Assembly (NCBI RefSeq): GCF_006345805.1
Contig: NC_043001.1
Coordinates: forward strand, 91,016,001 to 91,080,000
DNA: 64,000 nucleotides
Direction of reading: 5' to 3'
Source of the DNA: Octopus sinensis
Taxonomy: Eukaryota
Translations under genes and position numbers: made by a program
Shown: positions 1 to 64,000 of the stretch, in pieces
How the letters are laid out: every line of letters starts with the position of its first letter
Numbering within the stretch: position 1 is the first letter of the stretch
The notes under the pieces: model-generated
Databases searched by the model: none
The model's input: the letters and a program-made list of their open reading frames with translations, nothing else
Told to the model about the DNA's origin: nothing

Positions 1-219
1 AATAACTGAATTGAGTATATAGACCCGATGCTGCCTGCGAACCCTTTGCTCTCCAAATGAATCTTGGAAAAACTGTTTGTCTGTTTCCACCAACTCCAGG
101 CAAGTAGTTATTATGAGCTGGAGATTTTTATTGATAGCTACCAAGTTCATGTAACTGTCACCGCTCTATAAATGATTAAATATTTTTTGTGTGTAAGGAA
201 AGATAACTGATGGGTTTAA

Positions 220-439
220 CTCTTTAGTGTTTAAACCAGCCATGTCAGGCAAAAATTGTCTTCTTGTTTTATGCTCAAACCAGCCAGCTCTGACCTTTCA
301 CACCTACCCTACAAAGTCATTCTAAAAATAAACAGGGACATCATCAAAACCTCAGAGTTAGAAGATGCTGTACAATTAATTTAAAACAATGTAATTAAAC
401 AGGCTTTACATTTGACAGAGTAATCTGAATGCTAAAGGG
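220..439. mobile_element. piggyBac-like MITE
   Basis: TTAA on both flanks (216-219, 440-443), with termini ctctttag...ctaaaggg. Related copies at 15917-16137 and 58724-58938. Confidence 0.65.
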
Positions 440-3260
440 TTAAGGCTTTCGAAGGCAAAGTTTAGTCATAAAGTCACATTAAACGATCAACTAAGAGCAC
501 TACTACAGTGCTACATAAATAATATACAGGAAACGCCTGAAACTCCTGGTACACTTTCACCAGCGTTGCATCCGGGTTGTTTTGTGCATTCAGTGGTTCC
601 CATACATTCATATCATTGAAACGTTGAAGAAAGCTGGTTTAGCCAGTGTAGAAATCATATATACACTGTCACAGATTAAGTATGAACCGGACATCTAGTG
701 AGAGAAAAAGTAAAACGCACTGTCAAGCAACTGCTTTACGAACAAAAACCTAAGGATTGTCATTGTGCTTCATGTACTGCATTAAATCAATACATGCGAA
801 GACGAGACGAGCTTTCAGAAAGAGGGAAGTAATAGAGACAACATGTACTCTATTATAACTGTTTCATGCTGAGCGTTTGTTTTTCACAAGCCGGTCTTTT
901 AAATCATAAGAAAGATCACGCTGGGTCACTAAGTGCAGGGTTTTATTATGATCAAGGTTCATAAGTTAAGTCTTTTGTATGACTGGAATGTAGAAACGTA
1001 TGCAATAGTAACTCAGGTCTCTCCTGCCATTCTAAAATTCACAAGGACGGTACAGACCCTACATTATCCACAGGCTTATGTGCATATATAAGTCACACAT
1101 ATAGACTCTCAACAACTCTTTTTCTTTGCATGCGCCTCTGTTCTCACTTTTCAGCGGTAGACTTTTAACAAAGGACACTATTTCCAGCTAAGTTCGTCGC
1201 TTTTGCTTACTCATTTTTTACTGTTCGTTCCTTTTGTTGCACCACACAGCGTTCATACACACATACATGGATGCTTGAATCCAGTTACACACACGCACCT
1301 CAATATTCTTTTCTGCTCTAGGCACAAGGCCCGAAATTTTTAGGGAGGGGGTGCCAGTCGATTAGATCGACCCCAGTACGCAACTGGTACTTAATTCATT
1401 GACCCCGAAAGGATGAAAGGCAAAGTCGACCTCGGCGGAAACGTGCATCTCAATATTGTACCTCAACTGCCTTGTTTTCATCGCGTCTGTGCCTGCTCAG
1501 CTCTTTTCAAGACTCAATGCACGTTGGATGTCTCATGCTCTCTACGCCCTTGTTCTAGACACAACTCGCCTCTGTAAGACTTCAGGTTAGTCACGTATAC
1601 ATGGAAAGAGTTGTCTGTCTCTCGCAACACGCCCGTATGCCACACTGTTGTTCTTGGTAATCTCAGCAAATGCCCACGACAACAGAGCCAGACAGATTTC
1701 GCTTCTGTTCTATTCGAAAGGCATTTCACACAGAATGCAATCCTGCAAAAAAATTTTTGATGATATCATGGATTGAAAGTGCACACACTTACTCGCCTTA
1801 GCTTATTCCACAGCTGCAGGACTTTCTCTCGCATTCATGTATACACCCTTGCACGCACATTCACTCACTACCCCAGTCACGCAACGACTGGAACATTCAG
1901 CACTCATGCGCATGCTCACTCAGCTGCCTCAGTCTTGCAACGACTGCACACTACGCACGCAAAGCGACAAAACTATTCGAACCCGCTCGAATAGATACCT
2001 GTGTCGTATGCACAATTTTTGTCAGCCTTGCATCACATTCACTTACAACAAAATACCTTTTTCGAGATCGTTCGTTTCTTCTTCTTGTAAACTCTCTAGC
2101 GGGGAAGTAGTGCGGGACCACGCTTGGCCCTGCCTGAGATTCGAAACTGAATCTGTAAATTCTCCCTAACCATACGACCTATTGTTCTGTCAGGGATAAA
2201 TGCTGATATATGTATTTTCCACTTCACTCTTAACCTTTTCTATGCCATGAAAAGTTGAAATAGATGAGTGACGTACATTAATTTAATCGTTGTCAGAATC
2301 GTATATCCATCTTTCTAGCTAGTCTACATAGTTATAAATACCAGCATATTGGCTGAAAATTCTGAAAATTATCAAACTTTGAACACCTGTAATAGTTTAG
2401 CAAAAATTTTCTGGAATAATTGAATAACAAATCCGGATTCAGTGTCAAAAATTACATCTATATTATACATTAAAATTCTTTTTAAAAATTTTGACAGGCA
2501 ATACCGATAACCACAAAAATCCTTACAATAAATTAATAGATAAAAAGCTAATAGCTTTTAAATTTTGCAAAAATTGGGTTTCGGGGTCGATAAAATAAGT
2601 ACCAGTTTAGCGTTGGGGCCGATTTAAGCATATTGTGGTAATCAAATTGCACAAAAAATATTGAGCTATTGAATTTCACAACCGAATCTTTTCTAACAGA
2701 AAATTTCCGATATCAAGTGGTGAAGAGACAGAAGTTTGGCTTGACTACCACGTGGTATTTGTTATCACTTGTGCACTAAGAGTTCAAATCCCTTTAAGGT
2801 CAACACTACATTTTATGATTTCGGGGTGGATAAAAAGTAACAATACAGGGCAGCAGAACTATTAGGGTGGTCGGACAAGATGCTTAGCAGTATCAGATAC
2901 GGTTCGTCGCTTTTCGACAGCAACGCTTGCGACAACACTAGTATCAAGCTGTGGAGGCGCAAGCCGGCAGCTTTTTCCTTGTATAAGCTCTGGTGATGTA
3001 GAGAGGGGAGTATATGTATGAGCAACTGTCAGTCTTCCTTAAGCGTTTCGTTACTAAACACCAACTTGATAATGGCAAAGTTATTTTTCTAAATTCTTTA
3101 TTATTTTCAAAATTAACTGTAGTGACATTTCAATAAAAATATGGTAACAAAGAGCTAAAAAAAAATCGTGCTTAGGCCTGCGCATGAGAAAATTCATAGC
3201 CAACCTTGACTTCTGGTAGCTTTTGAAATTTCTGGAAAAAAAGAAAAGGTTATATAATAG

Positions 3261-3762
3261 ATATATATATAAAACTGTAGTTGTGTAAGTGTCTGTCTCC
3301 TTCGATTTAGATTCCTAACTACTCCCACATTTTGCGGTGCAGTTTAACCAAATTCGGGTATCTTATAGTCGTGATTCATATCGAGCCCGTCTGAGTATTA
3401 GCGCGCGTCTACGATGAGTCTACGATTTTAAAAATAATTTAACATCATTTTTTATTCCATTTTAATGCATAATTTTTCGTGTGTCGATGGCGGCGGAGTT
3501 GGCGTCCATGGTCACACCTGCACCTGTTTGCTTCACCCCCTTCTTCCCTCCCTCGTGAAGCTGTGGGGAAGGAAATCAACGTCGTAAAGCGTTGTCAAGG
3601 AGACCAGCGTTCTTTTAGAAGAACGACTTCATGGCTTGAAGACACCAAAACAGAAATGGCTAAGAAAGCCCGAATTGGCATCTATAAGGGAAGTAACTCT
3701 CTAAAAATGCTTATATAGTTATTTCCCTTACAAACCCGAGCAACGCCGGGCGATACTGCTAG
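3261..3762 (+). mobile_element. Non-autonomous Helitron-like element
   Basis: 3' subterminal GC hairpin cccg...cggg (3735-3750) followed by CTAG|T. The 5' end lies in a TA run and is approximate. Confidence 0.6.
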
Positions 3763-3930
3763 TAATAGATAAAAGAGGAAAATAGGAAATTAATCCCACA
3801 CAAAATGTAAGAGTAACTAGGAATGAACTAAGAATGTAAGGTCACATTTTTTATTCTAAAACTGTTAAACAGTCTGCTAGAAGACTTTACCTCTTTCCTG
3901 CACATCATTAGCATACAGAAAATGTGTTTA

Positions 3931-4413
3931 CAGCGATCCCTCGACTATCGCGGGTGTTACGTTCCAAAACCACTCGCAATAGGTGAAGACCCGCGAAGTA
4001 GAAACAGTACTGTATTGTATTTATTATTATTATTATTAAAATTTGCATATATTTATTTTATTATAAATGCAAAAGAATTCCACAGACTCGCCTCCCAAGA
4101 TTCATTTTCCGTACAGTATGTGCGATTCTTTGTTTACTCATCTACGGTACGCTACGTATTTTCTTTTAATATATTTTAATTAATGCGTTATACAATGCAG
4201 TACTGTACTGCATTTTTATTTATTAGTTTACTAATTTTTAGGCGTGAAAATGCTTATTTTACCACAGAAATAATTAAAATCTAAAAAAATATATCTATCG
4301 GCCGCAGAAACCCACGATATACTGAGGAGTCCGCGATATAAATTTACATATATTAGCAAGAAAAATGAACTGAGGGCGCGATAGGCGAACCGCGATATGG
4401 TGAGTGATTACTG
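3931..4413. mobile_element. Tc1/pogo (Tigger-like) MITE
   Basis: TA on both flanks. Imperfect TIRs cagcgatccctcgactatcgcgg / ccgcgatatggtgagtgattactg. Confidence 0.75.
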
Positions 4414-4594
4414 TACATTCTTCTTTAACCCACGGTGAGGTTTTGTGATATTTAAATTTATTAAGGTGGCAGGTTAGTAGAATCATCAGCACACTCGACA
4501 AAATACTAAGCGGCATTTCTTCTGTCTCTTCGTTCTGAGTTTAAATGCCAACGAAGTCAACTTTGCTTTTCATCCTTTCGGGGTTGATAGATAA

Positions 4595-4830
4595 ATACCT
4601 ATTTCTTTATTACCCACAAGGGGCTAAACATAGAGGGGAGAAACAAGGACAGACATAGGTATTAAGTCGATTACATCGACCCCAGTGCGGAAATGGTACT
4701 TATTTAATCGACCCCGAAAGGATGAAAGGCAAAGTTGACCTCGGCGGAATTTGAACCCAGAACGTAACGGTAGATGAAATACGGCTACGCATTTCGCCCG
4801 GCGCGCTAACGTTTCTGCCAGCTCGCCGCC
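4595..4830 (-). mobile_element. tRNA-derived SINE with gcctttcatcctttcggggtcgat core (MetaSINE-like), representative copy, nested in another copy
   Basis: B-box-like gttcaaattcc; TSD ttgatagataa at 4584-4594 and 4831-4841. Other copies at ~1320-1440, 5520-5720, 6875-7530, 11085-11210, 13253-13340, 28560-28700 and 58310-58530. Confidence 0.8.
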
Positions 4831-6324
4831 TTGATAGATAAGTACCAGGTGAGCACTTGGGTCGATGCAGTCGACTTCCTCTCTTCTTAAAAATATTGCT
4901 AGCTTTGTGCCAAAGCCAGAAAGAATATTTAAATTTATTCCAGTTCTGATTTACGTTATCATCATCATCATCATCATCATCATCGTTTAGCGTCCGCTTT
5001 CCATGCTAGCATGGGTTGGACGGTTCAACTGGGGTCTGGGAAGCCAGAAGGCTGCACCAGGCCCAGTCTGATCTGGCAATGTTTCTACAGCTGGATGCCC
5101 TTCCTAACGCCAACCACTCCGTGAGTGTAGTGGGTGCTTTTTACGTGCCACCAGCACAGGTGCCAGACGAGGCTGGCAACGGCCACGATCGGATGATGCG
5201 TTTTACGTGCCACCAGCACGAGGCCAGTCGGGGCGGCGCTGGCAAGTTGTGCATAAAATAAATATTGGTTTCAAATTTTGGCACCAGGCCAGTAATTTCG
5301 GGGGAGGAGTAAGCTGAGTACATCGACCCCAGTGCTCTACTTATAGTTATTTTAGCGTCCTCGAAAGGGATGAAAGGCAAAGACAACCTTAGCTGAATTT
5401 GAACTCAGAACATAAGGACAAATGAAATGCCACTAAGCATTTTGCCCGGCATATAAACGATTCTGTCAGTTCGTCGCCTTTGCATAAACTGGATCATTGA
5501 CAGAATCATTTGACGCCGGGCAAAATGTTTAGCGGTCTTTCGTCAGCCGCTACGTTTTAGTTCAAATTCCGCCGAGGTCGACTTTGCCTTTCATCCTTTC
5601 GGGGTCGATTAAATAAGTACCAGTTACGCACTGGAGTCGATATAATCGACTTAATCCGTTTGTCTATCCTTGTTTGTCCTCTCTGTTTAGCCCCTTATGG
5701 GTAGTAAAGAAATAGAAATAAGTATTTCGTCCGTTTTTATGTTCTAATTCAAACTGACGAGCAGTCAAAAACACAAATATACAAATTAGGCAATCTACTA
5801 AAGCTCTAGCCTAATTCATATTGCTAAACCTGGTTATACAAGTGAAATCAAGGAAGAAGGAAAATATATTTGAATGTTAAGATATTAAACATGGGATTGC
5901 AATTAGATTGGTAACTAAACAAAGTAGTTATACTGTCAGTACTAGCAAGGGTTATTAACACGGTTTCTGACGATTAAAGAGATTAAAAACATGGCATAAA
6001 ATTCTAAATTTGATTGAAAAAAAAAAACTTATGACAATAATAACAATTTCCCACATTAGCACAAGAGTAAATATTTTTTAGAGGAGGGTTATCAATTTTT
6101 TTCCTATCAGATTTAGAACAAAGTGCCACAGAAAATTATTTTGTTAGGAACTACCAGAATACTACTACGACTGTCTAGGAATCTAGATTAACCGCTGAAT
6201 AAAATCTACAGATGTGGGTTCAGTTAGGTTCGAGTCCCACAGGCAGCCATCAACTTTTTCTATACAAAATTTAGAAATATTTACATGCTATTATTTATAG
6301 CTTTATGTGCTTCGAGATCCACTA

Positions 6325-6381
<57 letters not shown>

Positions 6382-6562
6382 TTACTTGTTTTAGTCATTA
6401 GTTTGTGACCATGCTGGAGCACCACCTTGAAGGAATTTTAGTCGAACAAATCAGCTCCTGTACTTATTTTCTTTTTAAGCCTGGTACTTATTTTATGTCT
6501 CGTTTACTGAACCGCTAAGTTCATAAACGCACCAACACCGATTGGCAAGTACTGTGGGACGG

Positions 6563-6608
<46 letters not shown>

Positions 6609-6694
6609 TGGTCTTTCAGTTTCCGTCTATGTCTATCAGATGCATTTACAAAGCTTTGGTCGGCCCGAATTTATAGTAGAAATAATCCAGAATC

Positions 6695-6874
6695 CTTACC
6701 CGGTACAGAATTGATCCCAAAATCTAATCAGTTCGTGCCAGTCACGAGGCCAAACATCCCTGAAAGTTTCATCCAAATTCATCCAACAGTTCTTGAGATA
6801 TCTTGTCCACGGACAAACAAGCAAACAAACACGACTGAAAACAATACCTCCGCCTTCGTTAAGGCGGAGGTAAT
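6695..6874 (+). mobile_element. Helentron/HINE-like short element remnant
   Basis: Ends in a perfect 12-bp stem tacctccgcctt-cgtt-aaggcggaggta (6845-6872). The 5' boundary is approximate. Confidence 0.45.
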
Positions 6875-9004
6875 TATCCTTTCTACTAAAGGCACAAGGC
6901 CTGAAATTTTGCGGGGTGGGGACTAGTCGATTATATCGACCCCGGTGTTTCACTGTTACTTAATTTATTGACCCTGAAAGGAAGAAAGGCAAAGTCGACC
7001 TCGTTGGAATTTGAACTCAGAACGTAGCGGCGAGCGAAATATCACTAAACATTTCGCCCGGCGTACTGACGATTCTGGACTCGCTCGCTGTTTTAAATAT
7101 AATAATTCTTTATACTAAAGACACAAGGCCTGAAATTTTGGAGTGAGGGGACTAATCGATTACGTCGATCCCAGTGTTTCACTGGTACTTAATTCATTGA
7201 CCCCGAAAGGACGAAAGGCAAGGTCGACCCCCGTGGAATTCGAACTCAGAACGTAGCGGCAGACGAAATATCGCTAGGCATTTCGCCCGGCGTGCTAGCG
7301 ATTCTGCCAGCTCGCCGCTATTGATTTCAGTTTTTGACATAAGGCCAACAATTTTGGTGGAAGGGAATAAGTCGATTACGTCGACCCCAGTGTTCAACTG
7401 GTACTTATTTTATCGACTTCGAAGGATGAAAGGCTAAGTCGACCTCGGCGGAATTTGAACTCAGAACGTAAGGACTGACGAAATACTGCTAAGCATTTTG
7501 CCCGACGTGGTAACGGTTCTGCCAATGATCCAGTTAATTCAGAGAAAAAAAAAATAGAAAAGAAAACGAAAAAAAAAGGGAACTTAACTCGATCTAGTAC
7601 ATAGCAAGGGGGAGATCGAGGAGGGCGGCACCTTTTGGGTCGGCTGTCTATACTTGTACTGGGGGTGAAGGCGGCAAACTCAAGAGCTGCCCCAGGCGGC
7701 ATACACCTTTAGCTACACCACTGACTCGATCTTGGTAGGATCTGAACTGAAAATGTTGCAAGACGATATCAAATATGTAAGATCTGTGTCCAACACATAC
7801 ACATTACCGGTTTAATCACTCCCTCGTCTCAAACAACAACCTAACGAGTATTAAGATTAGTATCGTTTGAAAAATAGAAAAGAAAAACATACAATCAATT
7901 AAGAAAATAAAGAAACTACATTCTTTGGAAAACAAAATCTATGCCAATAATTAACCGAAGTAAAAGGTGCTGTTTGAAGTCACCCGCACCGATCAATCAT
8001 AAGGTCAGGAGAAAATTGACTGGATTGGCAAAGTACTTTTACGTGAGAAGCTAAAACCTTGTGGCATTTTCTTCACCCATGCCAGGTCAGAGAGGAAACT
8101 TCGTGACTGCAGTTTCAATGAAGATATAACTCATCATGCCTTTAGTTATTTGACCCAACATCAACCGGATTAATTAATACGTCGAAAAACGTGATCTCCT
8201 TCGAAATACGATACACCATTTTCCTTCGACACATAGATGATTGCACAACCTTACATCGAACTATGTCACTATGTACATGAAAACTAGCACATACACATAT
8301 ATACGCATACATACATACATACATACATACATACATACATACATGCATACATGCATGCATATATACATACATACATACATATATACATACATACATACAT
8401 AAACACACACACGCACGACACACACACACATGCATATGCATATAGATGTGTATATATGTATGTCTATATACTTATATCTATGTGTGTGTGTGTAAATGTA
8501 AGAGAGTATTTATACATAGTTGCACACGCATACACCTACACATGAACACACACCTACACACACACATACACATATACACATGCGCACAATTTTGGGGTTT
8601 AGTTGATATATATATAATTCAGTTCCTGGATTTAGTTTGCTAAATCCGAGAAAGAACACGTTATGTATTCCCATTTCTGTCTCTTTATAAGTGAACATGA
8701 TGAAATGTGCAAGAGATCCTGTTATACTAAATACTTATAGACTGGAGAGGAAACGATTCCTGTGATTATAGAAGAAAAAAAGGACTTCGTTAATCTTGCT
8801 TCACGTCAAATTAATAGGAATGAAATTCTGTTTTTAATAAGTGATATGATATAACTGTTTACATTTTGAAATATTTCTTTGATTGAACAATTAGCCAGTG
8901 ATTCTCGTTGATTTCTGCTGATAAAAACATTTTTAAAAAGACTTATGGAGCAACGTTGAGAAGAAATATTGATGTATAAAACCCAGCAAAAAAAGCAGGT
9001 GAGC

Positions 9005-9083
<79 letters not shown>
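9005..9083. repeat. (TTA)n microsatellite
   Basis: Read directly. Confidence 0.95.
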
Positions 9084-9085
9084 TT

Positions 9086-9415
9086 ATGCTTGACTTTTGC
9101 TTTACATTTGTACAAGTTGGCTCCAAGTCTCACCCAGAGACCTCAAGAGACAACAAGTTGGAAGTTCAAGTTGGTGTTATGCCTAGGGTGCCATATATTT
9201 GGTTTTGTACCTAGTGTTGTTCTAGAAAATGTTTAAGAAACCATAAGAAAATTATGTGTTTGTTTTAAAACTTGAGATTACATAGAAAATATTTTGCGTA
9301 GGATATGGGCAGTTCCCATGAGCACTATCTTTTGAATTTCTGCCATTTGAGGGTTTCCTGGTATCTGAGCTAGGTAGCATAAAACTGTTACATGCTATAT
9401 TAATTAGTAGAGATG
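9086..9415 (-). mobile_element. R4/Dong-clade LINE 3' end (REL C-terminus plus 3'UTR) abutting (TAA)n
   Basis: Minus strand encodes ...PQMAEIQKIVLMGTAHILRKIFSM*, then a UTR running into the (TAA)n at 9005-9083. Confidence 0.7.
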
Positions 9416-11085
9416 TCTTGAGGTTTTGTGACAACACTTCTCAAATCTCAAGAACCTTAGAATTCTTGCAGAATACAAGATTGCACATTGCTGTAGGTCG
9501 ACAATGCGAGTCCCAATTCTGGTATCCTTCTGACTATTAGGTAGCAGTTTGGGCATTGTGTCAAGTGCACCAATTATCACGCACAAAGAGCAATTGTCAT
9601 CTTTTCTTCCACATTCCCTTCATCTCTCTGGTTAAGTCCTGATATTCAATAGTTGTTTCAACTTCTTTGGAATCCATTCTATTGATTTGCAAGGTTTTTG
9701 ATCTTGCACTATTTTTTATCTAGTCTTCTTGTTTCAATAGTATGGTCAGTCTTTATGGGGAAATTCCATAAAATCCTGTAATTATTATTCTCTGTCGCAA
9801 CCTCTGGCTTGTGTTCAAACCACATTTCTGCTATTTTGAAATCACTCACTCGGTTAACATCTCAATGCACTCTTTTACCCACATAATTCTACCTGTACTT
9901 ACGCACTTTTTGTACAAGTTTACAACATTCACTCAAGTTACGCCTAATACTTCCGTTTCCTTTCTCACAGATTCTGCGTTTGCTCCTTGATTGGGGTTTA
10001 TCAATTTTTCCCTTTATCAAATTCACTCTAATGGCTTGTTCCTGAAGCGCCATACATAAAACTTCGTCAGCCAAAGCCAACATTCTTCTAACACTCGATT
10101 TATTGCATGAACTGGCCATATAAATCCTTCTCTTTCGAGTTATTTGTTATTCTCCTATTGTTTCAGTAACTTTTCAAAGATTTATAGCCACCGATAGTAT
10201 TCCTTCTTCACTATGCACAAATACAATATCTTAGTTGTAACGACATCTGTGTTTACTAATTCTCTGCTTCCTTCTTTTCTTTATAGGCGGCGCCTGTCGA
10301 TATACTTTAAGTGTAGTGCTCGTCTGCATTATAAGCAGCTTCCTAGTTCTGTCTAAGTTCTATAGCTCTATATCTGTCCGTTTTATAAAAGGATCGGAGC
10401 ATTCTAATACTGGCATGGCTCATGTATTCATTGCTTTGATAATATTCCTTCTACTTAATTTTGTTTCGGGCACCTTCCTAATTCTTCTCGGGTACTCTTT
10501 GAAGATTTTTTCCCTTATTTTCCTTTTTCATTATACTATCGTCTTGCAATACCTCTAGGTACTTGTATCCCGCATTATTCTCAGCTATCTTGGGATAATT
10601 TTATGCCATCAGAATTTATATTTCTGCTTCTCTTTCTAATTAATATTGCACACTTATTTGCCCCAAACTGCATCCCAATATTCTTGCTAAATACTTATAC
10701 TATTTTGATTAGAGAATCCATTTCTTTCCCACTATTTTAATTATTGAAGTCATTTGTATAAAGATAGTAGCATATTTTCATCTCATAGGTAAGCCTGGAT
10801 TTTCTCAGTATACTGTCAGAGGGATTAACACAATGACGAAAATAGAGAGAGTGAGTCTCCCTGGAATATTACCTCCCACTGCGTATTTACACATTTCCTA
10901 ACGATTCGTTTGCTCATGTTCTACTTCCTACGGTCTCATTGCTTTTCCCAAAAGGCTGTTTATCTTCTCATTGATTCTAAGTGTACTCGGTCTTTCGAAG
11001 AAGCCAGAAGTGTGGAACATTGTTGTAAGCCTTCCTGAAGTCCGTCAAACCAATAGCTAAATTTTTCTTTGTTATTCGCACTTCA
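9416..11085 (-). mobile_element. Decayed R4/Dong-clade LINE (RT to REL)
   Basis: Minus-strand fragments KAYNNVPHFW, IFQGDSLS, KNIGMQFGANKCAIL and VIIGALDTMPK...LQQCAILYSARILR, with many frameshifts. Confidence 0.75.
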
Positions 11086-11305
11086 TTTACGTTCTGAGTT
11101 CCAATTCCGCCGAGATCGACTTTATCTTTTCGGGGTCGATGAAATAAGTACCAGTCGAGTACTTGGGTCGATGTAATTGACTAGCCACTTCCCACAAAAA
11201 TTTCAAGCCTAGTGCTTGTAATGGGAATCCTCCTCCTCGTCGTCGTCGTCATCGTCGTTGTCGTCATCATCGTCATCATCATCATCATCATCATCATCAT
11301 TATTA

Positions 11306-11843
11306 AGTGAGAAAGCAGCACACGTCATCAAAGTGACGCCGGGGTACAAATATTCGAATCCCAGTATACCTATCATGACTACCCGTCTTATAAGGGTACC
11401 CCAGATACATGCATCACAACCATAATGTATGCGACATGGTGATCTCATATAAAGATAAAGGGCGCGTGACCTTGCAGGTGGGGGCCTAGTTAAAATTTTC
11501 TTCAGGCCGAGTAGCCCATCCCGCTCAAAAGGTCCCTGAATAAGGGTTACCTAAGGATGATGAACAAAACACCCATGTTTCCAGGATTAAATTATTCATA
11601 CCCGAAAGAATTCCTCTCAAACATGCCTATGATGCTCCCTCACAACTCCTGCTCATGATCAGAAATGCACGTATCGACAGTCACTAAGGGACATGCTCAA
11701 CAGGTTAAGGCCAAAACCTGTGGTATGGAGCTAAATATTTGCTGTAGCCCATCTTCTACACTAAGACAAAGGATGCACATAATACTTCTAATCAGTTTAG
11801 ACCAGAGGCCATGAGAGCCAGTGCCTAGTATTGCATCAGGGCA

Positions 11844-11844
<1 letters not shown>
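11306..11844. mobile_element. Short non-coding element embedded in trinucleotide repeats (copy A)
   Basis: Homologous to 11986-12374. Ends in gcatcagggcat against (TTA)n, with (TCA)n on the left. Confidence 0.6.
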
Positions 11845-11885
<41 letters not shown>

Positions 11886-11920
11886 CATTATTATCATTAT
11901 TATTATTATTATTATTATTA

Positions 11921-11981
<61 letters not shown>

Positions 11982-11985
11982 CATT
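11845..11985. repeat. (TTA)n microsatellite with TCA variants
   Basis: Read directly. Another (TTA)n lies at 12375-12426. Confidence 0.95.
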
Positions 11986-12372
11986 GAGTGAGAGAGAAGT
12001 ACATGCCATCAAAGTGACACTGGGATACAAATATACGAAGCCCAGTATACCCATCATAACTACCTGTCTAATAAGAGTACACCAGATACATGCATCACAA
12101 CCATATGAGCGCGACATGGTGATCTCATATCAAGATAAAAAACGCATGACCTTGCAGGTTGGGCCCAGTTAGAATTTTCTTCAGGTCGAGTAGCAACTGA
12201 TAAGCAAATCTGTGGTACTGAGCAGAATATTTGTTATAGCCCATCTATTATATTATACCAAGACAAAACAATGTACATGATAGCACTTCCAATAAGCTAA
12301 GATCAGAAGCCATGAGAGCCGCTGCCTGGTACTGCATCAGGGCATAGCCACTGCCTGGTACTGCAACAGGGC

Positions 12373-12374
<2 letters not shown>
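11986..12374. mobile_element. Same short element (copy B), with a ~200-bp internal deletion and a duplicated ~29-bp end
   Basis: Flanked by (TTA)n on both sides. The end gcc(g/a)ctgcctggtactgca(t/a)cagggcat occurs twice. Confidence 0.6.
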
Positions 12375-12427
<53 letters not shown>

Positions 12428-12428
<1 letters not shown>

Positions 12429-13252
12429 TTTCTTTCTTCAAATATTCTTCCATTTCGCGCTGAGAGTGTTTTCCGTACACCTAGGGCAGAGGAGCTCATT
12501 GTATGCATTCCCAAGTACTTATAGCCCGTCTCTTCTATCTGCTTCATAACCTCCCCCGACAGTATCGTTAGCCCGTCCATACATTTGATTTTGCCTCTCT
12601 TCAAGACTTACCACACCACACTTTCTCAGTCCGAACTCCATTCTGATATCAGCACTGAAGGTATACACCGTATCAACGAGGGAACTGACTTGGGCTTCAT
12701 CTTTACCATAAAGTTTGAGGTCATCCATGAATAATAAATGGCTGACTTTTTGTTGGCGGCTTTTGAATAAATACCCAGCTTTTGCTTTCCTCAGAATCAG
12801 TGTTAGTGGTATTAAGCACAGTACAAAGGTCAGTGGGGACAGGCAGTCCCCTCGGAAGATGCCCCTCCCAATTTCTACTGTCCCTAAACTTCTTCCGTAA
12901 GCTGTCAGGGCCGTCCTCCAATTCACCATACTTTTTCCAAGTAATTGCTCAATATTCGATGCAATACCAAACAGGTTCATACATTCCATAATCCAAGAAT
13001 GTGGGATCATATCGTACGCCTTATGATAGTCGATCCATGACATGGCTAAATTAGTTTTCCTCCTCTTGCAGTCTCTAAGTATAGTTTTGTCTATCAGGCG
13101 CTGACTCTTGGTACCTCTGCACTTACGCTTGCAACCCTTCTGCTCATGTGGAAGGACTCCATTTTTTACCAGATGTTCGTACATTGAATCTGCGAGTATT
13201 CCAGTCAATAACTTCCACATAAGTGGCAAACAGGATATCGGCCTGTAATTGT
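12428..13252 (-). pseudogene. R4/Dong-clade reverse transcriptase fragment
   Basis: 236-aa ORF with [43 protein letters not shown] and [11 protein letters not shown]. Confidence 0.9.
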
Positions 13253-13348
13253 CTATAAGCGCCTGTTGAAAACGGGTCGATGTAATCGACTTAATCCGAT
13301 CCCTGCAAATTTCAGGCCCTTGTGCCTATAATAGAAAGGACCACCACC

Positions 13349-13419
<71 letters not shown>

Positions 13420-14073
13420 AGCGGTGGCGGCGAGGTTGTCTGACAAAATGCTTAGTAGCACTTCTTTCAGCTTTGCGTTCTGAGTACAAATTATTTATTT
13501 TTTTAAATTAGGTACAAGGCCAACAATTTTAAGGGGAAGGCGATAGACACCATCGACTCCAGTACTTGAATAGTATTTTACGTAATCGATCCCGTAAGGA
13601 CGAAAGGCAAAATTGACCTCTGTGGGACTTGAACTCAAAACGCAAAAACCCAGTGAAGTCAGCCTTACTTTTTATTCTTCTGGGGTTCATCAAATAGTTT
13701 ACTATTTCAGTTAACTCTCTAAGAAAGACATTATGTTTTCTTGTTAAGGTAGCCTGTGAGAAAGCAAAATTATATGTCTGGCTCAGAAATGCAACTAAGT
13801 ATTGTATTAGGTACGGGTTGTCCTCATGAGACCTTCTAGGTCATCATTATAGACATTCAATGGGCAATTTTTTTTATCATGTTAATTAAAATATCAATGC
13901 CTTCTTTTAATTTTAATTTTAATATTTCGTAAAATATCATTTCAGACTGCCGAACCGTCCTCAGCGCTAACGAACGCCAGTATTTTCTTAATCATCAATC
14001 AGCTCTGAAACTGAAAGGTTGGATCATTTTTTTCTCTTAATCTTCATCAACACGAAACGGGCGAACAATTAAA

Positions 14074-15681
14074 ATGAAACTGTTAATCTCAAAACAACCA
14101 CTTGCTCTACTTATTGTTATCACATTATTAAGTATATCGAACGGTCAATATGAATGCAATTCATTGAACTGCGTGCTTCCGAACTGCAATTGTAAAAGCT
14201 CAAATATACCACATGGGTTGTCGAAAGATGTCGTACCACAGCTTGTCATGATTACATTTGATGATGCAGTCACAACAGATAACTATGAGACCTACAATCA
14301 TTTAATGACCGGGATTACGAATCCGAACGGCTGTCCAATCAGTGCTACTTTCTTTGTCTCACACGAATACACTGATTACAAGACAGTACAGCAACTCCAT
14401 TCACAGGGACACGAAATTGCCAGTCATTCGATTTCACATCGTTTTCCACCATCTTGGTGGCAAACAGCTAATTATACTGATTGGTATTCGGAAATACAGG
14501 GTCAGCGTGAAATGCTTTCTACTTGGGCTCATATCGATAAATCCGAAATCAAAGGTATGCGTGCCCCATTTCTACAGCCTGGGGGAAACTGGCAATTTCA
14601 GATTATTTCAGATTTAAAACGCGATGGTTTTAAATATGATGCTTCTTTAGTCTCTTACATTCATAAAATTGATCCATACGCTCCTCCAATATGGCCGTAT
14701 ACCCTAGACTTTCCTTCAGTTGATGATTGTGGGGTAAAACCGTGTCCTGATTGGACATTTCGTGGTTTATGGGAAATTCCATTGGTCGAATACGAAGACA
14801 AAGACGGTACTCTTTGCGCTATGTTAGATGAATGTGATGCAGCTAGATCAGAAGAAGAGCTTTATAATGTCATTATGAAGAACTTCGAGAACCATTACAA
14901 TACCAACAGAGCTCCTTTCGGAATTTATATGCATTCACCGTGGTTAAAAAATCCTTCTAATTTTAATGTGGTTCGGCGATTTATGCAAGACATAGCTACT
15001 CGGGGTGATGTTTGGTTTGTGTCACAATCAAAAGTACTTGATTGGATACAAAGTCCTAAGACACTTCAATCGATGGACACGTTTTCATCATTTAATTGTT
15101 GGTTACACCGCAGCCCCTGGGTGTGTACAGACGACCAGTCTATTACATGTGTCTATGATACTTCTGGATTTCTAGTCTGGCCGAGAAGAATTTCAAAAAG
15201 AAATGCTGTTTATCCGAAAACTAATATTTCTACTGTCTTAGATCAGGAGTATTTCAATCGGCAACAAGCTCGAGCAACACGTAAAATGAAGCTTTGGAGT
15301 CAGTCGACCGGATTAAATTTTCCAGGTAGGACTACAGAAGCCCTTTATAATGACGCAACTCCATCTTACGACTATGGAGAAGCATATGGTGTATATTACA
15401 ACGGTCAAAGTGAACCAGGCTTCATACCATATCCAAAACCAAATGAAGATGGAAATCATCAAGAAGGTTATTATTCTGAAGAATCTGGAACACCAGAACG
15501 AGAAGCAGGTGACGCCAAATTAACATCAAATCTTCTTGCGTCTATTTTAGGTCCAAAAAACAAGGCGAGAATCGGTGTTAGTCGTAAAAAGAGACAGTCC
15601 AACACATTCCATGAACTTCACATATGTTCGGAATATTGTCCCTTTCGATACCCTTGGCTTAACAATATCGATGGCCAATAA
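14074..15681 (+). CDS. Secreted chitin/polysaccharide deacetylase (CE4, NodB fold; catalytic-domain-only CDA type), 535 aa, CDS without introns
   Basis: Uninterrupted ORF with a hydrophobic signal peptide (MKLLISKQPLALLIVITLLSISNG). CE4 motifs are intact: MITFDD, HEIASHSISH, GMRAPF, WPYTLD, LWEIP, RAPFGIYMH. It ends in the animal-CDA tail C-x3-CP-x2-YPW. No CBM14 or LDLa module is visible. Confidence 0.93.
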   Translation: MKLLISKQPLALLIVITLLSISNGQYECNSLNCVLPNCNCKSSNIPHGLSKDVVPQLVMITFDDAVTTDNYETYNHLMTGITNPNGCPISATFFVSHEYTDYKTVQQLHSQGHEIASHSISHRFPPSWWQTANYTDWYSEIQGQREMLSTWAHIDKSEIKGMRAPFLQPGGNWQFQIISDLKRDGFKYDASLVSYIHKIDPYAPPIWPYTLDFPSVDDCGVKPCPDWTFRGLWEIPLVEYEDKDGTLCAMLDECDAARSEEELYNVIMKNFENHYNTNRAPFGIYMHSPWLKNPSNFNVVRRFMQDIATRGDVWFVSQSKVLDWIQSPKTLQSMDTFSSFNCWLHRSPWVCTDDQSITCVYDTSGFLVWPRRISKRNAVYPKTNISTVLDQEYFNRQQARATRKMKLWSQSTGLNFPGRTTEALYNDATPSYDYGEAYGVYYNGQSEPGFIPYPKPNEDGNHQEGYYSEESGTPEREAGDAKLTSNLLASILGPKNKARIGVSRKKRQSNTFHELHICSEYCPFRYPWLNNIDGQ

Positions 15682-15916
15682 GATAGATATACCAAACACG
15701 TACAAAAATGTATTATTTTCCTTTTTTCCGAATTTTGTTTAGAGTGTTTTAGGTTTTGATTTTGAAATAACTTTTTATGGCTTAGTCAGTGGAGCCAAGT
15801 CAGTGCTTAGCACCCTCTTCAGGGCCTCAGTCACTGGTAGAAGTGGAGACCTAGCCTAAATACTTACCGTAGAGTACACACCAATAAAGGTGCCCAAAGA
15901 CCAGTTATTACATTAA

Positions 15917-16137
15917 ACCTTTAATATACAGATTATCCTGTCAAATGTAATGCTTATTTATTCACATTGTTTTGAATTAAACAGGCATTATCTCGTAGCT
16001 TCGAGATTTCGATGATATGATTGTTTATTTTTTTAGAATGGCATTGCAGGGTAAGTATGAGGGACCAGATCTGTTCAATTTGAACATAAAACAGAAAGGA
16101 TTTTTCAGCCGGATAAGGACAGTTTAAGCGCTAAGAG
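15917..16137. mobile_element. piggyBac-like MITE, inverted relative to the 220-439 copy
   Basis: TTAA flanks; sequence similar to the reverse complement of 220-439. Confidence 0.6.
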
Positions 16138-16665
16138 TTAAATAAAATTTCGCTTCTACCCAAGCCAAGGAACAATCCCTCTGACAGGTTGCCGCACAGT
16201 TTCCGTCTACCAAATTCTAATCACAAAATTTTGAGCTATTTGGAGCTATGGTAGATGAAACCTATTCAAAATTCCGTGCAGCAGGAACAAACCCCAAACC
16301 ATATAACTGAAGAGAACTCCTAAACTGTACAACCACGACTAAGCCAGAAAGCAAAGACGACATTCAACAAGCATCAACTATCAGCAATAGATTCACTTTA
16401 TCTATAGGTTCCCATATAACGGTGTATATACGGGTTGTATATTAGGTTCTCAGTATTTAATGCTGGCAGACTTATGAGGCACGCGGTACACTGAATTACC
16501 TCCTGGTTTACCAACTCGGACTTCTTGGATTATCATTTCAATTAAATTCGAGTTGCCTTTCTGGATTACATCGGATCTATGTTATTGTATTATGTACATG
16601 TGAGTGTGTGCAAACATGTCAGTATACATGAAATATGTATGTATATGTGTGTGTATGTACATGCA

Positions 16666-16699
<34 letters not shown>

Positions 16700-16712
<13 letters not shown>

Positions 16713-16918
16713 TCAGATGCAGCACGGATTTTTGTCAGTGAACAGGTCACGGATTTTAGCGATGAAAATATTTTGACAAATTAAACGTAGATGTTGAAGT
16801 GAATCGAACGGCTTTTGTGTGTTTCTTAAATGGCTTACAAACACCTTCCACACAGCAATTGTTTTCGTTCCAGCACACGATCTCAGATCAAATCACTTGC
16901 TATGCGAGTACATCTCCG
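16700..16918 (+). mobile_element. Penelope-like terminal-repeat remnant, family 1
   Basis: Inserted in (TA)n, homologous to 38822-39100, and carries a hammerhead-like fold. Confidence 0.6.
16731..16780 (+). ncRNA. Putative minimal type I hammerhead ribozyme, G3:C8 variant (helix II has one mismatch)
   Basis: tttgtca-GTGAACA-g-gtcac..gcgat-GAAA-ata-TTT-tgacaaa. Confidence 0.5.
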
Positions 16919-17334
16919 TAATATATATATATATATGTATGTTTGTGTATGTATATATATATATATATATACACATACATATATGTATGTATTTTTATAT
17001 ATGTATAATCTACAGCAGCTCATCTCACAACATATGTGTGCGTGCGTGCGTGCGTGCGCGCGTGTGTGTGTGTATCACAATCGCAATTGTGCGTCCTTGG
17101 TAAGCGACTAGTCATTATCAACATAAATATTGTTAGCTATTGAGAAAACACACACACACACACACACACACGCGCGCGCACACGCACACACACACACACA
17201 CACCACACACACACACACATACACGTCTAATTCCAAATTATGGGAGTGGAAAAAGTAAAACGTAAGCTACATATGTTTCTTAGCTAACTGTAGCTCATTA
17301 CATAAATCTTGCGCACTTCATGTATACGGGTGTC

Positions 17335-17383
<49 letters not shown>

Positions 17384-17399
17384 CAGGAATTAATCTTCT

Positions 17400-18281
17400 C
17401 TATTCGTTCCTTTGCACCATATGAGCTCAACTCTCCTCCCCTCTTCATCTAACCTCCCCCCTCCCACACTTACTTCCTCTCTTCACTCTCACCCACCTCT
17501 CCTCTCCTCTCTTGTTCTAACACCTACTTCCTCTCTTCACTCCTACCCACATTCTCCCTTCCACCCTCTCCCTTCATCGTCACCACCTCCATCGTTACCT
17601 ACACATTCCAACCCCACCATCTCTATACATCCTATCCCACCCCACCCTATCCCCCATATTCCACTCTCACATACCCCACCTTACCACACCCTGACACCCC
17701 ACTCCCACATAATACCCCACCCTCACCTCTCCCACACCCCAACAGCACCACACCACACACCACCGCACCACACCACACACCACCACACCACACCACATCA
17801 CACCACACACCACCACACCACACACCACCACACCACCATACCACACCACATCACATCACACCATCCCGCACACACTAACATTGATCACTTCCCAGCACCC
17901 ACACCGTCATCCACACACCTACACCTGCACACACGCACACGTCAAGGTCTCCAACCCTATCCACAAGCACATACACGCTCTCACACACACACGCATGCGC
18001 ACCGTCGTTTTGTTGATCACCACTACTTTATTATCTCTCCTTCCTAGCTCTCCTGTCTGACCACCTCTGTCCGGCATTCGCCATGATTAATCGCTTGCCA
18101 CTAAACCTTTTTTAAAAAAATTTCTCTCCGTTTATTTCTGTGTTCCTTTCTGCTGAAAAGCGTAGGCTCGAAACGTAAAAGACTTTCTCACTTCCCGAGC
18201 GTTAAACTAATACATCTGTTTGTTGTTTACAACACCTGTCTTCGTCTTTTGTTTTGTTTGTTGTTTTGTAAATTTCAACTA
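17400..18281 (+). mobile_element. Penelope-like remnant, family 2
   Basis: Pyrimidine/CCACA-rich body followed by a hammerhead-like motif at 18146-18181. Microsatellite flanks. Confidence 0.5.
18146..18181 (+). ncRNA. Putative degenerate minimal hammerhead ribozyme
   Basis: cttt-CTGCTGA-a-aagc-gtag-gctc-GAAAC-GTA-aaag, with an ACGT palindromic helix III. Confidence 0.45.
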
Positions 18282-18302
18282 TACACACACACACACACAC
18301 AC

Positions 18303-18335
<33 letters not shown>

Positions 18336-18572
18336 TGTATGTATTATGTATGTATGTGTGTGTGTGTGTGTTTGTGGGTGTGTGTTGTAAACCGCCCCCC
18401 CCCAACATCGCTTGGTGTTGGTGTGTTTACGTAATCTAGAGTTTTGGCAAAATAGACCGACATAATAAGTACTAGTCTTAAAAAGAATAAGTCCTGGGAT
18501 CGATTTGTTCGACTGAAGGCGGTGCTCCAGTATGGCCACAGTCAAATGACTGAAACAAATAAAAGAATAAAA

Positions 18573-18615
<43 letters not shown>

Positions 18616-18699
18616 AGCACACATACAAATGTATGTGTATCTGTTTTGTGTGTATGAGTGTGTATGTGGGGGAGTGTGTCTGTATGTGTGTGTTTGTGT

Positions 18700-18824
<125 letters not shown>

Positions 18825-19206
18825 AATCGTTAAGCTTTTAAATACATGATTCTGAAAGAGACTTTAAGTCTTGTGACTTGACAAATGAAATCCCTACGTG
18901 ATTCCATTACCAAAAAAAAATGAATAAATGAAACACAAAATATGAAAAAAGAATGCAAAGCCGGACTATATTTAGACTGTGAATGAAATAAATGTAGGAA
19001 GGTTTCTAAACAATTTTGAATGCTTTAGTAGCAAAAATCGTTCCGATTTTATTACCTTGATTGGTCCTTTTGTCACGATGGAGTGAAAAATTAATGTAGA
19101 TGTGAAATATATGTATTTTGAAATAAACACTTTTCATTTCTCAGCCTTTGTTTTTGGTTTGATTTATTAAGAAAGATAGGCGCAGGCGTGGCTGTGTAGT
19201 AAGAAG

Positions 19207-20194
19207 ATATTTCCAGATTTTTTGAGAATGGCCGGTTCTAGGTATCCGGTGATACTTGAGGGACACCTCCCACCCAAGTGTCACCTGTGCCTGGAACCAG
19301 GCCACATTAAAAAGAACTGTCCCCAGGACCAAGGCAAGGTCCTGGAGCAGTTAATAAAAATACCGCTCACTGCTCTCCCATTGGAGGGAGAGAAGGAGGC
19401 AGTCGAGGAGGTGGAGACCTCCTCGAAAAAAGGAAAAAAAAAGGTGGGTAACAATGGTTGCCCACCGAAGGATCCGAAGGCTACGGGAGGGAAGGAAGAT
19501 CTTCTGGACAAAACGAAAGAACTCCATTCTCCCGTGGCTCAAAGGAAAAAAAAGAGAAAGTAAAACGGGACATTGCCGGCGGTTTGTGACACACTGCTGG
19601 CTTATCCCGAAGCACCTTCGGTGCGAGTTGTGCTACCGGAGATAGTTACTGTAGGCCCTTTCCAGGCTAAGGATGAGGAATTTGTGATCCTCTTCCATAA
19701 GGGAGGGTCGTTGGAAAGCTTCGTTAAGAAGTTTAAAAAGAAAGGCCGGAGGGAAGGGATTCTATCCTGCACTGAGGACCCTGACTGGCCTTCGCAGGTG
19801 GCTGCGGAGGTCATATGGGAGATCGATTTGTGCAGAGTGATGAATTTCTTCCCCGAGGACACTTTTAGATTTATGTTAAAGTGACCCGACTTTGCACCGT
19901 CCAGGTGCTTGAATGAGGCGAGGAGCCTGGTCGGGCAGGAAAGTTTATAATTGAAAATAAAAGTAAGCGGTTTAGTGCCTCATTTTGTTTTTTGAATTGT
20001 GAAAAATGTAAGAGGTCTGTTGCCTCGTAAATGAAATATAAAAGAGCAGTGTTTTCGGGTAAGCAGCAATCGGCGGGCGTTGTTTGTTACCCTCATTTAT
20101 CATAAGTTTCATTTGTCATTTCATAACATTATGTCTATATCCAACCCGTAGCTTCCCTTCTATGTAAGGCCTTTATGGTCAATATAATGAATAA
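19207..20194 (+). mobile_element. Tx1/L1-like ORF1 (CCHC zinc knuckle) retro-insert with AAGAAG TSD, inside a SINE
   Basis: CHLCLEPGHIKKNC knuckle in ORF 19222-19563 and 3' end atgaataaa. AAGAAG at 19201-19206 and 20195-20200. The SINE head precedes the insert and the SINE body resumes after it. Confidence 0.75.
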
Positions 20195-20606
20195 AAGAAG
20201 CTTGCTTCCCGATCTCATGGTTCAGGGTTCAGTTCCACTGCGTGGCACCTTGGGCAAGTGTTTTCTACTATAGCCTCGGGCTAAGCAAAGCCTTGTGAGT
20301 GAATTTGGTAGACGGAAACTGAAAGAAGCCCGTCACAGATATATATGTATATATCTATGTGTGTGTGTGTCTTTGTATCCGTGTTTGTCTTCCACCACTG
20401 CTTGACAACCGGCGCTGGATGTTTAAAGCCCCCGTAGCTTAGCGGTTCGGCCTCAGTACTTATTCGTTTTAAATCTGATACTTAATATGTTTTCTTCTTT
20501 TGCCGAACCGCTAGGCGTCAGGAACGTACACAAGTTAATACAGGTTGTCAGGCAGGTGTGCGTGGTAAACATCACGAACACACACACACACACACACACC
20601 ACACAC

Positions 20607-20651
<45 letters not shown>

Positions 20652-21899
20652 TAATATATACATCTTTTATCTTTCACTTGTTTCAGTCATCAGAATGCGA
20701 CCATGCTGGGGCACCGCCTTGAAGAAATTTTAGTCGAATGAATCGACCACAGTACTTTTTTTAAACTTTTAAAAAAAAAGTTTGATACTCTTTATATCAG
20801 TTTCTTTTGGCGAACTGCTGCGTTACGGGGATGTAAACAAACCAACACTGGTTGTCAAGCAGTATTGGGGGGTGCTAAGAACAAACACATTCACGAAGAC
20901 ACGGTTCAGTCAAACAAATCGACCCCGCTACTTATTATTTTGTTAGCCTGGCACTTACTTATTCCACCAGTTACTGATGGCGAACTGTTAAGTTACATGA
21001 ACGTAAACTAGTCAACACCGGTTGTCAAGCTGTGATGGAAGGGACACACACACAAGACTGGTGTAGTTTGCTTGAAGCTTAGCAGAATACGTAATAAAAT
21101 CGATGTGTTAAAGAAGGTTATAGCAGTACAGATCGATTACTAAATATCATTCCCAATATTTAGTGTAAATCCAAAATCATAGTAAAAGTGGAGATTCAGT
21201 TATAATTTTTTTCTATTTTATAATTTATGTAAATTTTACACTCGCATAGACTAGCATTTATGTGGTATATCTGTTTACCAACGTCGGTTTGTAATCAACA
21301 ATGGAGTAAATTACAGTTTTCCTGTGATGATCTAGTGTTGTAGAGTGGCTATGCATCCGTCTTTGTAACAATTACCGTATAGTATACTAGTATACGCTAG
21401 TGAAACACGTGTAAAAATGACGTAATTTATGATGCTATAATAAAGAAATGTAAGCGAATCTCCAGTTTTATAATGATCTAATGTATACATACACATACGC
21501 ACGTAAGACAATAGTGAGCATAAAATTCATGTAACTTTATATTGTCCAGTATGTAACCGAGAAGTATGTCAATTTTTCAGATACATTAACATTCTACAAC
21601 TAATTATTTTTCATTCAAATTTGTTTATTTATTCATTTTTATCGGTTTATCTAAAGAGAAAAGCATTGCTTTGCCAAGTTCTAAAATGCAAGATAGGAAA
21701 AAAAAACTGGACGAAATGATATGATGAATGCTCACCGTGACCCAGTTTTTTTCCCCAACATTTATGGTACAAACAATGCATAGTTATGACATTCCTGAAA
21801 GCCAGTCGGTCGTCAGAATCCCATTGAAAACTTTATTTCCACAAACTTTAATTAGAGTGTATCAGCTACACAAAGTTCATTCCTCTTCCAACTAATATC

Positions 21900-23361
21900 T
21901 AAAGGTGGGCATCGTTAATCGAAAAGTTAACTTCGTTAACCGCTAATACGTAAACCAAAAAGTTAACTTCAATAACCGTTGATCAGTTAATTCATTTAAA
22001 ATGTAACGGATGTTATTGATAAACCGTTAACGTTAATTTTAATTATAGAAAAAAAACCAAAATCAGTTTCTACTCTAAAAGCACCTTTAAAAGTAGCAAA
22101 ACTATTAATCAGCCAATTTTGGCCTTTTTAAGGGCTTTAGAACCCAAAAACTATAGTTTTTTTCTTTTTGCTTTAGAGTTAAAAATGCTGATTTTATAGT
22201 TTTAAATTTTAATATACCTAAAAAAAAGCTACTTTCATAGTTTTGGCCCTTTTTAGGTTTTTAAAACCTTTTAGAACCAGAAATGGGTAAAAAAAACCTC
22301 AAATGAAACACAGTATTAGTATTAAGCTAAAAAAAGGTTTATTGATAAAGTGACCGTAAAAAAAAATAAGAACAAAAATAATGAAAAACATGATATATAC
22401 ATAATTAAATTTTTCCTCCTCTTCTCGTTCTCCATTTTGTTCATGAGATGCATGTTTCCTTTCATGAAGATTAGGATGTCAAAGTTTTCATCAAGTATGA
22501 TCTCTTGCCCCTCAAGATGTCCTTGCCCATAGAGAACAAACGCTCCATTGCAGCACTGGAGAAAATGGCTATGTTGAACTTGATGAACAAGTCCACCAAC
22601 ACTTACTCACCCAAGAAAGCAGCATCTGTCAGCAAGACCTTGGAGTTGGCTTCCAACCACATTCTGGGCCTTGTCCTTGAGTGACTTGTGGTTCCTGCTG
22701 CTCTCTTTTTGGGGGGGTAACACCACTGAAGAAGTCATCCTCTTCTTCGTTGTTGGAGACAACCAGCCTCCTTCCCACCTCAGAGTAGATGTTGTCTGCT
22801 GTCACAATGTTGCAATCTTGTTGGTTCCATGGCACCCCTGTAAGGCCTCTTGAACACTGCACTCCTTTTATCCTTCTCTGGCTCTAAAAGCTTTTAAAAA
22901 TCTATAAAAGGGCCAAAACTATGAAATTAGCCTTTTATGTCTTTTAAATGTTAAAACTATAAGATCAGCATTTTTTAAATTCTAAAGCAAAAACAAAAAA
23001 AAACTATAGTTTTGGGACTCTAAAGCCCTTAAAAAAGCCAGAAAGGTAAAAAAAAAAGGCTGATTTTATAGTTTCGGCACATTTTTATAGGTATTTAAGG
23101 TGGTTTTAGAGCAAAAACTGATTTTTTTGCTTTTTTCTATAATAGAAATTAACATTAATATTAATAGAAATTAACATTAACGGTTTATCGATAACTTCCG
23201 TTACATTTTTAAAGAATTAACTGATTAACGGAAGCTAAATGTAACAAAAGTTAATAAGTCCGATAATGATTTCCAAAGTTGACTTAAAATTTAAATCGTT
23301 AACGAAAACGTTAACTTCCTTAACTGACGATTAACGAATTAACAATTTGTGCCCAGGTTTG
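21900..23361 (-). mobile_element. Non-autonomous hAT transposon with long inverted arms and a residual transposase C-terminus
   Basis: 8-bp TSD CTAATATC at 21892-21899 and 23362-23369, with ~400-bp imperfect inverted arms. The internal minus strand encodes LFIKFNIAIFSSAAMERLFSMGKDIL and DENFDILIFMKGN (hAT dimerisation domain). Confidence 0.9.
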
Positions 23362-24192
23362 CTAATATCACACTAACTCAGTTGTCAGCGATATTTATAC
23401 AAAATTGCCATTGCATACAATAATGAGCTTTACCTAGATAAAGTTGACTGGGCGTCAGAAATAATAACTTGGAGTGGAGCGACTTAGTCCGTATCATTTT
23501 AAGACCCACTAGTCTGAGAGAAAGGACTAAATGACTAAAAGAAATATAGTTATATTTGGATTGGCGCAACTAGATGACTTAAGAGAAAATACTGTTAGGA
23601 AGAAGCTTGCTGCTTTTAGTACAAGGTCATTATTACAGGGTCTGTGAAGTAGTCCATGTATAAGAGTCATAAAAGGAGAGGCAGATGTATCAAGTAAAGA
23701 TTCAAGTAAAGATGGTAGATACCTGACAAAGGTGTGTTGCGTTGGTGTATAAGAGCCGTCCAGTTTGTAGAAGTAAGTGTACTGCATTTATAAAACAAAA
23801 TTCTTAAAAGTACAAGATATATAGTAACAATATAAAAAATATATATATATAACCATCATCATCATTTAACGTTCATTGTCATGCTGGCATGAGTTGGACG
23901 GTTTGACTTAGCTGGCACGCTGCGCCAAGGTCCAGTCTGATTTAGCATGGTTTTCTACGGCTGGATGTCCTTCCTATCGCCATCGTTTGACAACCGATGT
24001 TGGTGTGATTTATTCTTTTATTCTTGTATTCTTTTTACTTGGTTCAGTCTTTAGTCGAGCAAATCGACCCCAGGATTTATTCTTAGTAAACCTAGTACTT
24101 ATATTATCGGTCTCTTGCCGAACCGCTAGGTTTCGGGGATGTAACTGCACCAGTATCGGTTGTCAAGAGATGTTAGTGGGGGAAAGCACAGA

Positions 24193-24252
<60 letters not shown>

Positions 24253-25189
24253 TACATACATACATACATACATACATACATACTTACATATATATATATA
24301 TATATACATACGTACATATATTATATAAATATCATTGTGTGTGTGTGTCTGTGTGTAATCTATAATATATATCCTGTTCTGTGTGTGTAAAAGATTATAA
24401 CGGCCGTGTTTTTCAACTGATTTTATCCAAACTGGGCACATACATTACTCATGTTCTAGGGATGGTTTTAGACTTAAACTTTTCCACATAATGTGAAACG
24501 GGCCCTCTGGGGGCAGAAAAAACCCGTTCCTGGGTTAGATTGAGAAAGGCAGTAACTCTTTGCGAAGTAAGTTCCAGAAATTGATTGTCTCCCTTACATC
24601 CATTGGTCAAAAAAATCTTAATATTACTTTTTATACTAGGTTCACGTCTTTGAAAGCTTTTAAAAATATTTACTTCCAGTTTTCTAGCGTCAGTGACGTC
24701 TATATCTCTCTATTTATATCTCTCTATCCATCTCTCTCTACCTATCTCTATCTCTCTATCTCATGTTTCTTTCTGCTTTGTTGGAGGTTGCCGTAATGCT
24801 GTTGGACGAAGTTGGTGCGTCTCAACGTAGCCGCTGTGGTGGTGTTGTCGTCTGGCGTTGTCGTTGGAACTGTCTGTCTTTGTGGTCAGTAACTAGACCT
24901 TAAAAGGTCTGGAACCAAAGACTTCGAACCAAGGAGAAGCTGGGTTTTTATAAGGAACTGTAGGCTCAAAACAGGGTAGAGAACAAGCCGTTCCGCGTGA
25001 TCGTATTTAGGGACTCCGACTGGTTACACACGGCAAGTTGGCAAGACAGAGTAAGAGACAAATTGCGCCAATACCAACCAATCAGAGTAGTAGACACAAT
25101 GGGATCCAAATAGCGGCCTAACGTATATGTACATTCGAACGTTGCTGTTCCCTGCGACGTTCGAATGTACATATATATAATAAATAGGA

Positions 25190-26560
25190 GATAGGAATTT
25201 CACCCGAGTCTACGCTACAATACCATACGACATTCGAAGGCCGTCTGCACTGATCTCAGGCCTCTACCACCTTCATTTCTTCTTAGGTAGAACCTGTCAA
25301 CATCACTGTTTCTGTGGAAGTTCCCAGTTGTTGTTAGGATTTTGTGTGTTTTGATATCTATGGAGTGGATTTCCTCCACAGACCAATTAAGTATCCTAAA
25401 TGTTGGGATCAGCACTGGTACTGCTAATTCATTGTGGGATATTGTTTCGTTGTAAGAGGAGAGTTCCGACTGCCATAGTTTCCTAAGTCTGGTGTAATAT
25501 TCTCGGGTCATTTTATCTTTATTCACAGTGCCTTCATATGATACAGTTTCGTCTATGCCTAGGTACTTGTAACATTGTGTGGAATGGGGGAGATAAAGAG
25601 ACCGTTGATGCACAGGTTTTGGGTTTCGGGGACTGACTTTTCTTGTTCTATACCTAAATATGAACATTTCTTCTGGCCAAATTCAATGCCTATATCAGCT
25701 GGAAATGTTGTTATTAATTCTAGTTGTATTTTGACATGGCTAACACTTTTAGCACAAATCTCTTCATAGAAATTATGAGTTACATTGATATATCTAGCAG
25801 CTGAAGATCCTAGCATGTAACCATTTGTTTTCTGCAGTAGGAACGATATTGGATTTAGTGCCAAAATGAAAAGGAGTACAGAATGATTCTCTCCTTGGAA
25901 TATTCCCTTTGAAATGATTATACTATCAGAAACAATTATTCTGTTCTCAGTTGTAAGAGTAGGAATTGCTGTCCATGTCTTCGTGAGTCTCTCTATAGCA
26001 GCAATTAAGCTAGTTGGCACTTTTGCCAGATGTTGGCACTTCAACGGCCATGAATGAGGGATGGAGTCGACTGCCTTCCTATAGTCAAGCCATACTGTCA
26101 CAAAGTTTCTACGTTATTTTCTTACTTCAGACAGTACAGCTTTGTTTATTAAAAGTTATTCAGCACATTCCCACACCCACTTCTTTCCACCAGCCAGTTC
26201 ATCAGTCACAATATTCTTCGACTCACAATGGCCCTGGAGGAATTGGTTGAGGCAACTTGTGTACGGTTTGTACATAATGGGTCTGCAAAGGGCCTGCAGT
26301 TTCCTGCCATCTCGGTGATTTCATTTTTGGCAACAAGATTTGTCCTTGCTGTAGCAAGCCAATTTGGTATATTAGGCTGACCTTCCATAATCCTTTTGAA
26401 CATAAATATCAATTGGTTTCAATAAAATATCAGCTTCTTGTACCAATATCCAACTATTAGGTCTCGTCCAGGTGCTTTTCCATTCTGCAGTTTGCCTACT
26501 GTTTTAGCAAAGGTTTTTGCATCAATTTTGTATGTTTTACTGTAGTACTGGTACAGTATT
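25190..26560 (-). pseudogene. Decayed R4/Dong-clade RT fragment
   Basis: WLDYRKAVDSIPHSW, KGIFQGE, DIGIEFGQKKC and YKYLGI...REYYTRLRKLWQSEL across frameshifts. Confidence 0.85.
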
Positions 26561-26646
26561 CTCTCTCAGTTGTATTTAACCATGATGTATCAGATTGAAA
26601 TCCTTCTTTTCGTTCCAAATTTTTGACTGTGTATGTATGTACGTAC

Positions 26647-26677
<31 letters not shown>

Positions 26678-27402
26678 TGTATGTGTGTATGTGTGTGCAC
26701 GCACGCGCGTGCGTGTGTGTGTGTGAGCGGTTAGGAGATAGCTACTTTTTTTCCAGCACATCAATGCCATAGAAACAATGTATCTACATTCTTATTCGAC
26801 TCGCAGTGAGCCTTTTTATTCACGCGCTGTAGCGCATACTAAATAACACACACACACACACACCACACACACACAGGTGTAGTAGACTGACTCACTTCCC
26901 GTGGGTTATTACTATTTTTATTGTAAATACAGGACAAATAAAAATCAATATCAATTCGACCTCGGAAATTCAATAAAGCGTTGGTTTCTCAGATAAAGAG
27001 TCACGGGCTAACAGATGAAGGAGCAATATGAATGGGTGATAGTTGCATAATTCCTTAGAGCTCCTCTCTTTTCGAGGAGCGGGCAGCGTGAGTCATGGCT
27101 CATTATCAAACCGGCCGCACTATTAAAGACATTTAAGTTAATCTATCATTAGGCTTGCCATTCAGAAAGTCTCTCGGCCCACAATTTGCCCAGGGCTGGT
27201 CTTGATTGAAAACAGTCCCACTCTTTATACGTGGGAACAGTTTCAATGTAGGTAATACACACATGCAATAAATAAATAAATAAATAAATAAATTAATTAA
27301 AATCAGTACTCATAGCTAGATCGAAAACAGGCTAGTTGTAAGCTTACGTGGAATAACGACACTGTTTCACTTGTTATATAAAGGGACGGTGTCAGTATAG
27401 AA

Positions 27403-27707
27403 CAGGGTTTCTCAACCAGGATGCGTATGACCCCTGGGCGTCCATATAAGATTTTTTGGGGGCCACGCAACCAAATGGTAAATTGTCCATTGTAGGTATT
27501 GGTATCTATTGCAAGAAACAGCCAGGTTTCTTTCTCTAACATTCTGCATAGTTCGACCTATACAAGTTAATGTGTGAAAACCAAAATAGGTATTTTGAAA
27601 GAAGTTTCTATAAAACTAGTTTTTAAACATAGAATGGCTATGGGGAGGCACTAGAATAAAATAGTAATAAAAGGGGTCCATATATGAAAAATGGTTGAGA
27701 ACCTCAG
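27403..27707. mobile_element. hAT (Charlie-like) MITE
   Basis: TIRs cagggtttctcaacc / ggttgagaacctcag with near-perfect 8-bp TSD gtatagaa/gtacagaa. A partial relative lies at ~62915-63148. Confidence 0.75.
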
Positions 27708-27961
27708 GTACAGAATCTATACTGACTGTACTATAGATAGTACACAAGAGCAAAATAAATGAATAAATAAATAAATAAAATGATTTATAAAAATGTTAAC
27801 AGCTAGATAAAAACTAGGATATCTTAAGCTTGATTATAACCACAACACTGTTTCACAGAGAGGAGCAATGTCAATGTGTACGGTACACACAAAATATTAG
27901 TTTCAAATTTTGAGAAAGGAAGTCAGTCGATTACATCGACTCCAATGATCAACTGGTATTT

Positions 27962-28560
27962 GTTTTGGCAAGACTTCCGCCCCCCCCCAAAAAAAACCAC
28001 CCTTTAAAAAATTTTTTTAGACACATACCTCACTTTTCGGGTACTGGGAATACGAATCTGCAAAAAAATTGGCAAAAATCGACATTTCTAAATTACCACC
28101 CCACTCCCATTTCCTTCATTTTAAACTTTTTTCACATTCCCCCCACCCCCAAAATATGCGGTAAAATATGGAGATTATGATTCTAAAAAAAATTTCCAAA
28201 AACCTTGGTAAATTTTTTTTTAAGAATTTTTTTTTCTAAGTATGCGGAAAAATACGGACATCAGGATTCGGACAATAATTTCAAAACATTTCTGTACTTA
28301 CGGTTACGGTTTTAGGGTTAGGGTTTTAGGGTTAGGGTTAGGGTTAGGGTTAGAGTTTTAGGGTTAGGGTTAGGGTTTTAGGGTTAGTGTTGGGGAAAAA
28401 GTCAAAATTGAAGTAGTTGGGGGGAGGGGGGATTTTACAATGCCGATTTTTGGCAATTTTCCGGAGCCTCTGTATCCGAAAACGGGGATTTAAAAAAAAA
28501 AAAAATTACAAAAATAAATAAATTTGGGAGAAAGTGGCGGGGACGGGCAGAAATATTTCC
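27962..28560. mobile_element. Foldback element with an internal (TTAGGG)n tract, inserted in a SINE
   Basis: Degenerate inverted arms (aaaattggcaaaaatcgacatt vs aatgccgatttttggcaatttt) enclose telomere-type repeats at 28298-28390. Confidence 0.6.
28298..28390 (+). repeat. Interstitial telomere-type repeat (TTAGGG/TTTTAGGG)
   Basis: About 13 TTAGGG-like units read directly. Confidence 0.9.
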
Positions 28561-29934
28561 CTTATTATTTTTTTTATCGATCTCGGTAAGATGAAAGGTA
28601 AAGTCAGCTTTGGCGGAAATTGAACTCGAAACGTAAAGACGGATGAAATGCCGCTAAACATCTATCCCGGCCCGTTAACGATACCGTCAACTCGTCGCCT
28701 CAGTACACACAATATAATGATCGATGCTGTGGGTTGATGAAGTGATTGATTGCGGTGAGAATTTTCATAGGGGAGATAACTCCAAATGACGTCTCTTGCA
28801 AAGGTCCAGATGACTAAACCAGCGCAAGCACAGTGTTTAGTCGTTTAACGTTGGTAAGGTGCGCTGTGTTCTTTTCGCACTTTCCATCCCATATTAGTAT
28901 ACTTATATATTAAAAAGAAAAAAAAGCATGTACTTATCGAGAACCCTTCCCATTAGGGAATCAGGTAATTATGTTTTTTTATCATTCTAAACAATCAGTC
29001 TAAAGACAACATATCTGTATAATATATCTAAATGTATAGATATTTTTCTTTCTGTTCGTCATACATATGTATTTGTTTCTGATAACTTATGTAACATTAG
29101 AAAAACCTCTCGTAATGGTGTTTTTATTACCTTGTATCACGTTTATCGTCGTATTGTTTGTATGAGGAAAGCTTTCTCGTTTTTGCTTTTTAGACAAAGA
29201 AAATAACAAAGCTTTCTTTTAAACTGTTTTGTTATCATTCAGATTATACTGTATACAATTTATTAATAGCGTATATTATATGTCGTGACTTGTTACGTTC
29301 TATATAATAACAGTTATCTCACCTCACTATGTCGCTTTAAAAATACAAAAATAGTGTTCTTTAATACACAGGATGGAGAGGAAAACACGTATATATATAT
29401 ATATCACGTACATTTTTTATATGTTTATTTTCGCTTGTGTAATGTATGTCTGCCATATATATATACATACATACATACATACATATATGTGTGTGTGTAT
29501 CTCTGTGTGTGTGTGTATGTGTGTGTGTATCTGTATATGTGTGTGTATCTGTATATATGTGTGTGTGTATCTGTATATATGTGTGTGTGTATGTATATAT
29601 GTGTGTGTATTTGTGTTATGTATGTTTAAGTGTTATAGGTGTGTGTGTGTGAAGAGAAATAATAGCATTGGAAAGTAACTCAGTCTACAATTCTAAATGG
29701 TTAAGTTACTAACATAGAATCACAATGGCATACGTAATAAACAAGATTTCTTAGAATCATAAATTAAACTACTTTTTTCCTCAATAACGGCACGACCAGA
29801 AACCCATCTAGATATCCATGACTTCACCCTTTACCCTTAAAACTCCAAGACCAGAGATGGTAGCATATTGAACACACACATACATATATATATGTGTGTG
29901 TGTGTGTATATATATATGTGTGTGTGTTTATATA

Positions 29935-29965
<31 letters not shown>

Positions 29966-30519
29966 GTGTGTGTGTGTTTATATATGTGTGTGTGTATGTC
30001 TTTGTGTTTGCCTCCCACCACTGTTTGACAACTGGTGTTGGTTTGTATACGTCCCTGTAACTTAACACTTCAGCATCAGAGACCAGTAGAATAAGTCTTG
30101 GGGTCAGTTTGTTTGACTAAAATGCTTCAAGGCAGTGCCCTAGCATAACTGCAGCTCAATGACTGGAATACATAAAAAAGGGTAAAAGATACATTTAGAC
30201 CATGATATAGTTGTGAATCCCAAATCCTATCAATAGAATGATAACTGAGGGAAATTTGGAACAAATAGATTATAGATGTAATAGTTTAGATTTTGTAAAA
30301 TTTCTTGACACTATCCTTTAATAACTCTATAGTCAAATGTAAAGTAGTATAGAATTAACATTAAGACTCCAGAATGCATGATGGCCTGATGTAATAACAG
30401 AGTACTACACGTAGTAGTGATCAACTGTATCATAGGAGTATCATAGTGTTTTGTGCTAGGATTCTTACTATTCCTGCCATTCATAAATGATTTGTCTTGA
30501 GTCATCATTTCCTCCTCAC

Positions 30520-32536
30520 AGAGATGATTCCTTGATGTACAAATCCATTAACACCAACATAGAATCCCATTGCCTCCAAAAGGACCTGTCATTGGAAGTA
30601 TCTATCTATCTATCTATCTGTCTGTCTGTCTGTCTGTCTGTCTATTATATATATACATATATATATATATACACACACACATGCGTAGTAAATGGATTGT
30701 GGTGTCAGCTTCCAAGAGCATGCATATGCTTGTCAACTCAATAATAAGCATCAAAACAGAGATAGTCATTTTAAATATTTTAGAATTACCTTCACTTACA
30801 ACACTTGACTTATTCATGAATTCGACAATATTACACACAATTAGTTTATGTGGTCACATGTTCTCCGAGAAAAAAAAACCGTAACTAAAACCAACTAGAA
30901 AACCATTAATAGACTATCATAGAATATGCTAGTCCTATCACAAATCTAGATGCAAACACATTAAAGGAGGTTGAAGAATTTACAGTCATGGGAGTCAGAA
31001 AACATAATGAAGATTTCATTACTATGGACATAATTTTTTAGAATACACTGACTGTGGACCATGAAAAATGGAAGCATAACACTAAAACAGAAATATTAAG
31101 GAGCAGAATAAACATTGACATCAAGAAACACTTATGCTTTAACTATATGCTTCATAGAGTTATAGCAACACTTACAACCAAATGCTAACTTAAAGCATCA
31201 TATAAACTATACAATGAAACACTGATTAAAGGTAGTATGCAAATGTAACAAGCATGGACTCACAGATTATGACAAAGTACAGCCTACAACCCCCCCCCCC
31301 CACAAAAACTAAGGAGTTAAACTGAATAGTGAACAAAAGGTGAAAATACAATAGTAAGATATTCTGAGGCTTTAAGATATATAACTTAGATTGGTTTCAA
31401 CTATTATCGGCTCAGGCCATGATTAACTCAATAGCTCCACCTGGAAAAGTCTTTTAATTAATTATTTCGGGACACCATGGACCACTCAAACAAAGAGTTG
31501 TTATTCGCTGAGACATATGGAGGTGTAGGTGGTTTATCTGGTATTTCCTGGAAGAATTTGTCCAGGTACCATTTGAAAGTTGTGGGGTCTTTTTCTACTT
31601 TAATTTCTTTTGAGATAACATTGAAAAGAGCAGGACCATTTGCAGGGAAGAAATTATGTTGCAATTTTCTTATGTGATGTGATCTCGACATTTGTAGGGA
31701 ACACATTCCATGGGGGCCTAGTCTCGGGTGAATTGTAAACATAACACCAATACCATTTGGAGAATATTGGTGGATATGTGTTAATTGTTATATGTATAAA
31801 TCATTTATCATCCACTTTTCCATGCTTGCATGTCTCAGACAAAATTCATTGAGGCAGATTCCAGTCATCAACCCTCACCTGTTTCCAAGCAAAATAATAT
31901 TCCCCAAGCCAAACATCTTTCCCTGGAAGACAGGAAACAAGCAACATTGCATGTATGACCATGTTGTTCATTTACAAGCATTTCATAAATACCCAAGGGA
32001 TGATTTTAGATATTGTAAGGAAATGGAAAAATTTTTTATTAAAAAAATTTACATCAAAGTTGATTGAAACAAGAAAATTTTTTTTTAAAAACGTCTCCAG
32101 AAGAACCAAGCTAAGTCATGACTGAATATTAATGTTGTTATAGCTGTTACTAAAAGGAGGTTTTTAAACAATCATCTCACACACATATACACATTCTCAC
32201 CCATGCAGAATAAGGAATAGATACAGATCAGGAAAGGAGGAAGAAAATCATAAAAATCACATATTTTGAACAGAAATCAGTCAACCATTTAGTAACTCCC
32301 CCAGATAAAAACCAACAAACATCTGACCTTGCTTTATATACACTGAAATCAGTAAGCAGTTGACCCTTTTAAAAACTCATCTCTCCTTTGTTTAACAAAC
32401 AGGCAGTCAAATGCTTAACTGGACACTCCCAAACAAACTGGCAGTCAACCTCTTAGCTGGACACTCACAAACATTCCTTATTGAACCCACTCTGACTCTT
32501 GTATACAAATTTTAAAATATCTAATTCCTCTGGCAT
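30520..32536 (-). other. Two candidate exons of an unidentified minus-strand gene (32536-32469 and 30585-30520)
   Basis: ATG-led MPEELDILKFVYKSQSGFNKEC ends at a GTGAGT donor in phase 2. It joins in frame to a CAG/GTGAGG-bounded 66-bp exon (SFWRQWDSMLVLMDLYIKESS). No homology recognised. Confidence 0.3.
31440..31790 (-). mobile_element. CR1/L2-group LINE 3' fragment
   Basis: GPALFNVISKEIK...FKWYLDKFFQEIPDKP...NNSL C-terminal pattern. Confidence 0.65.
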
Positions 32537-33530
32537 TTTTTTTTCAACAAAAAGCTGACATTCTTTACACATTTATATTAAGTGAAAGTACTCAATAACC
32601 CACAACCTGTGAAAATTTTCTTAAAGAAATGAAAGAACTTAGAATATAAGAAATAGTATTTCTCCAACTTCTGTTGACTACTTTCTTCTCTTATTAATAT
32701 AGGAGTGGATATAGGGTGGTGAGCTGGCAGAGGTCCACTTTTCCTTTCATCCTTTCCTGGGGTGGAGGGGGGTCTATTAAATAAGTACCAGTTACACACT
32801 GGTGTCAATATAATTGACTTAATCCCTTTGTCTGTCCTTGTTTGTCCCCTCTATGTTTAGCCCTCTGTGGGCAATAAAGAAATAAATATAGGAGTGATTA
32901 TGTGGTAAGTAGCTTGCTTATCAACCACATGGTTCCAGGTTCAGTCCCACTGCATGACAACTTGGGCAAGTGTCTTCTACTATAGCCTTGGGCTGACCAA
33001 AGCCTTTTGTGTGGATTTGTTAGATGGAAACTGAAAGAAGCCCATTGTGTATGTATGTATGTATATATATATGTATGTATGTGTGTATATATGTTTGTAT
33101 GTCTGTTTCTACCCCCCAACATCGCTTGACAACTGATGCTGGTATGTTTACATCCCTGTAACTTAGCAGTTTGGCATAAGGCACTGATAGAATACGTACT
33201 AGGCTTACAAAAAATAAGTCCTCCTAGGGTCAATTTGCTCGACTAAAAGCGGTGCTCCAGCGTGGCCACAGTCAAATGACTGAAACAGATAAAAGATTAT
33301 AAACACACACACATATATCTTTTAATTTTTTTCAGTCATTTGACTGTGGCCATGCTGGGGCACCACCTTGAAGGGCTTTAGTTGATCAAATTGCCTCCAT
33401 GACTTTTTTACAAAAGCCTGGTACTCATTCCATCAGTCTTTTAGGCCGAACCACTGTTACAGGGATGTAAACACACCAACACCAGTTGTCAACCAGTGGT
33501 GGGGACAAATAGAGACACAAGATATAGTAA

Positions 33531-33596
<66 letters not shown>

Positions 33597-33599
<3 letters not shown>

Positions 33600-36377
33600 A
33601 GAATGAATGTTTTTATTATAATGAACGTGTGAAATACAGGAAGGGACGAACACGGAATACAGACAAATCATTCGAAGCCTTCAATCTTCAGTCAGACACC
33701 GAATCATCATAGCAAATTTCGGCTGTTCAATTCTGATATTTGCTCCAACTCGGCCAGCCCCAAGAAAAAAACTAAGCTGTAAGCATTAGATTTCTTGGTA
33801 GAAGACAGGAATGTGAACGCACAAGACGGATGTGAATACAAGAGACGAAAACGAAATTGAAAACAGTAATGAATAAACAAAACATATATAACGATGGTTG
33901 TCATACGACTTTAGACCAAATGAGACAAAAACACAACAACAACATAGCTGGCGTAGAAATAATTACCGTTTCGGTAGCGGGGACACATGTTGGTCGAGAT
34001 ACGAAGGCCAACAGAATGGTTTAAGAAGCAGCAGGTCGCAGGAGAGAGAGAAAAAGAGAGACAGAGAGAGAGGGAATCAAAGAGGCTGGAAGGCAGGGGA
34101 CAGAATCAGTGACCAAGAGAAAAGGAGAAAGAAGGGATTAAGGAGGATGGGAGGAAGAGGGGAGGAAGAGAGGGGAAGAATCGGAGGGCGCCAAAAAGTT
34201 TGGTGAAGAAGCAATGGCGGGTAGTAAAAGACAGTGTGTATAGAAGTCGTGCAGGGTTTAAAATTGGACAAACAAACGGGGGGGTGCACGTAACGCCGCA
34301 ATAATATAAGAATGAATGTTTTTATATATAATGAACGTGAAATACAGGAAGGGACGAACACGGAATACAGACAAATCATTCGAAGCCTTCAATCTTCAGT
34401 CAGACACCGAATCATCATAGCAAATTTCGGCTGTTCAATTCTGATATTTGCTCCAACTCGGCCAGCCCCAAGAAAAAAACTAAGCTGTAAGCATTAGATT
34501 TCTTGGTAGAAGACAGGAATGTGAACGCACAAGACGGATGTGAATACAAGAGACGAAAACGAAATTGAAAACAGTAATGAATAAACAAAACATATATAAC
34601 GATGGTTGTCATACGACTTTAGACCAAATGAGACAAAAACACAACAACAACATAGCTGGCGTAGAAATAATTACCGTTTCGGTAGCGGGGACACATGTTG
34701 GTCGAGATACGAAGGCCAACAGAATGGTTTAAGAAGCAGCAGGTCGCAGGAGAGAGAGAAAAAGAGAGACAGAGAGAGAGGGAATCAAAGAGGCTGGAAG
34801 GCAGGGGACAGAATCAGTGACCAAGAGAAAAGGAGAAAGAAGGGATTAAGGAGGATGGGAGGAAGAGGGGAGGAAGAGAGGGGAAGAATCGGAGGGCGCC
34901 AAAAAGTTTGGTGAAGAAGCAATGGCGGGTAGTAAAAGACAGTGTGTATAGAAGTCGTGCAGGGTTTAAAATTGGACAAACAAACGGGGGGGTGCACGTA
35001 ACGCCGCAATAATATAAGAATGAATGTTTTTATATATAATGAACGTGAAATACAGGAAGGGACGAACACGGAATACAGACAAATCATTCGAAGCCTTCAA
35101 TCTTCAGTCAGACACCGAATCATCATAGCAAATTTCGGCTGTTCAATTCTGATATTTGCTCCAACTCGGCCAGCCCCAAGAAAAAAACTAAGCTGTAAGC
35201 ATTAGATTTCTTGGTAGAAGACAGGAATGTGAACGCACAAGACGGATGTGAATACAAGAGACGAAAACGAAATTGAAAACAGTAATGAATAAACAAAACA
35301 TATATAACGATGGTTGTCATACGACTTTAGACCAAATGAGACAAAAACACAACAACAACATAGCTGGCGTAGAAATAATTACCGTTTCGGTAGCGGGGAC
35401 ACATGTTGGTCGAGATACGAAGGCCAACAGAATGGTTTAAGAAGCAGCAGGTCGCAGGAGAGAGAGAAAAAGAGAGACAGAAGAGAGAGGGAATCAAAGA
35501 GGCTGGAAGGCAGGGGACAGAATCAGTGACCAGAGAAAAGGAGAAAGAAGGGATTAGGAGGATGGGAGGAAGAGGGGAGGAAGAGAGGGGAAGAATCGGA
35601 GGGCGCCAAAAAGTTTGGTGAAGAAGCAATGGCGGGTAGTAAAAGACAGTGTGTATAGAAGTCGTGCAGGGTTTAAAATTGGACAACAAACGGGGGGGTG
35701 CACGTAACGCCGCAATAATATAAGAATGAATGTTTTTATATATAATGAACGTGAAATACAGGAAGGGACGAACACGGAATACAGACAAATCATTCGAAGC
35801 CTTCAATCTTCAGTCAGACACCGAATCATCATAGCAAATTTCGGCTGTTCAATTCTGATATTTGCTCCAACTCGGCCAGCCCCAGAAAAAAACTAAGCTG
35901 TAAGCATTAGATTTCTTGGTAGAAGACAGGAATGTGAACGCACAAGACGGATGTGAATACAAGAGACGAAAACGAAATTGAAAACAGTAATGAATAAACA
36001 AAACATATATAACGATGGTTGTCATACGACTTTAGACCAAATGAGACAAAAACACAACAACAACATAGCTGGCGTAGAAATAATTACCGTTTCGGTAGCG
36101 GGGACACATGTTGGTCGAGATACGAAGGCCAACAGAATGGTTTAAGAAGCAGCAGGTCGCAGGAGAGAGAGAAAAAGAGAGACAGAGAGAGAGGGAATCA
36201 AAGAGGCTGGAAGGCAGGGGACAGAATCAGTGACCAAGAGAAAAGGAGAAAGAAGGGATTAAGGAGGATGGGAGGAAGAGGGGAGGAAGAGAGGGGAAGA
36301 ATCGGAGGGCGCCAAAAAGTTTGGTGAAGAAGCAATGGCGGGTAGTAAAAGACAGTGTGTATAGAAGTCGTGCAGGG
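33597..36377. repeat. Tandem array of a ~708-bp unit, ~3.9 copies, inside (TA)n
   Basis: Identical ORFs recur at 33707/34415/35123 and 33898/34606/36019. Units start at ~33597, 34306, 35014 and 35720. Confidence 0.97.
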
Positions 36378-36737
36378 GTATATATATATATATATCATCA
36401 CCGTCATTTAATGTCCGCTTTCCATACTGCCATGGGTTTGAAAGTTTGACTGTGGACTGACAAGCTAGGAGGCTGCATCAGGCTCCAGTCTGATCTGGCA
36501 ATGTTTCTACAGGTAATGCCCTTCCTAACACCAACCACTCCAAGAGTGTAGTGGGTGCTTTTTATATCCCACTGGCATGAGGGCCAGTCAGGTGCCACTG
36601 GCATCGACCACGCTTGTATGGTGCTTTTTACGTGCCACTGGCATGGGAGCCAATCCAGCGGCACTGGCATCGACCACTCTTCTCAAATGGTGCTTTTTTT
36701 GTGCCAGTACAATAAACACCTCCGTATATTTTTAGAA

Positions 36738-37485
36738 ACTTGACCATTATATCTTATTATTCTTCCCTTCCTTTTCGAGGTTTACCATTTACTTTAGTAA
36801 CCCCCTCCCCCTGTACCATTTTCTGTACTCATTCCTCCACCTTAGTGCCTTTCAAACATATCACCCAACCTCACACATATTCATTCCTTATATTCTTATC
36901 TCTTGCTATCTCTCCCCTACTCCTCTCCCGTCCCCCTCATAATATAGTGATCATCAACTAACACTCCTTTTTCATTTTCTCTTCCTTTTGACCATTCTCC
37001 TCATTTTAACATACACATCTTTTCTCTCCTTTTCTCTATCTACTTAATACTATCACTACATTCTCAAAATTTCATTCACACCACAAGACCCCTTTGAATG
37101 AACAGCACATGGATTCTGTCTCCACATTTTCCATTTGTAATGACAAAATATGAACTACTATCAGAATTTACATACCTTGGGCAAGAAGCATTTTACCAAT
37201 CCTACACATCGATGTCCTTAGATAATGGAACTGCAACTATAACATCCTACATATATTCTTATTTTCAATCTCTTATTTCCCTTTATACTTCCTATTTCCA
37301 TCTTTTTCCAAAATAACTCCTTATATTGAACTCTACTATTTCCTTCTATTTAACTATCCCATATTGTCTCTGATGAAGGGATGTCACTAATATCCCAGAA
37401 ACAGCTGTAAGACTAACTTTCTCTTTATAAATGTCCTGAAAATTCCATAGAGCCTTGGCTTTGTTGTCTCATTTTATTCAACATT
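36738..37485 (+). mobile_element. Penelope-like remnant, family 3
   Basis: Pyrimidine-rich body and CTGATGA...GAAAC motif. Its 3' end is homologous to 51109-51328. Confidence 0.6.
37366..37413 (+). ncRNA. Putative minimal type I hammerhead ribozyme
   Basis: gtct-CTGATGA-a-gggat..atccc-a-GAAAC-agct-GTA-agac. Confidence 0.7.
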
Positions 37486-38326
37486 ATATATCTATATATA
37501 TTGGGTGTGTATGTCGTCTCATGCCCCTACCCCATACAATCTTGCAAAACCCACCCACTCACACTCCTGGACTCTGTCCTTACTCACTTTGTACCTTGAA
37601 GTAACACCTCATCACTGCTGTTTGTTTGTAATTATTATTCATTCTCACGCTCTCTAAATGTGAATAGCCATATGTCTCCTGTAGGTGCAATGGCCCAGTG
37701 GTTAGGGCAGCAGACTTGTGGTCAGAGGATCATGGTTTTAATTCCCAGACTGGGCGTTGTGTGTGTTTATTGAGTGAAAACACTTAAAGCTCCACGAGGC
37801 TCTGGAAGAGGGTGGTGGCAACCTTTGTTGTACTCTTTCGCCCCAATTTTCTCTCACTCTTTCTTCCTGTTTCTTGAGTAACACTGCAATGGACTGGCGT
37901 CCCATCCAGCTGGAAGGAACACATACACCATAGAAACAGGGCCCCATGAGCCTAGTTTCCCAGTTTCTAGGCTTGAAAAGGGCGCATAAAAAAATAAAGT
38001 CTCCTGTACAAGTACCTGCTCTACCCAGTCCTCTTCTCTCACACTTTAAATCTCATTACCTGGCTTAAAGGTCTCCCCACCCTCGAGTTTGATAGTAAGC
38101 TGCATGATGAACTCACTAGCGCTGGTACAGTGCCAGGTGCATGTTAGGAAGGGCATCTAATTGAAGAAAGCTTGCCAAGCAGACACTGGGGTGCAAAGCA
38201 GTCCTTGGATTGGTTTGGTCCTGTTTAGTCATCCAACCCATGCCAGCATGGAAGATGGACCTTAAATGATGATGATAATGTATATATGTGTGCATGCGCG
38301 CGCACGTTTATATATACATGTATATA

Positions 38327-38675
38327 CAGCTACGATACAGGGACGTGTGCAAGCGCGACCTGAGGACTGCCAACATCTGTGTGGACACGTGGGAGGAAAC
38401 AGCTGCTGACCGCTCTGCCTGGCGTCGGATGGTGAGGAAAGGCGTTTCCATGGCTGAGGAGAGGAGAGCACAGCTGTGGTTGGACAGGCGGGACAGGAGG
38501 AGGACAACTGCAGCAACACCCCACACGTACCCATCGATGTTCGTGTGCAGCAAATGTACCAAGGACTGCCACTCTAGAATTGGACTGTTCAGTCACAGCA
38601 GACGCTGCACATCATCAAAGTAGGCCCCACCCTTGGCGCAACCCATTGTCTATCAAGACAGACGGGGAAAGAAAA
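38327..38675 (+). mobile_element. RTE (BovB-like) LINE 3' end
   Basis: LRYRDVCKRDL...WEETAADRSAWR...CSKCTKDCHSRIGLFSHSRRC. Confidence 0.9.
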
Positions 38676-38754
38676 ATACACACACATACGTACAGTAGAA
38701 CCTGTTTACGAACGCCTCTGATTACGAATAAATCCTGCTTTATGTCTATCTATC

Positions 38755-38821
<67 letters not shown>

Positions 38822-38825
<4 letters not shown>

Positions 38826-39096
38826 TGTACTCGCATAGCAAGTAATTTGATCTGAGATCGTGTGCTGAAACGAAAACAATTGCAGCGTGGAAGGTGTTTA
38901 TAAGCCATTTAAGAAACACACAAAAGCCGTTCGATTCAGCATGATTCAAAATCATGCAGCACGGATTTTTCTCAGTGAACAGGTCGCGGATTTTAGCGAC
39001 GAAAATATTTTGACAAATTAAACTTAATGTTGAAGTGAATTGAACGGCTTTTGTGTGTTTCTTAAATGGCTTATAAACACCTTCCACGCTGCAATT

Positions 39097-39100
<4 letters not shown>
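38822..39100. mobile_element. Penelope-like remnant, family 1, with 65-bp inverted duplication
   Basis: 38874-38938 is the reverse complement of 39036-39100 (1 mismatch). Flanked by (TA)n/(GA)n. Confidence 0.65.
38968..39017 (+). ncRNA. Putative minimal type I hammerhead ribozyme, G3:C8 variant (helix II perfect)
   Basis: tttctca-GTGAACA-g-gtcgc..gcgac-GAAA-ata-TTT-tgacaaa. Confidence 0.55.
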
Positions 39101-39156
<56 letters not shown>

Positions 39157-39214
39157 AATGAGGGTGAAAAATTGGATATTAATTTGCTAACATCAATTCA
39201 ACACCAGTGGTCTA

Positions 39215-39850
39215 GCATATGTTGTAACATATTTCGTCTTTAATTTCGAGCATTTCGGCAATTTTAACCAATCGCTGACATCCATTTAGGTAAATAACAT
39301 TCTGTACATAATGAATATGTCCCTCCTTTAAGAAACAGATTGGGTTTATTTACATTTGTGAAGAAAAAAGATACCCTAACCCTAAATCTAAAATAGATTG
39401 AAATGCAATAGATCGATACTAGGGTTATAATTATGGGTGACAATTTTATACGACACCGCTACGGAAAATGGGATTTTTTTCTAGCGGTGTCAAATGAAAA
39501 TGTCACCCATAATTGTGGCCCTAGTATCGATTTATTGCATTTCAATCTACTTTAGATTTAAGGTTAGAGTTAGGGTTAGGGGTTGGGGAAGGGTATCTTT
39601 TTTTCTTCACAAATGTAAATAAACCCAATCTGTTTCTTAAAGGAGGGACATATTCATTATGCACAGAATGTTATTTACCTAAATGGACGTCAGCGATTGG
39701 TTAAAATTGCCGAAATTAAAGACGAAATATCATACAACCTATAGAATTTTCTCAATAAAGCCAATGAAAATGATATTTTATAAACACATTCTACCAATAT
39801 ACGAAGTTTAAAACTTTTTAGTTACCTAGAAATTATGTTACAAAGTGCCG
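39215..39850. mobile_element. Palindromic foldback element with TTAGGG-like units in its arms
   Basis: Arms ~39215-39465 and ~39481-39748 are near-perfect reverse complements with a ~15-20-bp spacer. Confidence 0.8.
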
Positions 39851-40059
39851 TTCAAAAGGAAAAGATCCAACACCAGAAACGTAAGCGAGCAGGACAAAAG
39901 AAAAGTAACAAAAATATAGATTAATCATAAACAATGTTTCATTATATATATGGCCTGCTCGCTTAGCCAGCGGGGTGGCGTCATTCAAAGGCTAAAACAA
40001 TGCGAACGCATTGTGACCAGCGATGTGTAACAACATCTGATGGTCTGGTCGGTCACGTG

Positions 40060-40127
<68 letters not shown>

Positions 40128-40458
40128 GGTGAAATTAATTAATTTGGAATAATCATTAATTACACCAAGTAGATCTCGGCATGTAAAAGCCTCATTCGAG
40201 GAAAGTTTAAGTAATACTAAGTAATTAAGGGTTTAGCAACGAATTGCCTCACCACACACCGAATTTAGAAATAGCAGTCAAAAGAGTTATAGCTATTCTT
40301 TCTACTAAAAGGGGGGGGGGAGATCTCAGTAAAAACACAGCACTTGAAAGGCAAACACAGACAGGTAAGAGAGAATGAAATGACGGCAATCTATCATACA
40401 TATATATATATAAAGCACGATTTATTCGCGATCAGCGTTGTTCGAAAACAGGGGTACT

Positions 40459-40501
<43 letters not shown>

Positions 40502-40539
40502 AAAATAGAGATAATTAAGTTAATAATTATTTATTAATT

Positions 40540-40580
<41 letters not shown>

Positions 40581-42722
40581 TATATATATATGAATGTATA
40601 TATTTATATGCATATGTTCACATACACACACATTTATATGTGTGGTAAAGGCCGAAAGAAGCCAGACATTCTGTGGGCACATCATAATTGTTCGGTACTA
40701 CTTCACTTGAAGTAACGATAAAGTGGAAATCGTTGTGTGCTATAGCTGACTGTTGCTGCAAACTGTGAAATACACCCCCATCCACCCCACACACGTGTAT
40801 ATATACATTTGCAGTTACTCGGGACCAGTAAACAACTGTTTAGTTCTAAAGACTGTTGAACTATCTGGAGTACTTTTCGTAGTAATCTGTTTAGCCAAAG
40901 ATACGCGGAGGTTCGAAGTTAATTTTGCCAAGGTCTATTTGATCCTCTGTCTGTTACTCTTTATATAGAATGTGTTTGTGTTTACAAATTAAGCGGGGAA
41001 AATACGCAATATACGAGGTAGAGGCTCTTTATTTTAATTCCTTAATACATTTTGTGCCGGATAATAACTACTAAAATATGATGTCACTCTTTTGAAAAAT
41101 GAGACATATTTCTTCGTTGTAGGTGTTAGGGGAAATTTGTCCCCTAATTAAATTATATTAGAAAAATCGTAATAAAAATCACAACAGTTGTGCGTATTGT
41201 TCGATAAACTTACCCATGATCATATTTATTCAGAATTTTCATGCAATAAATACCCCACTGAGAACTGTATTAAACCTTTTTAATTTACAGTATTACTGGA
41301 TTTAAATAATTGTTCATTTCGACATTGATATAGTTCAACGAGTCAAATTCAGATGAAGCGAACCGAGAGTGAAAATAATCATTTCAGTACGATAGATTCT
41401 TACGATTTATCCTTAATATTTAATGGTTAGTAACAAAATATATATTCTCATAATGCATCCTTAATTTTTCATGGCTAATAACAAAACATATGAAAAGTAA
41501 TTATTTTTTCTTATAGTTCCTGACAAGCTAAATGTCATCAACATCATTAGAATACTCCGAATTTGTTGATCACGAGGAAAATTTCGTAAACCATGAGAAT
41601 GTGAGAGAAACAAAAAAAAGTTTAGAATATGAACACACAAACACGGAACGTAGGAGTTTTTCTTTTTACCTGGTATTCATAATGACCACGAAGGTCACTG
41701 TAAAGTTTGTAAAAAAAAGTGACAAAGAAAAACAGAACAAAACTTAATCGTGCCGTATATGTGTACTAATGTTATGCTTAATAGTTTATTATCTGTTTAC
41801 TAACATTGTGATAGTTTACAATTTTTTTTCTTGTGATCAACGATCCAGGAACACAGTCCGAAGTCCATGGCATGAAACTTGACGTAAGCGCATAAAAACA
41901 ACTGCTTTTCATATTTTTATCATGGAATGAAGTCCAACTTATTAAGGCCATCGTAAGCTTTAAAAATCAACAACACACTTTCAAAAATATGTTTTGTTTC
42001 TAATTATTGTTTCACAAGTTAGCTAGCTCACCAGCTATACTTTTATTTCCATCTGTTATTTGTAATGTACAAGTTTGTATTTCTTTATTGTTATGAATCG
42101 TAATATTTGTTTCCTTTGTTGATATAGTACCTGTTTTTCATTGATGCTACTGGTTATTGCCCTCCACCATCACGAGTTTGTTCCCTCATAACTTTGTTAG
42201 TGCATGTTTGTTTTTTTTATGGAATGTTGCAGATACATTTCTGAAAGTGTAGATGACGATTATGTTGATATTTTTTCTATATTATTATTATTACTACTAC
42301 TACTACTATTACTATTCAGTGACTTGCTCATAATTTTTTTTATATATAACTTACTGGGTCTAGAGGTAAGGGTAGTTCTCGTGTCCTTTGAAGAACCTCT
42401 GAGACTGCTGACACTGATACCATTAATGTTCCATTGATTCTGTTGCAAATCGATGACTGCAGGAAATACACGAGCAGGGAGGAGATTCCAGAGTGCTATC
42501 AGCAGGTTTGGGCAAACTGGTTAATACAGAGCTTGGAGAAGAAGGGTTAAATATAACTAGGGTGATGAATAGCTGAGAGTGTCTTTGTAGAGAAGGTACA
42601 AGGAACAGGTTATTATTGTAGTGGTAGAATAAGTAAAGAGAGGAAACAGCATACTTGTGGTGCAAAGTATGAAATGGGTGATTTTATGGCAATCAATTGA
42701 GTGGCCCTTTTCTCAGTACAAT

Positions 42723-43106
42723 TTATGATGTCATGCGAAGACATGTTGGGGCAAGCGAAATCGAATTGAACCAGCCAGGATCCCTGGTCTGGTGGTACGT
42801 AAAAAGCACTATCCGACTCGTGGCCGATGCCAGCGCCGCCTCGGCTGGCTTCCGTGCCGGTGGCACATAAAATACACCAATCCGACCGTGGCCGTTGCCA
42901 GCCTCGCCTGGCACCTGTGCAGGTGGCACGTAAAAAGCACCCACTACACTCACGGAATGGTTGGCGTTAGGAAGGGCATCCAGCTGTAGAAACATTGCCA
43001 GATAAGAATGGAGGCTGGTGCAGCCTTCTGGCTTCCCAGATCCCCGGTCGAACCGTCCAACCCATGCTAGCATGGAGAACGGACGTTAAACGATGATGAT
43101 GATGAT
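42723..43106 (-). mobile_element. SINE with ggaagggcatccagctgtagaaac core and (GAT)n tail, representative copy
   Basis: Other copies at ~4960-5245, 36390-36720, 44980-45270, 49810-50355 and 52270-52815. Confidence 0.75.
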
Positions 43107-46100
43107 GTGTATGTAGCAACAGCACTGTCCCAGATGTGGGCCTTACTTGACCTTTATAGAGTATCAGTAATTGCTGCAGGATGTAATGTTCTCTGACCTT
43201 GAAGAGAAACCAGACTTTGGGATGTAGTTCTTGTTATGTTAAGGATGTGTTTTCACTAGTGGAGATTCTCAGTGATAGTGAAACCTGGAATTTGGAGTAG
43301 CTGTGAGGGATTGAGCTGAGTTCTTTTCATGCTAGGTGTTCTGATTTTTGGATTCTTTTGCTCCCACTGGAGTATGCTTTCAAAGACTGATGTGTGGATG
43401 CTACATTGTTGGGAAAAGTCTGGGAAGAAAGGGAGGTCACATCATCTGCATAGAAGTGGATGTTTATCATCATCTTTATCATTTTAATATTCATTTTCCC
43501 ATACTTGCATGGGTAGGGTGGAGTTTATTGGGGTAGATTTTCTACAGCTGGATGCCCTTCTTTTTGCCAACGTTACCTGTTCCCAAGCAAGGTAATATTT
43601 CCCCATGGCCAGACATGATCTAGAATTTTGGAAATGAAAGACATTCAATTACAGCAATCACATGATATCATGACAAAGAGATACCAACACTTACACATAA
43701 GTATATAATGGGCTTCTTTCAGTTTCCATCTACCAAATCTACTCACAAGGTTTTGGTCAGCACGGGACAAGATACTTGCCCAAGGTGTCACACCATGGAA
43801 CCAAACCACATGGCTGGCTGAAAAGTAAACTTCTTAACTATGTAGCCATATGTTGATGTGCAGGTATTTTAATTTATGTGTTACAGTTATTACACAGGGC
43901 AAACTTGTTATTTTTATAATTTTGTTTAGGAGACCTGATCTACTTTCTATCTATTCTTCTTCTAGAATGTAAAGTCATTGAAATAAAAATATCCTTCCTC
44001 ATGTCATGGGGGTATATTTTCTTTATTGGTGTATTTTTATTGCTCTGATTCTGCTGTATTTTACATGTGGACAACAGGAAATCTGGCCCGCTAACCAACA
44101 TTAAACTGGGCTCATTACTCAGAAACTGAAAGCATCAATAATAATTTGTTACTATGGGCATTAGAACTTGTCTAGCTTAGGAGACTATATAGCCAGCATT
44201 CAGCTTGATCAATGTTACAACTAAATTTACCTCAACAAATTCTCACCATCTTGAAAGCTGGGAACATGTTTTAAGTTGTGAATGGCTACATCTAGAAATT
44301 TGATTGAAATATTCTTACTAAATGCTTTATAATCTCAGAGACAGAACTCTCACCTATGTGTTATTGACAACCTTCTTGTACATGAATGGAGATGTTAACC
44401 AGTTCATTGCTGTTATCTGTTTCCTGGTTAATTTTCAACAGTTTATTCATTTTTGTAAAATTGACGTCATAATCTGATAAATAGATTTCCTAATCTAAAA
44501 AACTACATTCACAAACTGTGCCATCACTATCTCATATATCAATAGTTGTTAAGTCATATAAAGACCAAAGAAAATACAGGAACACTGCACTCTGAGCCTA
44601 GCCATTTTAGGTTGCACAGTGAATTTTTGAAATTACAGGCATTTAGTCTATGTAAAAAAAATGACATCAAATTAGAAAGCATTTTTAACAGAATTTATTT
44701 GTGAATAATGTTTTCCAAATTTTGGTAACATGAAAAAAAGAACAAAAACAAAAATATGTCTGTGCATGTGTAAGAATACACATACATGCATTCATTGATT
44801 ATTTTGTCCAAATTATGGATTTCTGACTGTTGATTGTTTTCAGTATTACAAATAAGTTTGAAAGCCACTAAACTGTGAGTATCATCATTTTGTAATTTGC
44901 CAAAAATAGGATACTGTGTTCTTTTGACCAGTCTCTTAAAGAAATCAAAAGCTGCTTCTGAGTAATAATATTTGTACATCATCATCATCATCGTTTAACA
45001 TCCGTTTTCCATGCTAGCATGGGTTGAATGGTTTAACCAGGTCTGGGAAACCAGGAGGCTGCATCAGGCTCCAGTCTGATCTGGCAGTGTTTCTACAGCT
45101 GAATGCCCTTCCTAACGCCAACCACTCCGTGAGTGTGGTGGGTGCTTTTTATGTGCCACCGGCACAGGGGCCAGAGGAGGCTGGCAATGGCCACAATCGG
45201 TTGGTGCTTTTTACATGCCACTGGCATGGAAGCCAACTAAGGCGGCGCTGGTATCAGCCACGTTCGGTGCTATTAATTCCAAACTAGAGTACTTGTGGAA
45301 ATATTGCAGTTAATTTGAAAATTTATATGATTGTTGAAATTTTATAGGAACTAAGAAATAACATAAATTCTACTAGAATGGTCTGTAGATAACAACAGGC
45401 ATCACCAAACTCTTTTCTTTTATTTGGAAAATGGAATTTTTTCTGAAATATTATGTTATCATTTCATTAACTTCACCTGACATATTTCGCTTAACTCCTT
45501 TGCATTGCTTAAAGATTTTTGCAAACATCTTTTTATATTTAAAAATTTATGTTTTTCTGAAATATTTGATCTTGTCATGGTGTCAAGTCCACACGGATAG
45601 TACTGAAGGTGCAGTCTTTGGAGAGAAAATTTTTTTTAATGTTCTCTCCTAAATGTTCTCTCTTCATTGTACACTCGTCATTTCTACAATAAGAATTGTT
45701 ATCTATTTTAATCTTTGTTAAATAGTGAACTCATTTTAAAAAGAGCTACATATAGTCATCCATAAGAAAATACTCATGAACTTCTCTTTACCATTATATT
45801 GTGATGATGTTACTGAAAGTTTTGAAAATGTAGTCAGAATAATGTATATATCAAAAAAAATAATACCTATAATAAATTCATTAATTTTAATTAAGGAGCA
45901 ATATTGAAGATATTATTTATCTGTAGTATTATTCTGCTACATTACAAGTACATTAGTTGAGACCCCCTTTGGTCATGACTGACCATGGGATTGCACCTAG
46001 GAAGTTACCCTCCCAGGCACAAGTCTGGGCAAGGTTGTTTATGGAAGACCAGCAGTCGCCCATGCATACCGGCCTCCTCTCTCCACGCCACCAGTGTTAT

Positions 46101-48769
46101 GCAAGGGAAAGGCAAAGGCCGATACAGCTTGGTACCAGTGATGTTGCAACTCATTTCTACAGCTGGAGCAACGTGAAATAAAGTGTCTTGCTCAAGAATA
46201 CAACACGCAGCCCAGTCCAGGATTCAAACTCACAACCTCATGATCGTAAGCTTGACGCTCTAACCACTGAGCTATGCGCCTTCACAAGTACATTAGTAAT
46301 ACTTTAATAAATCATAATACACTATGCTGCTGTAGGGCACACGTATGGCTGTGTGGTTAATAAGTTCACTTCCCACCCTTGTGGTTTGGGGTTCAGTCCT
46401 TCTGTATGGCACCTACGGCAAATGTCTTTTTTTATAGTGTCAGCTTGACCAAAACCTTAAGAATGGATTTGGTAGAAAGAAGCCTATTGTGCCTATGTAT
46501 ATTTGTATATATGTGTGTATTGTTTGTATCTCTTCAACTAGACATTGTACAATAGTTGTAAATGTGTGTCATGGTCATACAACTGATGTGATTTGTATGT
46601 AGTCTTCCATGAAAACATGTCACACAGTATAAACCCACACACCACAAGTTCCAGAACATGTTTCCCCCCAAAAAAAAAGACACATATGCATACACATATA
46701 TACACCATCAAAAAACGAAAAACATACATACATACACACAGCTAAAAATAAACACACACACACACATACACACAGCTAAAAATACACACACACACAAACA
46801 AAACAACACACTACAAAAAACAAACACACATACACACCGAAGCCTTTAACACATTTAAAACCACAATTAAATATCTAAACACCCACTACCAATCAACAAA
46901 TAAGGATCTGTCACACAAGCAGAACATTCCCCCAAAAATCAAAATCACACATACATACACCCACCACAATATACAAAACATATTTCCAATAAACAAAAAC
47001 AACACACATGCAGAGACACACACAAGCACACACACAGCTGATCAAAACTACTGCTCACATCCCTTCAATAGAAAAAAAAAGATAAAAAGAAGAATACTTT
47101 GACAATATATCCCAAACATACACATACGCACACAGCAAAACAAATGGCAAATAATTCCACCCTAATTCTCTGAATAACCATCCTTAAAAAAACTTTCAAC
47201 CATTTTCTCTTAGTAGAAAAAGAAAAACAGAAAAATCTTTTGACTATAAATTCCAAGTGTGTGTTTGTCCCCCATCACTACTTGACAACTGGGGCTGGTT
47301 TGTTTGCATCCCCATAACTTAGCAGTTTGGCAAACAAAGTTAGTAGAATAAGTAAAAGGCTAAAATATTTACTTTTTCAACTATATAATAATAATATATA
47401 TATATGACTGTGTGTGTGTGGTCAGAAATGTGTTTCTTAACCATATGGTTGTGGGTTCAGTCCTAGCATGTGGCACCATAGACAAGTGTCTTGTACCATA
47501 GCCTTGGGTTGACCAATGCCTTGTGTGTAGATTTGGTAAACAGAAACTGAAAGAAAACTACCCGTCTGCCACAGCAGAATTGATACTGGTGCTGGTGCCT
47601 TGTTAAAAACCCCCAGTACAGTCTATGCAGTAGTTGGCATTAAGAAGGGCATCCAATTGTAGAAACCATGCCAAAATAGGTAAAAGAGCCTGGTGCAGCC
47701 CCTGGCCTTACCAGCTCTGGTCAAACCATCCAAATCATACCAGCATGGAAAACAAGCATTAAATAGTGTGTGTGTGTGTGTTTGTCCCTCATCACTACTT
47801 GACAACTGGGATTGGTTTGTTTGTATCCCCATAACTTAGCAGTTTAGCAAACAAATATTAGTAGATTAAGTGACAGGCTTAAATAAGCACTGGAATCAAT
47901 TTGTTCTACTAAACTGTTGAAGTGGGTGCCCCAGTTGGCAATCTTCACTTGCTTTCAAGTAAGGTAATATTTCCCTTATTCCTTTGAACACAAACAGCTC
48001 AATGGCTGGACATGTTTTCACAGAAGATTGCAAACGAATGACACCGCTTGTATAACAGTGACATTCATTTACAACCAATGCATAAACAATTCTCTGTTGC
48101 TTTGAGCATAGGATGATTTTTAGTAAGTTTTTCATTTAACCCCAGGTCAACCTTGATCAAGCAGGCTCATGATCAAAGGTATTTCAGCTGTTAGTGTGAG
48201 AAATTAATACTTTTGCCAGTAAATGTGCTGTACAGGTAAAGAGAAAATTTACTAGTCATTTGACTCATAGGTGTTGCACTATATTAACTTGGCTATGAAC
48301 AATAAGTTTTATTGAGAGAGATTTACTGCCAGTCTAACTACCGCAGCTTAAGCTTTTACATATATTAATGATGTAATATAAATGACAAATGATTTAAGCA
48401 CAAAGAAGATAAAGAAGGAATCTGGTGGAAGTGGGTGGGAAGCAGAGAATTTGACAGGTAACTTTGCAATACAAACAAAGTAAATTGACTTGAAACATGA
48501 ATCAAAACCCCAAATGTTGAGAGAATAAATACATTATTAATTAAAAAAGAAATAAAAAAAATAGGAGAAATTTGCTGGCAGCAAATCAATATTTACATCA
48601 TCAAGTGTAGAAGTGTGAGTAATAAGAGAGATGTATAATTGTTATATCACTACCCACAACAGCTTCGGTAGCTGTAGTAGTTTTTCACTCATAAAATTCT
48701 GAAGCTACTTAGCTGACATTTTAGTAATGGAAAAAGCTTGCGTGTATGTCAGTCGTTCTTTTATTCTTT

Positions 48770-49150
48770 CACTTGTTTCAGTCATTTGATTGTGGCCATG
48801 CTGGAGCACTGCCTTGAAGGGTTTTAGTTGAGCGAATCGACCCCAGGACTTATTTTTTAAAGCCTAGTACTTATTCCACCGGTCTCTGTTGCCAAACCGC
48901 TAAATTACAGGAATGTAAACACACCATCACCAGTTGTGAAGCGATGGGGGGGGGACAAACACACACACACACATAGATATATACATATATGTATATGACC
49001 AGCTTCTTTCAGTTTCTGTCTACCAAATCCACTCACAAGGCTTTGGTCAGCCTGAGGCTATAGTAGAAGACACTTGCCCAGGGTGCCATGCAGTGGGACG
49101 GAACCCCGGACCATATGGTTGGGAAGCAAGCTTCTTACTGCACAGCCACA
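48770..49150 (-). mobile_element. tRNA-derived SINE with ggcaccttgggcaagtgtcttctactatagcc core, representative copy
   Basis: Other copies at ~19179-20450 (split), 32880-33290, 43690-43850, 46340-46500, 47410-47570, 49670-49795 and 62665-62820. Confidence 0.75.
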
Positions 49151-49364
49151 TTTATTTTTAATTTCAGGAGTTGGTGCTCTCTCTTCATTATACGATTAAT
49201 TTTAACAGCAAATCTCTCTGGGCATCTTTGTCACTATATGTTTTCTCATTCTCTTCTTTCAGCCAAAGATGACGAATTACCTCAGAACCAGCTGTAATTA
49301 TATTTTATTTTAAAACTCAATGATAATCATTTCATCAGTTTGATGGGTTTATAGTTAATCAGTG

Positions 49365-49507
49365 ATGATGCCACCCAACTCCCTCCAGGTGATATTTGGT
49401 GGTGCTCTCCAAGGCATCTGTGATTCACTCAGGGGTACCATAAAATTTTACAAGATTTGTGTAGAATCTTCTCAGAAAGAGAAAGAGAAGAAGAAAAAGA
49501 AAAACAC
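49365..49507 (+). CDS. EI24: EI24 coding exon 1 (MMPPNSLQVIFGGALQGICDSLRG...KKKKKNT)
   Basis: ATG follows an in-frame stop. GICDSLRG resembles human GIKDSIWG. GTAAGT donor at 49508, phase 2, matches the next exon. The exact start codon is uncertain. Confidence 0.75.
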
Positions 49508-50829
49508 GTAAGTTTTTCTTATTGAATTATCATTATTATTGATGTAAAAATGCATTTTTGTTTTTATTTATTTGTTTTATTAAATTCTTCATTATTTTGA
49601 AAACTGATTAAAGAAAGGTGATGCATTTCAACTGAAAGGATGTGTGAAATATTTCAGTAATTAGATAGGTACAGGCATTGCTTCCCAACCATATGGGCTT
49701 TGGTTCAGTCCTACAATGTGGCACCTTGGGCAAATGCTGTCTACTATAGCCCTGTGAGTAGATTTTGTAGACAGAAACTGGAAGAAACCCATCATATATG
49801 AAATCAAACCAAATTTTTACGACTGGCACCCATGCCAACCTCCCTTCATTGGACACTAAACTCTACTTGCAAAGACCTGTTGGGGCAAGTGAAATCGAAA
49901 TTGAACCAAATTCGATGACTGGCACCCTTGCCAGTGGAGCACTAACAGCTCTATCCGAGCGGGATCACTGCCAGAGCAGCTGTCCAGCTTCCGTGCCGGT
50001 GGCACGTAGAAAGTACCATTTGAGTGTGATCATTACCAGTGTCTCCTTACTGGCACGTGAACAAAACATTCAAGTGAAGTCGTTACCAGTGCTGCTGAAC
50101 TGACTCCTGTGCAGGTGGCATGTAAAAAACCATTTCGAGCATGGCCATTGCCAGTACCGCCAGACTGAACCTTGTGCCAGTGGCACGTAAAAGCACCCAC
50201 TACACTCTCAGAGTGGTTGGTGTTAGGAAGGGCATCCAGCTGTAGAAACTCTGCCAGATCAGATTGGAGCCTGGCACAGCCATCTAGTTCGCCAGTCCTC
50301 AGTCAAATCGTCCAACCCATGCTAGCATGGAAAGTGGGTGTTAAATGATGATGATGATAATATATATATATATATATATATATATCATCATCATCATCAT
50401 TTAATGTCCGTTTTCCATGCTGGCATAGATTGGACAGTTTGACAAGAGCTAACTAAGCAGAAGACTGCACCAGTTTCACTGTCTGTTTTGGCAGGATTTT
50501 ACAGCTGGATGCCCTTCCTAACACCAACCATCTTACAGAGTGGGTTGAGTGCTTTTTATGTGGCACACACCTACATACAATGTGTGTTGGTGTGTTGCTG
50601 TCTCTTTGCCTTGGCATGATAGCTGTAAATGAGTGTCCCCATCATGTGAATAGTCACCTTTGTTTCCAATCTTCCATGAAAAACATCTCTGGTCTTGAGG
50701 AATATTACCTTGCTTGGAAACAGGTGTGAATTGGTGAGGAGAAAGGCATTGGTTGTAGAAAATCCACCTCAACAAATTCCATCTGATCTGTGCAAGCATG
50801 GAAAAGTGAATTTTAACCCTCTGTCATGT

Positions 50830-51068
50830 CAAAATGGTAAGAGACTTTCTTTCAATCAGCATTAACAGGCTAAGGGGTACAAGGCAAAGGAGAAAAGTGG
50901 CTGCAAATATACCACTTGCACTGACCCATAATCCCCGTACTTGCAACATCTACAGGCTTCTTTGCAAATCGTTGGCGGGACTCAAAAGTCACATTCAACA
51001 TAAGCATTATGACTGACAAAGGTGTAGGTTGTCGGATCCTCACACGTCAAAACTGATGGAGTTCATGA
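50830..51068 (+). mobile_element. Decayed RTE LINE 3' end
   Basis: CNIYRLLCKSLAGLKSH resembles the RTE terminal Zn-finger. Confidence 0.55.
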
Positions 51069-51108
51069 TATATATATATATACATGTGTGTATATGTGTG
51101 TGTGTTAT

Positions 51109-51328
51109 ATAAAATGTGACAACAAAGCCAAGGCTGTGTGGAGTTTTCAGGACATTTATAAAGAGAAAGTTAGTCTTACAGCTGTTTCTGGGATATTAGG
51201 GATATCCCTTCATCAGAGATGATGTGAAATGGTTAAATAGAGGGAAATATTAGAGTTCGATATAGGAGTTATTTTGGAAAAGGAAGCTGAAAACTCCACA
51301 CAGCCTTGGCTTTGTTGTCTCATTTTAT
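51109..51328 (-). mobile_element. 220-bp Penelope-like mini-element, family 3, with 42-bp inverted ends
   Basis: 51109-51150 and 51287-51328 are reverse complements (1 mismatch). A hammerhead motif lies on the minus strand between them. Confidence 0.7.
51173..51220 (-). ncRNA. Putative minimal type I hammerhead ribozyme (second copy of the 37366 type)
   Basis: Minus strand tct-CTGATGA-a-gggat..atccc-a-GAAAC-agct-GTA-aga. Confidence 0.7.
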
Positions 51329-51541
51329 TTAACATTTACATGCTCATACAAAACCCTTATTAAACTCCTCCCTTGTATCATTATCGAACCAAGAGTTTAA
51401 CTACGGCCCTTCTATAGCATTTACATAGCGTTACCTGCCACCTTGGGTCTTCTGGATACCTATACCTCTCATATATATATGGACACACACATGTCCATAT
51501 ACGTGCATATATATATATACATATATACACACACACACACA

Positions 51542-51584
<43 letters not shown>

Positions 51585-51623
51585 TATATATATAATATAT
51601 ATACACTTATATACATATACATA

Positions 51624-51665
<42 letters not shown>

Positions 51666-51667
51666 CT

Positions 51668-51715
<48 letters not shown>

Positions 51716-51809
51716 TGTGTGCATATATATATATATATCATCATCATCATCATAGTGTAAATCTTATTAAACTTCAGTGTTTTTCTCTTTCTCTCTTTTG
51801 TCACTGTAG

Positions 51810-51870
51810 AGAACCTTCTTTGATGAAGAACATTTTAACTTGCTGCTTCTGGAATGGAGGTGTCTTTCTG
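51810..51870 (+). CDS. EI24: EI24 coding exon 2 ([20 protein letters not shown])
   Basis: AG/GT-bounded 61-bp exon. CCFWNGGVF matches the EI24 motif CCAWNGGVF. Confidence 0.9.
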
Positions 51871-53655
51871 GTATATATCTTTTACCTTATATTATTATCT
51901 CTCTTTTCATCATTATTTTTTCAAGCTACTATTGATTAAGTAAGTTTTTAACATGTGTCTGATTCCTGTAACATCTATGATAAGTGCTCTTAGCTAAAGA
52001 TCTACTTCAATTCTTCTCTTGTTTCTCTGGTCCACCTCTTTCTCATGTAATCTCTTGAAATACTTTGTACATTTTTATATATAAATGCATTTGGTATATT
52101 AAAAACTTTGGTTCACATCCTGTTTTACATTATCAGTTATACCAATAGAATTCTTATATACCCCTTTTTCTGCAATCAAATCTGTTGACTTTGTTGACCA
52201 TGAGCTGTTTATGAACACCTTATTCTTAAACCAAGTTTATCTTCAGATATTTTTTGAGTTCTATTCTTCATCATCATCACCATCGTTTAATGTCCGCTTT
52301 CCATGCTAGCATGGGTTGGACGATTTTGACTGAGGGCTGGCGAACCAGATGGCTACACCAGGCTCCAATCTTGATTTGGCAGAGTTTCTACAGTTGGATG
52401 CCCTTCCTAACACCAATCACTCCGAGAGTGTAGTGGGCACTTTTTACGTGCCATCGGCACGGAGGTCAGTCAGGCAGTACTGGCAACGACCTCGCTCAAA
52501 TCTTTTTACACATGCCACCAACACAGTTGCCAGTAAGGCGATGTTGGTAACGATCGCACTCAAATGGTGCCCTTTTACGTGCCACCAGCACAGAAGCCAG
52601 TTGGCTGCTCTAGCGACGATCACGCTCAGATGGTGGTCTTGGCACCCTACTAGCATGAGCACAAGTGCCAGTAAGGCGATGTTGGTAACAATCACACTTG
52701 AATGGTGTCTTTTATGTGCCACTGGCATGGAAGCCGGTTAGCCGCTCTGTCAACGATTACGCTCGTATGGTGCTCTTTGCACCCCGCTAGTATAGATGCC
52801 AGTCATCGAATGTGATTTTGATTCTTGGTGTTTAAATTTTTTTTTTGTGACTTCTGATTTGGTCCTGCATTGAGAACCACCTTGTCTGCTTACAAAAACA
52901 TCTGCTCTCAAAATTACTTTGAATTGGCTTCATGGAAAAATGTTGATGTCTATTCTCAAAAATAACACTTGTGATTCAATTCAGTAGATCTAAATCCATG
53001 TCAATTTTATCTTGATTGACTGAGAATCGGGACTTCAAAAAGCCATCCTGAAGCTCTGCTCTTTTGAAGACAAGTTGACTCTATATATCCCTTCTTGAAA
53101 AACAAGTACATTAGCAACTCTAAGGTAAACTGGCTGTAAAACAATGCCTCATTAATTTGTAACCTTCTAATCCATGCTAACATAGAGAAGCAGATGCAAA
53201 ATGAGAGAAGGGATGAAGATAAATTTAAATAAGAGTAAAAACCTATTCTAGAATGAGAATCAATGTTATATTTTGTTCATGGAAGAATGCCTGCTATAGC
53301 TATCCTAATAATGTCTTTGACTCTAAATTAGAGATTATACTTATTGTTTTTATTTTCAATTAGATTTGCAATGTAATATGTGTGTGTGTGTGTGTGTGTA
53401 TGTATTACTACTTCTGTGGCTGCATAAAAATTACATTCATTTGTATCCTATATGTTATCATGATTAATATTTTGTGATTGTTAAAAAATTTATCGTTTCA
53501 TGTTTTAAAATTAAGAGCTGGAGGGTAGGGTTCCATGCTTAGTTCACAATTGTTAGCTATCTCACCTGTATTAACATATGTCTGATAAACTTATATGTAT
53601 ATAATATATATTACATCTTCATTGTATTTACCACATTTCTTTTTTTCTTTTCAAG

Positions 53656-53722
53656 GCCAGTATATTAGGTTTTAATTACATTCTGCTCCCTATTGTGCAA
53701 AACATAATCCAGTTTATATTTG
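53656..53722 (+). CDS. EI24: EI24 coding exon 3 (ASILGFNYILLPIVQNIIQFIF-G)
   Basis: Pyrimidine tract plus AAG acceptor and GTAAGT donor. The 67-bp exon runs phase 0 to 1 and bridges its neighbours in frame; it encodes a hydrophobic segment. Confidence 0.85.
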
Positions 53723-54129
53723 GTAAGTTTTATTCTTTCATCAATGCCAATTTGATTTTAGATTTAAAATCAAACATTCTGCACACTACCCACCCTTGCT
53801 TATTCACCTAAAAATTTCAGACACTTGTTACAGTGGAGAAATGGATTATAACTGATAAGGAAAGTATAACAGTTTAAGGGTTAAAGTTCAAATGAAAATA
53901 ATGTATAAATCAGTCAATACACTTCATGTAGATAAAATGTTATATATATATTTTTTCTTCATTGAGGAGAAAGGGAAGAACCCATGGAATTTTTACCTCA
54001 GCACTAGACAGTGGTTAATACTATTGGTACTCACTGTGAACTTTTTTAGGTTGATGTCTGTAGGTAAAACAAGGACAGTAAATATGTTCTAAGTGCTGCA
54101 GTTTTGGGTTAGAAAAGACTAAGTGAAGT

Positions 54130-55300
54130 ATTTAATGAAGGTTTTCTTTACAGGTGTGACAGTAAGGTTGATGAGAGGGGAAATTTGAAGTGATGGAGTG
54201 TAACTTGCTAGCTCAAGGTAGGAAAAGCTATTGAGGCAGCAGTAGACAAGAAAATATTAAAGGTGGAGGAGTCTTTATCGATCAGCCAGGTGGTTTATGG
54301 ATACTGTCCCAGAATGCTTGTATGTGTAAGCATAGCAGCTGTACCATCTTAGATATTAAAGTAGTAATGTAGTATTGCCATCTGTTGTGTTTTGTCAAGG
54401 TTTATTGAAGATTGAACACTGGTGGTATCAGGGTTTGAAGGAACATTAAGAAAGTTTTGATGGTGAAAGAATATGAGAAATATAACAAAGCCTTGAGGTA
54501 TTCCAGAGTTGATAGAATGTTGATTGGAGAATGCTTCAACAACATGCTGCAACAGAGTAATGTGAAAAGAATCTTTCAATATAAGAGATCAAGGACTGAT
54601 GAAGGCCTCAGGGAAGCTTCTTTACAACGAGGTTCTTATGGTCAAGAGATACAATATAGTTGTTTTTTTTGCCATCTCTAAAAACAAGATTTTGCTGGTG
54701 TCTAACACAAGAGCAAATCTTTAGTAGATCTAAGGAAACCATACTGCTGATCACTGAACAGGGTAAGAGGGTCAAAGTAATAAAAGAGGTGACTGTTTAT
54801 GGCTGTTGAAATATGAAGTGCTGGCTAAAGTCTGGTACTTGATAGCATTTGGAGTTGTCTTTTAGAGAGACAGGATGCACTGGTATGTGATTCAATAGAA
54901 TGGATAAATAACCAGAGACAGAAAATTTAAAGAGCTCGTTGAGGATAAGAACCGTCTTGAGACAATGGTAGTAATGATATCAGGATTGGTCATGTTGGGT
55001 TGAAGTGACCAGAGAAGTTTTCACATTTGACTTGTTGTGTAAGGCAGTGAGACAAGTTCGTTTGGGAAGTATTGTCTGTGTGTGTGTGTAGAGGGGAATT
55101 GGAAACAACAGAGTGAGCCTCAAGGCTACTGCTTACCAAGCCATCTTGCTTGAGGGGTAACAACTTAGAGGTTTCTTCAAAATTGGTAAAGATCTTGTAA
55201 AGGACTTACAAATCAGACTGTAGTTTGTGAGTTTAAAGTGATGCTTCAAGGCATCTTTTGCTTTCTTATCTCATACTGCATGCCTTTCTTTGTAAATGTT
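54130..55300 (-). pseudogene. Decayed CR1-group RT remnant in EI24 intron
   Basis: Minus-strand SDQQYGF...STKDLL and SINSGIPQGFVI fragments. Confidence 0.6.
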
Positions 55301-55655
55301 TCCCAGTTGACAATGATGTGTGATTTCTATAATTGATGGTGGAAGACCAACATTGTGATTATTGGTTTTTATAAAGACTTCTTCAAAATGTCAGAGTCCA
55401 TAGACATTATTTCCTACTCCTGTGAACTTTATAATCTGCTATTCTCCATTCAATACTTGCTTTTCCGCAAAAAACTGTTTTCCAGTCATTTACCACCAGA
55501 ACACTCTTCTTTTCAATCATCCTTTTCTCTAAAAATGTTTTCCTTATGTAACAACTAAATTATCCTACCTAAAGTTGATATTCAACATATATAGGGCCTA
55601 TGAAGTCTTATGTTGTTTTATTGTTCTTCATTGGACACTTTAATGATTTTTGCAG

Positions 55656-55780
55656 GTGAAACAGTATATGATGGAGTAGTTTGGCTGTGGATCTACCAAA
55701 TTCTTTCATGGACATTTAATACTCTTTGGGTTCTTCCTTTGTTTGTTGTCAGTAAAATAGTAAACTGCTTCTGGTTTCAG
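55656..55780 (+). CDS. EI24: EI24 coding exon 4 (GETVYDGVVWLW...LWVLPLFVVSKIVNCFWFQ)
   Basis: LWVLPLFVVSKIVNCFWFQ matches EI24 LWVLPLFVLSKVVNAIWFQ. AG/GT bounded. Confidence 0.93.
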
Positions 55781-56246
55781 GTTGGTATATTTATTATTCA
55801 TTGTCTTTGAATATCCTGCCATTTTGATAGCCTTTGCATTTTTATATCATTTTTATTATAAATCAGTTGGTAGGATTTGATTGAAGGGAATTGGATAAGT
55901 TATTTTAGCAATATCTGAAATTGTAAAGTGTCCTGTCTCAGTTTGGTGTTTGTAATGATAAGTAGCCTACTCTGCTGTGCTAAGTGGCTGGTGAATTATA
56001 TGTAAAACAAGTAGAGATGAAATTGTATAGTCAAGACATCATTCATCTTCTGTAAAAACATGCCTGGTCATGGGAAAATGTTACCTTGCTTGGAAACAAA
56101 TGAGGTTTGGTGACAAAAAGTGCATCTGGCTGTAGAAAATCTGCCTTCACAGAATTCCATATGATCCATGCAATTATTGAAAGGTGGATGTTAAATGATT
56201 ATGATAATGATGATTATAAAACAAAATGCTATTTACTCTCTCATAG

Positions 56247-56363
56247 GACATTGCTGACCAAGCCTACAAGACCACACGTGGACGACCTCGGGCATTACCA
56301 TTCAGTACCATGGTAGCTGATACATGCTTCAGTGTTTTACTTCATCTAATATTCCTGATACAG
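56247..56363 (+). CDS. EI24: EI24 coding exon 5 (DIADQAY...MVADTCFSVLLHLIFLIQ)
   Basis: 117-bp phase 0/0 exon. DIAD...IADMLF...LFLIQ pattern of EI24. Confidence 0.9.
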
Positions 56364-56635
56364 GTAATTATAACAAATAATAACCTAGCAGGTGTTCAAC
56401 TTTCTTATATATTTTTTTGTGAAAAGGTCCTGCTTAGAATATTTATTAATCTAAAGTTCTGAATGTCTAAGGTATAAACTACTATTGTAAAGCAAATATG
56501 CAATTATCAGAACTGTTTAGCTTTGCACACTTGGTACATCAAGAATGTCTCTTAGCACCATTCCCTAGGTTTTGGTTATTGAGGTGTTACTACAGAAGTT
56601 AGGGATCTTTACCTTTTGACCGACAGATTTAAAAA

Positions 56636-57139
56636 ATAATTTTTTGTAACTAAACACTTTCAAACTTTGGACACTGGTAGAATGTGTCATATAAAACATC
56701 TTTTACTCTTAGCGTTTTTGCGAAAAGCTTATATTTAGGAAGTTATTTCACGTTAAAGTTGTAGTATTTCGGTAATTTCAACCAATCGATGACGTGTATT
56801 CAGCTGAATAAAATTACTGCTGTTGTTTGTCAACAAGAACTTCTGGCGGTGTATATTTCATTTGTCATTGTTATTTATGACAATCCTAAACCTAAACCTA
56901 ACCCCTTAAAGCTAAAACCAGTACAAACGCACGAACAATGTCATAAATAACAGTGACAAATGAAAAATGCATCACCGATTGTTGTTGACAAACAACGGCT
57001 GTAATTTTATTCAGCTGAATATACATCATTGGTTGAAATTACCGAAATACTACAACTTTAACGTGAAATAACTTCCTAAATATAAGCTTTTCTCAAAAAC
57101 GCTAAGAGTAAAATATGTTTTATATGACACATTCTACCA
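56636..57139. mobile_element. Related palindromic foldback element in EI24 intron
   Basis: Arms 56675-56882 and 56939-57139 are inverted, and the spacer holds CCTAAA/CCCTAA units. Outer and inner sequence resembles the 39215-39850 element. Confidence 0.8.
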
Positions 57140-58723
57140 TGTTACAGAAATTTATATGATCCATACCAATACTGGAGGAATATAAACTGATTAATGGTGA
57201 TATATTTTTGGTCTTCTGGCTCAGTGCCTGGAAAGGCAAGTCTTGTTAGCCAGTGTTTGTTGCTGGAACAGCGGTCTGATTAGAATGCTCAGTGTTTGGC
57301 TCAGCCTCTAAGTGGTTAGGTATTGGGACAAGGTCATTACCAGGGTTAGGGTTGTAAAACAATGGCCTGACTGATTGTGTCATTTCCCTGCAGTTCACAG
57401 CAAAAGCATGTTCAGAATTTTTAACATGTCATGACATGTATGATATTTTATACAAAAATGACTCATTCGAACCATGTCATTTGTTTCCATTTCACCACAT
57501 AACTATGTCCAGGCTGCATTTTGTTCAAAAGATTGCAAAATTATTATTTTGTTTGGAAACAAGTGAGGGGTGGCAACGGGAAAAGAATCTGCTCCAAAAT
57601 ATTCTGTTTGACCCATGCAAACATGAAAAACCTTAAAATGATGGTGATGATGATAAATATATCCTTTTCATTCTGTAGATTCTATAACTTCCCTACAAAT
57701 GAGTCGCATTGTGAATATTTTTGTTGTCATTATAATTTCCTATGTCACTTTTACAATAGTATTTTGGGAGATAGATGAAAACCATTTAGTAATTCTTGTA
57801 GATTCAAATGTTTATTCTATTGGTACTTAGATTTGTTATGACTTGTTTTGATAATCTAACTGTAGTTCTTTAGTATTTTCCTATCCTAATTTTAATTTAT
57901 GAATAAGCTGTCTAAACTGTTAATATTATTGCTATTTCTCCTCTAATTGCCTTGTAAGTTCCAATTTTGGGTTTAGAGATGAAGTCATATTGAATATATT
58001 AAAAGATGCAGGGCGAAGAAGGGTGAAAGGGATTCAAAAAGTAGGCAAATTAACATGCTAGTTATTTAGGGGAAGGTGCAGAGTGCTTGGGAGAAAAGGT
58101 ATATTTTTTGCAGGTGTAAAATAACAGGATGCATTCTAGTGAAATATCACTCTCCCTTGGCCATTATTTTTGGCATTCTTTGTTAATCTGGCAATCCAGC
58201 CATGACACATCATGGTATAACTATCTGAAATATGCATGCAATCTCTGAACAACTATTATAACATTATGTAACAAGGGACAAATAGTTTGCTATTATTATC
58301 TATGATTATAAAGGTGGTGAGCTGGCAGAATTGTTAGCATGCTGGACGAAATACTTAGCAGTGTTTTGCCTGTCGCTATGTTCTGAGTTCAAATTCTGCT
58401 GAGGTTGACTTTTCCTTTCATTCTTTCAGAGTTGGTAAATTAAGTACCAGTGAAACATTGGGATTGATGTAATCAACTTGTTCCCTCCCATCACAAAATC
58501 TCAGGCCTTGTATCTATAGAAGAAAGGATTATTATTTATGATTATATTTTTGAGCAAGCTTTAATATTTTATAGTAAATTTACCATTTTTGGTTGGAGAG
58601 GAGGGGTGAATGACTTCAAATAGCAGATGAATTAAGATGCTAGTTAGTTTGGGGATAGTGCAGTTAAATGGCAAAGTATATGCTCTTTTATTGGCTTGTG
58701 ATTTTAGGTGTCATGTAGCTTAA

Positions 58724-58938
58724 CCATTTAGTATTTAAACCGGCCATATCCGGCCAAAATATTTAATCTGTTTTATGTTCAAACTGACCAGATCCAGGCT
58801 CTCACACCTACCCTACAATGTTAATCTACATTAATTACACCATCAAGATCTTGAAGATTTGAGATAATGCATGATTAATTCAAATCAATGGGAATCAATA
58901 AGCATTATGTTTGATAGAATAATCTGAACACTAAAGGG
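58724..58938. mobile_element. piggyBac-like MITE
   Basis: TTAA flanks; homologous to 220-439. Confidence 0.6.
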
Positions 58939-59103
58939 TTAAAGAGATTTGTCAGTTAAATGTTCAGAAGGAACTCACATGGCTGATACATCGTATAAAA
59001 CATACTTTGCTTCATGTGACACCTTGGGCAAGTGTCTTCTACTACAGCCTCGGGCCAACAAGAGCCTTGTAAGTGAATTTGATGGAAACTGAAAGAATGC
59101 CTG

Positions 59104-59143
<40 letters not shown>

Positions 59144-59675
59144 GGAAACTGAAAGAAGCCTGTCCCCATAACTTAGCAGTTCAGCAAAAGAGACGAGTAA
59201 GTACCAGGGCTTGAAAAAATAAGTCCTGGGGTTGAAGGTGGTACCCCCGTATGGTCACAGGGCAATAACTGAAACAAGTCCCACCCATGCCAGCATGAAA
59301 GGAGGACATTAAACAACGACAGCGGTGTCAGCAGCATCATCATCATCATACTAGTAGTAGTAGTAGAAGGAAGAGGAGGAGGAGAATGATGATAATAATA
59401 ATTAGTATTTCACAACTCTGTTATACAGTATTCTGAAATGTGGAGTACAGTGTGGCAAAGAGACAGTATTTCTTCCAGTTAAAAGGATGGTGGCACACTC
59501 TGAATAAACATCTCTACAATACTGATATTGAAAAGTAGCATTAGAAGTCAACATTGATAGTCACTCATAACTTAATTTTGTCCATTTTATCTGAGACCTG
59601 GCTTATTGGGATCCAGTTTAATGAGAGTTCACTGCATAGACTCTATTGAGAATTTTACCCACCTTTCTCTTCCAG

Positions 59676-59787
59676 AGTATGTTGGCAAGTTTGATCCCGA
59701 TTCAGGGAATTGGAACATTTATTGGTCTTCTACATATGTCTCTGCTATCTTCGTCCTATGCTTTTGAATACAGATGGTTTAATATGG
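59676..59787 (+). CDS. EI24: EI24 coding exon 6 ([13 protein letters not shown]...[21 protein letters not shown])
   Basis: LLHMSLL and FEYRWFN motifs. CAG acceptor and GTAAGT donor. Confidence 0.93.
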
Positions 59788-60681
59788 GTAAGTAATTGAT
59801 CTGTTTATCACTTTTATTGTAAATGCACTGCTTGGTTTCATGCATCTGTCCAATAAAATGGACATATTTAGGAGACGTTACACTGTTTTGAGCTACAAAC
59901 AATTTGGTTGTTAAGGCGTTCTTGATATTATTTGTTAGTTGTCTATTACCCGCCTTAACCTTATTTTTTGACACACTCGTTTTTACTTTGTTTAAGTAGA
60001 TATTCAATTCAACTCGTTAATGAAATCGATTGGACTCCGAAGACTACCCAAATTGCTCTGACATCAAAATGCCCCAATTTTGATGTAATTGTAACAAAAA
60101 TGAAACATTATTTCTCCAAAACTTGAAATTGAAGGTTTCTAGAAAAACCCTTTTGTTTCATAATGAAAATATTGATTTATTTTATCACATTTGTTTTATA
60201 CTTTTTTAAAATTTATAATTGTACTCTCTAAATAAGTAAATTCAATAAACCTTTTGAATTTAAAGAATCTATGATTTTCTTCCTTTCAAATCAAGGGGGT
60301 AACATTGGCGTAAATAAATATATTTTGGGATAATTTATTAAAAATGTTCCCCAGCCCCTGGACTAAAGTATACTTAAAAAGAAAGAAAAAATGATTGTCC
60401 CGTCTGGCCAAATGCCTGTCAACATAATTCTTGTATCAGAACTAACCTGGAGTTAATAACTACAATCTTCCCTCTAATGTAGACAAATGTAAAAAATATC
60501 TGTATATCAAAATGGCTGCAAAGTCAATTGCCAACTTGATAATTGCAACCAAAAATAGGAGTGATGTGTATTGATTTCTTGGTTGACTTAGTCAGCAATA
60601 TCATGTGTAGCTGTAGCTAGATTTGATTGTCTATATAATGAGTAATTCAGCTCCTTAATGTCTTAGTTATGGTGCCTCTTG

Positions 60682-60930
60682 TGGAGGCGTGTGGCTTAGT
60701 GGTTAGGGTGTCAGCACCATGATCGTAAGATTGTGGTTTCGATTCCTGGACCGGGCGACGCATTGTGTTCTTGAACAAAACACTTCATTTCACGTTGCTC
60801 CAGTCCACTCAGCTGGCAAAAATGAGTAACGCTGCGATGGACTGGTGTCCCGTCCAGCTGGGGAACACATACGCCATGGAAACCAGGAAACCGGGCCCAT
60901 GAGCCTGGCTAGACTTTAAAAGGGCGCATT
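60682..60930 (+). mobile_element. tRNA-derived SINE with gcgatggactggcgtcccgtccag (V-domain-like) core
   Basis: tRNA-like head tggcttagtggttag...gtttcgattcc. Related copies at ~37680-37990 and 45957-46285 (minus). Confidence 0.65.
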
Positions 60931-61388
60931 TATTTTTATGGTGCCTCTTACAATGACTGATACTTATTTTAGTAAAGTATTAAGATCATCTCTGTTTTAG
61001 CTACTACTTGATCTTTCACCCATATACAAACAGTCTTGACAAAAAACAATAATGTCTGTCCTAACTGACATACTGCATACAATAACAATGTAACAACAGT
61101 AACAAATAACAATGTTCACTCAGAAGTTTGATTGATCTAATATGTATAGCATTAATTCCCTGGAGTTAAATATGAGGATTTCACAACCCAACATTATATC
61201 GGATGTCAGCAAGTTTCTCTCTTCTTCAAATCTAGCAGCAATTGCAGAGAAGCTACTTTACTTTCTTTCAGATTTGGTTGCGGTACTACATATATTGCCC
61301 TTCCACTTCCTGTTCCAAAACCCTGTTAACAATAGAGTAGAATGCAATTTGTCTTAAAAGCAGACTGACATGTCCTTTCCATTTTCAG

Positions 61389-61500
61389 GTTGGGAAGTGC
61401 ACCAAAGAGTAGCCTGTGTTGAGAAAAATTGGCCATATTATTTTGGATTTGGTTTACCTCTTGCGCTTTGTACACTGATGGTTTCTTCTCAACTTGTGAG
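61389..61500 (+). CDS. EI24: EI24 coding exon 7 ([25 protein letters not shown]...)
   Basis: [13 protein letters not shown] is the EI24 hallmark. Phase 1 to 2, consistent with flanking exons. Confidence 0.95.
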
Positions 61501-63460
61501 GTAATTATCTTTATTTCATAATTTCTAATGGTTATTCATATATCATCATCATCATTTAATGTCCATGTTTTGTGCTGGCATGAGTTGAAGAAGTTGACTG
61601 ACTCTAAGGGATCCAAGGAACACAATACACACGCTGCTTTTATGATAGAAATACCAGTTAAAATATTTAGAAATCTCTGTTTACAGAGAAAATTATGCAC
61701 TCTAATAATGTTACCTACAACACAGCAAAAATTGTAAGTTTCTTTAGACATTATAATATAAGTTGGTATTATTGTGAAATAAATTGTAGATTAATTGTTC
61801 AGAATATTTAAAATATACGATTTTGTTACCATTAAATAATAATTGTCTATTTTTGAAATTTAAAATTTACTATATAGTTGTTTTGTTTTTATGTGTTTTT
61901 AACCCATTAATGCACAGTGTGTGAGGCCACATGGCCCAATGGTTAGAGTGTTACAAGATCATAGCTTCAATTTCTGGATTTGGTGATGCATTATGTTCTT
62001 GAGCATTTCATATTACTCTGTGGTCACTTTGGTACCTGACAGTACATAGGACACCTGTGTCAGGCAACATTAATTTTATTTGATCACTATAAACAAATCC
62101 TATGTGCAGGTTGTTTATTTATAAATTGCAGAAAAATCTTTCTCAGAGCACAAGAGACTGTCATCATCATCAGTGCACAAAGTGCAAATTTTATCTACTA
62201 ATTATTTACAATCAATGACTATTTCATTCTGAATAATTTTCTGTCTGCCTTGTTTCTAGGACACTATGCATTAATGTGTTAATTAGTACAAAGGCAAAAT
62301 GTTAAATGTTATTGCATTAAGTGTCAAGATACTGGTAAAATAAGACTATCACATAGGTTTGGTTGAAATCGTAGTTATTTCACTTAATGCATTAAAATTG
62401 CTGGGGAAGGGCATGAATTTAACAGCATTTGTTTTCGTACTTACTGGTGTCATATATGCTGCATATTCAGTGATGGTTACCTCTAAGCAAAAAAAGTTAA
62501 GAACTTGAAAGGGTCAATAACAATGAAATAGCTGAGTGGTTTTAGGGTGCCAGATTTTAAATTCTTGGTTCGTTAATTCATGTCTCTTGTGGGCTTTTTA
62601 TTGTATCTCCAATTTACTTAGCAGTATTGAATTGGTTGATGTGGATTAATGGGTGTAATGGCACAGACATGGTTGTGGTGAGAAAATAGTTCACTTCACA
62701 ATGATGTGGTCTGGGTTTCAAGTCCCACAATGCAGCACCTTGGACAAATGTCTTCTATTGTAAGCTCAGGTCAACTAGACTTTGTGAGTAAATTTGGTAC
62801 ACAAAAACTGAAAGAAGCTCATCTCACCTCACATCTACACACACACACGTGTATGTGTGTATCCTTTCTGAAGTAGCACATTCCCCACTAGTGGGAGATA
62901 TATGCTTCATCTAGAAGCCAGGATCCCAATGGCCCCTGGGGGTTCATATAAGATTTTCTTGTTAAAATTTAACTGCAATAGATTTGTTATCCTTCTACAA
63001 TACACAAAATATTTTAATAATTATTTTAATACAATTTCTAATAATATTTAATGATAAATTTTTTTTAACATCAAATAACTAGGAGGGTCCATCTGAGTAG
63101 AATAAGAATGAAAGGGTTCCACAGGTAAAAAATGGTTGAGAAACACTGGCCCACGTAACATTCCAGAAACCATCAATACTCAATACTCTAATTCCAAAGA
63201 TTTTCAATTCTTAATTAGAAAACACTGCCTTCGATATAAATAAGGTAATACTTTCACTCCTGATAATGTTACACAGTACAATTGTTAACTAAACAATGGT
63301 GAAGTCTAAGGAGTTGCTGTTCTTGTTACTACACCTAAGGTTTGTAGTCTGTTAGTATAAAATATGTTTCTAGTGTAGAAAAATATGTTAAACAGCAAAA
63401 AGTATACATTATTATGTGATATTTTTATTGTACTTATCAATATGTTTTATATATCTTCAG

Positions 63461-63538
63461 TGGCTGTGTTTTCTCGCTTCTTTTTCCTCTCTTCATCATC
63501 AGTGCAAATGAAGCTGAACTTAGACAAAGCAATGTATT
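63461..63538 (+). CDS. EI24: EI24 coding exon 8 (GCVFSLLFPLFIISANEA...); final exon not found in window
   Basis: LFPLFIISANEA motif. CAG acceptor and GTAAGT donor at 63539. Confidence 0.93.
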
Positions 63539-64000
63539 GTAAGTATTAGTTTTTGTTGTTTTCTTCTTTGTCACCTATATTATAAATTCAATGCTTTATC
63601 AAATCCATCATTTAAAAAAATTTCAATTTCACTTTTTTTTCCTCATTTACTGTGCAAACATAAAAACAGTTGAGGCATTTTCTGTAAAATAAATAAATTA
63701 CCTACCTGTGTAGATTGGTTGTGCTAATGACTCAGGTATTACTTTACCATCTCTACTTCTACCCATCACCACCACCATTACTACTACCCTCTTTCTCCTA
63801 ATTCTGATTTTTTTTTTTTTCCTGTGGAACCAGCACATGATATTATGACTACCTCAGTGGAATTTTGTGATAAATTTCAACTACACTCACATTATATTCC
63901 ACTTCATCATCTACACAGATCTCTTAGTCTTCTCCATCACTACATTATTATTAAAAACAATGCATTCACGTCTTCTATCGGCCTCCATCTAAACATTCAT

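What the first reader, a model, noticed from the sequence alone, without database searches (positions are those of the whole stretch)
15184..15681. Chitin deacetylase with a C-peptide-like insert bounded by convertase sites, splitting the conserved Cys tail
Seen: after the catalytic domain and ...NC...VC...TCVYD comes RRISKR (15184-15201). A ~130-aa Cys-free Tyr/Gly/Glu/Pro-rich segment follows (YDYGEAYGVYYNG, EGYYSEESG), then RKKR (15583-15594), then QSNTFHELHICSEYCPFRYPWLNNIDGQ. Established: animal CDAs end in a compact Cys-rich tail with C-x-x-(x)-CP-x-x-YPW close after these cysteines. RKKR is a canonical furin site and KR is a PC1/PC2 site. Inference: the insert may be excised so the tail stays disulfide-tethered in a two-chain enzyme, releasing a Tyr-rich peptide that could be cross-linked into chitinous matrix (beak, radula, sucker cuticle) or act as an activation switch.
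Basis: partly seen in the sequence, partly recalled or inferred. Interest (0 to 1): 0.72.

Follow-up and report, generated by a model that had tools for sequence, protein, structure and literature searches.

The report
Octopus chitin deacetylase with excisable linker
An octopus gene for a secreted chitin-modifying enzyme carries a floppy 127-residue insert flanked by two conserved protease-cutting signals, so the enzyme is probably cut into two chains as proinsulin is, which has not been described for this enzyme family and is so far only predicted from sequence.

Summary
Window 14074-15681 (+) is a single-exon 535-aa ORF of Octopus sinensis. It encodes a secreted CE4/NodB chitin deacetylase (Pfam PF01522; Bombyx CDA8, PDB 5Z34, E 2e-74; predicted fold TM 0.82).

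In about 90 animal CDAs, 32-42 residues separate the end of the catalytic domain from the C-x-x-(x)-CP-x-x-YPW tail. Here the distance is 182 residues. The extra piece is a Cys-free 127-aa insert between RRISKR (aa 371-376) and RKKR (aa 504-507).

The insert defines a small exclusive clade: Octopus, cuttlefish-like and other decapodiform cephalopods, and two unidentified lineages. Insert length (25-178 aa), charge and composition differ completely between lineages. The only invariant residues between L367 and H513 are R376, K506 and R507. Site 1 lies 16-17 residues after Cys-3 and site 2 exactly 11 before Cys-4 in all five lineages. AlphaFold gives pLDDT below 50 for the insert and above 80 for the tail.

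Excision by proprotein convertases into a heavy chain and a 28-aa light chain is the best reading, but it is unproven. The disulfide tether is only indirectly supported. Tyr-richness is specific to Octopus, so a conserved matrix cross-linking role is not supported. This is a new variant of a known enzyme family, of moderate interest.

The parts
14074..15681 (+). Complete single-exon CDS (535 aa plus stop) of a secreted CE4/NodB chitin deacetylase
   Evidence: ORF listed. Pfam PF01522 at 1.2e-09. PDB 5z34 at E 2.3e-74. Identical protein annotated in the O. sinensis and O. vulgaris assemblies. Whole-gene dN/dS 0.10 against another Octopus species.
14074..14145 (+). Signal peptide, aa 1-24 (MKLLISKQPLALLIVITLLSISNG, predicted cleavage before Q25)
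   Evidence: Read directly from the sequence: basic n-region, hydrophobic core, and S-x-G at -3/-1. AF2 models it as a helix at 2-22 detached from the fold. The cleavage position is inferred.
14146..15093 (+). Catalytic NodB-homology domain, aa 25-340. It carries the CE4 motifs TFDD (61-64), HSISH (118-122), RAPF (163-166) and H287, plus nine conserved Cys.
   Evidence: Aligned residue by residue with BmCDA8 and BmCDA1. The motif residues are invariant or nearly invariant in 38 CDAs. AF2 pLDDT mostly above 90, and Foldseek 5z34_A TM 0.82 with rmsd 1.5 A. dN/dS 0.05.
15094..15183 (+). First half of the animal-CDA C-terminal loops, aa 341-370, holding C342, C351, C359 and predicted strands 357-361 and 366-369
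   Evidence: C351 and C359 are invariant and C342 nearly invariant. Strands from AF2, pLDDT 71-88. dN/dS 0.06 for aa 341-376.
15184..15201 (+). Basic site 1, RRISKR (aa 371-376); proposed cut after R376
   Evidence: R376 is invariant in 13 clade sequences and P2 is always K or R. P1 lies 17 residues after Cys-3 in four lineages and 16 in the fifth. It sits at the start of the pLDDT<50 segment 374-390. It is canonical R-x-[KR]-R only in P0006 (RGRR) and P0007 (RRRR). In coleoids it is a KR site with I at P4.
15202..15582 (+). Lineage-specific insert (connecting peptide), aa 377-503: 127 aa, no Cys, one N-x-S sequon (N384), predicted disordered
   Evidence: Composition. pLDDT below 50 at 374-390 and 415-507, with a weak helix at 386-412. 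No Pfam family. No homologue as a stand-alone protein. dN/dS 0.22 within Octopus and 0.16 within decapodiforms, so it is translated and constrained.
15583..15594 (+). Basic site 2, RKKR (aa 504-507), a canonical R-x-[KR]-R convertase motif; proposed cut after R507
   Evidence: K506 and R507 are invariant and R504 nearly invariant. The five lineages read RKKR, RWKR, RWKR, RDKR and RSKR. P1 is exactly 11 residues before Cys-4 in all five. It is the only R-x-[KR]-R in the protein.
15595..15678 (+). Tail / proposed 28-aa light chain, aa 508-535 (QSNTFHELHICSEYCPFRYPWLNNIDGQ), with C518, C522 and the CP-x-x-YPW motif
   Evidence: Aligns with the BmCDA8 and BmCDA1 C-termini (domain 2). C518, C522, P523, P527 and W528 are invariant in 38 CDAs. 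AF2 places a strand at 513-517 with pLDDT 81-86. dN/dS 0.05. The light chain is 28 aa in the three coleoid lineages printed; the P0006 and P0007 strings print as 29.
15098..15241 (+). Position of the 144-nt in-frame GT..AG 'intron' used by the RefSeq model of the O. bimaculoides orthologue (487 aa). It would delete C342-D390, meaning three conserved Cys and site 1.
   Evidence: Comparison of P0001 (535 aa) with P0002 (487 aa) and the window sequence. It is probably an annotation artefact or a minor isoform. This was not testable here because no RNA-seq is available.

Best explanation
The gene encodes a secreted, probably active CE4 chitin deacetylase. It is of the catalytic-domain-only type and resembles insect group V CDAs such as Bombyx CDA8.

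In an ancestor of a small clade (coleoid cephalopods plus two unidentified sister lineages), the tight turn of the C-terminal beta-hairpin between Cys-3 and Cys-4 was replaced. In its place is a disordered, Cys-free linker bounded by two proprotein-convertase sites.

The most likely mechanism runs as follows. In the secretory pathway a furin/PC-type convertase cuts after R507 (RKKR, canonical) and after R376 (RRISKR, a KR site with basic P5/P6). Carboxypeptidase then trims the basic residues. The result is a heavy chain of about 350 aa (Q25 to about S374) and a 28-aa light chain (Q508-Q535, possibly with a pyroglutamate N-terminus). The light chain stays docked as the second hairpin strand, probably through disulfides among C351, C359, C518 and C522.

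The 127-aa connecting peptide is released. This hairpin lines one end of the substrate cleft in BmCDA8, so excision plausibly opens or reshapes the cleft, which would be an activation or maturation step.

Shown here: the fold, the catalytic motifs, the insert, its predicted disorder, the clade restriction, and the conservation of both sites. Inferred: cleavage, chain association, and the effect on activity.
For: Enzyme identity rests on Pfam PF01522, BmCDA8 and BmCDA1 at E 2e-74 and 3e-69 with the TFDD and HSxxH motifs aligned, and Foldseek 5z34_A at TM 0.82 and rmsd 1.5 A.

The insert is exceptional. The gap from catalytic domain to tail is 32-42 aa in about 90 CDAs but 81-233 aa in this clade. 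In a library of 1.84e9 representative proteins, only this clade has a long gap bounded at both ends by positionally conserved basic sites. The 14 insert-bearing sequences form an exclusive clade with SH-like support 0.79.

The sites are conserved while the insert is not. Between L367 and H513 the only invariant columns are R376, K506 and R507. Site 2 is R-x-K-R in every lineage. P1 of site 1 lies at Cys3+17 (16 in one lineage) and P1 of site 2 at Cys4-11 in all five. Meanwhile the C3-C4 distance ranges from 57 to 209 aa, and insert pI ranges from 5.4 to 11.3.

The sites are predicted to be accessible. pLDDT is below 50 at 374-390 and 415-507, while the tail is at 81-86 with a strand at 513-517. 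The distant member P0007 gives the same picture.

The tail is under strong constraint, with dN/dS 0.05 and 0.02, so it is retained for function and not discarded.

Across 359 CDA domains, C351 and C359 co-occur with the tail cysteines. Tail-less CDAs keep C342 and the nine upstream Cys but lose C351 and C359.

The BmCDA8 cleft residue Tyr361 maps to the position aligned with query E514, seven residues after site 2. The residue offset of 18 was derived from the D63/H117/H121 numbering in PMC6463723 against the alignment.

Golgi convertases that cut after R-x-K/R-R and K-R are established knowledge for molluscs and for animals generally.
Against: There is no proteomic, transcript or biochemical evidence of cleavage. 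All Logan contigs used here look genomic.

Site 1 in coleoids has Ile at P4. It is therefore not a canonical furin site, and cutting may be partial or tissue-specific.

The insert is under purifying selection within orders, with dN/dS 0.22 and 0.16. It is therefore more than a passive spacer and could function while still attached.

The disulfide connectivity of the tail is unresolved. No coordinates were available, the structure paper does not mention disulfides, and natural Cys-loss variants were uninformative.

The clade support value of 0.79 is moderate.
Confidence: 0.6

Rival explanations
1. The protein is cut once only. The canonical site 2 (R-x-K-R) is cleaved and the weaker site 1 is not. 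This gives a two-chain enzyme whose heavy chain keeps the insert as a disordered C-terminal extension, and no free connecting peptide is released.
For: Site 2 fits R-x-[KR]-R in all five lineages. Site 1 in Octopus and decapodiforms has I at P4 and H at P6 in decapods. The insert is under purifying selection, which fits a role while attached.
Against: R376 is invariant with K or R at P2, and its position is fixed at Cys3+16 or +17. In P0006 and P0007 site 1 is itself canonical, RGRR and KRRRR. KR sites are ordinary PC1/3 and PC2 substrates (established knowledge).
Confidence: 0.15
2. The insert is a permanent disordered surface loop and is not cleaved. The flanking basic residues would then serve another role, such as binding acidic matrix components or sulfated glycans, or electrostatic steering of chitin or chitosan.
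For: There is no direct evidence of cleavage. Insert dN/dS is 0.16-0.22. Decapod inserts are strongly basic overall.
Against: Only the P1 and P2 residues are invariant, while overall charge flips from pI 5.4 to 11.3. A charge-patch function would not need [KR]R at exactly Cys3+17 and Cys4-11. Decapod inserts also have six internal dibasic sites, which is typical of processed precursors.
Confidence: 0.17
3. This is the second half of the reader's idea. The main purpose would be to release a Tyr-rich peptide that is oxidatively cross-linked into chitinous structures such as beak, radula or sucker lining.
For: The Octopus insert has 11 Tyr (8.7%) and 9.4% Gly, in motifs such as YDYGEAYGVYYNG and EGYYSEESG.
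Against: Tyr content is 2.8-3.1% in decapodiform inserts, 2.9% in P0007 and 0% in P0006, so this cannot be the conserved function. No similarity to any protein family or stand-alone protein was found. The tissue of expression is unknown.
Confidence: 0.05
4. The 'insert' is not protein. It would be an unrecognised intron or an annotation artefact, or the gene would be a dead retrocopy.
For: The coding region has no introns, which is unusual for a cephalopod gene. The RefSeq model of the O. bimaculoides orthologue does place a 144-nt intron nearby.
Against: The frame stays open through inserts of 25-178 aa in five lineages. Insert dN/dS is 0.22 and 0.16, with all three sub-segments at 0.16-0.31. 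Catalytic-domain dN/dS is 0.05-0.07. The RefSeq intron removes the conserved Cys cluster and not the insert, which would leave an odd number of Cys.
Confidence: 0.02

Closest known systems
Insect group V chitin deacetylases, e.g. Bombyx mori CDA8 (PDB 5Z34); also the catalytic domain of BmCDA1 (5ZNS/5ZNT)
   Same: Both have a signal peptide followed by a CE4 NodB catalytic domain alone, with no chitin-binding or LDLa domain. The catalytic motifs are the same, the N-terminal Cys knot is conserved, and the C-terminal loops carry five Cys and C-x-x-(x)-CP-x-x-YPW. Sequence identity is 38%, TM 0.82 and rmsd 1.5 A.
   Different: In BmCDA8 the two halves of the C-terminal hairpin are joined by a short turn, and the distance from catalytic end to tail is about 33 aa. 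Here 127 disordered residues bounded by RRISKR and RKKR are interposed. The searched literature reports no convertase processing for insect CDAs.
Proinsulin / insulin-like peptide precursors (C-peptide architecture)
   Same: Works like: a secretory precursor in which an internal connecting peptide is flanked by dibasic convertase sites. The connecting peptide varies freely in length and sequence between lineages while the flanking chains and their cysteines are conserved. The product is a two-chain protein (established knowledge; pattern seen here).
   Different: There is no homology. The 'A/B chains' here are a 350-aa enzyme and a 28-aa strand. Inter-chain disulfides are not demonstrated. Cleavage has not been observed.
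Coagulation factor VIII B domain (a large, poorly conserved internal region removed at R-x-x-R sites to give a heavy/light-chain protein)
   Same: Works like: a dispensable-looking, fast-evolving, disordered internal segment of a secreted protein is excised at basic sites, and the two conserved halves stay associated (recalled from established knowledge, not tested here).
   Different: The fold is unrelated. In factor VIII the chains associate through a metal ion, further cuts are made by thrombin, and the B domain is heavily glycosylated, whereas this insert has one sequon.
Other cephalopod and mollusc CDAs seen here (O. sinensis / O. vulgaris 'CDA7-like' P0055, P0056, P0260; Argonauta P0110; tandem two-domain bivalve and gastropod CDAs P0010-P0014, P0022)
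   Same: They share the CE4 catalytic domain, at about 42% identity for the cephalopod CDA7-like paralogues and 29-36% for the tandem bivalve/gastropod CDAs, and the first post-catalytic Cys.
   Different: They lack the C-x-x-CP-x-x-YPW tail altogether. They end just after Cys-1, carry a hydrophobic anchor, or have a second catalytic domain. In this sample the insert-bearing gene is the only octopod CDA with the tail.

Membership tests
CE4 / NodB-homology chitin deacetylase (animal type) | NodB homology (polysaccharide deacetylase) domain | tested here: met
   Pfam PF01522 at E 1.2e-09 and 38.6 bits, above the 23.1 cut-off. phmmer to BmCDA8 at 2.3e-74.
CE4 / NodB-homology chitin deacetylase (animal type) | Catalytic and metal-binding residues: TFDD (Asp base plus Asp ligand), H-S-x-x-H, R-x-P-F/Y, and the motif-5 His | tested here: met
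   T61-F62-D63-D64, H118 and H122, R163 and P165, and H287 are present. They align with BmCDA8 D63/H117/H121 (PMC6463723) and are invariant or nearly invariant in 38 CDAs.
CE4 / NodB-homology chitin deacetylase (animal type) | (beta/alpha)7 barrel fold with the insect-type loop insertion and C-terminal loops | tested here: met
   AF2 model with pLDDT above 90 over the barrel. Foldseek 5z34_A at E 1.4e-36, TM 0.82 normalised to the target, rmsd 1.5 A over 325 columns.
CE4 / NodB-homology chitin deacetylase (animal type) | Compact five-Cys C-terminal region ending in C-x-x-(x)-CP-x-x-YPW, 32-42 aa after the barrel | tested here: not met
   All five Cys and the motif are present (C342, C351, C359, C518, C522; CSEYCPFRYPW). 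The region is not compact, however: the distance is 182 aa instead of 32-42. This is the deviation that defines the variant. It does not argue against family membership.
CE4 / NodB-homology chitin deacetylase (animal type) | De-N-acetylation of chitin or chito-oligomers | not testable with these tools
   This needs an enzyme assay. BmCDA1, which has all the motifs, is inactive alone (PMC6463723), so the motifs do not guarantee activity.
Proprotein-convertase-processed precursor with an excised connecting peptide | Entry into the secretory pathway (signal peptide) | tested here: met
   The N-terminal 24 residues have n-, h- and c-regions (sequence). All clade members have an equivalent hydrophobic N-terminus. 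No dedicated signal-peptide predictor was available.
Proprotein-convertase-processed precursor with an excised connecting peptide | Basic cleavage motifs, (K/R)-R or R-x-(K/R)-R, at both ends of the excised segment | tested here: met
   RRISKR at 371-376 and RKKR at 504-507. RKKR is the only R-x-[KR]-R in the protein.
Proprotein-convertase-processed precursor with an excised connecting peptide | Sites conserved across orthologues while the intervening peptide diverges | tested here: met
   R376, K506 and R507 are the only invariant columns between L367 and H513. The sites have fixed offsets from Cys-3 and Cys-4 in five lineages. Inserts run from 25 to 178 aa with pI 5.4 to 11.3.
Proprotein-convertase-processed precursor with an excised connecting peptide | Sites lie in exposed, flexible structure | tested here: met
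   By prediction only. pLDDT is below 50 at 374-390 and 415-507 in the query and at 371-412 in P0007.
Proprotein-convertase-processed precursor with an excised connecting peptide | The two product chains are held together by inter-chain disulfides | tested here: inconclusive
   C351 and C359 co-occur with the tail cysteines across 359 domains. The strand topology 357-361 / 513-517 is compatible with C359-C518 pairing. Local pairs (C351-C359, C518-C522) are not excluded. No coordinates or published disulfide map were available.
Proprotein-convertase-processed precursor with an excised connecting peptide | Cleavage actually occurs in vivo | not testable with these tools
   This requires proteomics or expression experiments. 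No relevant report was found in the searched literature.

The most novel reading that the evidence does not exclude
This clade would be the first zymogen-type carbohydrate esterase family 4 enzyme. The disordered connecting peptide would occlude the end of the chitin-binding cleft until convertases excise it, and the released peptide would have acquired lineage-specific functions of its own. In decapodiform cephalopods the insert has pI about 11, is Arg/Pro/Asn-rich and has six internal dibasic sites. It could be diced into cationic, antimicrobial-like peptides. This links to the report that a chitin deacetylase is the third most abundant transcript in cuttlefish haemocytes (PMC7551771), although the paralogue in that study is not identified. 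In Octopus the insert is acidic and Tyr/Gly-rich, with an S-x-E cluster, which would suit a role in matrix or mineral association.
Probability: 0.15. Interest if true: 0.75.

Novelty: new variant of a known kind. Interest (0 to 1): 0.5.

Why it matters
Animal chitin deacetylases shape cuticles, tracheal tubes, peritrophic matrices and mollusc shells. How their activity is controlled is still poorly understood: Bombyx CDA1 is inactive until a partner protein is added (PMC6463723).

A CDA lineage whose C-terminal, cleft-forming hairpin is split by an excisable linker would give a concrete proteolytic control point that can be tested. It would be the first example in the CE4 family of a C-peptide-type, two-chain maturation.

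It would also give cephalopod biology a marker enzyme for chitin and chitosan processing in beak, radula, gladius or cuttlebone, stylets and sucker linings, and possibly in haemocytes. On the practical side, the RefSeq model of the O. bimaculoides orthologue appears to delete three structural cysteines and should be checked against RNA-seq.

Tried and rejected
1. Intron or artefact reading of the insert. Rejected on open frames in five lineages and dN/dS of 0.16-0.31 in every sub-segment.

2. Insert as a known domain or a captured gene. Pfam finds nothing at E<=1 over the whole protein or E<=0.01 for the insert alone. A search of 5.8 billion proteins with the insert alone gave no hit.

3. A wider distribution of the insert. 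P0005 (Strigamia, 'gap 373') and the long mollusc proteins P0010-P0014 and P0022 turned out to be tandem two-domain CDAs, not insert-bearers. P0130, P0252 and P0185 have moderately long gaps (74-139 aa). They fall outside the 14-member insert clade where placed, and they lack the conserved pair of flanking sites.

4. Disulfide map. The BmCDA structure paper never mentions disulfides. A literature search for 'BmCDA1' plus 'disulfide bond' returned nothing. Natural variants lacking single Cys were uninformative: two lack Cys-1 and one lacks Cys-4. The structure tool returns no coordinates.

5. Mapping BmCDA8 Phe347 onto the query, by searching the PDB with the 52-aa Cys-cluster piece, gave only chance hits. 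Only Tyr361 could be mapped.

6. Transcript evidence. The Logan contigs for Octopus and the cuttlefish-like species are collinear with genomic flanks and read through a TTTCAG acceptor just before the ATG. They look genomic, not mRNA.

7. Taxon of P0006 and P0007. A second homologue search found no named close relative. The runs are SRR29346471 and SRR26493809.

8. Literature on cephalopod CDAs or on convertase processing of CDAs. Nothing specific was found.
Full report
**What is there.** The window is 100% identical over 7.6 kb to Octopus sinensis assembly GCA_006345805.1 (CM016863.1) and 98% identical to O. vulgaris OX597818.1. The finding lies in the only long ORF of the region, 14074..15681 on the + strand. 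This ORF is 535 aa, is uninterrupted, and starts with a typical signal peptide. Pfam recognises one domain, polysaccharide deacetylase PF01522. The best solved relatives are Bombyx mori CDA8 (5Z34, E 2.3e-74, query 28-335) and CDA1 (5ZNS, 3.1e-69). Each gives a second short alignment of the extreme C-terminus, query 514-535 against ...YMTICNTCPRNYPWVGNPLGQ.

The catalytic signature is intact: TFDD 61-64, H118-S-I-S-H122, R163-A-P-F and H287. It aligns with the BmCDA8 metal triad D63/H117/H121 (PMC6463723). An AlphaFold2 model built on a 38-sequence alignment has pLDDT above 90 over the barrel. It superposes on 5Z34 with TM 0.82 (normalised to the target) and rmsd 1.5 A. The protein is therefore a secreted CE4 chitin deacetylase of the catalytic-domain-only type.

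**The observation.** RRISKR is aa 371-376 (15184-15201), RKKR is aa 504-507 (15583-15594), and the tail QSNTFHELHICSEYCPFRYPWLNNIDGQ is aa 508-535. The segment between the sites is 127 aa, Cys-free, and carries one N-glycosylation sequon. Tyr and Gly are about twice as frequent as in the catalytic domain. Pro is not enriched.

The premise about animal CDAs also holds. Among about 90 homologues with the C-x-x-(x)-CP-x-x-YPW motif, the distance from the end of the barrel to the motif is 32-42 aa. In the query it is 182 aa. The post-barrel segment normally holds exactly five Cys, in 199 of 212 cases. The query has the same five (C342, C351, C359, C518, C522), with the extra sequence lying between Cys-3 and Cys-4.

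**Distribution.** The closest relatives also carry an insert at the same place:
- O. bimaculoides (96% identity) and three Logan-assembled Octopus sequences (94%).
- Four cuttlefish-like sequences (P0003, P0125-P0127). Their N-terminal half matches an Acanthosepion pharaonis fragment.
- A decapodiform genomic contig (P0004).
- Two divergent proteins known only from SRA assemblies (P0006, P0007/P0128).

A profile search of 1.84 billion representative proteins found no further members. Other long 'gaps' were tandem two-domain enzymes or isolated cases without the conserved pair of flanking sites. On a tree of 358 catalytic domains, the 14 insert-bearing sequences form an exclusive clade with SH-like support 0.79. 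The other octopod CDAs seen here lack the tail altogether.

**The key comparative result.** Inserts range from 25 to 178 aa and differ greatly between lineages. In Octopus they are acidic (pI 5.4) with 8-9% Tyr. In decapodiforms they are strongly basic (pI about 11), rich in Arg, Pro and Asn, with about 3% Tyr and six internal dibasic sites. All of them are Cys-free.

Between L367 and H513 of the 13-sequence alignment, the only invariant columns are R376, K506 and R507. These are the P1 residue of site 1 and the P2 and P1 residues of site 2. R504 (P4) and Q508-S509 (P1'-P2') are at least 90% conserved. Site 2 reads RKKR, RWKR, RWKR, RDKR and RSKR in the five lineages. Site 1 reads RRISKR, HSISKR, HRISKR, QRGRR and KRRRR.

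The P1 of site 1 lies 17 residues after Cys-3 (16 in P0007). The P1 of site 2 lies exactly 11 residues before Cys-4 in all five lineages, although the Cys-3 to Cys-4 distance varies from 57 to 209 aa. Shuffling each segment reproduces both placements in only 0.15-1.5% of trials per lineage. In the three coleoid lineages printed, the fragment after site 2 is 28 aa.

**Structure.** AF2 predicts strands at 357-361 and 366-369 before the insert and at 513-517 after it. pLDDT is 71-88 before the insert and 81-86 after it, but below 50 for 374-390 and 415-507. A weak helix at 386-412 has pLDDT of about 57-61. The distant member P0007 gives the same picture: strands at 350-354 and 359-365, low confidence at 371-412, and a tail strand at 446-450. 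The insert therefore replaces the turn of the C-terminal hairpin, and both basic sites sit at the edges of a flexible segment.

The Bombyx paper states that the C-terminal loops form one end of the substrate cleft of BmCDA8 through Phe347 and Tyr361 (PMC6463723). The metal-ligand numbering fixes an offset of 18 between the residue numbers and the PDB chain numbers. With that offset, Tyr361 is the Y of YMTIC, which aligns with query E514, seven residues after site 2. The insert thus emerges next to the cleft. I could not map Phe347.

**Is the insert translated and does it matter?** Against another Octopus species (89% nucleotide identity), dN/dS is 0.05 for the catalytic domain, 0.06 for the Cys cluster, 0.22 for the insert and 0.05 for the tail. 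The three insert thirds give 0.16-0.31. Between two decapodiform genes (dS about 0.9) the values are 0.07, 0.11, 0.16 and 0.02. The insert is therefore coding and moderately constrained within orders, yet almost unalignable between orders. One conserved island is an acidic S-x-E cluster, SEESGTPERE in Octopus against SEESGSVESE in decapods. This excludes the intron or pseudogene reading. It also means the insert is more than inert spacer.

**The disulfide tether.** Across 359 CDA domains, 209 with a tail have all twelve upstream Cys. About 56 tail-less domains keep C342 and the nine upstream Cys but lack C351 and C359. C351, C359, C518 and C522 therefore behave as one evolutionary unit, which points to two disulfides among them. 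The strand topology makes a C359-C518 pair plausible. Local pairing (C351-C359 and C518-C522) is not excluded, however. Natural single-Cys variants were uninformative, no coordinates were available, and the literature searched is silent on the point. The tether is an inference.

**Best explanation (confidence about 0.6).** The protein is a secreted precursor. Furin/PC-type convertases cut after R507 and R376, and carboxypeptidase trims the basic residues. A heavy chain of about 350 aa and a 28-aa light chain remain associated as the two strands of the hairpin, probably through disulfides, and the connecting peptide is released. The near-invariant Gln at the new N-terminus is a candidate for pyroglutamate formation. 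Because of where the insert sits, excision plausibly matures or activates the substrate cleft.

The fold, motifs, insert, predicted disorder and site conservation are shown here. Cleavage, chain association and any effect on activity are inferred.

**Rivals.** These are:
- Cleavage at the canonical site 2 only (0.15).
- A permanently retained loop whose basic residues do something else (0.17).
- A conserved Tyr cross-linking role for the released peptide (0.05). This is contradicted by the decapod, P0006 and P0007 compositions.
- An annotation artefact (0.02).

**Comparison with what is known.** By homology this is a member of the animal CE4 chitin deacetylases. Every defining feature that could be tested is met except the compactness of the C-terminal region, and that exception is the variant itself. 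By mechanism it most resembles proinsulin-type precursors: a connecting peptide that varies freely between conserved dibasic sites and conserved Cys-bearing chains. More loosely, it resembles removal of the factor VIII B domain. These are analogies, not membership. Six full-text searches found no description of convertase processing of a CDA or of this cephalopod subfamily. I therefore rate it a new variant of a known kind, of moderate interest (0.5). The comparative signal is clean and unusual for this enzyme family. It is a sequence-based prediction, and its biological pay-off depends on experiments.

**Side observations.**
- The coding region is a single exon in Octopus and in the decapodiform genomic contig.
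- The RefSeq model of the O. bimaculoides orthologue (487 aa) splices out the equivalent of window 15098-15241. That removes C342-D390, with three conserved Cys and site 1, and is unlikely to be the main product.
- A chitin deacetylase is the third most abundant transcript in Sepia officinalis haemocytes (PMC7551771). That paralogue could not be identified here.

Noticed in passing
window 14074-15681; L004 6001-7800; L005 1663-3270: The whole coding region of this CDA is one exon in Octopus and in a decapodiform genomic contig. Octopus paralogues, by contrast, are annotated with multiple isoforms. The insert-bearing clade may descend from a retrocopy. Cuttlefish-like contigs have a TTTCAG acceptor 1 nt before the ATG, and the window has a tttcag at 13940-13945, which suggests a 5'-UTR intron only.
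   Followed up: partly
window 15098-15241: The RefSeq model of the O. bimaculoides orthologue (P0002, 487 aa, 'chitin deacetylase 7') uses a 144-nt in-frame GT..AG intron with a weak donor. It deletes C342-D390, meaning three conserved cysteines and basic site 1, and leaves an odd number of Cys. This is probably a mis-annotation or a minor isoform.
   Followed up: partly
window 15484-15513 (aa 471-480, SEESGTPERE): This acidic S-x-E cluster (SEESGSVESE in decapodiforms) is one of the few insert motifs conserved between Octopus and decapodiforms. It resembles secretory-pathway kinase (S-x-E) phosphorylation sites. Upstream of site 2 there is also a weakly conserved amphipathic stretch: NLLASIL in the window, NLLRQSL in P0007.
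   Followed up: no
window 15595-15597 (Q508): The residue that would become the light-chain N-terminus is Gln in four of the five lineages, followed by a near-invariant Ser. This makes it a candidate for pyroglutamate capping after cleavage.
   Followed up: no
literature: PMC7551771, Table S1 (transcript TR33375 c0_g1_i1): A 'chitin deacetylase' is the third most abundant transcript (about 16,000 TPM) in Sepia officinalis haemocytes and is unchanged by Vibrio challenge. Which paralogue it is was not determined. The decapodiform inserts of this clade have pI about 11 and multiple dibasic sites.
   Followed up: partly
L007 (SRR29346471) 663-1964; L008 (SRR26493809) 2300-3709: Two divergent clade members (P0006 with a 25-aa insert, P0007 with a 68-aa insert) come from unidentified organisms. 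No named close relative exists in the 5.8-billion-protein collection. On the tree they are sister to the coleoid sequences.
   Followed up: partly
window 12519-13229 (-), 25215-26101 (-): Reverse-transcriptase fragments (Pfam RVT_1, E 2e-16 and 1e-05) from non-LTR-type retroelements lie 0.8 kb upstream and 9.5 kb downstream of the gene. The downstream one is split across two overlapping frames, so it is degraded.
   Followed up: partly
window 11844-11985, 12375-12427, 13358-13419, 17148-17224, 17732-17863, 18647-18822; also 11275-11515 vs 11956-12194: The gene is surrounded by dense microsatellites: (TAT)47, (TTA)18, (ACT)21, (AC)39, (CCACA)27 and (TG)88. They generate the long low-complexity pseudo-ORFs in the ORF list. 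There is also a pair of ~240-bp direct repeats at 83% identity upstream of the gene.
   Followed up: no
window 15883-15888: An AATAAA lies about 200 nt after the stop codon and is a plausible polyadenylation signal. Similarity to the other Octopus species continues to at least 16060.
   Followed up: no
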